Both the position numbers and the translations under genes were made by a program. A stretch of 39,766 nucleotides of DNA from an uncultured bacterium. GTDB lineage: Bacteria; Bacillota; Clostridia; Lachnospirales; Lachnospiraceae. This document shows, piece by piece, positions 1 to 39,766 of the stretch (position 1 is its first letter; each line of letters begins with the position of its first letter). The notes beneath the pieces are model-generated. The model searched no databases and was not told the origin of the DNA. It saw nothing but the letters and a program-made list of their open reading frames with translations. Location of the stretch: NCBI GenBank assembly GCA_945871045.1, contig CAMBUC010000001.1, positions 1 through 39,766 on the forward strand, written 5' to 3'.

Positions 1-40
1 AAATCGAGCCGATTTGGGGCAAAATAAGAGAAACATCGGA

Positions 41-98
41 AAAAGAAAAACACCGTTCAACCTTGAAATTTCAATGTTTTGAACGGTGTTTTTCTTTT
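41..98 (-). terminator. 20-bp inverted repeat downstream of the tRNA 3' fragment; probable tRNA terminator
   Basis: AAAAGAAAAACACCGTTCAA (41-60) is the exact reverse complement of 79-98; it directly follows the tRNA CCA on the minus strand. Confidence 0.7.
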
Positions 99-132
99 GG
101 CGCGCCATGTAGGATTCGAACCTACGACCTTC
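98..132 (-). mobile_element. Prophage att site: 3' fragment of a tRNA (probably tRNA-Arg)
   Basis: Minus strand GAAGGTCGTAGG-TTCGAAT-CCTAC-ATGGCGC-G-CCA = T-arm, 3' acceptor strand, discriminator G, CCA. No D-arm or 5' GCGCCAT upstream. Lies 11 bp from the integrase stop. Arg identity is inferred from the acceptor only. Confidence 0.85.
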
Positions 133-143
133 ACAACGTTCGT

Positions 144-1256
144 TTATTTTTCAATGGCTGAGAGTTCGGGTGTCGCAGTGGGTGTCGCATGCAGACTATT
201 TATCAGATCACGTGCTCTGTTTGTCGCTTGATCAGAGCTGTGGGTATAGATTTTAGATGTGACGGATATGTCTGTATGCCCCATCAGCTCACGGGCAACG
301 TTAATCGGGACACCCGCAGCCTGCAGGTCGGTGCAATAAGTGTGACGAAGACAATAGGGAACCAGATCGTCTGCGACACGGTAAGGAGGTAAGGCCCGTC
401 CACGGAAAGATTCGCACCCCATTGCGATATTCAATTCATTTTTAAAATAATCCCACATTCTCTGCATGGATGTTGAGGTAAGACGTCCGCCTTTTGTATT
501 TGTCAGAACGTAATCAAAGGGATCCTCTTTTCTGAACTGTAAATCGGATATCAGAATTTCCGGAATCGGAATAGAACGTTTTCCTGCTTCTGTTTTAGTG
601 GATCCGACGCCTGTCTTTCTCTTTACTGCCGAATCAACGTGCAGCATCTTCTTTTTGAAATCTACATTTCTCCATTGAAGAGCGGCCGTTTCTCCCGGAC
701 GCAAACCGCAAAACAGCATGAGTTTTATCCATAGTCCTGCACGATGATATTCTGCTACTTGCAGAATATATTTGCGCTCCTGCAACGTGATTGCCCGTCT
801 GCGAGAGACCGTTCCTTTCGGTTTGATCAAATGGGACGCTGGATTTTCAAGGACCAGATTATTTGATTTAGCTGTCTCAAAGATCCCGTAAAGCATGTTT
901 GCGATGCGATTGATCATTTTTTTCGAGGAACCTGACATTTCATTCATGACTTTCTGCGTATGTATTGCCCGGATGCTTTTCAGCTGCATATTTCCAAGAT
1001 ACGGCAGAATGTGACATTTTAAACAGGACATATAGCTGATATAAGATTCTTCGCTGACAGAAGGTTTCTTATAGGTTTCCAGCCATTCCAACGCCCAGTC
1101 TTTAAATTTCATGCTCTTTTCGATTTTCCTGACTCCGTTGTCCAGTTCCTGAAGTTTGAGAATTTCTTTCCGGACTAATTCCTTCTCCGTATCCGCCCTA
1201 ATTTTGTATCTTTTTCCTTCAAAGGTAATATCCTTACTGTACTTATATTTTTTCAT
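144..1256 (-). CDS. int: Tyrosine integrase
   Basis: CGLRPGE, K(T)EAG, LRHTYCT, LMGHTDISVTSKIYTH catalytic motifs; GGAG SD. Confidence 0.96.
   Translation of the reverse strand: MKKYKYSKDITFEGKRYKIRADTEKELVRKEILKLQELDNGVRKIEKSMKFKDWALEWLETYKKPSVSEESYISYMSCLKCHILPYLGNMQLKSIRAIHTQKVMNEMSGSSKKMINRIANMLYGIFETAKSNNLVLENPASHLIKPKGTVSRRRAITLQERKYILQVAEYHRAGLWIKLMLFCGLRPGETAALQWRNVDFKKKMLHVDSAVKRKTGVGSTKTEAGKRSIPIPEILISDLQFRKEDPFDYVLTNTKGGRLTSTSMQRMWDYFKNELNIAMGCESFRGRALPPYRVADDLVPYCLRHTYCTDLQAAGVPINVARELMGHTDISVTSKIYTHSSDQATNRARDLINSLHATPTATPELSAIEK
168..189. repeat. Direct repeat GGGTGTCGCA x2; probable integrase arm-type sites
   Basis: Copies at 168-177 and 180-189, close to the att core, inside the int 3' end. 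Confidence 0.55.
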
Positions 1257-1296
1257 ACCATCATCTCCTTAAAATGAGCATAAAAATACCCGGGAA

Positions 1297-1325
1297 TTGA
1301 TTTATCCGGGCTGAGATGATACAAT
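1297..1325 (+). promoter_or_regulatory. Sigma-A promoter upstream of int, opposite strand
   Basis: TTGATT-N17-TACAAT with TG extension. Confidence 0.7.
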
Positions 1326-1331
1326 CTGATT

Positions 1332-1404
1332 GTGAGTCGGGTTGTATCATTACAACCTATTTATTTGATCCGCCCTCCTGCGCCAACAGGAGGGCGAATT
1401 TTTA
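1332..1404 (+). ncRNA. Putative ~70-nt sRNA antisense to the transcript running into int
   Basis: Between promoter 1297-1325 and terminator 1371-1404; no SD-led ORF. Confidence 0.5.
1371..1404 (+). terminator. Intrinsic terminator hairpin
   Basis: CGCCCTCCTG-cgccaa-CAGGAGGGCG followed by AATTTTT. Confidence 0.75.
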
Positions 1405-1411
1405 TTATAAG

Positions 1412-2896
1412 CTATGCCGGATTGCAAATTTTACAAGGCTTATAGCCGGTACTCAGTGCTGCAGAAACACTGCTGAGAGGCACTTTATTGGATGCGCTCA
1501 TTCGTTTTACAGATGAGCAAGTGGATTTGTGGAATATCTTACTGTTCTTATTGCCGATATAGCTGGTTGTGACCGGAGTTTGTGGCTGTGGGTTTACCGT
1601 CGTTCCGCCGCCCGAAGGATTAGTTGGTGTGTTTCCACCCGGAGGCGTAACCAGGGTACTTCCGCCAGTACCGGCTCCCGCATCAGCTATAGTCAGATAG
1701 TTACTCTTATTCAAGTTATAGACTTTTCCGTTTGATGACAGAGAAACAGTACCAGACTTGAAAGTACCGAGCGTTTTACATCCGACTGCAGAAAGTCTGC
1801 TGAGTGTATCGGCAGAAGGGTGTCCATATGTATTATTTGATCCTGCAGAAATTACGGCATACTCAGGATGAATGACACTTAAGAAAGAGCTGGAAGTAGA
1901 TGTTTTGGATCCGTGATGAGCGACCTTCAGCACATCGACATCCTCAAACTTATCTAAATTCTGACTTTCAACATCAGAATCTATATCTCCGGTAAATAAA
2001 GCTTTTACTTTTCCGTAGTTTAATTGAGCAATTACACTGTTGCCGTTTGTATCACCATTATTATCTCCAGTTTCGATAATTTCAAGTTCTGCGCCTCCTT
2101 CAAGAGGAAGTACCATATCAGAATCATCCATGTACTGGGAATTCGGCTCAGACTGTACCGCTGCCCAATAATCGCGGTAAGTTGAGGTCGAGGAAGTATC
2201 GCCGGATCCAATAACTGTATCTACCTGATACGCAGCGAGTACATCATCTAAGCCACCAATGTGATCAGCGTCCGTGTGAGTAGCAATTACATAATCAAGG
2301 GCTCCGTCAACATACGGGCGGAGGTAATTAACTACCTGTTGGCCGTTGGCATTGTTTCCGCCGTCGATCAGCACTTCTGTATTACCAATATCGATGAGCG
2401 CAGCGTCCGCTTGTCCGACATCGATAAAATGTATCTTCAGTAATGGGAATGTGTTATCGACGGAAACGGATTGAGCAGCCTGATTCCAGCTGACGTAACC
2501 GCCAAAAGCCTCCAGCACGGCTCGGATTGGAAGATAAGTGCGATTATCTTTAATTACCGCAACAGTATCGTTTTCGACCTGGTATCCATTAATAGAAATG
2601 TTATTGGATCCGATCGGAACCTTAACCGTTTTTCCATCTTTCTGAACGATAGCAGTACGTGTATTTCTATCCCAATCAACGTCACAACCATAGGCTTCCA
2701 TTGTGGCTCTGAGCGGAACTTGTGTACGATTGGAGCTATCGACAAATGGAGAACCTGTTGACGCATTGAATTGAACGGCGCTACCGTTGATTGTTACACC
2801 GATCTGGGATGCGTACGATTGGATCTGCGGAATAAATACCGACGCAGCTACGAGAGCCAGCGACAAGAATAGCGATAACTTCTTTTTTCTTTTCAT
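1412..2896 (-). CDS. Secreted ComEC/Rec2-like metallo-beta-lactamase-fold nuclease with Cu-amine-oxidase N-like domain and C-terminal Ada-like Zn-binding domain
   Basis: Signal peptide; RTYLPIRAVLEAFG..VSW; IDVGQADA, THTDADHIGG, FTGD, KVAHHGS, YGHP; NSKIFH..C..GYKPCKICNP. ATG 2896 fits SD AAGGAGG. Confidence 0.88.
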   Translation of the reverse strand: MKRKKKLSLFLSLALVAASVFIPQIQSYASQIGVTINGSAVQFNASTGSPFVDSSNRTQVPLRATMEAYGCDVDWDRNTRTAIVQKDGKTVKVPIGSNNISINGYQVENDTVAVIKDNRTYLPIRAVLEAFGGYVSWNQAAQSVSVDNTFPLLKIHFIDVGQADAALIDIGNTEVLIDGGNNANGQQVVNYLRPYVDGALDYVIATHTDADHIGGLDDVLAAYQVDTVIGSGDTSSTSTYRDYWAAVQSEPNSQYMDDSDMVLPLEGGAELEIIETGDNNGDTNGNSVIAQLNYGKVKALFTGDIDSDVESQNLDKFEDVDVLKVAHHGSKTSTSSSFLSVIHPEYAVISAGSNNTYGHPSADTLSRLSAVGCKTLGTFKSGTVSLSSNGKVYNLNKSNYLTIADAGAGTGGSTLVTPPGGNTPTNPSGGGTTVNPQPQTPVTTSYIGNKNSKIFHKSTCSSVKRMSASNKVPLSSVSAALSTGYKPCKICNPA

Positions 2897-2919
2897 AATC
2901 AATTTCCTCCTTCACTGAT

Positions 2920-2952
2920 ATTTCAATCCACGCCTTCCTCGCGGAGAGCGAC
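2920..2952 (-). CRISPR. Solitary type I-C-like CRISPR repeat (no array, no cas genes)
   Basis: Minus strand GTCGCTCTCCGCGAGGAAGGCGTGGATTGAAAT (33 nt): GTCGC start, CGCTCTCC/GGAAGGCG stem, GTGGATTGAAAT end. Confidence 0.8.
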
Positions 2953-3000
2953 TGTATCTATCTGCTCATTAAAGAAAGCGAAAGATTTGCAGGATATTTG

Positions 3001-3279
3001 TCAGCAGAAATATCGTATTTCGCCGAAGTAGGAGACCCATTTTTCTATAATCTCGCAGCTTCGTGACTCGATAATTCTCATGATGTTTCGCAATACTTTT
3101 GAAGGTATTTGAGACTTATTATTGCACAACAAGCATTTTCCGGATCTCGTAATCCAAATTTTTGTTGTATTCTCTGCCGGAGAACCTTGTGAAACATGTA
3201 CGTGCACAGGTTCTAAGGGACGACTCTCGTTCGACCAAAAATAAACATTGTAAGATCCAAGTTTAAAAATTTGAGGCAT
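3001..3279 (-). CDS. DUF4160-family protein
   Basis: MPQIFKLGSYNVYFWSNE..EPVHVHV..TKIWI; overlaps the upstream gene; SD GGAGG. Confidence 0.8.
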   Translation of the reverse strand: MPQIFKLGSYNVYFWSNESRPLEPVHVHVSQGSPAENTTKIWITRSGKCLLCNNKSQIPSKVLRNIMRIIESRSCEIIEKWVSYFGEIRYFC

Positions 3280-3535
3280 TTTCAAATCCTCCTTCTTGAG
3301 AGAATTCAATAATAAGGTGTGCAGTGGATTCAATTACCTCTTGGAAGCGGTCAATATCGTTCTGGGTGAACTGATAAATATCTTCCCACGTATAATCTGG
3401 AAGATAGCAAGTAGCGTGACGGAATCCGTATTTTTCGTCTGGACGCTCAATATAGACTTTTACCCTGCCATCAGGCAGCATATCGGAATGGACGATTTCA
3501 GTATCATCATCCAGTGTCATAAATGGATACATCAT
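3263..3535 (-). CDS. Acidic hypothetical protein, partner of DUF4160
   Basis: 90 aa, SD AAGGAGG, 17-bp overlap with the DUF4160 gene. Confidence 0.75.
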   Translation of the reverse strand: MMYPFMTLDDDTEIVHSDMLPDGRVKVYIERPDEKYGFRHATCYLPDYTWEDIYQFTQNDIDRFQEVIESTAHLIIEFSQEGGFENASNF

Positions 3536-3614
3536 ATCGGTGATCCTCCTTGCATTTTGTCCGCCCCCTTATGTAAATAGAGAGGCGGACTACATTAAAC
3601 GAAGATAAGTTAGA

Positions 3615-4229
3615 TTAGTTTTTTACTGGGATATTGATTTCAACCGGATCACCGACGGAATCAAATGAATCATTGTGTGGCGCATTAATATGGATTGTCA
3701 CGTTTGCCAGGTCATCAGCACTACTGTTTTTTAAAATAAAAATTACATTGCCTGACTTTTTTACGTTTCCGATGAAATCACCGCCTACACTATCGCTCAG
3801 AAATACGCTGGCACTTACCTGTTCTTTTGTATTGGTTGTCATTACTGATTGATCCGGGTAGAAACTGATGGTGTCATCTGAAGTATTTTCAACATCAAAA
3901 TGTACTACAACGACAGCAGCTTCCTTATCTTTTTCGAGATCCAAGAGAGAAGCGGCATCATCAGTTGTGGCTATCAATTTTGAGATCTGAATTTCTGATG
4001 TTGAATATTTTATAGGTCCAGTTTCTCCTCCCAAGTTGATATCTTTGTTCGTGTAAACAACTTCTTTTCTCATTCCGTTTTGTTCTGTAACTTTTCCAAC
4101 ATCTGAATCAGTTTGCTTTTCGGCTTCTGAAGACAGTACAGAAGAATCATCTGATGCTGTACTTCCGCATGCTGCAAAGCTTACACACATAATAGTGGCA
4201 AGACAAAGCGTTAAAATTTTCTTTTTCAT
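3615..4229 (-). CDS. Lipoprotein (DUF4352-like); superinfection-exclusion candidate
   Basis: MKKKIL..FAAC lipobox, S/D-rich linker, beta-rich domain; SD AAGGAGG. Confidence 0.78.
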   Translation of the reverse strand: MKKKILTLCLATIMCVSFAACGSTASDDSSVLSSEAEKQTDSDVGKVTEQNGMRKEVVYTNKDINLGGETGPIKYSTSEIQISKLIATTDDAASLLDLEKDKEAAVVVVHFDVENTSDDTISFYPDQSVMTTNTKEQVSASVFLSDSVGGDFIGNVKKSGNVIFILKNSSADDLANVTIHINAPHNDSFDSVGDPVEINIPVKN

Positions 4230-4392
4230 TTTTATCCTCCTTGTATAAGTAAAATAATTGATAATCAATAAGACATATTTGCAAACATAAATGTTGCAAA
4301 TAAATTATATAATCCATTCAGGATTTAACTTACCGATAACTTGTCCAAAACATTTGTATGCATAGTTCTTTTCCGGCATAATGTCTACGGCG

Positions 4393-4824
4393 TCATTTTT
4401 CAAATTTCAACCGCAACAGTTCCTCGTTTAACCCTTCTGCATATGCAATCTGGCGACGGCTGAATCCTTCGTACTGATAGATCAAATCATCCGGAATCAG
4501 GAGTTCTGCTGCGAAACGATTTGCTTCCATTTCAATCCGGTCTGAGAGAAACAATGTCTTGTGCCGTATAAAATAGCAGTTTTCATTACGATGCATGATA
4601 GCGTGGCCCAATTCATGTGCCATAACCAAACGTTTTTCGCGCTCAGGCAGACTCTCATTTAAGAAGATACAACGATGCCTTTTTAGATACATATAGCAGC
4701 CACAACGGGATCCAAGTGCCCCAATGAGAACTTCTATATTTAAAGCCTTTGCGATTTCAAACGGGTTTCTTGTTTCATATTTATGGATGTAACGAGAAAC
4801 AATTTTTTGTATGTCATTTCTCAA
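4393..4824 (-). CDS. ImmA/IrrE-family metallopeptidase
   Basis: AHELGH and EANRFAAELL motifs; adjacent to repressor; start TTG 4824 or GTG 4833. Confidence 0.92.
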   Translation of the reverse strand: MRNDIQKIVSRYIHKYETRNPFEIAKALNIEVLIGALGSRCGCYMYLKRHRCIFLNESLPEREKRLVMAHELGHAIMHRNENCYFIRHKTLFLSDRIEMEANRFAAELLIPDDLIYQYEGFSRRQIAYAEGLNEELLRLKFEK

Positions 4825-4833
4825 CGCACACAC

Positions 4834-5295
4834 CTACTTTTTATTTTTATTCGGATTATATAATTCCTTATTAATGAGTTTGAGTCGCTTTAACATAATC
4901 TCAACCTGTGCAGCAAACATTTCTCTGTCAGCTTCAGGGATATCCTCTCCGTCAAAACTGGCTGGTCCAGCCTCTTCGTTCGAAAGCTTTTCCATTATAT
5001 TTTTTAAGTCGTTGGCAATATCACGTTCGTCTTTGGGGGTCAAGACTCGGTTCGAGTTTTCGCTATCAGAAACGTTATTAGAAAACGCGTGTAAAATACC
5101 ATCATCTTCAATCAACGCACTTTTGCTGAGCCCGAAATGATCAGCTATTTTTTGAATTGCTCCCATGCGTGGTTCTCTTGATCCTATTTCCCAAGTGTGT
5201 ACAGCTTTCCCAGATACTCCTGCTATTTTGCCTAATTCATCTTGAGTAAGCTCAAAGCGAGATCTTAGCAACTTAATATTTTCAGATACTCCCAT
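4834..5295 (-). CDS. XRE HTH prophage repressor (ImmR/CI-like)
   Basis: LTQDELGKIAGVSGKAVHTWEIGSREP HTH; divergent from cro. Confidence 0.92.
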   Translation of the reverse strand: MGVSENIKLLRSRFELTQDELGKIAGVSGKAVHTWEIGSREPRMGAIQKIADHFGLSKSALIEDDGILHAFSNNVSDSENSNRVLTPKDERDIANDLKNIMEKLSNEEAGPASFDGEDIPEADREMFAAQVEIMLKRLKLINKELYNPNKNKK

Positions 5296-5328
5296 ACGAA
5301 AACTTCCTTTCTATGATGTAGAAAATTA

Positions 5329-5413
5329 TATACTAAAAGTAGAAAAAATACAACAGAAATAACTAATTAATCTACAAAAAGTTCTTGACTGTCTACTAAA
5401 AGTAGAATAATAT
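5329..5413. promoter_or_regulatory. Lysis/lysogeny switch: operators and rightward promoter
   Basis: TCTACTAAAAGTAGA at 5392-5406 between TTGACT (5385) and TAATAT (5408); variants at 5329-5343 and 5371-5385. Confidence 0.8.
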
Positions 5414-5446
5414 AAAATTAAATTAACGCAGGAAGGGGGTGAAAGT

Positions 5447-5659
5447 TTGATTTTGAGTGTAAAGCAAGCTCGTGTGCTTGCAGGTAAAACGCAGCAGGAA
5501 ATGGCTAAATCGATGGGGATTCATAGACATACCTACGCTAAGATCGAACAGGATCCGGAAATAGCGACAATTCGTCAGGCTGAAGAGATAGCGCGGATTA
5601 CAGGGTTTGATCTTGAACAAATTTTTTTCGGACTTAAATCTACTTTTAGTAGAAAATGA
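5447..5659 (+). CDS. Cro-like HTH regulator
   Basis: KTQQEMAKSMGIHRHTYAKIE HTH; SD GGGGGTG. Confidence 0.88.
   Translation: MILSVKQARVLAGKTQQEMAKSMGIHRHTYAKIEQDPEIATIRQAEEIARITGFDLEQIFFGLKSTFSRK
5639..5653. promoter_or_regulatory. Distal operator copy
   Basis: TCTACTTTTAGTAGA = exact reverse complement of 5392-5406. Confidence 0.75.
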
Positions 5660-5727
5660 ACTTTGTAGAAACCGGATATGCAGATTGGCTGCTTATCGGG
5701 AAAACAGTGAGATGGAGGTGGGTACGA

Positions 5728-6576
5728 ATGAACGAATTGAAAATTTTTGAGAACGAAGAGTTTGGACAGATCAGAGCGATTGAAAAGGATGGAGAACCGT
5801 GGTTTGTTGGGAAAGATGTAGCAGAAGCACTTGGTTATGGCGATGGAAATGTAAAAAGTAAAGCCTTAACAAATGCAGTCAACGACCATGTTGATGATGA
5901 AGATAAAACGCTACTTTCTTATAACGAATTTAAGGGGTACCAAAATGGTGACCTTAAAAATATAAGTCATTATGGCGCATACGTTATAAACGAATCCGGT
6001 TTATACAGCCTGATCTTATCCAGTAAGCTGCCAACTGCGAAAAAGTTCAAACGCTGGGTAACATCCGAAGTACTTCCGTCTATCCGTAAGCATGGCATGT
6101 ATGCTATGCCGGACACCGTTGAAAAGATGATTGCGGATCCGGACACCGCTATAAGGCTGTTGACCACTCTGAAGGAAGAACAAAACAAGCGTAAAGTCTT
6201 GGAAGATGAGAACGCACAGCAGAAACAGCTGATCGCAGAGTTTAACCCGAAAGCCAGCTATTACGATGTTGTTCTTCAAACTGCGGATGTTTTGAGTTCT
6301 ACCCAGATCGCGAAGGACTACGGGAAGAGTGCAAAATGGCTCAATAAGCTGCTGCATGAGTTAGGCGTACAATTCAAGCAGGGCAAAACATGGCTTCTGT
6401 ATCAAAAATATGCGGAGCAGGGCTATACGAAGTCTAAGACGGATGTTTACAGTGGAAAAGATGGTAAACAGCACAGCCGCATACATACTTACTGGACGCA
6501 GAAAGGCAGATTGTTCATCTATGATCTGTTGAAATCACAGGGCATTTTACCTTTGGTAGAAGCGAAGGGGGCTTAG
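5728..6576 (+). CDS. Antirepressor (Bro-N + ANT/KilAC)
   Basis: MNELKIFENEEFG..PWFVGKDVA..INESGLYSL..WVTSEVLPSIRK; WTQKGRLFIY; SD GGAGGTG. Confidence 0.93.
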   Translation: MNELKIFENEEFGQIRAIEKDGEPWFVGKDVAEALGYGDGNVKSKALTNAVNDHVDDEDKTLLSYNEFKGYQNGDLKNISHYGAYVINESGLYSLILSSKLPTAKKFKRWVTSEVLPSIRKHGMYAMPDTVEKMIADPDTAIRLLTTLKEEQNKRKVLEDENAQQKQLIAEFNPKASYYDVVLQTADVLSSTQIAKDYGKSAKWLNKLLHELGVQFKQGKTWLLYQKYAEQGYTKSKTDVYSGKDGKQHSRIHTYWTQKGRLFIYDLLKSQGILPLVEAKGA

Positions 6577-6606
6577 GGAAGACCTTGCATGAAGGGAAGT
6601 GAAAAC

Positions 6607-6813
6607 ATGACAAAGACGGATATCAAACGTCAGCTGGAGTCTGCAACGGGCAAATCATTTCTTTGCATCTCAGAGATCGCCCGCTGTCTCGGAATGGGTC
6701 GGGATCACACACGGTCGTTATTGGCAGGTTTGAACTACCTGCCATCCGGGCGCGAGAAAAGGTACTTAATATCCGATGTCGCAGAACGAATTGCAGAAAA
6801 AAGACGCTGTTAG
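6607..6813 (+). CDS. Small HTH DNA-binding protein (excisionase-like)
   Basis: ISEIARCLGMGRDHTR..KRYLISDVAE; position after antirepressor. Confidence 0.6.
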   Translation: MTKTDIKRQLESATGKSFLCISEIARCLGMGRDHTRSLLAGLNYLPSGREKRYLISDVAERIAEKRRC

Positions 6814-6875
6814 TCATCTTTGGGATAATATTGGATCTCAAAATATGCATAGAGCAGGAAAGGAGGCAAAAGTAA

Positions 6876-7040
6876 GTGTTAGATGTAGAAAAAATCAAGG
6901 AGAAGTATGTAATTTTGCTTACGGAAGCCGGCTGTAGAGAGTTAAAGACACAAGATGATGTTCTTGTTGATTTAGTATGTACCGCTGCGGCTTTAGGATT
7001 TGGAAAAGGCTTTGCAGTTGGAAGGGGAGTAAAAGAATGA
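6876..7040 (+). CDS. Hypothetical 54-aa protein (not in ORF track)
   Basis: SD AGGAGG, GTG start, ATGA overlap with next gene. Confidence 0.6.
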   Translation: MLDVEKIKEKYVILLTEAGCRELKTQDDVLVDLVCTAAALGFGKGFAVGRGVKE

Positions 7041-7246
7041 AAAAGATCATCATAGGTTTTGCACTGGCAGCCGGATACATTTTTCTGTGTTACTGGCAGA
7101 GAGGTTATTTGAATCTTATGAGTGATCTGATTGTGATCGCTATGGCGGTGGTCGCGTATGTTGTTTTTTCGGACACAGAAGAGGGATTCGGTGATGTACA
7201 GGAAGCAGCGGGGATGTATGAAAGATGGCATGACGATGCCGCATGA
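7037..7246 (+). CDS. Small two-helix membrane protein
   Basis: MKKIIIGFALAAGYIFL..LIVIAMAVVAYVVF. Confidence 0.65.
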   Translation: MKKIIIGFALAAGYIFLCYWQRGYLNLMSDLIVIAMAVVAYVVFSDTEEGFGDVQEAAGMYERWHDDAA

Positions 7247-7322
7247 GCGAAAAAAGTACCTGTCAGTAAGTAAGGCACACGCCTGTAAACAGAACATGTG
7301 CCTTACGAAATGAACCATAAAC

Positions 7323-7351
7323 ATCATAGCACAAAACAAAGAGTGCAGCAA
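7323..7351 (-). promoter_or_regulatory. Antisense promoter in early operon
   Basis: Minus strand TTGCTG-N17-TATGAT with TGTG extension, upstream of hairpin 7270-7306. Confidence 0.6.
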
Positions 7352-7371
7352 TCCGGAAAGGAGAATAACGA

Positions 7372-7518
7372 GTGGACAAGGAAGTGACAATTTCTGCTCA
7401 CCGGTTTGAATGCTTGGTACGGCGGGAGTTTCTGTATGAATACTTTCGGAGTTTGCTTCTGGAAGGGGAGGATACTGCATCGAGATTAGTTGAAATTGCG
7501 GATGAAATAGAATCTTAA
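7372..7518 (+). CDS. Hypothetical 48-aa protein (not in ORF track)
   Basis: SD AAGGAG, GTG start, VDKEVTISAHRFE.. Confidence 0.55.
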   Translation: MDKEVTISAHRFECLVRREFLYEYFRSLLLEGEDTASRLVEIADEIES

Positions 7519-7530
7519 GAGGAGGAATCT

Positions 7531-7953
7531 ATGGTTATTGAAGTGACGTTAAACAAGCATGATTTTGAAGAAAACAAAGCGGAAAAATGGAAGGCGCTTT
7601 CTGTACTGATGGGGGCAGAAACGGCAGAGACTCACCTTCGGATCAGCAATCCGGCAGAGAGTGCAGCAGTCCCGGGAACTTTGGAGAAAACTACGCCGGA
7701 TGTATCTTCGGTATCCGCACCAGAAGCATCATCGGCTCCGGTGCAGCCGGCGGGAACTGCAGTTCCGACAACAACGCCGACCTATACGCTGGCACAGCTG
7801 CAGGGGGTGATCGGGCCGCTGTTGTCTGCGGGCAAAGGCCCGGAGCTTCAGAGCTTGCTTGCAAAGTATGGGGTAGCTCAGATGACAGATCTCAGAGCGG
7901 ATCAGATGGATTTGTTTGCTGCGGATCTGAGGGCGATGGGGGCGCAGATATAG
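7531..7953 (+). CDS. Phage protein preceding DUF2800 (P/A-rich linker, C-terminal helical domain)
   Basis: SD GAGGAGG; ..YTLAQLQ..LLAKYGVAQMTDL. Confidence 0.75.
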   Translation: MVIEVTLNKHDFEENKAEKWKALSVLMGAETAETHLRISNPAESAAVPGTLEKTTPDVSSVSAPEASSAPVQPAGTAVPTTTPTYTLAQLQGVIGPLLSAGKGPELQSLLAKYGVAQMTDLRADQMDLFAADLRAMGAQI

Positions 7954-9128
7954 TGGATCATGCAGTGATATCACCGAGTGCGGCAGACCGCTGGATCCAT
8001 TGTCCCGGATCCGTAGCACTGACAAAGGATCTGGAAGACAAGGGATCGACCTATGCAGCGGAAGGTACGCTTGCTCACAGCATCTGCGAGCTGAAGCTGC
8101 GCAAATATTTCGGGATCGCAAAGACTGGTGAGAAAAAGCCGATGGGTCCGAAAAAATATAAGTCGGAACTGGACAAGCTGAAGGCAGATCCTCTATATCA
8201 ATCGGAAATGGACGGATACACGGACGTTTACGTGGATCACATTAAAGATCAGTCGAACAGCTTTTCCTCAGCGCCAGCGGTATTCGTCGAACAGAGAGTC
8301 GATCTGTCGGAATACATACCCAGCGGATTCGGCAGTTCGGATTGCATTTTGATCCACGGCAGCGATTTATATGTCTATGACTTCAAATATGGCAAAGGCG
8401 TTCGAGTGGAGGCGGAGGACAACCCTCAGATGCGCCTTTACGCCTTGGGAGCGTATCTGATGTACCGGGAATTCTGGAAGATCGAACAGGTACATATGAC
8501 AATTGTACAGCCGCGGCTTCAGAATATTTGTCAGTCGGTTTTGCCGGTCAGCCAGCTGCTTGAATGGGCGGAAAAGGAGGTGAAACCGGCGGCGAAAAAA
8601 GCCGCGGACGGTGTACAGGAATACGCCTGCGGAGACTGGTGCCGATTCTGCAAGGTGAAAGCGACCTGCCGAACCCATGCGGACACCGTGGTAGACGGCG
8701 TATCCGATTTTGATCTGATGCAGCCGCCGCTGTTAAGCCTGACGGAGTTGGGGCTGCTTCTGACGAAATGTCAGCCCCTGCTCGACTATGCGAAGGCTGC
8801 GGAGGAATATGCTCTATCTCAGGCTCTGTCTGGAGAAAAAATTGAAGGATGGAAACTGGTAGAAGGACGCAGCAGACGCGTCTGGGATGATCAGGAAAAG
8901 GCTTTCGCTGACCTGAAGACCGCCGGTCTGCCAGAAGAGATGCTCTGGCACAGAGAGCCGTACACTTTGGCGCAGATCGAAAAACAGATGGGAAAGAAAG
9001 ATTTTGAGGAGGCCGTCGGTAATCATGTGATCCGGCAGCAGGGAAAACCGGCGCTGGTTTCGGAAAATGACAGCCGGCCGGAATATGTCGTGAAAAACGC
9101 AGAGGAAGATTTTAAAGAGATTGAATAA
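7953..9128 (+). CDS. DUF2800 PD-(D/E)xK exonuclease
   Basis: HAVISPSAADRWIHCPGS, GTLAH, GSSDC, DFKYGKG, WCRFCK; GTG start overlaps previous stop. Confidence 0.88.
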   Translation: MDHAVISPSAADRWIHCPGSVALTKDLEDKGSTYAAEGTLAHSICELKLRKYFGIAKTGEKKPMGPKKYKSELDKLKADPLYQSEMDGYTDVYVDHIKDQSNSFSSAPAVFVEQRVDLSEYIPSGFGSSDCILIHGSDLYVYDFKYGKGVRVEAEDNPQMRLYALGAYLMYREFWKIEQVHMTIVQPRLQNICQSVLPVSQLLEWAEKEVKPAAKKAADGVQEYACGDWCRFCKVKATCRTHADTVVDGVSDFDLMQPPLLSLTELGLLLTKCQPLLDYAKAAEEYALSQALSGEKIEGWKLVEGRSRRVWDDQEKAFADLKTAGLPEEMLWHREPYTLAQIEKQMGKKDFEEAVGNHVIRQQGKPALVSENDSRPEYVVKNAEEDFKEIE

Positions 9129-9145
9129 AAAGGAGGACATCAAAA

Positions 9146-9775
9146 ATGGCAAACAATAATCCTGCACATATCGTGCTGACCAACGTAAGACTGTCTTATA
9201 CACACTTGGATAAGCCGTATTCCAACAATGGCGGAGAACCGAAATATTCCGCGACAATTCTCGTGCCAAAGACGGATCCTGCGAATAAACAGAAAATCGA
9301 CGCTGCGATTCGTGCAGCGACCGCGCGGATGCGCGAGAAGAAAGGAAATTCTTTTCCTGAAACGCCGAAAACTTCAGTACACGACGGCGACGGGGTGCGT
9401 CCATCAGATGGCCAGCCGTTCGGAGACGAATGCAAAGGATGCTGGGTATTTACGGCATCAAGCAAGACTCAGCCGGACTGCCGCGACCAGTATAAACAGC
9501 CGCTGTTAGACGGATCTGAATTGTACAGTGGCGTATGGGCTCATGTAGGCGTGACGTTTTTCGGTTACGACTCCGGATCCAATAAGGGCATCGGCGTCGC
9601 GCTGGATACGGTAATGAAAGCGCGCGACGGCGAACCTCTGGGCGGCATGCGGGCAAGTGCCGATGACGACTTTGCAGATATTCCAACAACTGTCGCCGCA
9701 CCGGAAACCGCTGCTGCCGGATCCTCAACGATCACGGGATACGATCCGAATACTTTCGCCCCGATTTACGGTTAA
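9146..9775 (+). CDS. DUF2815 ssDNA-binding protein
   Basis: VRLSY..KYSATIL..DGD..YSG..NKGIG..GEPLGG, acidic tail. Confidence 0.88.
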   Translation: MANNNPAHIVLTNVRLSYTHLDKPYSNNGGEPKYSATILVPKTDPANKQKIDAAIRAATARMREKKGNSFPETPKTSVHDGDGVRPSDGQPFGDECKGCWVFTASSKTQPDCRDQYKQPLLDGSELYSGVWAHVGVTFFGYDSGSNKGIGVALDTVMKARDGEPLGGMRASADDDFADIPTTVAAPETAAAGSSTITGYDPNTFAPIYG

Positions 9776-9778
9776 GCT

Positions 9779-11731
9779 ATGCATCACATCAATATCGACA
9801 TTGAAACACGTTCTGACGTAGACATCGGCAAAGCCGGTGTCTACCGGTACGTGCAGTCTGAAACATTCGCGGTGCTGCTCATCGCTTACAGCGTCGACGG
9901 TGGACGGGTGAAAGTGATCGATGTGACGAAGGGCGAGGATGAGAGCGAGGTCCGCTGTCTGCTGACGGATCCGGGATACCGGAAACACGCATTCAACGCA
10001 GAATTCGAATGGGTTTGTCTGAGGAAACATACGGGTCTGCCACTGGATCCGGCCCAATGGAGGGATACCATGCTGCATGCGGCTTACTGTGGTTACGCAG
10101 GATCTCTGCAGTCGGTGGGTGCGGCAATGGGTCTGCCGGAGGATCAAAAGAAACTTTCTACAGGCCGGGCGTTGATCCGGCTTTTTTGTACCCCGCATAA
10201 GCACACAACGAAGGACACGCGAGACTGGATTCAGCCGGCGGATGAACCGGAGAAATGGAATCTGTTCAAAGAATATAACCGGCAGGATGTCATCGCAGAA
10301 CGTACTATTTGGGAACGTTTGGCAACCTGCCAGGTGCCGGAAATGGTCGAGATCCAATGGCGACAGAATCTTCTGATGAATGCACGGGGGGTCTGTGTAG
10401 ACACGCAGCTGGTCGAAGGTGCAATCCGTGCCGGAGACACGGCAGCACAGCCACTAAGGGAGGAAGCGCAAAAGCTGACGGGATTGGAAAATCCCAACAG
10501 CCCGGTACAGCTGAAAAAATATCTTACGGCGCAGGGCTGCACCGTAACGACATTGCGGCAGGAAGATTTGGATACTCTTCTTGCCGATGCTACGCTGCCG
10601 GCAAAGGTAAAGCGTGTTCTTGCGATCCGAAAAGAATTGGGCAAATCATCGATCAAGAAATACGAATCTGCACGTAACGTCGTATGTAAAGACGGGCGTG
10701 CACACGGGCTGCTGTCCTTTTACGGAGCGCGTACCGGGCGTTACGCCGGACGACTTATTCAGGTACAAAATCTGCCGCGGACGTATTTGCACGGTGATGT
10801 TTTGGATACGGCCAGAAATCTGGCCAGAAGGGCAGATTACCGAGGACTTCAAATGGTGTTTGGCAGTGTATCCGACACCTTATCTCAGTTGATTCGGACG
10901 ATCCTGATCCCAACGCCGGGTAACAAGTTTATCGATGCGGATTTTTCCTCCATCGAAGCGCGGGTTCTGGCGTGGCTGGCGGGAGAATCCTGGTCCCTGG
11001 AAGTCTTTCGGACACACGGTAAAATCTACGAAGCCCAAGCGTCGCAAATGTTCGGTGTGCCGCTCGAAAAGATCAGAAAAGGCAATCCGGAATACGCACT
11101 GCGACAAAAAGGCAAGGTCGCTGTGCTGGCTCTCGGTTATCAGGGCGGTGTCGGCGCATTGATCAGCATGGGAGCCTTGAACATGGGGATACCGGAAGAG
11201 GATCTGCAGGGGATTGTACAACTGTGGAGACGAACGAATCGCCGGTGCGTCGCTCTTTGGAAAGCGGTGGAACGCTGCGCAAAGGAGACGATTCGAACCG
11301 GACGCCAGACGGCGGCAGGAAAAGTTCTTTTTACACGTGAAATCGACACGCACAACGACTTTCTGACGATCCAAATCCCTTCAGGAAGAAAACTGTTCTA
11401 CGTCCGCCCGGCGGTGGAACAGGATCGTATCACTTTCTGGGGGCAAAATCAGACGACACGGAAGTGGTCAAAACAAGAAACTTACGGCGGCAAGTTAGTG
11501 GAAAACATCGTCCAGGCAGTGGCGAGAGACTGTCTGGTAGAAAAATTACTGCAGTTAGAAGCAGCCGGATACAACATCGTCTTTCATATTCATGATGAGG
11601 TCATCATCGATGCGCGGCAGGATCAGCATCTGGCGGACGTGGTGGAAATCATGAAAAAACCGGTGTCCTGGGCGCCGGATCTGCCGCTGAACGCAGACGG
11701 TTGGGAAGGGGAATACTTTACAAAAGATTAG
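9779..11731 (+). CDS. Family A DNA polymerase
   Basis: IDIET exo I, DFSSIEARV motif A, RQKGKVAVLALGY motif B, HIHDE motif C. Confidence 0.95.
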   Translation: MHHINIDIETRSDVDIGKAGVYRYVQSETFAVLLIAYSVDGGRVKVIDVTKGEDESEVRCLLTDPGYRKHAFNAEFEWVCLRKHTGLPLDPAQWRDTMLHAAYCGYAGSLQSVGAAMGLPEDQKKLSTGRALIRLFCTPHKHTTKDTRDWIQPADEPEKWNLFKEYNRQDVIAERTIWERLATCQVPEMVEIQWRQNLLMNARGVCVDTQLVEGAIRAGDTAAQPLREEAQKLTGLENPNSPVQLKKYLTAQGCTVTTLRQEDLDTLLADATLPAKVKRVLAIRKELGKSSIKKYESARNVVCKDGRAHGLLSFYGARTGRYAGRLIQVQNLPRTYLHGDVLDTARNLARRADYRGLQMVFGSVSDTLSQLIRTILIPTPGNKFIDADFSSIEARVLAWLAGESWSLEVFRTHGKIYEAQASQMFGVPLEKIRKGNPEYALRQKGKVAVLALGYQGGVGALISMGALNMGIPEEDLQGIVQLWRRTNRRCVALWKAVERCAKETIRTGRQTAAGKVLFTREIDTHNDFLTIQIPSGRKLFYVRPAVEQDRITFWGQNQTTRKWSKQETYGGKLVENIVQAVARDCLVEKLLQLEAAGYNIVFHIHDEVIIDARQDQHLADVVEIMKKPVSWAPDLPLNADGWEGEYFTKD

Positions 11732-11740
11732 GAGGCGGAG

Positions 11741-14158
11741 ATGAAATACAGCAGACTTTTGCGACTGTCGGCTGCCGGATCCCGCAGAGCGGCTAACTGG
11801 CCTTTGCAACGAATGAACCTGGAAGATTTTTATAGCCGGCTGAAAACACCGGTGCGCAGCGCGGAAACACTGGACGCTTATCTGCGGATGCCGAAAGCGA
11901 AGCAGGATGAGCTGAAAGACATCGGCGGCTATGTCTTTGGCGTGTTGGAGGGTGGAAAACGCCGTGCAGGTCATGTACAGGAACGTGACGGTGTAACTTT
12001 AGACGCCGACAATATACCGCCGGGTGGAACGGAGGATATCCTGCGGCGTGTGGAAGCGTTGGGCTGTAGCTATGTGGTCTATTCCACGCGAAAACACCGG
12101 CCGGGGGCTCCACGGCTGCGGATTGTACTGCCGCTGGATCGCGGCGTGACCGCAGACGAGTATGAACCAGTGGCGCGTAAAATTGCAGAAATTATCGATC
12201 CTACCATGGCGATCTACGACCCGACGACCTTCGAGCCGTCCCGACTGATGTACTGGCCGAGCTGTTGTGCTGACAGCGAGTATGTGTACCGGTACGGAGA
12301 CAAACCGATGCTTAACGCCGACGGTATTCTGGAAAAATACACCGACTGGCAGGACTGGTCCTCTTGGCCGCAGGTGCCGGGAATCGCAGAGAAATATCGG
12401 AGATCTGCGCAGAGGCAGCAGGACCCGGAGACGAAGAACGGTATCGTCGGCGCGTGGTGCAGAGTGCATCCACTAACGGAGACACTGATGACCGTACTGG
12501 ACGGGATCTACCGGTCGACGGATCAACCGGATCGCTGGTCTTATGCAGCAGGAAGTACTACCGGCGGCGCATTAGTGTATGATGATAAATTTCTCTATTC
12601 TCATCATGCAACCGATCCCGCGGGAGGGCAGCTGTGCAACAGTTTCGATCTGTGCCGACTCCATCTGTTTGGTGATCGGGACGATAATGTAAAGCCGGAT
12701 ACCCCGGTGAACCGGTTGCCGAGTTACAAGGAAATGTGCGCCTATGCGCGAAGCGACGCAAAGGTAGCCGATCTGATCAATACCGAACGGTACGCTGCGG
12801 TAACAGCGGATCTGGCAGAGATGCCGGAGACGGAACGGGAAAGATCTCTCGATGTGTCCTGGATGCAGAATCTGAAAATCAGCGAATCCGGGAAAATAGA
12901 ACATACGGCAAACAACGTTCTCATCATGCTGCAGGGAGATCCGCGGCTGAAAGAAAAGCTGCAGTACAACGAGTTCAGCAAGCGGATCGAAGGCGTAGGT
13001 GTGATGCCTTGGGCGGGCAGAGAAAAAGAGGAATCTTTTGAATGGACGGACAACGACGATGCGGGACTGCGGATGTACACGGAGAAACTGTTGGGCTACC
13101 GTACGGAAGCCGCGGTGAAGGACGCCCTGGTACAGGCGGCGATGACACGATCGCATAACCCTCTGCAGGATTATTTGAACGGACTGGTTTGGGACGGTGT
13201 GCCGCGGCTGGATACCGTGTATATCGACTATTTCGGGGATGAGGATAACATTTATACCAGAGAAGTCGGGCGAAAGAGTCTCACAGCGGCCGTGGCCCGG
13301 GCGATGCAGCCGGGAATAAAGTATGACACCATGGTGGTGATCTCCGGTCCTCAGGGGACTTGTAAGACGACTTTCGTCGAGAGGATAGGCAAGAGCTGGC
13401 AGACGTCGCTTCTGGTGTCCTTTAAAGACCCAAAGGCGGTAGCGGAGGTGCTTCAAAACAACTGGATTGTCGAGATTGCGGAACTGTCTTCCTTGAACAA
13501 AGCAGACAACAACACGGTCAAACAGATCATCACGCAGACTTCGGATGAATACCGTGCAGCCTACGCACGAAGTACGGAGAAGCATAAGCGGCACAGTGTG
13601 TTTTTCGGCACGACCAACGACATGGAATACCTGAAGGATCCGACAGGAAACCGGCGATTCTGGCCGATTCACTGCGGACCAAAACCGGAAAAACACATCT
13701 GGGAGGAACTGACACCGCAGGCAGTCGATCAGCTGTGGGCGGAAGCGGTCACCTACTGGCGCATTGGAGAGCCGCTGATCCTGTCCAAAGAGGCGGAAGC
13801 CATTGCTGAAACACGCAGAGAGGAGCACCTGGAACGGGACGAACTGGAGGGACTGATCGCAGCTTTTTTGGAACGACCAGTGCCGTCTGACTGGTTGAAA
13901 ATGGCTTCATCGCAAAGGGAAATGTTTCTAAGTGGCGCGGATAAGAAAGAATACGAGCTTGTCTTGAGAGACCGAATTTGTGTGGCAGAGATCTGGAGAG
14001 AGTGTTTGGAAGAGTACCGAAAAAACATCCGCCAACAGGACAGTCGGCGGATTGCACGGATCATGGATCGAATGCCTGAGTGGGAACGGACCAAGATCAT
14101 CTGGTTCGGTACAGATTACGGTAGGCAGAAAGGGTGGATTCGAAAAGGTTTACCATAA
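11741..14158 (+). CDS. Primase-helicase (VapE/VirE family)
   Basis: LDAD..YSTRKH..PRLRIVLPL N-domain; GPQGTCKT, EIAEL, FFGTTN, DPTGNRRFWP. Confidence 0.9.
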   Translation: MKYSRLLRLSAAGSRRAANWPLQRMNLEDFYSRLKTPVRSAETLDAYLRMPKAKQDELKDIGGYVFGVLEGGKRRAGHVQERDGVTLDADNIPPGGTEDILRRVEALGCSYVVYSTRKHRPGAPRLRIVLPLDRGVTADEYEPVARKIAEIIDPTMAIYDPTTFEPSRLMYWPSCCADSEYVYRYGDKPMLNADGILEKYTDWQDWSSWPQVPGIAEKYRRSAQRQQDPETKNGIVGAWCRVHPLTETLMTVLDGIYRSTDQPDRWSYAAGSTTGGALVYDDKFLYSHHATDPAGGQLCNSFDLCRLHLFGDRDDNVKPDTPVNRLPSYKEMCAYARSDAKVADLINTERYAAVTADLAEMPETERERSLDVSWMQNLKISESGKIEHTANNVLIMLQGDPRLKEKLQYNEFSKRIEGVGVMPWAGREKEESFEWTDNDDAGLRMYTEKLLGYRTEAAVKDALVQAAMTRSHNPLQDYLNGLVWDGVPRLDTVYIDYFGDEDNIYTREVGRKSLTAAVARAMQPGIKYDTMVVISGPQGTCKTTFVERIGKSWQTSLLVSFKDPKAVAEVLQNNWIVEIAELSSLNKADNNTVKQIITQTSDEYRAAYARSTEKHKRHSVFFGTTNDMEYLKDPTGNRRFWPIHCGPKPEKHIWEELTPQAVDQLWAEAVTYWRIGEPLILSKEAEAIAETRREEHLERDELEGLIAAFLERPVPSDWLKMASSQREMFLSGADKKEYELVLRDRICVAEIWRECLEEYRKNIRQQDSRRIARIMDRMPEWERTKIIWFGTDYGRQKGWIRKGLP

Positions 14159-14173
14159 CATTTATACTGGCTT

Positions 14174-14403
14174 CGGTATACATCCGAGGAGTTATGTATA
14201 CCGTTTATACCCAGAAAAACACATCAGTATACATTTCGGTATACATACAAAACGTTGAAATATCAACGGAAAATTAAGAATGTATACCGATTATACCAAA
14301 AAAAAGCTATGTAGATAAAAATAGGGGATTAGGGAGAAAAATAACTGCCTAAATTGCCTAATCGGCCTATTTTATAAAAGTTGGTGCTGTTATCGGTATA
14401 CAT
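14174..14403. repeat. Putative replication origin with CGGTATACAT repeats in both orientations
   Basis: Direct copies 14174, 14237, 14394 (variant 14225); inverted copies 14194, 14280; AT-rich; GCCTA x3. Confidence 0.7.
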
Positions 14404-14484
14404 GAATAACAAGTGAAATAAAAAGTTCTGGAAAGGCTTGATTCCACAGTGCAAGTGGATTTTGTGAAGTTTACCATAACAATT

Positions 14485-14625
14485 ATGAATACGGAACTAT
14501 TGGGAGGTGTTGTAGCCGAATGTATCGCATGTTCGGAATGCGAATATCAGTTAGATTATTTTGGGGATGTCGGAGCGTCTGACTACTGCCCTAACTGCGG
14601 AGCGAAGATGGAGGAAATAAAATGA
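14485..14625 (+). CDS. Small zinc-ribbon protein (start uncertain)
   Basis: CSECEY..YCPNCGAKME; ATGA overlap with next gene. Confidence 0.55.
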   Translation: MNTELLGGVVAECIACSECEYQLDYFGDVGASDYCPNCGAKMEEIK

Positions 14626-15306
14626 AAAAGTATGAATTTACGGGCGAAGTAAAGCGGATTAAATTGATAGGCACAGAGGTAGTGTTGCGCAGAATACGAG
14701 CGGTTACGGCATTCGGAGGCGTCGAAGCCGGATATAGGCGGCTGGATTGAAAAAGAGGAGAATCTGTCTCATGATGGTAGCGCATGGGTGCACAGCAGCG
14801 CATGGGTGTACGGCGACGCCAGAGTGTACGGCGACGCCAGAGTGCGCGGCGACGCCAGAGTGTACGGCGACGCCAGAGTGCGCGGCGACGCGTGGGTGTA
14901 CGGCAACGCCAGAGTGTACGGCGACGCCAGAGTGTACGGCGACGCCGAAGTGTGCGGCGACGCATGGGTGTACGGCCACGCCAGAGTGCACGGCAACGCC
15001 AGAGTGTACGGCGACGCCAGAGTGTGCGGCAACGCCGAAGTGTGCGGCGACGCCGAAGTATATTCTGCAAACCATATTTTTTCGATCGGACCTGTCGGAA
15101 GCCGTGACGGACACACCACATTTTATAGAAACAAGAATAAAAAAATTGAGGTAAGGTGCGGCTGTTTTAATGGAAGAATTGAGGAATTCATCGAAAAAGT
15201 GGCAGAAACACACGGCAAAAATAAACATGCATCCGTATATAGAGCCGCTGCTGAGATTGCAAAATTGCAGATTGAGCCCTTAAGTACGGACAAGGAGGCG
15301 GAATAA
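14622..15306 (+). pseudogene. Hexapeptide-repeat (beta-helix-like) phage protein, frameshifted near 14732
   Basis: SD GGAGG + MKKYEFTGE..FGGVEAG stops at 14750; IGGWIEKEENLSH..(VYGDAR)n..VRCGCF continues in the +1 frame. Confidence 0.75.
14803..15054 (+). repeat. 14 x 18-bp coding tandem repeat (AGAGTGTACGGCGACGCC consensus)
   Basis: Units counted from translation, WVYGDA to EVCGDA. Confidence 0.93.
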
Positions 15307-15371
15307 TGGCGGAATGCATTGAAAGGATGCGAGGATGCGACAAAAAAGTTATATGAAGAGGGGAGAGAAGA

Positions 15372-15659
15372 ATGACAGCAAGAGAAGAATGCCTGAAGAA
15401 GGCTATGGAAATTGTATGCACAGACAGAGAGTCGCAGTACGGGGCGCCTGAAGATAATTTTGCGAAAATTGCAGATTTTTGGAGTGATTACTTGGGATAT
15501 CACGTAACAACAGAAGACGTACCGATGATGATGGCCTTGCTTAAAATAGCGCGGGCAGCTACCGGGAAATTTAAGGCGGATAATTACATTGACCTCGCAG
15601 GATATGCGGCTTGCGGGATGGAGATTGCAGAAAGGAACACTGTAGGTGAATCAAAATGA
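15372..15659 (+). CDS. DUF6378-like protein
   Basis: DRESQYG.PEDNF..IA..W..MMALLKIAR..DNYIDLAGYAA. Confidence 0.8.
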   Translation: MTAREECLKKAMEIVCTDRESQYGAPEDNFAKIADFWSDYLGYHVTTEDVPMMMALLKIARAATGKFKADNYIDLAGYAACGMEIAERNTVGESK

Positions 15660-15973
15660 GGGAATCTAAAATAGAACGTGAATTGGTGGAGAGAGTGAAA
15701 CAGGCCGGCGGTATGGCATACAAGCTGGTGAGCCCGGGGAATAACGGCATGCCGGATCGGTTGGTGATTTTTCCGGATCAGTCTCCGATCTTTGTGGAGC
15801 TGAAAACAGAAAAAGGTGTACTGAGCCGAATGCAAAAGAGACAGATCAAGAGACTGGTGGATTTGGGGCAGGATGTCGATGTGATTTGCGGAATCGATGA
15901 ACTGTCTCAGTTCTTTCAGGATGCGGGATTTACTGAGATCAGCAAAGCGATCGACTGTAAGTATGATTTGTGA
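15656..15973 (+). CDS. VRR-NUC nuclease
   Basis: MRESKIE..GMPDRLV..FVELK. Confidence 0.9.
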   Translation: MRESKIERELVERVKQAGGMAYKLVSPGNNGMPDRLVIFPDQSPIFVELKTEKGVLSRMQKRQIKRLVDLGQDVDVICGIDELSQFFQDAGFTEISKAIDCKYDL

Positions 15974-15981
15974 GGACAGAC

Positions 15982-17364
15982 ATGGAATTTCAACCGTATG
16001 AATATCAGAAAGTATGCATCCAGCAGGTGATGGAAAAACCGGCCTGTGCTTTGTGGCTGGATATGGGTCTGGGCAAGACGATGATATCTCTGATGGCGAT
16101 CAATGAACTGCGGTATAACCGGTTTGAGATTGGGAAGGTCCTGGTGATTGCCCCGAAGAAGGTGGCAGAAGCGACTTGGCAGGACGAAGCTGCCCGGTGG
16201 GATAACACGAAGCACTTGCGGTTTTCTACCGTGCTTGGCAGTCAGAGCAAGCGTATTCAGGCATTATGCGCGTCTGCTGACATCTACGTGATTAACCGTG
16301 ACAATGTGAAATGGCTGGTGGAATATTACCGAAATGACTGGCCGTTCGACATGGTTGTTATCGATGAAGCCAGCAGCTTTAAATCGAATAAGGCACAGCG
16401 GTGGAAAGCTTTAAAATCGATCCGGCCGCATATCAAACGGATGGTAGAGCTGACGGGAACACCGGCACCACACAGCCTGTTAGATCTCTGGCCGCAGATC
16501 TATTTGCTGGATCAGGGGGAACGCTTGGGAAAGACGATCACCGGATTTCGTGACCGATACTTCAATCCGGACAAGCGCAGCGCAACACAGATTTTTTCCT
16601 GGGAAGCAAAAAGTGGAGCAGAGGATACCATTAAATCTCTGCTTTCCGATATCTGTATCAGCATGAAATCAGAAGATTATCTGCAGTTGCCTCCGGTGAT
16701 CGAAGATTACCGGCCCGTGGTTTTGTCTTCCAATGCACAGAAGGCGTATGATCGTATGGAGAATGATGCTTTACTGCAGGTCGACGATCAGACGATTGAT
16801 GCGGGAAGTGCAGCGGTACTGACGAATAAGCTTCTTCAGCTTTGCAATGGAGCCGTGTACGATGAAGTTAAGTGTGTAGTACCGGTACACGACTGTAAGA
16901 TCGAAGCTTTTCTGGAATTGGTGGAAGGGCTGCAGGGACAGCATGCACTTGTATTTTACAGCTATCAGCATGACAGAACGCGCTTGCTAAAAGCTTTGGA
17001 AAAAAGCGCCCGAACGGTAAAAGTGTATACCGGTGCGGAGGATGAACGCGCCTGGAATGCCGGTCAAATCGACATCTTACTTGCGCATCCTGCCAGTTGT
17101 GCATACGGTCTGAACCTGCAGCGGGGAGGACACCATGTTATCTGGTTCGGACTTACCTGGTCGTTAGAACTCTATCAGCAGGCCAACAAGCGGCTGCATC
17201 GAAACGGTCAGACACAGCCGGTGATTGTACATCATCTGATTACGAAGAACGGCATGGATGAGGACGTGCTGGCTTCTTTACAGGAAAAAGCCGATACGCA
17301 GGAGGCTCTCCTGCAGGCACTGAAAGTCCGGATCCGGAAAGCGAAAGAAGGGAGAGCATCGTAA
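15982..17364 (+). CDS. SNF2-like SF2 helicase
   Basis: DMGLGKT, VIDEAS, LTGTP, GLNLQ, QANKRLHRNGQ. Confidence 0.93.
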   Translation: MEFQPYEYQKVCIQQVMEKPACALWLDMGLGKTMISLMAINELRYNRFEIGKVLVIAPKKVAEATWQDEAARWDNTKHLRFSTVLGSQSKRIQALCASADIYVINRDNVKWLVEYYRNDWPFDMVVIDEASSFKSNKAQRWKALKSIRPHIKRMVELTGTPAPHSLLDLWPQIYLLDQGERLGKTITGFRDRYFNPDKRSATQIFSWEAKSGAEDTIKSLLSDICISMKSEDYLQLPPVIEDYRPVVLSSNAQKAYDRMENDALLQVDDQTIDAGSAAVLTNKLLQLCNGAVYDEVKCVVPVHDCKIEAFLELVEGLQGQHALVFYSYQHDRTRLLKALEKSARTVKVYTGAEDERAWNAGQIDILLAHPASCAYGLNLQRGGHHVIWFGLTWSLELYQQANKRLHRNGQTQPVIVHHLITKNGMDEDVLASLQEKADTQEALLQALKVRIRKAKEGRAS

Positions 17365-17522
17365 TGAAGACGATTATAACATTTTGTAATGAGTGTAGAC
17401 ATTGTGAAGTACTTTCCAATGTAGAACCCTGCAGGCTTTGTCTGGAATATGGACTGCGTTGGGGCGCGCCGGTCTGTTTTGAACGCAACAATGAGGAGGA
17501 AGAGGATGCCGAAAAGCGTTAA
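17364..17522 (+). CDS. Cys-rich 52-aa hypothetical protein (not in ORF track)
   Basis: TAATG coupling; FCNECRHC..PCRLC. Confidence 0.6.
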   Translation: MKTIITFCNECRHCEVLSNVEPCRLCLEYGLRWGAPVCFERNNEEEEDAEKR

Positions 17523-17792
17523 AAAAAAAAAACGATTACCATGCCGGTTTCAAAGTATCGAAAAGAACGCCGGGAAGACGCGGCAAAAGTAATGGATACC
17601 TGTCTTATGGCGATGCTTTGGGCGTTGCATAATACGGAAGGCTTCGGTGAAAAACGACTGGTAAGAGTTTTGGAAGAGACAGACCGCATTGCCGATTACA
17701 TATCTGAGCATCGTCTGACTGTTAAAGATATCCGAAGAACGCTAAAAGAAGAGACGGGTCTAAGTTTTCGTCAGCAGGATACAGACAGGTGA
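17506..17792 (+). pseudogene. Phage protein interrupted at an A12 tract (or intact from ATG 17541)
   Basis: SD GAGGAGG/AGAGG precedes ATG 17506; A12 at 17521-17532 puts it out of frame with the ..EGFGEKRLVRV.. body. Confidence 0.6.
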
Positions 17793-17816
17793 GACATTTG
17801 TTTGCAGGAGGTGTGC

Positions 17817-18221
17817 ATGGAAGAACTGGCAAAAAATCTGAAGGATATAGCGAAAATCCGTCGTGAGATCAAAGGGTTGGAGCTTATGATTCACAGCAAC
17901 CGAAAGACAATGGCAACGGATGTCGTTTCCGGATCCTCGGATGAATTCCCTTATAGCGTCCGTCATTTCCGAATTGAGGGCGTGGACCAGTCGAAGGAAA
18001 GCGCATTACAGGTCAAACTTCGGCATAAGAAAAAGAAACTGGAGAGGGAATTGCTAAAAGTGGAAAAGTATCTGGATCAGATCGAGGATCCTGAGATTCG
18101 GCAGATTGTACGATTACGGGATGAATTAGGGATGTCTTGGAATGATGTAGCGGCAAAGTGCGGCAGTACAATTGCAGCTGTAAAAATGAAACACAAGAGA
18201 TTTTTGGATAAAATTTTCTAA
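17817..18221 (+). CDS. Late-gene transcriptional activator (RinA/ArpU-like, C-terminal HTH)
   Basis: IRQIVRLR..GMSWNDVAAKCG; last gene before terminase; SD AGGAGG. Confidence 0.78.
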   Translation: MEELAKNLKDIAKIRREIKGLELMIHSNRKTMATDVVSGSSDEFPYSVRHFRIEGVDQSKESALQVKLRHKKKKLERELLKVEKYLDQIEDPEIRQIVRLRDELGMSWNDVAAKCGSTIAAVKMKHKRFLDKIF

Positions 18222-18222
18222 A

Positions 18223-18255
18223 TGTTACCCTTGTTACTTTTTTTCTTGTTACTGT
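18223..18255 (+). promoter_or_regulatory. Probable activator-dependent late promoter
   Basis: TGTTAC direct repeats at 18223, 18232, 18247; TG-T-TACTGT extended -10-like; no clear -35. Confidence 0.55.
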
Positions 18256-18328
18256 GGTATCAAGGAAATGTGTATGATGTGATAAGCGTACATTTTGTCC
18301 TCCTTTCATGATGATATTGGATAACGGT

Positions 18329-18365
18329 CAACAAAACCCTGTCGCAGAGCGGCGGGGTTTTGTTG
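18329..18365. terminator. Strong hairpin before terS
   Basis: CAACAAAACCCTGTCGC-aga-GCGGCGGGGTTTTGTTG. Confidence 0.7.
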
Positions 18366-18390
18366 TTGTCAGAAAAGGCAGGTGAGAACC

Positions 18391-18873
18391 ATGGCAAAAT
18401 TAACAGAAAAACAGAAACGCTTTTGCGATGAGTATCTCATCGATTTAAACGCGACACAGGCCGCGATTCGGGCCGGGTACAGCGCGAAAACCGCCGGAAG
18501 GATAGGCGGGGAAAACTTGAAAAAACTTGAAATTATAAAGTATATAGATCAGCGGATGCAGGAAATTAAATCGCAGCGTACAGCGGATGCTGCGGAGGTG
18601 TTGGAGACTCTGACCGCGGTGATGCGCGGCGAAGTCAGGGAAGAAATTCCTCTGTTGTGCGGGGAAGGCTGCCAAAAGTTAGTTGAGAAAAACACGGCGG
18701 TGAAAGAACGATTGAAAGCGGCGGAGCTGTTAGGAAAACGTTACCGTTTATTTGAAGAAGATGGAAGCAAACGAGACGCAGGTGCAATCGCAGACTTCCT
18801 GAAGGCGCTGCATCCGAAACCGGAAGACATCACCGCACTATATGAACAAGACGATGGCAAAGAAGAGCAGTAG
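18391..18873 (+). CDS. terS: Terminase small subunit
   Basis: LTEKQKRFCDEYLIDLNATQAAIRAGYS..KAAELLGKRY. Confidence 0.95.
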   Translation: MAKLTEKQKRFCDEYLIDLNATQAAIRAGYSAKTAGRIGGENLKKLEIIKYIDQRMQEIKSQRTADAAEVLETLTAVMRGEVREEIPLLCGEGCQKLVEKNTAVKERLKAAELLGKRYRLFEEDGSKRDAGAIADFLKALHPKPEDITALYEQDDGKEEQ

Positions 18874-20146
18874 TTTTCGATTTCTACCGTTTTCGGCAAA
18901 ACAGCAGCGCCTGATGAACTGGTGGCGGGAAGGCAGCCCTTATCGGAACCGCGATATCATGATCGCGGACGGTTCCATCCGATCTGGCAAGACGATCGCC
19001 TGCATCTGTTCATTTCTGATCTGGTCGATGGAGTGTTTTTCCGGGCAGAATTTTATCCTTTCGGGAAAGACGATCGGGTCCCTGAAAAAGAACGTGATCG
19101 GTCCGATGCTGCAGATATTGACTGCGTGGGGAATCCCTTATCGGTATGTGCGCAGCGGAGAGCAGTATATTGAAATTGGTACGAACACTTATTACCTGTA
19201 TGATGCGCATAATGAAAGTTCACAGGACAAGATTCAGGGACTGACGGCAGCCGGTGCGCTGGCAGATGAAGCCGCTCTGTTTCCCCGGAATTTTATCGAG
19301 CAGATGATCGGACGATGCTCTGTCGAAGGTGCAAAAATCTTCATGAACTGCAATCCGGAGAGTCCTGCACATTATGTAAAGACGGAGCTGCTGGATAAGG
19401 CAGAAGAGAAAAACATCTATCATCTTCATTTCACGATGGACGACAATCTCGCGTTATCCCCGAAGACAAAAGAAAAGTTTTACCGCATGTTTACCGGCGT
19501 TTTCTATAAACGTTTCATTTTGGGATTGTGGGCGGCGACAGATGGTCTGATCTATCAGCAGTTTGCCGATGAAAAAGAACGTTTTCTGCTGAATGCGGCT
19601 CCTTCAGATATTCAGTATGCAGTAATCGGCGTAGACTTTGGAGGAACGAAGTCCGCGCATAGTTTTACACTGACGGGGTTGACGAAAGGATTTCGCCAGA
19701 TCGTCATACTGGACGAATTTTATCATGATAACAAGAAGAATGGGCGGCTTTCACCGAAACAGGTGGAGGACGCTTTTGTTGATTTTGTCCGCAGAGCAAA
19801 GCGGCGCTACCGTGTTTATGAAGCTTATTGTGATAGCGCGGAACAGACTTTGATCGAAGGCCTGACGGTAGCGTCGGTACGCTCACGACTGGGCGTCGAT
19901 GTAAAAAATGCGCAAAAACGACCGATCAATGACCGAATTGCATTCTATAACAGTATGATTGCTCAGGATCGCTTTCGGATTATGAAATCATGTACCGCAC
20001 ATATCAAAGCGTTTGAAGAGGCGGTGTACGATCCAGACGAACCGGTGAAAGATATCCGGCTGGACGACGGGACAACGGATATCGACAGTCTGGACAGCAT
20101 GGAATATGCGACCGAGAGCATACAGGATGACATTATGTATCTGTAA
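18854..20146 (+). CDS. terL: Terminase large subunit (PBSX-like)
   Basis: DGSIRSGKT, ALADEA, NCNP, GVDFG, DSLDSMEY. Confidence 0.93.
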   Translation: MAKKSSSFRFLPFSAKQQRLMNWWREGSPYRNRDIMIADGSIRSGKTIACICSFLIWSMECFSGQNFILSGKTIGSLKKNVIGPMLQILTAWGIPYRYVRSGEQYIEIGTNTYYLYDAHNESSQDKIQGLTAAGALADEAALFPRNFIEQMIGRCSVEGAKIFMNCNPESPAHYVKTELLDKAEEKNIYHLHFTMDDNLALSPKTKEKFYRMFTGVFYKRFILGLWAATDGLIYQQFADEKERFLLNAAPSDIQYAVIGVDFGGTKSAHSFTLTGLTKGFRQIVILDEFYHDNKKNGRLSPKQVEDAFVDFVRRAKRRYRVYEAYCDSAEQTLIEGLTVASVRSRLGVDVKNAQKRPINDRIAFYNSMIAQDRFRIMKSCTAHIKAFEEAVYDPDEPVKDIRLDDGTTDIDSLDSMEYATESIQDDIMYL

Positions 20147-20156
20147 GAGGTGAGAA

Positions 20157-21527
20157 ATGCAGGGAATTTTACAATATTTGAGACGCCGGGGATTTGAGTG
20201 TATCGACAGTACCTACTACGGACACATCTCTAACTGGCTCAGATGGTATCAGGGCAAGGTGATCGATTTTCATACGTATAAACAGTATAACGGTCGATGT
20301 CAGATTACCCGGGAGAGAAAGAGCCTGGGTATGGCAAAAAGCATCGCGGAAGACTGGGCGAATCTCGCGCTCAATGAAAAGCTGGATATCACCATTGCCG
20401 AGAAACGGACGCATCAGATCGTAAGTGAAGTCCTGGAACGAAATCAGTTCAAAACACGCGCCAATCAGTTAGTCGAAAAAGCGTTCGCTCTCGGCACAGG
20501 CGCTTTTGTGGAATACAAGGAAAACAACGAGACTCGTATCGACTATGTGCGGGGCAGCATGATCTATCCGTTGACTTGGCATAATGGAGAAATACGGGAA
20601 TGCGCCTTTGCATCCATGCGAACCGCAAACAAACAGCAGCAGCTGTATCTCAATATCCATCGTCTGGAGAACAATCAGTACGTGATTGAAAATCATATGT
20701 TCACTGTCAACGGGGAGACACTGGGCGGAGAAATCGATCTTCCGCCGGATGTGGAAGACGAATATCGAACCTATTCCGATATCCCTATGTTTCAGATCAT
20801 TCGACCGAATATCGTAAACAATATCGACCTGGATAACCCCATGGGGATTTCCGTGTTTGCTAACGCCATCGATCAGCTCAAAGGGATTGATCTGGTGTAC
20901 GACAGTTACTGCAATGAATTCCGTCTTGGAAAAAAGAGAATCACGATTCCCATGTCTATGGCGCGCATCGCCATGGAAGAAGACGGATCGGCACGGCCGG
21001 TATTCGATGATAACGATACCGAATTTTACGCGGTACCGGAAACACAGAACGGCGAGAACAAGATCACAGAGCACAATATGGAGCTGCGGTATCAGGCTCA
21101 TGAAGCCGGCCTGCAGACGGGGCTGAATCTGCTGTCGTATAAATGCGGCTTGGGAAAAGATCGATACAACTTCCAGGACGGTCAAGTGAAGACGGCCACT
21201 GAAGTGGTCAGCGAGAAGTCGGATCTCTTTCAGAATCTCAAGAAACACGAGCTGGTACTGCGCAATGCGATCATCGGCATGGTAAAGGCGATTGAAATTC
21301 TCGAAGGACTTTCCACAGAGCCGGAAATTACCGTGAATTTCGACGATTCCATCATCGAGGATGTAGGCGCAGAGAAACAGAGATTCCTGCAGGAGATCCG
21401 CGACGGTGTGCGCCAAAAGTGGGAATACCGGGTGAAGTTCTTCGGAGAAGACGAAACGACGGCGAAATCTATGATCGAAGAGGAAGAACCGGATCCCTTT
21501 GGATTTAGTCAGGACGGTGATGACTGA
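20157..21527 (+). CDS. Portal protein (A118/SPP1-like)
   Basis: Position, 456 aa, PMGISVF, KTATEV, FDDSII. Confidence 0.92.
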   Translation: MQGILQYLRRRGFECIDSTYYGHISNWLRWYQGKVIDFHTYKQYNGRCQITRERKSLGMAKSIAEDWANLALNEKLDITIAEKRTHQIVSEVLERNQFKTRANQLVEKAFALGTGAFVEYKENNETRIDYVRGSMIYPLTWHNGEIRECAFASMRTANKQQQLYLNIHRLENNQYVIENHMFTVNGETLGGEIDLPPDVEDEYRTYSDIPMFQIIRPNIVNNIDLDNPMGISVFANAIDQLKGIDLVYDSYCNEFRLGKKRITIPMSMARIAMEEDGSARPVFDDNDTEFYAVPETQNGENKITEHNMELRYQAHEAGLQTGLNLLSYKCGLGKDRYNFQDGQVKTATEVVSEKSDLFQNLKKHELVLRNAIIGMVKAIEILEGLSTEPEITVNFDDSIIEDVGAEKQRFLQEIRDGVRQKWEYRVKFFGEDETTAKSMIEEEEPDPFGFSQDGDD

Positions 21528-23077
21528 TGCTGACGCCGGAATTTCTTGACGTGCTGCCGGACACTCTAATAAAGCTCTATGCGCAGGCGGAGCGGGATAT
21601 CCTCATGGACATGGCGCGAAGAATCGGTGCTTATGATTATTGGATTCCTGCAGCGGAGCATCAGAAGCAGATGCTGAAAGAAATGGGCGCTGCGGAAGAA
21701 TATATCTATCAGCGTCTGTCGGAGCTGACAGGAAAGAGCACAGAAGAGCTGAAAGCCTTGTTTCTCATGGCAGCCAATGAGACATTAACGTCAGACGGAG
21801 AATATTATCAGGCGGCGGGACAGGAACCGGAGACGCTGGATACTTCCGAAAATCTGCAGAAGACTCTGACGGCAGGCATGAAGCAGACACAAAATGCTTT
21901 TAAAAATCTCACACGCACGACGGCAAAGGAAGCGACAGGCGCTTTTGTAAAGGTACTCGACCGTGCCTGGATGCAGATTTCTACCGGAGCCTTCGACTAC
22001 AACACGACGATCCGCTCAGCGGTAAAGACACTGGCAGAAAAGGGCATACAAACAGCTAACTATACGTCCGGAAAAACCACATCCGTCGAAGCAGCTGTTC
22101 GGCGAGCCGTACTGACGGGAATCAATCAGACTTCTCTGAAGATGCAGGATGCGCTCGCGGATGAAATGGACAGCGACTTAGTGGAAGTGACCGCCCATTC
22201 CGGCGCCCGGCCGGATCATGCGAAGTGGCAGGGCGGAGTCTACAGCCGTTCCGGAAAATCAAAGAAGTACCCGGATTTTAGAAAGTCTACCGGCTACGGA
22301 ACCGGTTCAGGTCTCGGCGGCTGGAACTGCCGGCATAATTTCTTTCCTTTTTTCGAAGGCAGTTCGCGTAAATATACGGAAGAACAGCTGAAAAAGCTGG
22401 AAGAAAAGGACATCGAGTACAACGGTCAGAAAATGACCAGGTACGAAGCGAGTCAGAAACAGCGGTACATAGAGCGTCAAATCCGGCGCTGGAAGCGTGA
22501 AAACGCCGCCATGCAGGCCGCAGGGCTGGATACTTACGAAAGCGCGGCTAAAATTAAGAAGTGGCAGGCTATTCAGAAAGATTTTATCAAACAGACGAAG
22601 CTGAAGCGGCAGTATGAGAGAGAGCGGGTACCAGGATTCGATTACAAGGCGGCGAAGCAGGTTGAGCGAGATATTGACGCACAGAAGAAAATTGAAAAGC
22701 AAAAACAGGAAAGATATAATAAAAAGAAAGAGGAAGCGATTCAGCTAATTAAGTCAGATACTACTTCGAAATCGATAAATCGCGGACACCAAAACAAGCA
22801 TATAAAAGATTCCGATGGATATATTGAAGGTCGAAGTTATATTTTTGGAACCTTGGAGGATGCTCAAGAACTTGTAGATCGTTATCACGGTACTGGAGAA
22901 GTGAAATTAACCGCATCTATAGAGTGGACGCACAAAGAATTTGTCGTTGCTGATGAACCGATAGGTGTGTGGATTGATAATACAACAGGAAAAGAATATG
23001 AGACCCGCCGATTCTCTATTCATTACGGTAAAAAAGGAACGCATATTGTTCCTGCAAAGGAGGTTGAGGAGGAATGA
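21527..23077 (+). CDS. MuF-type minor capsid protein fused to C-terminal Ntox50-like toxin
   Basis: EVTAHSGARPDHAKWQG..GWNCRH..YEASQKQRYIER; C-terminal QNKHI..GRSY..IHYGKKGTHIVP in AT-richer DNA. Confidence 0.88.
   Translation: MLTPEFLDVLPDTLIKLYAQAERDILMDMARRIGAYDYWIPAAEHQKQMLKEMGAAEEYIYQRLSELTGKSTEELKALFLMAANETLTSDGEYYQAAGQEPETLDTSENLQKTLTAGMKQTQNAFKNLTRTTAKEATGAFVKVLDRAWMQISTGAFDYNTTIRSAVKTLAEKGIQTANYTSGKTTSVEAAVRRAVLTGINQTSLKMQDALADEMDSDLVEVTAHSGARPDHAKWQGGVYSRSGKSKKYPDFRKSTGYGTGSGLGGWNCRHNFFPFFEGSSRKYTEEQLKKLEEKDIEYNGQKMTRYEASQKQRYIERQIRRWKRENAAMQAAGLDTYESAAKIKKWQAIQKDFIKQTKLKRQYERERVPGFDYKAAKQVERDIDAQKKIEKQKQERYNKKKEEAIQLIKSDTTSKSINRGHQNKHIKDSDGYIEGRSYIFGTLEDAQELVDRYHGTGEVKLTASIEWTHKEFVVADEPIGVWIDNTTGKEYETRRFSIHYGKKGTHIVPAKEVEEE
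22692..22720 (+). promoter_or_regulatory. Intragenic sigma-A promoter at MuF/toxin junction
   Basis: TTGAAA-N17-TATAAT. Confidence 0.7.
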
Positions 23078-23253
23078 TTCTTGCTCAGGCACAAGGTAAA
23101 CGTGTTCGGATTACGCTTAAAGATGGTAAAGTTTTCGAGGGGCTTGCGTATGACTACACCTCAGAACTTGATAATGAACCAGATCCGGAAAGCATATCAA
23201 TAGATGGTTTTGAATTGTATGTTGACGAAATTAAAGAGATAGAAGCGATATAA
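23074..23253 (+). CDS. 59-aa acidic probable immunity protein (Sm/LSM-like pattern; not in ORF track)
   Basis: ATGA overlap, SD GAGGAGG; GKRVRITLKDGKVFEG..EIKEIE. Confidence 0.75.
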   Translation: MILAQAQGKRVRITLKDGKVFEGLAYDYTSELDNEPDPESISIDGFELYVDEIKEIEAI

Positions 23254-23271
23254 TAGAATACAGGTGAAAAT

Positions 23272-23589
23272 ATGGACAACTTCAAAGTCATATACAGAAT
23301 TCTCAAACATCTGGAAGCTATGATGGACGCTTCTGAACCGGATATGTCTCCGATTACAGCGGAAAGTCTTGGAATATCACAGATGCGCTGGATCCGTCTC
23401 ATAGAAATGTTAATCAATGAGGGATATATTGAAGGTGCGGAATTGGCATACTGTTTGCGCTCATCTCTGCCGATTGTTTGTGAGAGGGAGATGAGAATTT
23501 CACTGCAAGGTTTGGAATACCTGCAGGAGAACAATCTTATGAAAAAAGTTGCAAGTGATCTAAAAGACAACACAGAAATCCTTGCATAA
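23272..23589 (+). CDS. YjcQ-family protein
   Basis: MDNFKVIYRILKHLE..LINEGYIEG..ISLQGLEYLQEN.LMKK. Confidence 0.85.
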   Translation: MDNFKVIYRILKHLEAMMDASEPDMSPITAESLGISQMRWIRLIEMLINEGYIEGAELAYCLRSSLPIVCEREMRISLQGLEYLQENNLMKKVASDLKDNTEILA

Positions 23590-23604
23590 CACAGAAGATA
23601 AATC

Positions 23605-23635
23605 AGCATCGTATCGAAAGGTACGGTGCTTTTTT
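23605..23635 (+). terminator. Intrinsic terminator
   Basis: AGCATCGTATC-GAAA-GGTACGGTGCT-TTTTT. Confidence 0.82.
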
Positions 23636-23640
23636 ATACC

Positions 23641-23730
23641 CATTTTTGACCGATCCGAAGTCGAGAAACTACGGAGCCATAGAGGAAGCGACCCTCGAGA
23701 AAAAAGCGAAGTGGAACGAGGAGGAAACAC
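23641..23730 (+). promoter_or_regulatory. Putative structured leader of scaffold gene (GP20 RNA-motif candidate)
   Basis: Non-coding; TCGAGAAA occurs twice in short-stem contexts. Confidence 0.4.
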
Positions 23731-24243
23731 ATGGAACGTAAATTTTTAGAAGATCTGGGTCTGGAAAAAGAGACTGTCGACAAGATTCTCGATCAGAACA
23801 GCGCCGACATTGGAAAACACATCAAGACCATCGGCGCTTTAGAGCTCGAGCGCGACGGTCTGAAAACGCAGTTATCCGATGCCAACAGGCAGCTGGAGGG
23901 TTTCGATCCGGAGTGGAAGAAGAAAGCGGAAGCTGCGGAAAAGAAACTGAGCGCGAAGCGCTTTGAATTCGCTCTGGAAAAAGGTCTTTCTTCTTCTGGA
24001 GCACGTAATCCGAAGGCACTGGCCGGACTGATCGACCGAGCAAAAATTTCGCTGGACGACAGCGGAGATCTGATCGGGCTGGATACGCAGATTGAAGCGT
24101 TCAAAAAGGGAGAGGATACCGCGTTTTTATTCCAACCGGCGAAATCGAGCACAGGTCTTAGCCATGAAGGAAATAAAGAACCAGGCACAGATAAAAATGC
24201 ACAGGTAAATGCGGCTCTCAGAGCGGCATTCGGAAAGGAGTAA
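23731..24243 (+). CDS. Capsid scaffolding protein (GP20-like)
   Basis: MERKFLEDLGLEKETVDKI..GARNPKA..GLDTQIE..FLF. Confidence 0.88.
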   Translation: MERKFLEDLGLEKETVDKILDQNSADIGKHIKTIGALELERDGLKTQLSDANRQLEGFDPEWKKKAEAAEKKLSAKRFEFALEKGLSSSGARNPKALAGLIDRAKISLDDSGDLIGLDTQIEAFKKGEDTAFLFQPAKSSTGLSHEGNKEPGTDKNAQVNAALRAAFGKE

Positions 24244-24249
24244 GATACT

Positions 24250-25434
24250 ATGCCAGATATGATTTCCCGCCAGCAGGCGGAAGCTCTGATTCAGGAGCAG
24301 CTGATCAATACGATTCAGCAGGACACCCCAAAAAACTCGATCTTCATGCAGCTGGCACGTCGATTGCCAAATATGACCAGTAAAACGACGCGGATGCCGG
24401 TACTCGATATGCTGCCGATGGCCTACTGGGTTAATGGAGATAATGGCTTCAAACAGACCAGCCAGCAGGCGTGGGACAACGTGTATCTCACTGCTGAGGA
24501 ATTGGCGGTGATCGTACCGATTCCGGAAGCGGTGGTTGACGATGCATCCTTTGACATCATGGGCGAGGTAAGACCACGTGTCACGGAAGCGATCGGTATC
24601 CGTGTCGATCAGGCGGCTATTTTCGGTGTTAGTCGCCCGGCAAGCTGGCGTGCGGATATCATTACTTCCGCGCGGCAGGCAGGGAACAACGTAGCGCCGG
24701 GCAGCGACTTATATAACGCTCTTCTCGGAGAAAACGGTGTAATCTCCAAAGTAGAACAGGGCGGCCGTATGGTCAACGGCGCGGTTGCTGCCATGGCTAT
24801 GCGGGGAAAACTGAGAGGAATTAAAACGACGGAAGGCATGCCGATCTTTAAGTCGGATATGCAGGGCCCGACACAGTACGCACTGGATGGTGCACCGATG
24901 TACTTCCCAATGAATGGCGCCTTTGACACTTCCGTCGCGCAGCTGATCGTCGGCGACTGGTCTCAGGCGGTGTATTCCGTCCGTCAGGATATCACGGTCA
25001 AGATTTTGGATCAGGGTGTGATTCAGGATCCGAGTACGAAAGAAATTGTATATAACCTTGCACAGCAGGATATGATCGCACTTCGTGTAGTGTTCCGTAT
25101 GGGCTGGGCTCTGCCGAATCCGGCCACCAGACTGGATGAAGATCGTCTGTACGTGCCGTTTGCTTATTTGGAGCCGGCTACGGCGGTAACAACGCAGAAG
25201 GTTACTTTTACCGTGAAGAATAACGAGGAAGAACCGGAAGCGGTAGAAGGAGCGGTCATCGATTTAGACGGGGCGCGTCTGAAGACCGGAACAGACGGAA
25301 CTGCGATTTTTAACCTGCGAAAGGGAACCTACAACGCGAAAATTTCGAAGAAAGGTTACGGTACTGTTATCGAAACCGTTAATGTCGATGCGGCAGCCGT
25401 GAGCAAAGATATCACTCTGATCCCGAAAGAATAG
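24250..25434 (+). CDS. Major capsid protein with C-terminal beta-sandwich extension
   Basis: AYWVNG..EELAVIVPIPE..IVGDWS..NLAQQDMIALR; last ~80 aa VTFTV..GAVI..TGTDG.A..GTY...SKKGY. Confidence 0.92.
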   Translation: MPDMISRQQAEALIQEQLINTIQQDTPKNSIFMQLARRLPNMTSKTTRMPVLDMLPMAYWVNGDNGFKQTSQQAWDNVYLTAEELAVIVPIPEAVVDDASFDIMGEVRPRVTEAIGIRVDQAAIFGVSRPASWRADIITSARQAGNNVAPGSDLYNALLGENGVISKVEQGGRMVNGAVAAMAMRGKLRGIKTTEGMPIFKSDMQGPTQYALDGAPMYFPMNGAFDTSVAQLIVGDWSQAVYSVRQDITVKILDQGVIQDPSTKEIVYNLAQQDMIALRVVFRMGWALPNPATRLDEDRLYVPFAYLEPATAVTTQKVTFTVKNNEEEPEAVEGAVIDLDGARLKTGTDGTAIFNLRKGTYNAKISKKGYGTVIETVNVDAAAVSKDITLIPKE

Positions 25435-25446
25435 GGAGGAAGAAGC

Positions 25447-25824
25447 ATGCTGACAGTTGATTACAGTTTTTACAGCGAGGTCTATCAAGGGACTGCAATT
25501 CGGTCGGAGGAATGGCCGGAATACGCTCGAAGCGCTGCGGTTTACTTGAATGCCGTTACTTTTGGACGAGCATCAAATGCTCTGCCTTCCCTCTTGCTGG
25601 ACAACTGTCGAATGGCATTGTGTGCCGTTGCTGATGCGGATTTTCAGCAGGACGCGGGAGGAGAAGTCGCCAGCGCCAGTAATGACGGCTACAGTGAAAC
25701 CTATGTGACCAGTCAAAAGACACCGGAGCAGCGGCGTTATGCCGCTGTAACCGGTTATCTGGCGACGACCGGTCTGCTATATCAGGGAGGTGGTGCGCCG
25801 TGTTGTTATGCACCGAAACCATAA
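25447..25824 (+). CDS. Head-tail connector
   Basis: DYSFY..ALCAVAD..SASNDGYSETY..TGLLYQG; position. Confidence 0.8.
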   Translation: MLTVDYSFYSEVYQGTAIRSEEWPEYARSAAVYLNAVTFGRASNALPSLLLDNCRMALCAVADADFQQDAGGEVASASNDGYSETYVTSQKTPEQRRYAAVTGYLATTGLLYQGGGAPCCYAPKP

Positions 25825-26144
25825 CTTTGATCCAGCCGCAGCGCACAGATGACGGCGAGGCTTACCTTCTCACAGAGATTATCGGCGCAAGCTGGTACGG
25901 AAAACGGGTGGTCACCCAGACCACAAAGGGGGCGGAACCCCAGAATACCTATATCGTGCGAATTCCGGAGTCCAACATGCCGGCCGGGGTGATGCCAAAG
26001 CGCGGAGATTTCGTTATCCGCGGCATCGTCGAGGAAATAAAACACGCGCCGGCAGACTTTGCTGACCGGGAATATTTCTGCATCACTTCGATGGGTGATA
26101 ACCGGAGAGGAAGACTGCGGCATTGGGTGGTGAGCGGATCATGA
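25800..26144 (+). CDS. Head-closure protein
   Basis: ETITL..GASW..GDFVIRG..DNRRG.L.HW; position. Confidence 0.7.
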   Translation: MLLCTETITLIQPQRTDDGEAYLLTEIIGASWYGKRVVTQTTKGAEPQNTYIVRIPESNMPAGVMPKRGDFVIRGIVEEIKHAPADFADREYFCITSMGDNRRGRLRHWVVSGS

Positions 26145-26548
26145 AGATCAATATTGATGTGGATGCAATTCTGCGAAGCCGCGGGATGGGTTCAGATGCG
26201 AAGACACAGCGATTTATCGCAAATGAAGTGGCAAATCTCTCAGATGACTATGTCCCCTTTCAAAGTGGAACGCTGAAGAACACGCGAATTATCGCAAACG
26301 ATGGGAGTTCGATCACCTATCGGGGACCTTACGCGCACTATCACTGGGTAGGCGAGATCTATGGTCCTAACATTCCACTGGGCGATGAGGGATTTTTCTC
26401 CCGCGCCCCGAAGAAACCCACCGGGCGCCAGATGGCGTACGACGGCGGCCCGATGCGGGGGCCGAGGTGGACGGAGCGGATGATGGCAAACCGAAGAGCC
26501 GATCTGATGAAACGAATTGCCGTATATGTGGGAGGAAAAGCAAGATGA
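26141..26548 (+). CDS. Neck/minor capsid protein
   Basis: YVPFQSGTL..YRGPYAHY..GPRWTERM. Confidence 0.8.
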   Translation: MKINIDVDAILRSRGMGSDAKTQRFIANEVANLSDDYVPFQSGTLKNTRIIANDGSSITYRGPYAHYHWVGEIYGPNIPLGDEGFFSRAPKKPTGRQMAYDGGPMRGPRWTERMMANRRADLMKRIAVYVGGKAR

Positions 26549-26976
26549 CGAATATCGAAGCCGTGCGCAAATGGCTGCGCACGTACGAGTCGCTTTCTTC
26601 CGGACGTCTTGGCGTGGATTTTCTTCCGGAAAAGGCACAGACCTATTCGGTGGACAGTGTGCCGGGACCGGAGATCGTAAAGAGATATCTGGATGGATCG
26701 GCGGTAAAACAGTTTGATTTCGTTCTGGCTTCCCGGGAATTCTTCGGAGATTCCATCGGACAGAACGCGGATAATCTGCAGTGGTACGAAGAGTTTTCCG
26801 CTTGGGTAGCGCAACAGAACCGACGGCCGAAGCATTTGCCGGAGCTGATGCCGGGCAGACGGGCGCAGAAAGTGGAAGTGACTACCAGCGGATACCCCTT
26901 TCAGATGACTTCTGAAGGAAAAGCCAGATATCAGATACAGCTAAAAATGACATATTTTGAGAAAGGAGCGCGGTAA
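26545..26976 (+). CDS. Tail completion/terminator protein
   Basis: KRYLDGS..QF..N..WYEEF..W..ARYQIQL; precedes tail tube gene. Confidence 0.75.
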   Translation: MTNIEAVRKWLRTYESLSSGRLGVDFLPEKAQTYSVDSVPGPEIVKRYLDGSAVKQFDFVLASREFFGDSIGQNADNLQWYEEFSAWVAQQNRRPKHLPELMPGRRAQKVEVTTSGYPFQMTSEGKARYQIQLKMTYFEKGAR

Positions 26977-26978
26977 TT

Positions 26979-27485
26979 ATGAAATTATCCGAACTGATGG
27001 CAGGTTATACGCCGGATGAGGAGTATGCCGGCATTACAAACACAGATGATTTTGTACTGGCAATCGATATTGCAGATACGCCCAGCACAAAAAAGGGAGA
27101 ATACATTGTCGTAGAAACCGGTGTGACAGCGGTAGATGCGCAGCTGAATCCGGAGACAGAAGATAAAACTTATTTAAGAGCGGGAAAGAGTACCAACAAA
27201 ACGGCGACCCAGCGGACTTTCAATGTCACTGGAGATCGGTTCGAGGGAGACGAATTCCAGGATTATGCTTGCAGCCATGCAATTAAATTCGGCAAGGGTC
27301 AGAAAATCGTCAAGCCTTATGTATATTTTTCATTGCTCACAGGCAAAGGGGAAAGCGGTCAGGCGGCGATTATTGTAAACTCCGATGGATCCGGAGATGC
27401 AGGCGCGGCAGCAGAGGTGGATATCGATATCATGTGCAACAATTCTGCCCCGGTGGAATATACCTACGCCGCAGACAGTGAGTAG
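26979..27485 (+). CDS. Major tail tube protein
   Basis: 168 aa acidic, beta-rich; LNPET..TY..TQRTF.VTGDR..GD.FQD. Confidence 0.8.
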   Translation: MKLSELMAGYTPDEEYAGITNTDDFVLAIDIADTPSTKKGEYIVVETGVTAVDAQLNPETEDKTYLRAGKSTNKTATQRTFNVTGDRFEGDEFQDYACSHAIKFGKGQKIVKPYVYFSLLTGKGESGQAAIIVNSDGSGDAGAAAEVDIDIMCNNSAPVEYTYAADSE

Positions 27486-27495
27486 GAGGATAGGA

Positions 27496-27981
27496 ATGGA
27501 AACATACAGAGTCAATGGCTACGAGGTGGAGTTTGATATCTTTGATCTTACAAATCTGGAACTCTTTGAGTCAGAAAGAAATTTCGCCATGAAGAGAGCT
27601 GAGGAAATGCAGGCTGGTGTTACCGATGGTAACGCGTTAGAGACGCTTCATGAAATGTGTGAGATCGTTCGGGACTTTTTCGATGTCGTGCTGGGAGAGG
27701 GGATCTCCAATAAAATTTTTGGAGCGCGAAGAAACGTCATGACCGAAATGTCAGCCTTGACGAAATTTCTGCAGGACGTGTCTGATGTAATGGATCGTGC
27801 GAAAACACAGATTCTGCAGGTGGAATCGAATTCGCCAACGCGTCCTCCTATGAATCGCCAGCAGAGAAGAGAGGCGGAACGTAAAGCAGAAAGAGAAAAG
27901 CGCAGACAGGAGGCAGCGCAGCGTGCGAAATCCAACGCGGACACTGCAGGAAGCTCGCTGAATACGTCAGTTGAAGCGTAA
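27496..27981 (+). CDS. Tail assembly chaperone
   Basis: FFDVVLGEG...IFG..NRQQRR; SD AGGAGG. Confidence 0.75.
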   Translation: METYRVNGYEVEFDIFDLTNLELFESERNFAMKRAEEMQAGVTDGNALETLHEMCEIVRDFFDVVLGEGISNKIFGARRNVMTEMSALTKFLQDVSDVMDRAKTQILQVESNSPTRPPMNRQQRREAERKAEREKRRQEAAQRAKSNADTAGSSLNTSVEA

Positions 27982-28582
27982 TCCTTTTGAACTGCTGCCG
28001 GATACCGTAAAAGTTGGCGGCGTACAAGTACGTATTAATCCGGATTTTCGCGTCGGTGTTTCGATTGAAACCGAAATGTTACAGGAACATCCGGATGTGG
28101 AAGGTCTGCTGGATCTGTTCTATCCGGTAGGCGTTCCGCAGCCGATAGAGGAAGCGGCCGAGCAGATGATTCGGTTTTATGCCGGAGAAAAAGAGGAAGA
28201 AAACGGAGAGGTACCGAAGATGATTTCTGCATCGAAGGGACGAATCTATGATTTTTCTCTGGATGCCGATGCTCTGACCGCTTCTTTTGCGCAAGCCTAC
28301 GGCATTGATCTGGAACATGACTTAATGCACTGGTGGAAGTTTCGCCGGCTGATGTTCGGTCTCCCTGCAGATACATCTTTTATGCAGCGAATCCATATTC
28401 GCAGCGTGGACATCAATAAAGTAGATAAGTCTCAGAAGGGCTATTACCGGAAGATGAAAAAACTCTATGCTATCCGGCAGCCGGAAAAGAAGCGGAAAAT
28501 GACCGCGGAAGAACGAAACGAACAGATGCGCCAAAAAGTAGCAAAACGATTTGAGGAGGCGCAGGCACATGCAGAAAATTAA
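27971..28582 (+). CDS. A118 Gp15-family tail assembly protein
   Basis: INPDFR..YDF..DA....SF.QAYGIDL....MHWWKF. Confidence 0.85.
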   Translation: MKRNPFELLPDTVKVGGVQVRINPDFRVGVSIETEMLQEHPDVEGLLDLFYPVGVPQPIEEAAEQMIRFYAGEKEEENGEVPKMISASKGRIYDFSLDADALTASFAQAYGIDLEHDLMHWWKFRRLMFGLPADTSFMQRIHIRSVDINKVDKSQKGYYRKMKKLYAIRQPEKKRKMTAEERNEQMRQKVAKRFEEAQAHAEN

Positions 28583-28718
28583 ATGTCCGTACTGCGGCTA
28601 TGTGATGCCTCTAACCCGCACAAAAAGCGCGGTGTGCAGAGGCCTTTTTATCAAGTGTAAAGGCCGCCGATGCGGACGTATTTTTGAGATCAAAATACCG
28701 GAACGAGAAATCAAGTAG
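28569..28718 (+). CDS. 49-aa Com-like zinc-ribbon protein (not in ORF track)
   Basis: SD GAGGAGG; MQKIKCPYCG..GLFIKCKGRRCGRIFEIKI. Confidence 0.75.
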   Translation: MQKIKCPYCGYVMPLTRTKSAVCRGLFIKCKGRRCGRIFEIKIPEREIK

Positions 28719-28768
28719 CGCCTGAGAGCCGATGATTTCGCCACGATGAAAAGGAGGTGGGATCATTG
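28716..28768 (+). promoter_or_regulatory. Tandem NAGNGCC boxes plus SD-occluding hairpin of tape-measure gene
   Basis: TAGCGCC-T-GAGAGCC, then ATGATTTCGCC (28732-42) pairs with GGTGGGATCAT (28756-66). Confidence 0.65.
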
Positions 28769-31700
28769 GCAGACGGCAGTGTGGTTATCGAAATTTCCGG
28801 AGATGACAACGAATTTAAAAAATCGCTTGCGGGCTTAAAGTCAGACAGTAAAAAAAGTGCTGGTGAACTGGAACAGTTAGGTCAGTCCGGGAAAGAAGCC
28901 GGGAGTGAGATTCGCAAAGGAATGAAGGACGCATCCTCCGGTATGGACGATGTGAAAGACTCCGCCGGTGATGGACAGCAGGCCATCGGAAAGATGGGAA
29001 AAGAGTCGGAAGGGGCGAAGAAGTCCCTGAAAGACATGGCTTCAGGGATGCTCTCTTCCTTTAAGGAAATTTCAGGATCCGCAGGAGGGCTGAGCGAAAA
29101 AATCGGAAGTCTCGGTGGAATGATGAAAGCGGCGTTTGCAGCAGGCACTGTTATTGAAGGAATCAAAGCGATTTCCGGAGCTTTTCAGACAGCCATTGAA
29201 AAGTCTACAGAGTTTCAGCAGTCATTGAATCAGCTGCAGGCATCCACCGGAGCCAGCGCGGAACAGATGAAGGAATACGAGTCGGTCATGGAATCCCTGT
29301 GGAGTAATAACTTCGGAGAATCCATGGATGATCTGGCAGATGCAATCTCTGCGGTAAAGCGAAATCTCGGAGATATGGATGCTTCCGCAATGGAAAATGT
29401 CACGGCGCAGGCAATCACTCTGCGGGATACCTTTGAGTACGATATCGCGGAATCTACGAAAGCGGCGAAAGCCATGATGAAGAACTTCGGTGTGTCTGCA
29501 GAGCAGGCGTTTAACCTGATCGCCGCCGGCGCGCAGAACGGGCTGGACTATTCCGGAGAGATGCTGGATTCCATCAGTGAGTATTCGGTGCAGTTTGCGA
29601 AGATGGGATTTTCCGCAGATGAGATGTTTCATATTCTGCAGACCGGCGCGGACGCAGGTGCTTTTAACTTAGACAAGATTGGGGATGCAATCAAAGAAAA
29701 CGCCATACGCGTCATCGATTTGTCCGATACGTCTCGCGGTGCTTTTCAGAGTCTGGGCTTAAACATCAAAGATATGGAGAAGAAGTTCGCCGCTGGCGGA
29801 GAATCTGCCAATCAGGCATTCGAGCAGGTAGTCACCGGGCTGTCTCTGATCAAAGATCCGCTGAAGCAGAATGAGATCGGTGTGGCTCTTTTCGGTACCA
29901 TGTGGGAAGATCTCGGACCGCGGGTAGTAACTCAGCTGGCAAATATCTCCGATAAAGCCTATGCGTCATCTGATGCAATGCAGCAGATGATGAATGTCAA
30001 GTATGATGACTTCAACAGCGCGCTGGAAGGTGCCCGGCGGTCGATGGATGTCTTTTTTAAGAACATTGGAGATCAGTTCACGCCTCAGCTGACCTCTGCG
30101 ATGGGAGCAGTCGCGCAGGGAATCCAGAGTGTTACTGCAGGTATGAAAGAGAATGGATTCACGGGAGCCCTGGAAGCAGCTCATTCCACGTTACAGGGAT
30201 TTATCGGTGGAATTCAGGAAAATCTCCCTTCCATGATTGCTTCCGGAGGGGAGATGATCCTGCAGTTCATTACGGGCGCTGTCTCTTTTCTGCCGGAAAT
30301 TTTAAGTATTGGCGCCAGCATTGTTACCAGTGTGATCGAAGGTATCGCACAAATGCTGCCGGAACTGCCTGGTATTGCCGCAGATGCGATTGTGTCCTTT
30401 CTCGACGGTCTGACGTCAGGAGATAGTCAGATGATAGGGAAGGGCGCGGAACTTCTGCTGAAAGTTATCGAAGGTATTATCAAGATGATTCCGGAGCTGA
30501 TTGTCGCTACTGGACGGATTCTTGCAGCTTTAGGTGAGGCTCTGGCGAATGGACTTTCTTCTATGCTGGAAAAGGGCGTAGAACTGGCGAAGAGTGTCAT
30601 CTCAGGGATCGCAAATAAACTGCCGGAGATTTTAGCTAAGGGTAAGGAGATCGTCTCCAATGTAGCCAGTGGTATTGTAGAAGGAATTGGCGCTGTATTG
30701 GATGGCGCCGCCCAAGTCGTGAGTACCATTGTCACGACACTAAGAGATGCCATTGACAAAGTCAAAGAAGTTGGCCGCAACATCATCGAAGGCCTGTGGA
30801 AGGGGATCAAAGAAAAATTCGAATGGGTCAAGGAAAAAGTTTCTGGTGTTGTAGAAGGCATTAAAGGAATTTTCACCGGACTGTTTCAGACAAATTCTCC
30901 ATCTAAGTTCACACAACAGGTAGGCGGTTGGGTCATGGAAGGTCTCGGAAACGGCATAGAAGATAATGCGGATATTCCAATAGATGCCGCAGGTGATGCG
31001 GTTCAGGAGACGAAGGAAGTCTTTCTCGAAGGACTGCAGGATGCCGAACGAGAAGCCGAAAAGATCATCAAAAAAGACTATAAAACCATAGGCCAAGTGC
31101 AGATCGACGAAATGATCAGGGGGCTTGAATCGAAGAAGGAAGATTCTCTGACCGCTTTTGAAAAATTGGTAGAGGATCAGTTCAAGGCATATAAAGATAA
31201 GTCCGGAAGCTTGACAGGGGAATATAAGACTGCTGCGGATCTGCTGATCAGTGAATACAAAGATGCTCTGAATGAAGGCTATAAAGAAGCGGAAACTTTG
31301 GTCAAAGAGCGGATGACTGCTATCGCTACAGAGTATCAGAGCCAGTATGACGACATCATCAAGAAGCGGGACAGCTTGCAGGATGCCCTGTCTTCTGATT
31401 TTGGGGATTTGTTCGCTTTTGAGGATGATACGGTTCAGCTGGAAAATATCGACCGTTCGATTGAGCAGATTCAACAATACAACGATCTTCTGACACAGCT
31501 TAGAGAGGAATATGGCGCGACGGATGAATTCCTTGCGGAGATTACCAGTCTCGGCGCGGATAAAGGTCTGATGGCAGCGAAGAAACTGGTGAATCTCGGT
31601 CAGGAAGAGTTCGGCGCTTATCAGACGAAATGGCTGGAAAAACAGCAGCTGGCGCAGGAAGTAGCCTCGGCCTTTTATGCAGATCAACTGAATACACTGG

Positions 31701-32215
31701 ACAGTGAATTCAATCAAAAATTAGATGAGGCCCTGGCGGATATTCCGGGAGAACTGGAATCCATCGGAAAAGACTCCATGCAGGGCTGGATCGACGGCAT
31801 GAATTCCAAACTGCCGGATTTGGAAGCGAAGGCACGCAGCATTGCCAATCGAGTGATTTCCGCGATGCGGGATGCGATGGATATTCACAGCCCGTCGAAG
31901 AAATCAGCGAAGTTGGTGGGTGTTCCTACAGCGCAGGGGATAGGTGTCGGCTTTGAGCGTGCTTTTCCTCAGGTAATGTCAAAGCTGCGCGGTACTGTGG
32001 ATGTGGAAATGGCACGGACTTCTGCAAGACTCACCGGGGCGGCAAACCGCGGCGGCATCAATGGCACGGTCCGAGAGATCACCAATAATAACACTACAGT
32101 GGAACGAACTGTAGGTGTCGAGGCTACCGGATCCCTGGCAGAACTGATCCGGTTGTTGCGGCTTGAAATTATCAAAGAAGACAAACGTGTCGGAAAGAGC
32201 ATGGTGACAGCATAA
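28766..32215 (+). CDS. Tail tape measure protein
   Basis: ~1150 aa helical; (M)ADGSVVIEI; ALFGTMWEDLG; TNSPSK/IHSPSK; TTG 28766 fits SD AAGGAGGTG. Confidence 0.95.
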   Translation: MADGSVVIEISGDDNEFKKSLAGLKSDSKKSAGELEQLGQSGKEAGSEIRKGMKDASSGMDDVKDSAGDGQQAIGKMGKESEGAKKSLKDMASGMLSSFKEISGSAGGLSEKIGSLGGMMKAAFAAGTVIEGIKAISGAFQTAIEKSTEFQQSLNQLQASTGASAEQMKEYESVMESLWSNNFGESMDDLADAISAVKRNLGDMDASAMENVTAQAITLRDTFEYDIAESTKAAKAMMKNFGVSAEQAFNLIAAGAQNGLDYSGEMLDSISEYSVQFAKMGFSADEMFHILQTGADAGAFNLDKIGDAIKENAIRVIDLSDTSRGAFQSLGLNIKDMEKKFAAGGESANQAFEQVVTGLSLIKDPLKQNEIGVALFGTMWEDLGPRVVTQLANISDKAYASSDAMQQMMNVKYDDFNSALEGARRSMDVFFKNIGDQFTPQLTSAMGAVAQGIQSVTAGMKENGFTGALEAAHSTLQGFIGGIQENLPSMIASGGEMILQFITGAVSFLPEILSIGASIVTSVIEGIAQMLPELPGIAADAIVSFLDGLTSGDSQMIGKGAELLLKVIEGIIKMIPELIVATGRILAALGEALANGLSSMLEKGVELAKSVISGIANKLPEILAKGKEIVSNVASGIVEGIGAVLDGAAQVVSTIVTTLRDAIDKVKEVGRNIIEGLWKGIKEKFEWVKEKVSGVVEGIKGIFTGLFQTNSPSKFTQQVGGWVMEGLGNGIEDNADIPIDAAGDAVQETKEVFLEGLQDAEREAEKIIKKDYKTIGQVQIDEMIRGLESKKEDSLTAFEKLVEDQFKAYKDKSGSLTGEYKTAADLLISEYKDALNEGYKEAETLVKERMTAIATEYQSQYDDIIKKRDSLQDALSSDFGDLFAFEDDTVQLENIDRSIEQIQQYNDLLTQLREEYGATDEFLAEITSLGADKGLMAAKKLVNLGQEEFGAYQTKWLEKQQLAQEVASAFYADQLNTLDSEFNQKLDEALADIPGELESIGKDSMQGWIDGMNSKLPDLEAKARSIANRVISAMRDAMDIHSPSKKSAKLVGVPTAQGIGVGFERAFPQVMSKLRGTVDVEMARTSARLTGAANRGGINGTVREITNNNTTVERTVGVEATGSLAELIRLLRLEIIKEDKRVGKSMVTA

Positions 32216-32610
32216 TGGATGAACTGAAAATCGGAAACAGCATATTTCGGGTAGGGTTGGTGAGCCTTTCCCGAAGTTTTCGTGTAGATGAAAAATATCG
32301 GGTGACCACGGAGGACGGCAAGATCCGCAGGGAAATTCGAGGAATCTATACGGATTATGCAGTAGAAATCGGTGACGTGGATCAGGAACAGTACGATTTG
32401 CTGATCGAAACGCTGACATCTACGGAGGAGAGTCAGACAGTCACACTGCCCTACGGCCGCGTCGGAACGATCACCTTTCAGGCCGCATTTGAGAGTATTT
32501 CCGACGGTATTTCTTATATTGATGAAGACGACGAGGGAAACGATGAATACTTTTGGGACAATCTGACAGTTACCTTTACTGCGTTTGAGCCGAAAGGAGT
32601 GGGCGCATGA
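32215..32610 (+). CDS. Distal tail (Dit-like) protein
   Basis: Coupled to TMP; TEDGKIRRE..VTLPY..W.NLTV.F. Confidence 0.65.
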   Translation: MDELKIGNSIFRVGLVSLSRSFRVDEKYRVTTEDGKIRREIRGIYTDYAVEIGDVDQEQYDLLIETLTSTEESQTVTLPYGRVGTITFQAAFESISDGISYIDEDDEGNDEYFWDNLTVTFTAFEPKGVGA

Positions 32611-34301
32611 GTAGGCATACCAGCGTAGCCGTAGAATACAGTCTATTTGATCGGACGGCATCTCAAGACAACGCGTTTTCCATCGATGAGATTCAGCCCT
32701 TTTCTGATACCGCGGAACTGAACGATGATGAACAGAGAATCGAAAAGTGGGCGACGTTGGAAAATACAGGCTTTCTGATGGATGGGACATTCGAGCTGCC
32801 CCCGGATGACCTGGCGGCGGAGTTTACGGGGGTGTGGTCAAAGGAACTCAGTGGGGAAAACGGAATGCTTTCCTCGCCGCCGGTTTTGTCGATTACCTTC
32901 TCGGAAGCGCATACCTCGGCAGGACTGACGCTGACCTTTTCCGAAGCTACTGAGGACTGGTGCAGCAGCCTGAATATCATCTGGTACGATCAGGCGGGCG
33001 CGCAGATCGCAAACCGTGATTTTTCACCGAATGCAGCTGTGTATTTTTGCGATTGCCAGGTGGAGGATTTTTACGGAATAAAAATCACTTTTTATCGTAC
33101 CAATCAACCGTACCATTTTCTGAAACTGACCGGAATCCGGTACGGAATTCTGATGCAGTTGGACGCACCGAGACTGATAACCTGCTCGGTTCTGGAGGAA
33201 GTGGATCCGATCAGTTCGGAACTCAGCATCAATACGATGACATTCTCTTTTCACAGTGAGAAAGGGGAATTTGATCTGCTGGATCTTACCGGAGCCTATG
33301 TCTTATTTCAGCAGCGGCAGGAAATAAAAGTGCTGGGAGAAATGGACGGCATAAAAATGAATATGGGGACCTTCTATCTGGATGAGCCGAAATCAGATAC
33401 CGATAGTACTGTGACGATGCAGTGCATCGACCTCGTAGGAGTTATGGACGATACGGAATATCTGGGCGGTTACTGGCCGGAGGGCATTGCCGCCGAAGAT
33501 CTGATTGTAAAAATCATGACTTCTGCAGGGGTGGAACCGGATCTGTTTGAGATCAAAAACGATCTAAGCGGCCGGAAAATTTACGGTTATCTGCCGATCT
33601 GTACGCATCGAGAGGCACTGCAGCAGGTGGCTTTTGCTTTGTGCGCTGTGGTGGACTGTTCCAGATCCGGAGTTCTTACTATCCGATCAGCCAAGCAGGA
33701 AGTGAAAGAAATCCCGCTAAATCGAAAAGTCATTGGCCACACGCAGGAACAGGCGGCTCTGATCACCGGAGTGGAGGTATTTGTAAGTAATTACGCTTTA
33801 GGGGACAGCAGCACAAAACTCTTTGAAGAAGAAAGACCGGCCGGTACGTTTTTTGCGAAGTTTTCCTCCCCTGCAGCAAACGTGACCTGCTCCGGAGGTG
33901 TGATTACAGAAAATGACGTAAATTATGCCAAAATCGACGTAAAAACAGCCGGGATGGTAACCATTACAGGTATCACTTACGAGGAAACAAAGAGCCTGTC
34001 CGGAAGTGTATATGCTGAGAATTTGCCGGCAAATGCGCTGCCAAATGTTCTGCAGATCGAAGACTGTACGTTACATGTCGACGCCCAGGCGCTGGCACAG
34101 CATATTTACGATTACTACCAGCGGCGGATCACCGACACCGGCAGCTTTCTTTTATCAGAAGAAACCGTCGGTGATTTGGTAGAACTGGAAAACTCCAGCG
34201 GAAAGGTACTGGAAGGCGCTGTGGAACAGATGGATATCGATCTGACCGGTGGATTCATAGCGAAGGCGGTGATACGGGGAAATGGAAAATCTGATTTATG
34301 A
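32607..34301 (+). CDS. Tail hub/baseplate protein
   Basis: 564 aa after Dit; MGTFYL, GYLPICTHREALQQVAFA. Confidence 0.7.
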   Translation: MSRHTSVAVEYSLFDRTASQDNAFSIDEIQPFSDTAELNDDEQRIEKWATLENTGFLMDGTFELPPDDLAAEFTGVWSKELSGENGMLSSPPVLSITFSEAHTSAGLTLTFSEATEDWCSSLNIIWYDQAGAQIANRDFSPNAAVYFCDCQVEDFYGIKITFYRTNQPYHFLKLTGIRYGILMQLDAPRLITCSVLEEVDPISSELSINTMTFSFHSEKGEFDLLDLTGAYVLFQQRQEIKVLGEMDGIKMNMGTFYLDEPKSDTDSTVTMQCIDLVGVMDDTEYLGGYWPEGIAAEDLIVKIMTSAGVEPDLFEIKNDLSGRKIYGYLPICTHREALQQVAFALCAVVDCSRSGVLTIRSAKQEVKEIPLNRKVIGHTQEQAALITGVEVFVSNYALGDSSTKLFEEERPAGTFFAKFSSPAANVTCSGGVITENDVNYAKIDVKTAGMVTITGITYEETKSLSGSVYAENLPANALPNVLQIEDCTLHVDAQALAQHIYDYYQRRITDTGSFLLSEETVGDLVELENSSGKVLEGAVEQMDIDLTGGFIAKAVIRGNGKSDL

Positions 34302-34686
34302 TCGAACACAAGCAGATGTAGATGCCGGGTTGGATAAGGCGAGAGCCAGTGTGGATTTTTTGAATCGTATTGAAAGCTGGTGCGCCTATCTGGCGGAGAG
34401 GTTAAGAGAGTACGGATATGCAATTGTAACGAATACACGAAAAAAAACGTGGATGATGTCAGACTTTCCTTATCGTTCTGAAATCGACCGGATCCGGCAT
34501 AATGTCGATAATTTACAGCAGGGCTTTTACAGTCTTCCGGATTGGCGGGAGATCGTGTATAACAATACCATAGATTTTAACCAGGCGAACGCACTTGAAT
34601 GGGATCTACAGACCATTGACATCTGGCTGCAGCGAATGATGGCAGCCTTTTTTTATTGCGGTGAATTATACAGTGGGGAGGTGTAG
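34282..34686 (+). CDS. Tail tip protein
   Basis: LIYDRTQADVD..LNRIE..QANALE..FYCGELYSGEV. Confidence 0.7.
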   Translation: MENLIYDRTQADVDAGLDKARASVDFLNRIESWCAYLAERLREYGYAIVTNTRKKTWMMSDFPYRSEIDRIRHNVDNLQQGFYSLPDWREIVYNNTIDFNQANALEWDLQTIDIWLQRMMAAFFYCGELYSGEV

Positions 34687-34689
34687 TAA

Positions 34690-34860
34690 ATGGCGGATAC
34701 CATCACGATCACGCTGCCAGACATTACCTTGGTCAGCCTTACTCCAAATCCCGTCAATACGAACGCAGCACTTAAAATATCCGTAAAAGCAACTGAAATC
34801 AGTAAAATACTTTATCCGGAGTGGTTTTACTCCGGAGATATTTACACAGGGGAGGAATAA
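34690..34860 (+). CDS. 56-aa tail protein with N-half Ig segment (not in ORF track)
   Basis: SD GGAGGTG; LPDITLVSLTPNPVNTNAALKISVKATE..FYSGDIYTGEE. Confidence 0.75.
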   Translation: MADTITITLPDITLVSLTPNPVNTNAALKISVKATEISKILYPEWFYSGDIYTGEE

Positions 34861-35754
34861 ATGGCAATTAAAGGAGTGAAAGCCGTAATCAACGGTCAGA
34901 CTTATAATCTTACTCTGAACTCTGGAACCGGAAAGTACGAAGCGACTGTAACAGCGCCCGCAGAGTCTTCTTATAATCAACCCGGACATTACTATAATGT
35001 TCAGGTGACAGCAGAAGATGACGCGGGCAATACGACCACGAAAGACGCCTCGGACGGTACGCTCGGCGCATCGTTACAGCTCCAGGTAAAGGAAAAAGTT
35101 GCACCGATCATCACAATCACCGCCCCGACTGAAGGTGCGACAATCACAAACAATAAGCCTACTATCGCTTGGGCGGTTACGGATGAAGACTCCGGTGTGG
35201 ATCCAGACACGATTTCGATTAAGATCGACAGTGGGTCCGTTATTACGTCTGGCATATCCAAAACAGCATCGGGTAAGGGCTTTACCTGTAGCTATACACC
35301 AACGACGGCGTTATCGGATGGATCTCATACAATTACAGTCAATGCATCAGATTACGACGGAAATGCAGCAACAGCGAAAACAACTACTTTCAAAGTGGAT
35401 ACTGTTCCACCTACGTTATCTGTCATTTCGCCGGAAGAAGGTCTTGTAACGAATCAGGCTACTATCACGGTTTCTGGTACGACAAATGATGCGACGTCAT
35501 CACCGGTGACATTGACTATCAATTCCGATCCTGTCGAAGTTGGAGCAGACGGTGCTTTCTCCACCACCATCACACTTAACAGCGGAGAGAACACAATTAC
35601 AATTATTGCTACTGATTCTGCAGGCAAGAGCACGACGGTAACGAGACATGTGACGCTTGATACTGGTGCGCCGGTCTTCCAGTCCGTAACGATAACACCA
35701 AATCCGGTAGATGCTGGAAAGACTTTTGTCATCAGTGTTGAGGTAACCGACTGA
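34861..35754 (+). CDS. Ig-like repeat tail protein
   Basis: Thr-rich; AEDDAGN, ASDYDGN, ATDSAGK, VDTVPP, LDTGAP motifs. Confidence 0.88.
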   Translation: MAIKGVKAVINGQTYNLTLNSGTGKYEATVTAPAESSYNQPGHYYNVQVTAEDDAGNTTTKDASDGTLGASLQLQVKEKVAPIITITAPTEGATITNNKPTIAWAVTDEDSGVDPDTISIKIDSGSVITSGISKTASGKGFTCSYTPTTALSDGSHTITVNASDYDGNAATAKTTTFKVDTVPPTLSVISPEEGLVTNQATITVSGTTNDATSSPVTLTINSDPVEVGADGAFSTTITLNSGENTITIIATDSAGKSTTVTRHVTLDTGAPVFQSVTITPNPVDAGKTFVISVEVTD

Positions 35755-36071
35755 TGGTCAAGCGTGTGTTTGGTGCGGTAGATAATCAGGATGTGGTATT
35801 TACTCCGAATATCGATACGGGGCTGTGGGAAACTACAGTCCCCGCAGATGTGGACGGAGAATACGTCACAGAACTGTATGCGGAAGATGAGGCCGGCAAT
35901 ATCAGCTATATGGCTACCGTCCTGTTTGCTGTCGATACGTCAAATATGTGTGTGCGTGTTAAGGTGATTCGCTATGCGACGGAAAGCAGTTTGATAGATT
36001 ATGATGCGGATTGTAGTCTTACGGATATCCGCGCGGAGATCATCCGCTGTGAACTGTGCGGGAGATGGTAG
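35754..36071 (+). CDS. Partial Ig-like (PF13754-like) protein
   Basis: GLWETTVP..DGEY..ELYAEDEAGNISY. Confidence 0.75.
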   Translation: MVKRVFGAVDNQDVVFTPNIDTGLWETTVPADVDGEYVTELYAEDEAGNISYMATVLFAVDTSNMCVRVKVIRYATESSLIDYDADCSLTDIRAEIIRCELCGRW

Positions 36072-36080
36072 GTGATAATC

Positions 36081-36347
36081 ATGAATACAGTGAACATGCT
36101 TATAGGTGAGCGTAGACGTTTGACAGTACGTATTACTGCAGGTGGGCAGGATTTTACGATTCGGAATCCAAAATATGAGTTGATGCGTAGCGGAGAGGTA
36201 ATCGCCTCAGGCACACCGACTGTCAGCGGAAATGATTTGATCTGTATGCTTGAGCCGCCGGTCGCAGGAGGGTATACAATGGAGTTTACATTCGAGATCG
36301 CGGGAGAGATTGTAAAAAAACGAGTAACGATCTTGGTAGAAAAGTGA
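36081..36347 (+). CDS. Small beta-rich tail protein
   Basis: GERRRL..GGYTMEFTFEIAGEIVK. Confidence 0.65.
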   Translation: MNTVNMLIGERRRLTVRITAGGQDFTIRNPKYELMRSGEVIASGTPTVSGNDLICMLEPPVAGGYTMEFTFEIAGEIVKKRVTILVEK

Positions 36348-36356
36348 GGCTTGAAA

Positions 36357-37202
36357 ATGAAAGATAGAGTACCAAAATATCCGGGGCGTGTTTACGTTAC
36401 CCCAGAAAATGGGGGCGCGCCGTATTATGCGACTGTTGAGAGAGCGGATGAGCCTGTTGAGGTTGGCACACCTTTAAATAAGGCAACTTTGCTAAGCGAT
36501 GATGTCGCTAACTTGATTAGTTTATCGGGAGATCAGGCGACCGTAAGCGAAGCTTTAAAAGCTGTATTTAATCTCGCAAATCCATATGCAAGCACTTCGC
36601 GATACGGCAGAACGAAACTTACATCTGCTCTCTCTAACAGCGAATCGTTAGCTGTTACACCGAAAGCAGTCAACGCAATTAACGATAAGATAGAGAAAAT
36701 ACCGTCACGGGAACTTCTATTTTCAGAATCTTATACATATGAAGACAATATTATCAGGATAGAGTTAGATTTATCTTCTATAGACTTATCCAAATACATG
36801 TCTATAAGTATACATATTGAATCTTCATCAACACCCTCCAGTTTGTCTTCTTATGTTTCGTTTTCGGGGATATCTAATAGTAGTGATGGAGTCGCCTTAG
36901 TACTGGATACAGACAGTGACCTCACTATGGCAAGATACGAGTACAACGATGATATTCCCATATGTAACGACGACTGGACAAGCGCCTCCCTGTCAGGAGC
37001 TCGTATTATGGATATTAATATTCCTATACGTAGTAGCGATCCGACCTCAATGCCGACCGGCTTAATATCTCGAATAGTAATGTCCGGATACTCCAATATC
37101 GTAATTGGAAATATAAATGATAGTTGGGATGGTCAGAAAATAACGGTGTACACAGATAGGCTCGGGAAAGGAAGTACATATGTATATGGAGAGAAAATAT
37201 GA
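36357..37202 (+). CDS. Tail fibre / receptor-binding protein
   Basis: MKDRVPKYPGRV..GTPLNKATLL; fibre repeat AST..YG.TKL..SESLAVTPKAV; AT-richer C-terminal half. Confidence 0.72.
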   Translation: MKDRVPKYPGRVYVTPENGGAPYYATVERADEPVEVGTPLNKATLLSDDVANLISLSGDQATVSEALKAVFNLANPYASTSRYGRTKLTSALSNSESLAVTPKAVNAINDKIEKIPSRELLFSESYTYEDNIIRIELDLSSIDLSKYMSISIHIESSSTPSSLSSYVSFSGISNSSDGVALVLDTDSDLTMARYEYNDDIPICNDDWTSASLSGARIMDINIPIRSSDPTSMPTGLISRIVMSGYSNIVIGNINDSWDGQKITVYTDRLGKGSTYVYGEKI

Positions 37203-37360
37203 GTGAGAAAACAAACAAATTAATATTAAGCGCAGAAGGTTCGAGAATTGAAGAAACGGATGTTCCGAAACCGGGTAAAATTACAGAAACTCCCAGTAAG
37301 TTTGTGACGTGGGACGCACTCGCAGATGCCTATAGAGAGGGGGTCGAATCCATTGGATAA
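37199..37360 (+). CDS. 53-aa hypothetical protein (fibre-associated; not in ORF track)
   Basis: ATGA overlap; ..VTWDALADAYREGVESIG. Confidence 0.65.
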   Translation: MSEKTNKLILSAEGSRIEETDVPKPGKITETPSKFVTWDALADAYREGVESIG

Positions 37361-37820
37361 TAAATCCATCGTTTTAAATGCCATGCGCTCTCAGGGCGCC
37401 GCAGATGCCGCCGCACTGGCGGCGAAGTCAGTAGATGGCGATGCAGATGGTACGACTCTGATCGCCGCCGAACATCAGATCCCGACGTGGCGGCAGCGGG
37501 ACTTTACGGATGTACCGATTGGCACTCCGTACCGGTACAATGGTCAGGTATACAAGTTATGGCAGGCACATGATTCCACGAATCAGCCGGACTGGAATCC
37601 GGATAAAGCAGTCAGTCTTTGGGATATCTGTCACACGACAGATCCGAAAACAGCAAAAGAATATGTAACATCTCAAGGCACTCGCGGCATGTATCAGGTC
37701 GACGAGTGCTGTTTCTTTGAGGGGAAAACATATCGATGCACGGCAGCCAACACGGTACATAGCCCGAAGGAACTGCCGGCATCATGGGAAGAAGTAACAG
37801 CAGAAGAGATGGAGGTTTAA
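37353..37820 (+). CDS. Carbohydrate-binding (CBM5/12-like) domain protein
   Basis: YNGQVYKLWQAHDS..W.P..SLW; EGKTYRC..SP..PASW. Confidence 0.72.
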   Translation: MDNKSIVLNAMRSQGAADAAALAAKSVDGDADGTTLIAAEHQIPTWRQRDFTDVPIGTPYRYNGQVYKLWQAHDSTNQPDWNPDKAVSLWDICHTTDPKTAKEYVTSQGTRGMYQVDECCFFEGKTYRCTAANTVHSPKELPASWEEVTAEEMEV

Positions 37821-37821
37821 C

Positions 37822-38052
37822 ATGAAAAGAAACTACAAAGAGATTGCGAAGAAGAACATTTTTATTGCCCGCGCTGCGGAGATCAGAGATATCTGCTTAA
37901 AGGAAGACGTGGACATTGGTGTCGGTCTTGACATGTACATTTCAAATCATGGAATTCAGAAAACAGAAGAAATCACGAAGCAGTATCAGGAATTCCGTAA
38001 CTATTGCAGAGAAGATACTCTGAAAAATATTGTGGAGGCACTGGGAAAATAG
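37822..38052 (+). CDS. Hypothetical protein
   Basis: SD GGAGG, 76 aa. Confidence 0.65.
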   Translation: MKRNYKEIAKKNIFIARAAEIRDICLKEDVDIGVGLDMYISNHGIQKTEEITKQYQEFRNYCREDTLKNIVEALGK

Positions 38053-38057
38053 TGGAC

Positions 38058-38360
38058 ATGCTTACACAGATTGCGTGGTCTGCCCTGCCTGCTCTTTTGA
38101 GCGGTATTGTGCTTGCGATTTTTGGAAGACGTCAAAATAAACGGGATAAAGCCGCAGACAAAAGGGAAGAAGAACGGAAAAAGAGCGAGGTCGTAAAGCT
38201 TGACCTTTTAGTAGCCACCGCAGAGCTGACCAGAGCTACAGCCGTAGCAGTCAAATATGGAAATACAAATGGAGAAATGTCTGAAGGGCTGCGCAGATAC
38301 AACGAAGCAATTGAACAGTTCCGGGAATTTGAGCGGGATAAGTTAGCGGAGCAGGTATAG
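38058..38360 (+). CDS. Single-TM holin-like protein
   Basis: N-terminal hydrophobic helix, charged coil, TNGEM. Confidence 0.65.
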   Translation: MLTQIAWSALPALLSGIVLAIFGRRQNKRDKAADKREEERKKSEVVKLDLLVATAELTRATAVAVKYGNTNGEMSEGLRRYNEAIEQFREFERDKLAEQV

Positions 38361-38456
38361 ATCGGTCGCCTTATTAAAAAAGTGGTCGATTTTTTTAATA
38401 AGGTTTCAAATTCCTACATTATATTAAACAGACTATTAAAAGAGGTGAAAACTGAA

Positions 38457-38648
38457 ATGACAAAAAAATGGTGGAAAGCTGCAGGAATAAGAGCAGTAAA
38501 GACGATCGCTCAGACGGCAATCGCTACAATCGGTGCATCGGTCCTGCTGTCCGAGGTCAATTGGTTAGCAGTGGCATCTGCTTCGGCGTTGGCCGGCATC
38601 CTGTCTCTGCTGACCAGTGTCGCAGGGCTTCCAGAGCTGGAGGAATAA
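38457..38648 (+). CDS. Holin (r1t family)
   Basis: [31 protein letters not shown]. Confidence 0.92.
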
Positions 38649-38736
38649 TATGGCGGTTGATATAGGTCTATGGTAAAATAAGGACAAGGATTACCGTTTG
38701 GCGGTCGGTCACTCTCTGATAAAGGGGGTGACGCTT

Positions 38737-38823
38737 ATGGTTACATACTCAGAGCTGTTTACATTCAGCTCGCTGATCGTGAGTATTATTACCCTTTGCG
38801 TGTTGTTACTGCGCAAGAAATAG
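38737..38823 (+). CDS. 28-aa type I toxin (holin-like toxin type; not in ORF track)
   Basis: SD AAAGGGGGTG; MVTYSELFTFSSLIVSIITLCVLLLRKK; TG-G-TAAAAT promoter at 38671-38679. Confidence 0.82.
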   Translation: MVTYSELFTFSSLIVSIITLCVLLLRKK

Positions 38824-38917
38824 CAAAGACCGCCTAATCTGAGGATTAGACGGTCGCTTTGGAAAAGTATTTCTCGGACTGACCGCCGTACCAAAGGCGG
38901 TAATCCTTTTTCTATCT
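38815..38917 (-). ncRNA. Putative antisense antitoxin RNA
   Basis: Minus-strand TTGATT-N17-TAATCT (38952-38924, TG-extended); terminator-like hairpin 38825-38860. Confidence 0.68.
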
Positions 38918-39014
38918 ATATTAAGATTACCACGCAGGAAGAACTTAATCAAGGAAATTTCAGAGGAAGCCGGAAAGCTTCTTTTTTTTCGTGCAGGAAA
39001 TCAGGAGGTGAAAA

Positions 39015-39713
39015 ATGCAGATCAAACAGCAGATTATCCCAAAGAGCAGAAAAACACAGCGGCCGGGTATCGCCATGATTCCGCAGTTTATTACGATCCA
39101 TAGCACCGGGAATCCGTCCAGCACAGCGCAGAACGAAGCGGACTATGTTTGTAAGAATTCTGTCCGTCAGGCATCGTTTCATTTCGTCTGCGACGAGAAG
39201 CAGGTGATTCAGGTGATTCCAACGAATGAGATTGCCTGGCACGCCGGAGACGGCGGCAGCGGTACAGGAAATCGAAAGAGCATCGCGATTGAAATCTGCG
39301 AGAGCGGCAATCGGAAGGCAGCCGTAGATAATGCGGTGCAGCTGACGAAACAGCTTATGGATGAATGCAAAATTCAGCCGGGGAATGTCTTTCAGCATCA
39401 TCATTGGAGCGGCAAGAACTGTCCGCGGATTCTGAGAGATAATAAATACATAAAGGATAGAATCGACTGGAAATATTTCACGGCGAAAATCAGAGAAGAG
39501 GAGGAAGAGATGACACAGGAACAGTTTAACAAGATGATGGAGAACTATTTAGCATCGAGAGCACAGAAAGCGCCTCACGACTGGTCGGAGGAAGACCGAA
39601 AGTGGGCGGAGAAAAATGGTATCATCCAGGGAGATCCTGACGGCGAGAAAAGATACCAGTCTTTCATCACCAGAGAAGAAGCTGCGGCGATGCTGCACCG
39701 GACGATCAAGTGA
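39015..39713 (+). CDS. N-acetylmuramoyl-L-alanine amidase endolysin (Amidase_2) with SLH-like C-terminus
   Basis: ITIHSTGN, SFHF, AWHAGDG, IEICE, QHHHWSGKNCP; GIIQG..ITREEAAAML.R. Confidence 0.93.
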   Translation: MQIKQQIIPKSRKTQRPGIAMIPQFITIHSTGNPSSTAQNEADYVCKNSVRQASFHFVCDEKQVIQVIPTNEIAWHAGDGGSGTGNRKSIAIEICESGNRKAAVDNAVQLTKQLMDECKIQPGNVFQHHHWSGKNCPRILRDNKYIKDRIDWKYFTAKIREEEEEMTQEQFNKMMENYLASRAQKAPHDWSEEDRKWAEKNGIIQGDPDGEKRYQSFITREEAAAMLHRTIK

Positions 39714-39730
39714 TATTATCCGATCAGTTG

Positions 39731-39760
39731 AAAAAGAGCCGGAAAAAAATTCCCGGCTCT
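39731..39760. terminator. Hairpin after endolysin
   Basis: AGAGCCGG..CCGGCTCT with A-tract on the left (U-tract on minus strand). Confidence 0.6.
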
Positions 39761-39766
39761 GATCAG

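Follow-up and report, generated by a model that had tools for sequence, protein, structure and literature searches.

Solitary CRISPR repeat units (SRUs) of phages and prophages have been catalogued as candidate RNA anti-CRISPRs (Racrs) by Camara-Wilpert et al. 2023 (PMC10651486), and type I-C accounts for about 1,007 of the 2,193 SRUs in the published table (the label 'I-C' occurs 2,014 times, two per row). The SRUFinder definition behind this catalogue asks for a known repeat matched at 90% or more in both identity and coverage with a bit score of at least 41.1, for an intergenic position in a virus or prophage and for the absence of any partial repeat above 70% within 100 nt. According to the same source, nine tested Racr candidates inhibited, and RacrIC1 from a Bifidobacterium pseudocatenulatum prophage works also from a polycistronic position. 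Two other close systems are the type I-C array repeats cut by Cas5c (PMC8524198) and the I-C crlRNAs of CRISIS (10.1101/2024.12.27.630466).

The locus described here shares features with each of these systems. The 33-nt repeat in the window (the whole stretch of DNA that was analysed, 39,766 nt) is identical to row 808 of Supplementary Data 1 (PMC10651486), which is listed as a type I-C, untested Racr candidate with 97% identity to an array repeat (one mismatch), 100% coverage and a score of 58. Both are intergenic, solitary and located in a phage, but the present locus differs from the catalogued row in having damaged alleles in the population. As in the case of RacrIC1, an I-C repeat mimic follows a small gene on what is probably a shared transcript; yet RacrIC1 follows acrIC5 and has proven activity, whereas the present repeat lies in the leader of another gene, behind genes that match no named Acr. 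With the array repeats cut by Cas5c (PMC8524198) it has in common a 2-nt overhang, a hairpin and an 11-nt tail starting with UGG, although array, leader and cas genes are absent here, the stem carries one internal mismatch and a competing fold is predicted. As with the CRISIS crlRNAs, a single repeat with an 11-nt handle stands directly after a small gene cassette; those crlRNAs, however, precede cas5c and have a PAM-adjacent promoter target (10.1101/2024.12.27.630466), and neither applies here.

In this study, we tentatively propose, at a little under even chances, that the element is a host-derived I-C repeat that likely serves as a weak, Racr-type decoy in an accessory mRNA and is likely eroding. 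In a host with a type I-C system, Cas5c would cut after G22 and leave the 11-nt handle in place, Cas7 could then coat the next ~34 nt with the ribosome site and start codon, and the resulting target-less Cascade would draw subunits away from real crRNAs. Silencing of the downstream gene by its Cas7-coated Shine-Dalgarno (SD) sequence and AUG may occur as an incidental effect. We count in favour of this reading the catalogue identity, the polycistronic precedent of RacrIC1, the retained UGG, the I-C systems of the genus, the arrays in the habitat, the lack of a PAM-adjacent prophage target, the sense bias among lone repeats of other phages and the erosion data. As one of about a thousand catalogued I-C mimics, the repeat adds little alone. 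The initial annotation, which had assigned the element to type I-C, read it as an active decoy or switch and tied it to a nuclease gene, is partly supported: the class assignment is right, the active role and the nuclease link are not supported, and the novelty was overrated.

A catalogued solitary type I-C repeat in a prophage gene run

The window is a prophage with integrase, repressor, holin and endolysin. On its minus strand, a run of co-oriented genes leads from the repressor over an IrrE-type peptidase, a lipoprotein, a 90-aa gene and a DUF4160 gene to the repeat, and from there to a 494-aa hydrolase and the integrase (Table 1). The repeat is intergenic, with a stop at 3001 on one side and the ATG at 2896 on the other. 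As the initial annotation had recorded, it lies on the sense strand of the accessory operon and ends 7 nt before the SD AAGGAGG, which is followed by 9 nt and the ATG. A consensus scan at the repeat gave neither an own promoter nor a terminator; since there is no consensus promoter, the repeat is probably co-transcribed within a repressor-to-integrase accessory mRNA. A single contig of RNA run X15 (depth 2.5) covers only 2946-3120 and ends a few letters into the repeat; its depth is too low to be informative, and contigs cannot show transcription.

Table 1. Features of the repeat and its surroundings in the prophage window.
Feature	Position	Strand	Basis
Solitary type I-C CRISPR repeat, 33 nt	2920..2952	minus	Sequence match, profile score, published catalogue row
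Shine-Dalgarno AAGGAGG of downstream gene	2906..2912	minus	7 nt 3' of repeat; predicted in loop of short leader hairpin
Predicted competing hairpin, takes the repeat's 5' arm	2946..2967	minus	RNA folding
Pseudo-spacer, 34 nt after repeat, spans SD and start codon	2886..2919	minus	Target search
IrrE/ImmA-type peptidase and HTH repressor, head of co-oriented run	4393..5295	minus	Domain match
Predicted lipoprotein, same accessory run	3615..4229	minus	Sequence
90-aa conserved gene, no known family, overlaps DUF4160; pair travels as cassette	3263..3535	minus	Database comparison
DUF4160 gene, 92 aa, ends 48 nt upstream of repeat	3001..3279	minus	Domain match
494-aa predicted secreted protein: copper-amine-oxidase N (stalk) domain, ComEC-type metallo-beta-lactamase fold, Ada-like metal-binding tail	1412..2896	minus	Domain match
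Tyrosine integrase, closes run	144..1256	minus	Domain match

A profile of 31 different array repeats gives the window repeat 34.9 bits, and every site in 707 kb of shuffled DNA stays below 16 bits with the same profile. Because of this difference, together with the 97% identity to an array repeat in the published SRU table, the sequence is not a chance match. The 33-mer occurs once in the window, and no other match was found in the host assembly (G000, 2.07 Mb) when up to 10 mismatches were allowed. When a partner repeat was sought in the 100-nt flanks, the best local score was 15-18 of 33 positions, with an average of 16 for random stretches of the window; in other words, no partial repeat above 70% lies within 100 nt (best 45-55%, equal to background), in agreement with the earlier remark that a second repeat is missing. 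The repeat thus conforms to the SRUFinder definition throughout, its identity, coverage and score being those of the published row for the identical sequence, and it is a genuine I-C solitary repeat unit that the catalogue already contains (PMC10651486).

Several other identities were considered and rejected. A CRISPR mini-array would have two repeats around a spacer, and only a single repeat is present; a second repeat hidden in the signal-peptide codons reaches 17/33, i.e., background level; and a GC-rich hairpin just 5' of the 90-aa gene (window 3539-3573, minus strand), in which a change in L050 turns a wobble into a Watson-Crick pair, has a negative profile score as a decayed second repeat. 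A role as attachment site does not fit either, as the repeat occurs once and lies 1.7 kb from the integrase. The likely attachment site is, we presume, at 97-135 (minus strand), which resembles the 3' part of a tRNA; ARAGORN calls no tRNA in the window. No Rfam family reached its gathering score in the window, and around the repeat only chance matches were returned. A further 20-bit match to the repeat profile (35109-35141, minus strand) lies in a coding region, has no 3' handle and is probably due to chance.

The product of the downstream gene is a predicted ComEC-type hydrolase, for which 'nuclease' is a putative label. For the DUF4160 gene, toxin-antitoxin is likewise a putative label. Searches of the neighbour genes in Pfam, PHROGs, NCBIfam and PADLOC matched no named Acr, no acr or aca gene was identified beside the repeat, and in the ESM Atlas the 90-aa protein matched only unnamed clusters. 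Between the hydrolase gene and the integrase, a strong hairpin (1371-1396) resembles motifs found 3' of DUF4160 in many prophages.

Processing, guide function and host CRISPR systems

Taken in isolation, the repeat folds into the I-C layout of a 2-nt 5' overhang, an 8-position stem, a GCGA loop and an 11-nt 3' tail. In the predicted stem, positions 3-10 pair with 15-22 and include a U6-G19 wobble and a C7.A18 mismatch. The Cas5c cut is predicted between 2931 and 2930, by analogy to the biochemistry of PMC8524198, and the 11-nt handle would correspond to 2930-2920; the layout of a Cas5c-cleaved repeat suggested by the initial annotation agrees with this prediction. That annotation had also pointed to the G-U pair and the mismatch as defects of the stem. 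The mismatch stands as such, whereas the wobble is normal in the repeat family (e.g., in the array repeats of L228 and L410), so that C7.A18 is the only defect. A18 is present in none of 136 related array repeats of the same sub-family and breaks a pair that is kept in 136/136. It recurs in two other catalogued SRUs, there with a Watson-Crick C6-G19 pair (PMC10651486 table).

A processed repeat could also guide Cascade. In this alternative, the RNA would direct Cascade to silence the promoter of the DUF4160 pair upstream, or that of another gene, as in CRISPR-supervised defence cassettes, and the position directly after a small gene pair indeed fits the I-C crlRNA layout (10.1101/2024.12.27.630466). 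A short hairpin is predicted 3' of the handle. Yet the pseudo-spacer coincides with another gene's leader. It has no TTC/TTA-adjacent seed of at least 7 nt in the window and no PAM-adjacent prophage target above chance, and its best match in the host covers 11 positions at one site. Similarly, the repeats of L297 and L300 have no guide target in their own loci. Because no PAM-adjacent seed was found in the window, the I-C crlRNA layout does not apply, and we rejected membership of this class, which would include a PAM-adjacent promoter match and a place in a cas locus before cas5c. For targets within the prophage the guide model is largely refuted, and we regard it as highly improbable overall.

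The decoy that we propose instead depends on hosts with a type I-C system. In the host assembly, which is 93.75% complete in 291 contigs, no cas1, cas5c, cas7 or cas8c was found. Within the genus, cas7 is found in 4 of 22 genomes, with cas5c and cas8c in those same four, and I-C-type repeats occur in 5 of 22. As regards a parent array, no repeat within 3 mismatches was found in 60 GTDB relatives or 300 order-level genomes. In gut sequencing runs with the prophage, repeat-spacer-repeat joints with 33-35-nt spacers were recovered, plus a collapsed repeat that is two letters different; closely matching arrays therefore occur in the same habitat. Elsewhere, single I-C repeats behind an AT-rich leader (L402 and L411, at ~3014 and 4001, and L019:1501-1532) appear to represent collapsed host arrays; L402 and L411 have the leader in common, with different repeats.

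Folding in context and natural variation

Within its transcript, the repeat hairpin is predicted to be outcompeted by the upstream hairpin. In context, its basal stem has a predicted pairing of 0.19; the median for 150 array repeats is 0.94, and 3 of them are as low. These values are folding predictions, and the fold can change when Cas5c binds.

Among ten other haplotypes of the locus (X1 and X2 excluded as possible sources), five match the window allele and five carry further G>A changes that break stem or handle. The window allele was found in 5 of 7 runs (X3, X4, X6, X8 and X13, of which X3, X6 and X13 are near-identical and possibly source-related), spans pig and bovine gut runs and is the commonest. 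G20A together with G29A is present in L017, L049, X5 and X9, and G22A in L050; G20 and G22 belong to stem pairs, with G22 at the predicted cut site, and G29 lies in the handle. All three segregating changes break stem or handle, none is compensated and all are G>A transitions. In the window allele, the stem base is unbroken and the UGG 3' of the cut is unchanged, features that Cas5c reads according to PMC8524198. Across four assembled haplotypes, the 33 nt of the repeat show 3 changes, whereas neutral sites show 7 in 423 (p 0.03), or 15 in 613 (p 0.06) when two upstream genes are added. The repeat is thus no more conserved than neutral sites, and its surplus of changes is of marginal significance and was noted post hoc.

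The same data weigh on the idea of a fully active Racr under selection, in which A18 would tune binding or cleavage and the damaged alleles would be dead ends in CRISPR-free hosts. The inhibition by nine tested candidates (PMC10651486), the frequency of the window allele in pig and bovine gut runs and its presence in the published table, as well as the recurrence of A18 in two more catalogued SRUs, speak for it. With half of the other haplotypes damaged, no conservation beyond neutral sites, low in-context folding and a host assembly without cas genes, we nevertheless consider it improbable. The variation, the fold predicted to be outcompeted and the host assembly without cas genes do not support the active decoy or switch claimed in the initial annotation either.

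As related phages carry damaged versions of the repeat, the decoy is likely weak at best. Most hosts of the genus seem to have no I-C system, which may have relaxed selection and allowed the stem- and handle-breaking G>A changes to spread. Erosion has to be set against the prevalence of the window allele, however, and A18 in two other SRUs (PMC10651486) could mean tolerance instead of decay. In addition, a neutral scar predicts the same decay: the repeat would have entered by recombination with a host array (e.g., via a matching spacer, or with a cassette beside the array), would never have been functional and would survive simply between genes. That every change is a G>A transition lacking a compensating partner fits such a scar, and many of the lone repeats in CRISPR loci are spurious duplications in the judgement of Shmakov et al. 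Conversely, no repeat-free version of the junction was found. On balance we hold the scar to be unlikely, although it is hard to tell apart from an eroding decoy and retains an appreciable share of the probability. With the cut site intact in one allele, the stem base broken in another and both stem and handle broken in a third, the locus offers a natural series for assessing how many of the catalogued Racr candidates are live and how many are relics.

Gene neighbours of lone repeats in this and other phages

The special tie to the nuclease gene proposed in the initial annotation found no support. Among 159 loci with homologues of the downstream gene (80 genomic and 79 other viral, all at most 54% identical, homologues of 57-64% not included), none carries a repeat, whereas similar repeats do occur next to the upstream DUF4160 pair, as well as next to other genes. 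Of 43 viral DUF4160 loci, five contain a repeat (L283, which equals L017, L293, L297, L300 and L303; Fisher p 0.005, with kin not independent). These repeats sit at different junctions and belong to different types, and all are sense and adjoin an SD.

For the neutral scar, it is favourable that the repeats beside the DUF4160 cassette in L297, L300 and L303 are also degenerate and of different types, and that in one host genome (L235) the cassette lies ~650 nt past an array end. A trailer repeat captured together with the downstream gene was rejected, with 0/159 homologue loci near a repeat or array. This idea is unsupported because array trailers seldom have an SD and ORF directly after them (1 of 17 trailer ends). 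The same two counts also speak against a neutral scar, as does the 3' handle, which trailers often lose and the window repeat keeps. In L300 (3686-3718 and 4284-4315) and L297 (3684-3715, at 11 bits only, and 4284-4316), degenerate I-C repeats flank the pair of 90-aa and DUF4160 genes in a cassette-like manner.

To place the arrangement in a wider context, IMG/VR was scanned for the 3' half of the repeat followed by an SD, with the antisense version as control. The sense scan returned 40 loci, comprising 22 lone full repeats (19 distinct), 5 arrays and 13 partial or chance matches; the antisense control returned 33, with 12 lone repeats (10 distinct), 11 arrays and 10 partial matches. An ORF follows the SD in 17/19 sense versus 5/10 antisense cases (binomial p 0.017, Fisher p 0.03), the latter being 6/10 if a truncated duplicate is swapped for the full copy. 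This bias, which would not be expected from a strand-blind scar, hints that such repeats act as RNA; it says nothing direct on the window repeat. The 19 distinct sense repeats (L326-L365) come from unrelated phages, many from virion or DNA-metabolism operons, and portal, terminase, tail, tape-measure, dUTPase and recombinase genes are among those that flank lone repeats. Supplementary Data 1 of PMC10651486 does not contain three further lone repeats of the present scans.

The geometry raises the possibility of a Cascade-gated leader, in which the Cas5c cut and Cas7 over the SD would switch the gene off (or stabilise the mRNA) according to host CRISPR status, with the damaged alleles as escapes. 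Both SD and AUG are no further than one spacer length from the handle, unrelated phages show the same geometry before portal-, tail-, dUTPase- and recombinase-region genes, a repeat-like hairpin in L293 holds the SD of an integrase, and the marginal excess of changes in the repeat would agree with escape. However, an SD after any lone repeat is likely because phage intergenic gaps are short, the downstream genes have no common function, and there is no conservation before homologues of the 494-aa gene. Gating of this particular leader is, in our view, quite unlikely. A literature search gave, by title and abstract, no description of solitary repeats in leaders before ribosome sites, which is limited evidence that this placement is undescribed. 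The broader proposal that lone I-C repeats upstream of ribosome sites make up a class of phage leaders that has gone unrecognised, combining decoy and CRISPR-status switch, with the present lineage escaping by mutation, is a long shot that we would give little more than one chance in ten. If leader placement did constitute a Cascade-gated switch, CRISPR-repeat mimicry would extend from inhibition to phage translation control.

In the L293 locus, the 3' arm of the I-C repeat-like hairpin (4799-4836) contains the SD, and the last letters of the hairpin are the ATG of a serine integrase gene; the hairpin may represent a translation control site. The accessory cassette is joined to another integrase in L017 (2997-4184) than in the window (144-1256), and therefore moves between prophages.

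Follow-up and report, generated by a model that had tools for sequence, protein, structure and literature searches.

A zinc-ribbon gene, tandem RNA boxes, and a predicted start-codon hairpin form a conserved, probably Com-like module before the tape-measure gene in many gut Clostridia phages

Low synthesis of the tape-measure protein (TMP), in step with the tail chaperones, is usually explained in long-tailed phages by the G/GT frameshift, and lambda-type tails need only a few copies of TMP each. How this synthesis is set in a phage in which a very small zinc-ribbon gene stands directly before the TMP gene is the question raised by the locus described here. The DNA analyzed, a 39,766-nucleotide stretch from an uncultured Lachnospiraceae bacterium (the window), is a temperate siphovirus-type prophage with integrase, replication genes, terminase, portal, capsid, and tail genes. 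Its tail-tube gene (26979–27485) is followed by a DUF6673 gene, a gp15-like gene, the zinc-ribbon gene, and the TMP gene (Table 1). The analysis reveals a module that is real and conserved, with a protein that is not of the Com family of phage Mu and a working that we infer to be of the Com/mom type.

Table 1. Positions of the module and its neighboring genes in the window
Feature	Position	Strand	Basis or remark
DUF6673 gene, tail-chaperone position	27496..27981	+	Profile matches; no −1 frameshift into gp15
gp15-like gene (PF06854)	27971..28582	+	Pfam; overlaps the start of the zinc-ribbon gene by 14 nt
Zinc-ribbon gene, 49 aa, CxxC-x20-CxxxxC; predicted RNA-binding activator	28569..28718	+	ORF, Shine-Dalgarno sequence (SD), phrog_5602 (E = 2e-5)
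RNA element, 5′ part: CAAG-TAG and box 1 (GCGCC, 28718–28722)	28712..28722	+	Shared with the final codons and the stop of the zinc-ribbon gene
Box 2 (GAGCC) and GATG; GCC forms the base of the predicted inhibitory stem	28726..28734	+	Family comparison
15-bp hairpin (predicted) that encloses the entire TTG start and GGTG of the SD	28728..28770	+	Fold, conservation, co-variation
SD of the TMP gene (AAGGAGGTG); AAGGA in the loop, GGTG paired	28751..28759	+	Sequence and fold
TMP gene, TTG start	28766..32215	+	Pfam PF10145, PHROG tape-measure matches

An initial annotation of the locus had identified the downstream gene as TMP and had seen no −1 chaperone frameshift in the tail operon, and both claims hold. 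The downstream gene matches PF10145 with an E value of 1e-27, the PHROG matches agree, and its start was set at the TTG, where the N terminus aligns with the TTG/ATG-GC starts of relatives; a mechanical ORF call had placed it at GTG 28757. The gp15-like gene lies in the +1 frame relative to the upstream chaperone-like gene, and the sole slippery heptamer of the gene in the chaperone position runs into a stop after five codons, which together rule out a −1 chaperone frameshift. Across relatives, gp15 overlaps the chaperone-position gene as a gene of its own, and all three relative frames occur. Extension of gp15 into the zinc ribbon by frameshifting was rejected because the relative frame of the two differs among relatives. 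As with the −1 frameshift chaperones G/GT of lambda, control would be translational and placed at the junction just before the TMP gene, but there is no frameshift here and control is proposed to fall on TMP initiation itself. The gp15-like gene starts at a TTG (27971) that lacks a clear SD, and it runs over the stop of the gene before it by 11 nt, which suggests that its own start is translationally coupled to the upstream gene.

The zinc-ribbon gene was found as described in the initial annotation, with an ATG, 49 residues, and a TAG, preceded at 9 nt by the SD GAGGAGG, and with its cysteines arranged as C6-x2-C9 and C30-x4-C35. All four cysteines are invariant in 64 zinc-ribbon sequences, and the AlphaFold2 model of the protein is a four-strand β-ribbon with a pLDDT of 88. 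A crude pN/pS of 0.15 over 37 close pairs places the protein under purifying selection. Neither Pfam nor NCBIfam yielded a family above cut-off for any of 13 family members, a sequence search of the PDB returned only generic CxxC matches, and Foldseek gave no hit at E ≤ 0.001 for the model in the PDB (best, the ZitP zinc finger, E = 0.52) or BFVD. A tblastn search of 50,697 GenBank phages produced no match, and this query thus led to no cultured model phage. The zinc-ribbon protein has homologues in nine of 200 genomes from the host family, in 13 of 400 from the class, and in 391 of the 600 viral stretches that were inspected (80 of the 391 were kept), and the zinc-ribbon profile finds at least 313 cluster representatives at E ≤ 0.001. 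Relatives with named hosts come from Clostridia such as Blautia, Faecalimonas, Lactonifactor, and Hydrogeniiclostridium.

The stop codon of the zinc-ribbon gene begins the sequence TAGCGCCTGAGAGCC (28716–28730). This had been read as TAGCGCC-T-GAGAGCC; the boxes do lie at the stop codon, but the register shared by the family is GCGCC-TGA-GAGCC, with a period of 8 in the window; roughly 40% of relatives, or 21 of 50 tandem elements, have a period of 10. The conserved element begins upstream of the stop, within the last two codons (CAAG-TAG). The element stands out from chance: the window contains the tandem-box pattern at this one place, and the TAG-anchored pattern has a single occurrence in the entire 2.07-Mb genome. 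In the predicted fold, 28728–28742 pairs with 28756–28770 to give a hairpin of 15 bp, four of them G-U, with a free energy of −24.1 kcal/mol (z = −4.4; none of 200 shuffles folds as well). The initial annotation had proposed an 11-bp stem with three G-U pairs that covers part of the SD and the first base of the TTG. A stem that covers part of the SD is indeed predicted, but the 11 bp are only its inner part: four outer pairs involve the GCC of box 2 and enclose what remains of the TTG (28766–28768) together with two bases of codon 2.

By prediction, unfolding the TMP initiation region costs 23.0 kcal/mol versus 0.7–10.8 kcal/mol at 33 other ORF starts in the window (a few of these set one codon off), making the TMP start by far the most closed of the 34 compared. 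When the GCC of box 2 was blocked in silico, the opening cost fell from 17.2 to 11.2 kcal/mol (a third) in the window and from a median of 18.3 to 9.1 kcal/mol (half) over 54 elements of the family; ∼11 kcal/mol of the window stem is left even then. A block reaching just to the base before the stem left the cost at 18.4 kcal/mol. Rfam yielded no family at gathering score in the window, with only a chance snoRNA match (E = 0.35) around the element, and none on the elements of 12 related loci; no terminator-like site was found on the + strand of the element region.

A long ORF adjoins the zinc-ribbon gene in 70 of 73 distinct loci, the exceptions being L059 (contig end), L104 (no element, and the contig ends early), and L053, where the element lies ∼130 nt further on. 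A tape-measure family match lies downstream in all 61 loci scanned (from the 70, eight near-duplicates and one short fragment were left out), and a gp15-like ORF is the upstream neighbor in 36 of the 53 relatives searched for one. The three-part module of zinc ribbon, tandem G(T/A/C)GCC boxes, and predicted start-occluding hairpin recurs in 54 non-redundant relatives, so that the boxes noticed in the window are conserved. The element consensus (n = 54) reads YAAG-TAG-(T/A)GCC-N3 or N5-G(T/A)GCC-GAT(G/A), a variable stem, AGGTG, and (T/A)TG-GC. Box 1 is almost invariant as G-x-G-C-C in 51 elements; box 2 is GTGCC in 32 of the 54, GAGCC in 14, GCGCC in five, and something else in three, and GATG or GATA follows it directly in 40. 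The last Lys codon of the zinc-ribbon genes is AAG in 34 of 35 cases, compared with 91 of 283 elsewhere in the same genes, and the third base of the penultimate codon is C in 33 of 38, compared with 181 of 712. Judged by these codons, the box sequence is held at synonymous sites and is thus conserved at the nucleotide level. Box copies are also multiplied in places: in L067 (4145–4240) the element is duplicated between zinc ribbon and TMP, and L106 has several box copies between the zinc-ribbon stop and TMP.

The four basal pairs, which join box 2 to the start codon, are paired in 51, 50, 54, and 51 of the 54 elements, and TTG is the TMP start in 28. These pairs hardly vary and consequently do not prove pairing by themselves. 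Forty-two of the 54 elements fold at z below −2, a figure inflated by the choice of ends at the box, and eight fold no better than z = −1. Co-variation across related phages, which had been suggested as a check on the initial reading, was found in the variable stem. With the conserved base excluded, cognate inner arms pair at −6.2 kcal/mol versus −4.9 kcal/mol for swapped arms (50 of 54 elements; reached in none of 10,000 permutations, relatedness uncorrected). In a MAFFT alignment of 51 elements, 27 cells are changed on both sides versus 17 ± 3 in shuffles, again uncorrected for relatedness, and a named nine-pair helix has 77.9% paired cells, above all slid controls. RNAalifold predicted no consensus structure and no pairs on the same alignment, probably because the variable stem is poorly aligned.

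To control for co-occurrence independently of the protein, 70 loci were anchored on gp15; the TMP N terminus was recognized in 32, and the other 38 have no recognizable TMP start in range. A box is present in all ten loci with a zinc ribbon before TMP (tandem in seven) and in none of the 22 without, although eight of the ten were already in the training set, and the groups are linked by phylogeny and in part coincide with the loci from which the profiles were built. The median fold at the TMP start is −18.1 kcal/mol with the zinc ribbon versus −8.7 kcal/mol without; an NNN-GC TMP start is also found in nine of the 22 zinc-ribbon-less loci. In a motif-first scan of viral sequences, a zinc-ribbon gene lies ≤600 nt upstream in 120 of 120, and a TMP-like start downstream in 118 of 120, among the matches listed. 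Genome-wide, the DNA pattern is too loose, as 106 of 121 matches have no zinc ribbon and come mostly from unrelated GC-rich genomes.

One of these 106 is a real second copy. In the prophage of genome G931, a 13-kb stretch holds a single zinc-ribbon gene and two elements, the second of which (L497 7741–7800, on G931:C13) is complete, folds at z = −4.2, and precedes a 1404-aa late gene with a TTG start. No other second copy was confirmed in the 53 records that have a match, leaving aside two genomes with one extra match each on another contig. As the second G931 element lies 4.6 kb downstream of the only zinc-ribbon gene, action in trans is favored. At two other loci, L134 and L142, ∼370–410 nt are inserted right after the gp15 stop and before TMP. 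The two insertions share a similar non-coding stretch, each has a promoter-like start, and neither has an Rfam match at gathering score.

Taken together, the sequence comparisons make it reasonably probable that the zinc ribbon is a Com-like activator of TMP translation. The TMP start would be locked in the predicted hairpin, the base of which is the second of the two conserved boxes; the zinc-ribbon protein, translated from the same mRNA, would likely bind the boxes as single-stranded RNA and unzip the base of the stem, switching TMP translation on. Since the late transcript carries the genes for the tail tube and the chaperone position ahead of the zinc-ribbon gene, synthesis of TMP would begin only once the tube, the chaperone-position proteins, and the activator have accumulated, and would stay low. 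The switch would thus be a delay and a dosage valve for a protein needed in few copies. For the zinc-ribbon protein, we infer RNA binding, the positive sign of control, and this purpose alike.

The initial annotation had cast this logic as that of Com and mom, a view that gains from the conserved boxes, the co-varying stem, the co-occurrence, and the distant element, and loses in that the protein lies outside the Com family, the short target hairpin is predicted to be unstable, and the crucial GA is mostly GU. Mu Com is reported to bind CC(N)2–3GAG, with GA crucial, in a small hairpin overlapping an inhibitory stem (PMC6483171), and its cysteines lie at 6/9/26/29 as CxxC-x16-CxxC (PMC3299994). 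Like Com, the window protein is a small four-cysteine zinc ribbon encoded just upstream on the same transcript, and, as at mom, the 3′ copy of the tandem boxes overlaps a stem, here a predicted one, with a non-AUG start codon. The window contains CC-TGA-GAG (28721–28728), a CC(N)3GAG, but the GAG belongs to box 2, which is GAGCC in just 14 of 54 relatives. The cysteine spacing, CxxC-x20-CxxxxC, differs from that of Com, however, and the long C-terminal tail is absent; GU replaces the crucial GA at 32 of 54 box-2 sites, the boxes being mostly GUGCC; the predicted inhibitory stem is much longer; the element straddles the zinc-ribbon stop, whereas that of Mu lies inside the regulator ORF; and the target is an essential tail gene rather than the DNA-modification gene mom. 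A small hairpin of the Com type is not stable in the window (−1.2 kcal/mol, z = +0.9) and is weak or absent in relatives. With this hairpin predicted to be unstable and GA mostly GU, recognition must differ from that of Com.

Membership of the Com family (PF10122) was ruled out by the other cysteine spacing, the lack of a profile match (none at E ≤ 1 for the window protein, and none in G000), and similarity at background level, as Com sequences score no better than host zinc-ribbon decoys on the zinc-ribbon profile. An hhalign comparison with Com (ten sequences, including that of Mu) aligned one knuckle, out of register. A shorter zinc-ribbon subfamily does align in register with Com (probability 59%), and phrog_5602 weakly matches the zinc-ribbon family, a Com-like protein, and a Cys_rich_KTR protein; a remote homology with Com is possible on these grounds. 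A Com-like protein of L124 matches phrog_13819 (E = 8e-8) and narrowly misses the PF10122 cut-off of 22.9 (22.1 bits); it occupies the same slot before TMP. Its gene (669–812, − strand) belongs to a gp15-type tail module, and a single box leads into a start hairpin of the type seen in L006, L011, and L091. PF10122 homologues of Bacillota (L108–L115) resemble the window in having GAGAGCC-N2–4-GAGCCC boxes after the gene, the last box being the base of a stem, but they have the canonical Com sequence, and many of their stems are terminator-like. At L108/L121 (G859:C13 5754–6162), there are two tandem Com-family genes, each with its own boxes and stem.

The link to Cys_rich_KTR (PF14205), a Pfam family without an assigned function, is better: the zinc-ribbon family is tied to it through both protein and RNA. 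The two profiles match in register over their full length (probability 92–96%), 11 of 19 KTR sequences rank above every one of 479 host decoys on the zinc-ribbon core profile, and Cys_rich_KTR is a neighbor of the zinc-ribbon protein in a feature search (0.92). The window protein has no PF14205 match that reaches the Pfam cut-off and lacks the KTR residues; fringe zinc-ribbon members reach E values down to 4e-5, and one passes the cut-off. By these profile comparisons, the zinc-ribbon protein belongs to an unnamed family, outside Pfam Com and distantly related to Cys_rich_KTR. As in the window, the gene ends in boxes: in 14 of 20 KTR loci these are GAGCC boxes, and a strong stem has its 5′ base in the last copy (GAGCCGAT). 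These stems (−21 to −30 kcal/mol) differ in leading into a U-rich tail and are terminator-like, whereas the window stem is predicted to hold the SD and start codon. The conserved C-terminal peptide of Cys_rich_KTR is probably the RNA box motif read as codons. In KTR loci L195–L223, AGACGC repeats lie between tandem GAGCC boxes.

Three other readings of the locus were weighed. The hairpin might be melted by the ribosome finishing the small gene, which would then be handed over to TMP, with the zinc ribbon at work elsewhere, for example in tail assembly. The position of the stop codon fits such coupling: of 51 elements, 38 have it on box 1 itself and 50 have it no more than 18 nt away; even at L053, where the element is displaced, a 36-codon ORF ends on the box-1 TAG, and in 19 of 22 zinc-ribbon-less loci TMP starts ≤75 nt from the gp15 stop. 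The stem begins 12–14 nt past the stop, however, and an in silico block to that point, set by the size of a ribosome footprint, leaves it closed. Coupling also accounts neither for the invariant tandem boxes and their 8/10 spacing nor for the same boxes leading into terminator-like stems at KTR and Com loci, and the second element of G931 has no adjoining zinc-ribbon stop, although another gene ends ∼20 nt upstream. This reading is considered unlikely. Activation by the zinc-ribbon protein is likewise preferred to a role in which it binds the boxes but represses TMP by clamping the stem, or protects or processes the mRNA, and so caps TMP output. Few copies of TMP are needed, which would suit a repressor, and both G931 boxes lie inside a longer predicted stem, which makes double-stranded recognition possible; PMC6483171 also cites conflicting reports of Com binding duplex RNA. 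The sole tested precedent, Com, is nevertheless an activator, and, with the predicted hairpin making this the most closed start of the window even when no protein is bound, a repressor would add little. A repressive or protective role is thus judged very unlikely.

The remaining reading moves control from RNA to DNA: the zinc ribbon would be a late activator of the P2 Ogr type, with the boxes as direct repeats of an internal promoter. Its CxxC...CxxxxC ligand pattern is that of Ogr, six of 13 members match PF04606 weakly (best E = 9e-4, below cut-off), and box spacing is 10 bp in 21 of 50 tandem elements. Half of the elements are at 8-bp spacing, however, the boxes stand just 35–50 nt ahead of the start codon, and box 2 forms part of a co-varying RNA stem. 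No promoter-like site was found on the + strand in 26900–29000, the profile matches P2 Ogr with a probability of 1.5%, and the window protein matches PF04606 at E = 0.14, leaving a DNA-binding role most improbable.

Beyond this locus, Com, the zinc-ribbon phage family, and Cys_rich_KTR, whose members belong to clostridial mobile DNA, may, tentatively, form one superfamily of tiny zinc-ribbon stem openers, each reading tandem GAGCC/GUGCC boxes that end its own gene and opening a stem at the last box. It is equally conjectural that this stem would be a start-codon lock on TMP here and a transcription terminator in KTR and many Com loci. If true, the superfamily reading would explain what a widespread unknown family does and describe a portable, self-timed RNA switch. 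The type of mechanism has itself been known since the work on Mu; what is new is a family outside PF10122 with shifted boxes, a co-occurrence control independent of the protein, a distant second site, and the tie to KTR. An unannotated family that spans at least 313 sequence clusters thereby receives a likely function, and the putative protein-plus-RNA switch on the TMP start would be an alternative to the G/GT frameshift, which these phages lack. A full-text literature search found no description of the module and none of a function of KTR proteins; most subscription papers lay beyond its reach, and motif catalogues in supplements could contain the element. The accessible parts of PMC3299994 and PMC13551039 do not describe the module. 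Com/RNA pairs already serve as RNA-recruitment tools (PMC9369418), and a 49-aa protein with a different box is therefore a candidate orthogonal pair.

Three further genes of the window have unusual domain compositions. At 21527–23589, a minor capsid protein (PF06152) is fused to a bacterial toxin 50 domain (PF15542) and is followed by a YjcQ-family gene, possibly that of an immunity protein, an arrangement that we take to resemble head-packaged polymorphic toxins. The major capsid protein (24250–25434) carries in the same frame a C-terminal carboxypeptidase-regulatory-like domain of the Ig type, by a weak Pfam match. Beside the integrase, a cargo gene (1412–2902, − strand) combines copper-amine-oxidase N-terminal, metallo-β-lactamase-fold, and Ada-type zinc domains.

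Follow-up and report, generated by a model that had tools for sequence, protein, structure and literature searches.

The window analysed here, a stretch of 39,766 nt, is a whole contig of its assembly and appears to carry a near-complete temperate siphophage, from the integrase through to the endolysin. The tape measure gene is followed by genes for a Dit-like 131-aa protein, a 564-aa Tal-like protein (phrog_13879) and the 134-aa protein DRT, then by a cassette of small genes and by a tail fibre gene with a PF03406 repeat; the Dit-like and Tal-like labels were assigned by gene position. A sequence-only reading of this DNA had singled out three ORFs of 56, 297 and 105 aa. All three are present where it placed them, with the motifs that it quoted (Table 1). 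That reading missed a fourth cassette gene, for an 88-aa complete Ig-like protein. In the window the start of the 105-aa gene overlaps the stop codon of the subunit gene (TGATG).

Table 1. Features of the cassette region (window positions)
Feature	Position	Strand	Remarks
DRT, 134-aa tail-tip protein (phrog_18725)	34282..34686	+	C-terminal motif FFYCGELYSGEV; outside the cassette proper; fusion partner in relatives
56-aa donor-only terminator	34690..34860	+	A-B hairpin, residues ~9-35; putative docking peptide at the C-terminus (residues 45-56, WFYSGDIYTGEE)
297-aa circularly permuted BIg subunit (phrog_11157), predicted polymer shaft	34861..35754	+	ends ...ISVEVTD*
Subunit residues 1-79, acceptor half-domain (strands C-G)	34861..35097	+	includes Asp53
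Subunit residues 80-267, two complete SiiE-type Ig domains	35098..35661	+	triads E78/D108/D164 and D180/D210/D252
Subunit residues 268-297, donor A-B hairpin	35662..35751	+	last residue Asp297
105-aa acceptor-only terminator (PF13754 Big_3_4, phrog_32322)	35754..36071	+	C-G half, then a tail of ~9-residue repeats ending in Cys residues
88-aa complete Ig-like protein, candidate virion adaptor	36081..36347	+	fourth cassette gene; ORF caller start 36072
Tail fibre gene	36357..37202	+	PF03406 repeat; low-GC variable C-terminal part; inferred docking-peptide partner

Elsewhere in the window, the major capsid protein (24250-25434) carries an in-frame C-terminal carboxypeptidase-regulatory-like (Ig-like) domain of ~80 aa. 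The C-terminal part of the fibre gene (36711-37202) has a GC content of 0.38, against 0.43-0.52 around it, which is typical of a swapped receptor-binding region. Positions 37326-37820 (likely start near 37355), 3′ of the fibre gene and of a 53-aa chaperone-like gene, encode a small protein that matches CBM_5_12.

The 297-aa subunit combines an incomplete β-sandwich with a free donor element. Its split ends had been recognized in the sequence-only reading, which placed one internal domain between them; there are two complete ones, a Big_13-like domain (residues 80-180) and a Glucodextran_B-like domain (181-267). The subunit belongs to the SiiE-type BIg family both by sequence (E 1.8e-5) and by fold, and no close homologue stood out in BFVD. 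Homologues make up 6367 of the 7992 scored candidates of 163-520 aa. Among 150 listed, all 23 representatives of 285-320 aa have the C-G half at the start and the A-B half at the end. The stop codon follows the Asp297 column in 32 of 39 aligned cluster representatives and comes one residue later in 7 of 39. In profile comparisons, the 56-aa family matched the A-B half of the subunit (98.6%) and the 105-aa family its C-G half (97.2%). The 105-aa protein also matches PF13754 Big_3_4 (91.5 bits, gathering cut-off 27.3) and SiiE (E 4e-8). The C-G half in turn resembles internal domain 3 (56.5%, E 1e-4). Matches of the A-B half to the internal domains are weak (domain 2, 1.2%, E 0.044; domain 3, 0.3%), so that its assignment relies on the models and natural fusions described below. 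The split half-domains, like the four-gene cassette and the fusions, are seen at the level of sequence. Within clusters, pN/pS is 0.14 for the subunit, 0.21 for the 105-aa protein, 0.14 for the 88-aa protein and 0.18 for the 56-aa protein, values that indicate purifying selection on all four genes.

The tail of the 105-aa protein (35940-36068) consists of ~9-residue repeats, variable in number and ending in Cys in many relatives, and is a possible short rope or metal site. The subunit gene of L057 (10001-10911) and the 88-aa gene of L111 (7238-7515) are each in two pieces, possibly through assembly errors.

The sequence-only reading had proposed gene-order conservation as a check. We kept 226 loci after dropping those nearly identical to the window (L001, L063, L069, L071 and L151); the 225 with a subunit form 41 clusters at 90% identity. 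In the 36 clusters with more than 1.5 kb on both sides, HMMs detected the acceptor-only gene in 33, in each case immediately 3′ of the subunit gene, the donor-only gene in 33, the 88-aa gene in 29 and DRT in 9, although the loci are the closest matches and the clusters are related, so that both counts and p values suggest more independence than there is. The subunit is thus encoded together with dedicated end subunits, one donor-only and one acceptor-only. The three acceptor-only misses are fusions of the C-G half to DRT or phage Chenonceau; where the donor-only gene was missed, in three clusters, inspection by eye revealed a small, divergent gene. Of the seven clusters in which the 88-aa gene was missed, six carry a DRT fusion and showed no such gene, and the seventh, vir215, has it in weak form; L236 holds an additional DRT fusion without this gene. 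In two clusters the 88-aa protein is fused to the acceptor-only protein. Where detected by HMM, the donor-only gene lies 3′ of the subunit gene in 31 and 5′ of it in 5 of the 36 clusters.

Ig domains are appended to phage capsid and tail proteins by frameshift. Joining of the half-domains during translation, by frameshift or read-through, would fit the TGATG overlap between the subunit and 105-aa genes and the weak ribosome-binding site of the latter, but the gaps between subunit and acceptor genes range from -11 to +17 nt and use all three frames (3, 16 and 16 of 35), and a slippery heptamer occurs at only 2 of the 35 junctions. The cassette therefore has neither a conserved slippery site nor a conserved frame at the junction. 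Moreover, a donor-only gene located 3′ of the subunit, as in 31 of 36 clusters, cannot be fused in front of it. Frameshift fusion was rejected on these grounds and seems to us barely credible.

The AlphaFold2 model of the subunit monomer has a pLDDT of 95.6 and a pTM of 0.75. Over residues 5-273 it fits the three-domain SiiE rod (230 aligned residues, rmsd 4.5 Å, Z 10.2), and over the whole chain, residues 1-297, four-domain rods (KIT, SYG-2, titin) with an rmsd of 7-10 Å and a Foldseek TM of 0.52. The shape read from these superpositions is a predicted open rod, about three Ig lengths long, with the hairpin projecting where a fourth domain would begin. Ring closure within one chain is incompatible with them.

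Intermolecular completion of the Ig domain, for which a two-copy model of the 297-aa protein had been suggested as a check, was indeed predicted: the two-copy score was 0.69 against 0.13 for the best of three controls, a score that split Ig halves can also reach through resemblance to solved BIg structures such as SiiE. Of 30 solved pairs, 20 attain the mark used for this score, as does 1 of 23 single chains; these counts apply roughly here, where our own alignment was used. The runs share at least 87% of their contacts, with a partner pLDDT of at least 89. In the best run the only confident interface is one-directional, between residues 268-297 of copy 1 and residues 1-79 of copy 2. The donor is thus predicted to be inserted in trans and directionally. 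Covariation between the ends of the subunit was also found (359 sequences, Neff 82): pair 25-294 has a z of 6.0, rank 9 of all pairs, and pair 71-274 a z of 5.5, whereas the best control pairs with the internal domains reach z 4.2 and 3.4. The register of 25-294 agrees with the modelled contacts 30-289 and 28-290, and covariation supports the same end pairing.

A subunit that closes on itself as a three-domain monomer would be expected to give equally high pLDDT at both ends and the same covariation. The sequence-only reading had named such self-closure as what would speak against it. The model is instead a rod, the confident contact of the two-copy runs lies between chains, and self-closure would leave both terminators partnerless; we regard it as highly improbable. 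Head-to-tail contacts would also be needed if several subunits closed into a ring, for example a collar around the tail or neck, with the terminators as side products or regulators. The model comprises only two copies, and run 3, with 185 contacts of which 109 are confident, contains 76 extra contacts of low confidence. Against such a ring stand the rod-like junctions with their conserved SiiE-like acidic triads, the retention of both terminators in essentially every locus under purifying selection, and covalent homologues that are linear stalks with two different ends. It is a distinctly improbable arrangement.

In SiiE, type I calcium sites are formed by one Asp from the preceding linker and two from the domain (PMC5466336). 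The triads at the two internal junctions of the subunit, E78/D108/D164 and D180/D210/D252, are each invariant (39/39), with two of the three positions mapped onto SiiE by alignment and the third by its position after strand B. At the split junction the acidic residues D53 (35/39), D267 (36/39) and D297 (35/39) are nearly as constant, and 297, 53 and 268-273 fall within the modelled two-copy interface. We infer that the joint binds calcium: a site like SiiE type I, formed across chains by D267 and D297 of one copy and D53 of the next, would stiffen it.

Natural fusions join the same halves covalently. P0251 (633 aa) is a two-subunit tandem in which an A-B half is followed, after three residues, by a subunit-type C-G half (86.9% and 99.5%), and P0267 runs from an A-B half into a 105-aa-type half (65.2% and 95.9%) and on into DRT. 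In P0365, P0327, P0253 and Flavonifractor phage Chenonceau a C-G half is followed by 4, 6, 12 or 2 complete domains, respectively, and then by DRT; to judge from their sequences, these are fixed-length versions of the same stalk. The protein records among these are each a single metagenomic entry, from a database that also returned apparent chimeras. In Chenonceau, a donor-only gene stands in front of the covalent stalk. Chenonceau and Castelnaud are induced prophages whose description contains no electron microscopy in its main text (PMC10197239). The long "fusions" P0124-P0128, P0132 and P0137 were left out of consideration, since they look like chimeras that include pieces of tape-measure, portal or other genes. 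Subunits P0347 and P0251 end in the hairpin plus a docking-type peptide, so that every unit of such a chain might carry a fibre.

Fixed-length stalks, down to the two complete domains of Chenonceau, would also fit a short 1:1:1 assembly of donor-only protein, one subunit and acceptor-only protein, in which completion in trans is kept and no open-ended polymer forms. The cassette, moreover, has no chaperone or protease gene that could restrain runaway assembly, and there is no consistent sign of subunit over-expression. The median ribosome-binding energies (kcal/mol) are -8.9 for the subunit and -3.2 for the 105-aa gene (p 2e-6 between these two), -10.9 for the 88-aa gene and -7.4 for the 56-aa gene, a mixed picture in which binding strength does not single out the subunit. 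The 1:1:1 assembly is however opposed by the predicted subunit-subunit interface, the covariation of the subunit's own ends and the covalent subunit-subunit tandem, and nothing was seen that would bar the hairpin of one subunit from another. We consider it improbable.

The model of the 88-aa protein is a complete Ig sandwich (pLDDT 93.9). Its best fold match is 8jou_D, an 89-residue chain in the GP4 fibre-tail adaptor entry (Z 9.8, rmsd 2.6, 85 aligned), a match tied with generic Ig domains (Z 9.6 and 9.4). From its length, the GP4 chain would be the collar protein gp77. For the 88-aa family the Atlas pointed to BppU_N as a lead (0.89, 27% of members); the N-domains of BppU attach to Dit. Pfam returned no consistent family among the 88-aa members, and profiles of the 88-aa and DRT families retrieved only weak, unrelated matches from PDB sequences. 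For DRT, the Atlas held no named family.

The fusions also bear on the polarity of the chain. The covalent stalks, and 6 of the 36 well-flanked clusters, have the C-G-only end fused to DRT; elsewhere this end is accompanied by the 88-aa protein. In phages without the cassette (L233, L234, L235), DRT lies between the Tal-like and fibre genes, and its fusion to the C-G half therefore puts the acceptor end at the tail tip of the phages concerned. Conversely, in L067, L152 and L065 (vir215) the fusion partner of the donor half is an adhesin-like or fibre-like domain. Donor-only tails are similar where the next large genes have similar N-termini (Mantel rho 0.38, partial 0.40, p 0.0005, 35 of 40 representatives), and their similarity does not follow that of the subunits (rho -0.10); the tail motif classes were set by eye after inspection of the data, and the Mantel test is independent of them. 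The donor-only tail also resembles the C-terminus of the local DRT: against it, the phage's own tail ranked 1-4 of 39 in 11 of 11 cases. The C-terminal peptide of the donor-only protein is probably a fibre-docking peptide. As the simplest reading, the acceptor end is likely the anchor and the donor end likely bears the fibre or adhesin.

The sequence-only reading had labelled the 56-aa protein the initiator and the 105-aa protein the cap. Fusion of the C-G-only end to the tail-tip protein DRT indicates that these labels are likely swapped. In the polarity that they imply, a sub-case of the chain model, the 56-aa protein would dock on a baseplate-bound fibre and the 105-aa and 88-aa proteins would form the distal tip. 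The 56-aa tail is indeed the lineage-specific part, matched to the fibre type of each lineage, and the 105-aa and 88-aa pair is retained across sipho-like, myo-like and head-adjacent settings. This arrangement is at odds with C-G ends fused to a protein sited between Tal-like and fibre genes even where there is no cassette, with the missing 88-aa gene where a DRT fusion exists, and with the adhesin- and fibre-like domains on donor halves. We leave this polarity about a third of the weight, because a lineage-matched part is also what an anchor needs; as a full account of the cassette it is unlikely, yet a serious contender.

The helical domain of DRT is also found N-terminally on a collar-type fibre (L240:1498-2049). 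The class of its C-terminal peptide (YxGExYxGE-like or RLxFxLG-like) matches that of the next fibre gene and often that of the Tal-like C-terminus. The match between DRT and fibre classes extends to cassette-free phages and is a candidate for a general fibre-docking code.

The cassette occurs beside the major capsid gene, among tail chaperones and in myo-like baseplate regions, and one of its carriers is a virus assigned to Methanomassiliicoccales. Cassette loci also lie in cultured commensals, namely Blautia producta DSM 2950, Blautia intestinalis 27-44 and Faecalicatena contorta. Genome sampling placed the subunit in 2 of 301 genomes of the order and the DRT family in 7 of 399 genomes of the class; of the loci obtained, only L236 and L240 gave information, and L237, L239 and L241, read on one strand, yielded nothing. 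Scans with DRT and the Tal-like protein returned one near-identical contig only. In L230 and L220 (~6000-7800) the cassette lies between the major capsid gene and head-tail connector-like genes, and the donor tail differs (T..EL..Y-like); this position suggests a head or neck location in those phages. In L065 (8450-16021; vir215, host given as Methanomassiliicoccales) it lies just 5′ of a tail protein gene and a reverse transcriptase gene, in an arrangement like that of a diversity-generating retroelement.

This varied position, together with fold relatives that are bacterial surface adhesins, might suggest that the chain acts in or on the lysogen and is not part of the virion. The proteins however begin directly with a β-strand and no signal peptide is visible, the loci examined lie among or beside structural and lysis genes, and the fusions are to tail-tip proteins. 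We think a role in the lysogen very improbable.

Chaperone-usher pili, type V pili, archaeal cannulae and TasA likewise consist of an incomplete β-sandwich completed by strands of a neighbour, and in donor-strand pili, as in the cassette, a stalk subunit is encoded together with donor-only and acceptor-only ends. The type V pilins of Bacteroidia (FimA, Mfa1) are described as lipoprotein precursors with a signal peptide, a protease-cleaved anchor strand and a C-terminal donor (PMC13655056), the cannulae as chaperone-free with calcium at the joint (PMC12518558), and TasA as a donor-strand-complemented polymer (PMC9674648). The phage subunit shares its C-terminal donor with type V pilins and may share calcium at the joint with cannulae. 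By inspection, the subunit has neither the signal peptide nor the N-terminal Cys of type V pilins as they are described there. It also differs from chaperone-usher pilins: its neighbours are phage tail genes, and its donor is C-terminal rather than a single N-terminal strand. Unlike all these pili, the cassette belongs to a set of phage structural genes with no visible signal peptide, chaperone, usher, lipoprotein anchor or protease site. Its donor is a ~30-residue A-B hairpin of a SiiE-type BIg domain, and each subunit adds two complete domains. None of the sequence or fold matches listed for the subunit is to those pilins.

With Salmonella SiiE BIg50-52 and related BIg adhesins (Big_13, Glucodextran_B; PDB 2yn3, 2yn5) the subunit shares the domain family, tight linkers, triad positions and rod geometry. 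SiiE, however, forms a single covalent chain with 53 repeats and leaves the cell by type I secretion, whereas in the phage the repeat is cut at the B-C loop and distributed over separate products. Rope-and-bead phage fibres are described for GP4 fibre I, VP1 and A1002 (PMC13730344) and for the whiskers of Bas63 and Sf14 (PMC12609058). As presented there, these are also chain-like virion appendages built by β-strand completion on a small Ig-like collar mount, a likeness that we draw from genes and models. In these fibres a separate rope templates a fixed number of dimers, whereas the subunit of the cassette brings both halves and would have no template limit. The repeat tail of the 105-aa protein, short and variable in length, might be a short rope for the 88-aa protein. 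T4 Hoc and Bas63 Hex-Dec are strings of Ig-like domains with variable repeat number on virions (PMC12609058); as described, these consist of complete domains in one chain and, unlike the cassette, involve no completion between subunits. A literature search of main texts, mostly outside subscription journals, found no description of the subunit family, nor of a phage-borne Ig polymer that serves as its own template, in line with the earlier remark that no such assembly was known in phage tails. We place the cassette in the donor-strand polymer class, as a variant in a phage setting for which we found no precedent, and open filaments are predicted from the models.

We consider it probable that the 297-aa protein, a SiiE-type Ig adhesin in circularly permuted form, builds a pilus-like virion stalk as a head-to-tail chain closed by the 56-aa and 105-aa proteins. 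Intermolecular Ig completion, the head-to-tail chain and two terminators were already part of the sequence-only reading, and find support in the rod and two-copy models, in P0251, in the covariation of the ends and in gene conservation. Each copy would use its C-terminal A-B hairpin to complete the C-G half-domain at the N-terminus of the next copy, and the chain would form chaperone-free, with the donor-only 56-aa protein closing one end and the acceptor-only 105-aa protein the other. The acceptor end would be anchored through DRT fusion in some phages, and through the repeat tail and the 88-aa Ig protein in most. At the free end, the C-terminal peptide of the donor-only protein, a putative copy of the phage's own fibre-docking peptide, would recruit the tail fibre; alternatively, the donor-only protein may itself bear an adhesin-like domain. 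How long the chain grows would depend on the ratio of subunit to terminators, whereas other phages appear to hard-wire 2 to 12 covalent Ig repeats. Such a stalk would likely serve adhesion at a distance, across gut mucus, capsule or cell wall.

More tentatively, and with rather less than even confidence, we propose a portable phage pilus. Starting at the tail tip or neck, the four-gene cassette would build an Ig filament that needs no template, can be tuned in length and is stiffened by calcium, with the phage's own receptor-binding fibre held at the free end by a lineage-swapped mimic of its docking peptide. It would have spread among sipho- and myo-like phages of gut Bacillota and a Methanomassiliicoccales-assigned virus, and its covalent relatives would record an origin by circular permutation of a repeat adhesin.

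Gut phages hold thousands of members of the family, and no annotation of these goes beyond hypothetical or Ig-like. If the proposed assembly is true, it would provide a virion appendage whose length is set neither by a gene nor by a template, a function for the Pfam DUF Big_3_4 and a natural series leading from a covalent repeat adhesin to a non-covalent polymer. A self-assembling, cap-controlled Ig rod would also be a useful scaffold for protein engineering. The swappable tail peptide hints at how fibres dock on the tail tips of Bacillota phages, and the long-open role of phage Ig domains in the gut becomes testable with a few small soluble proteins.
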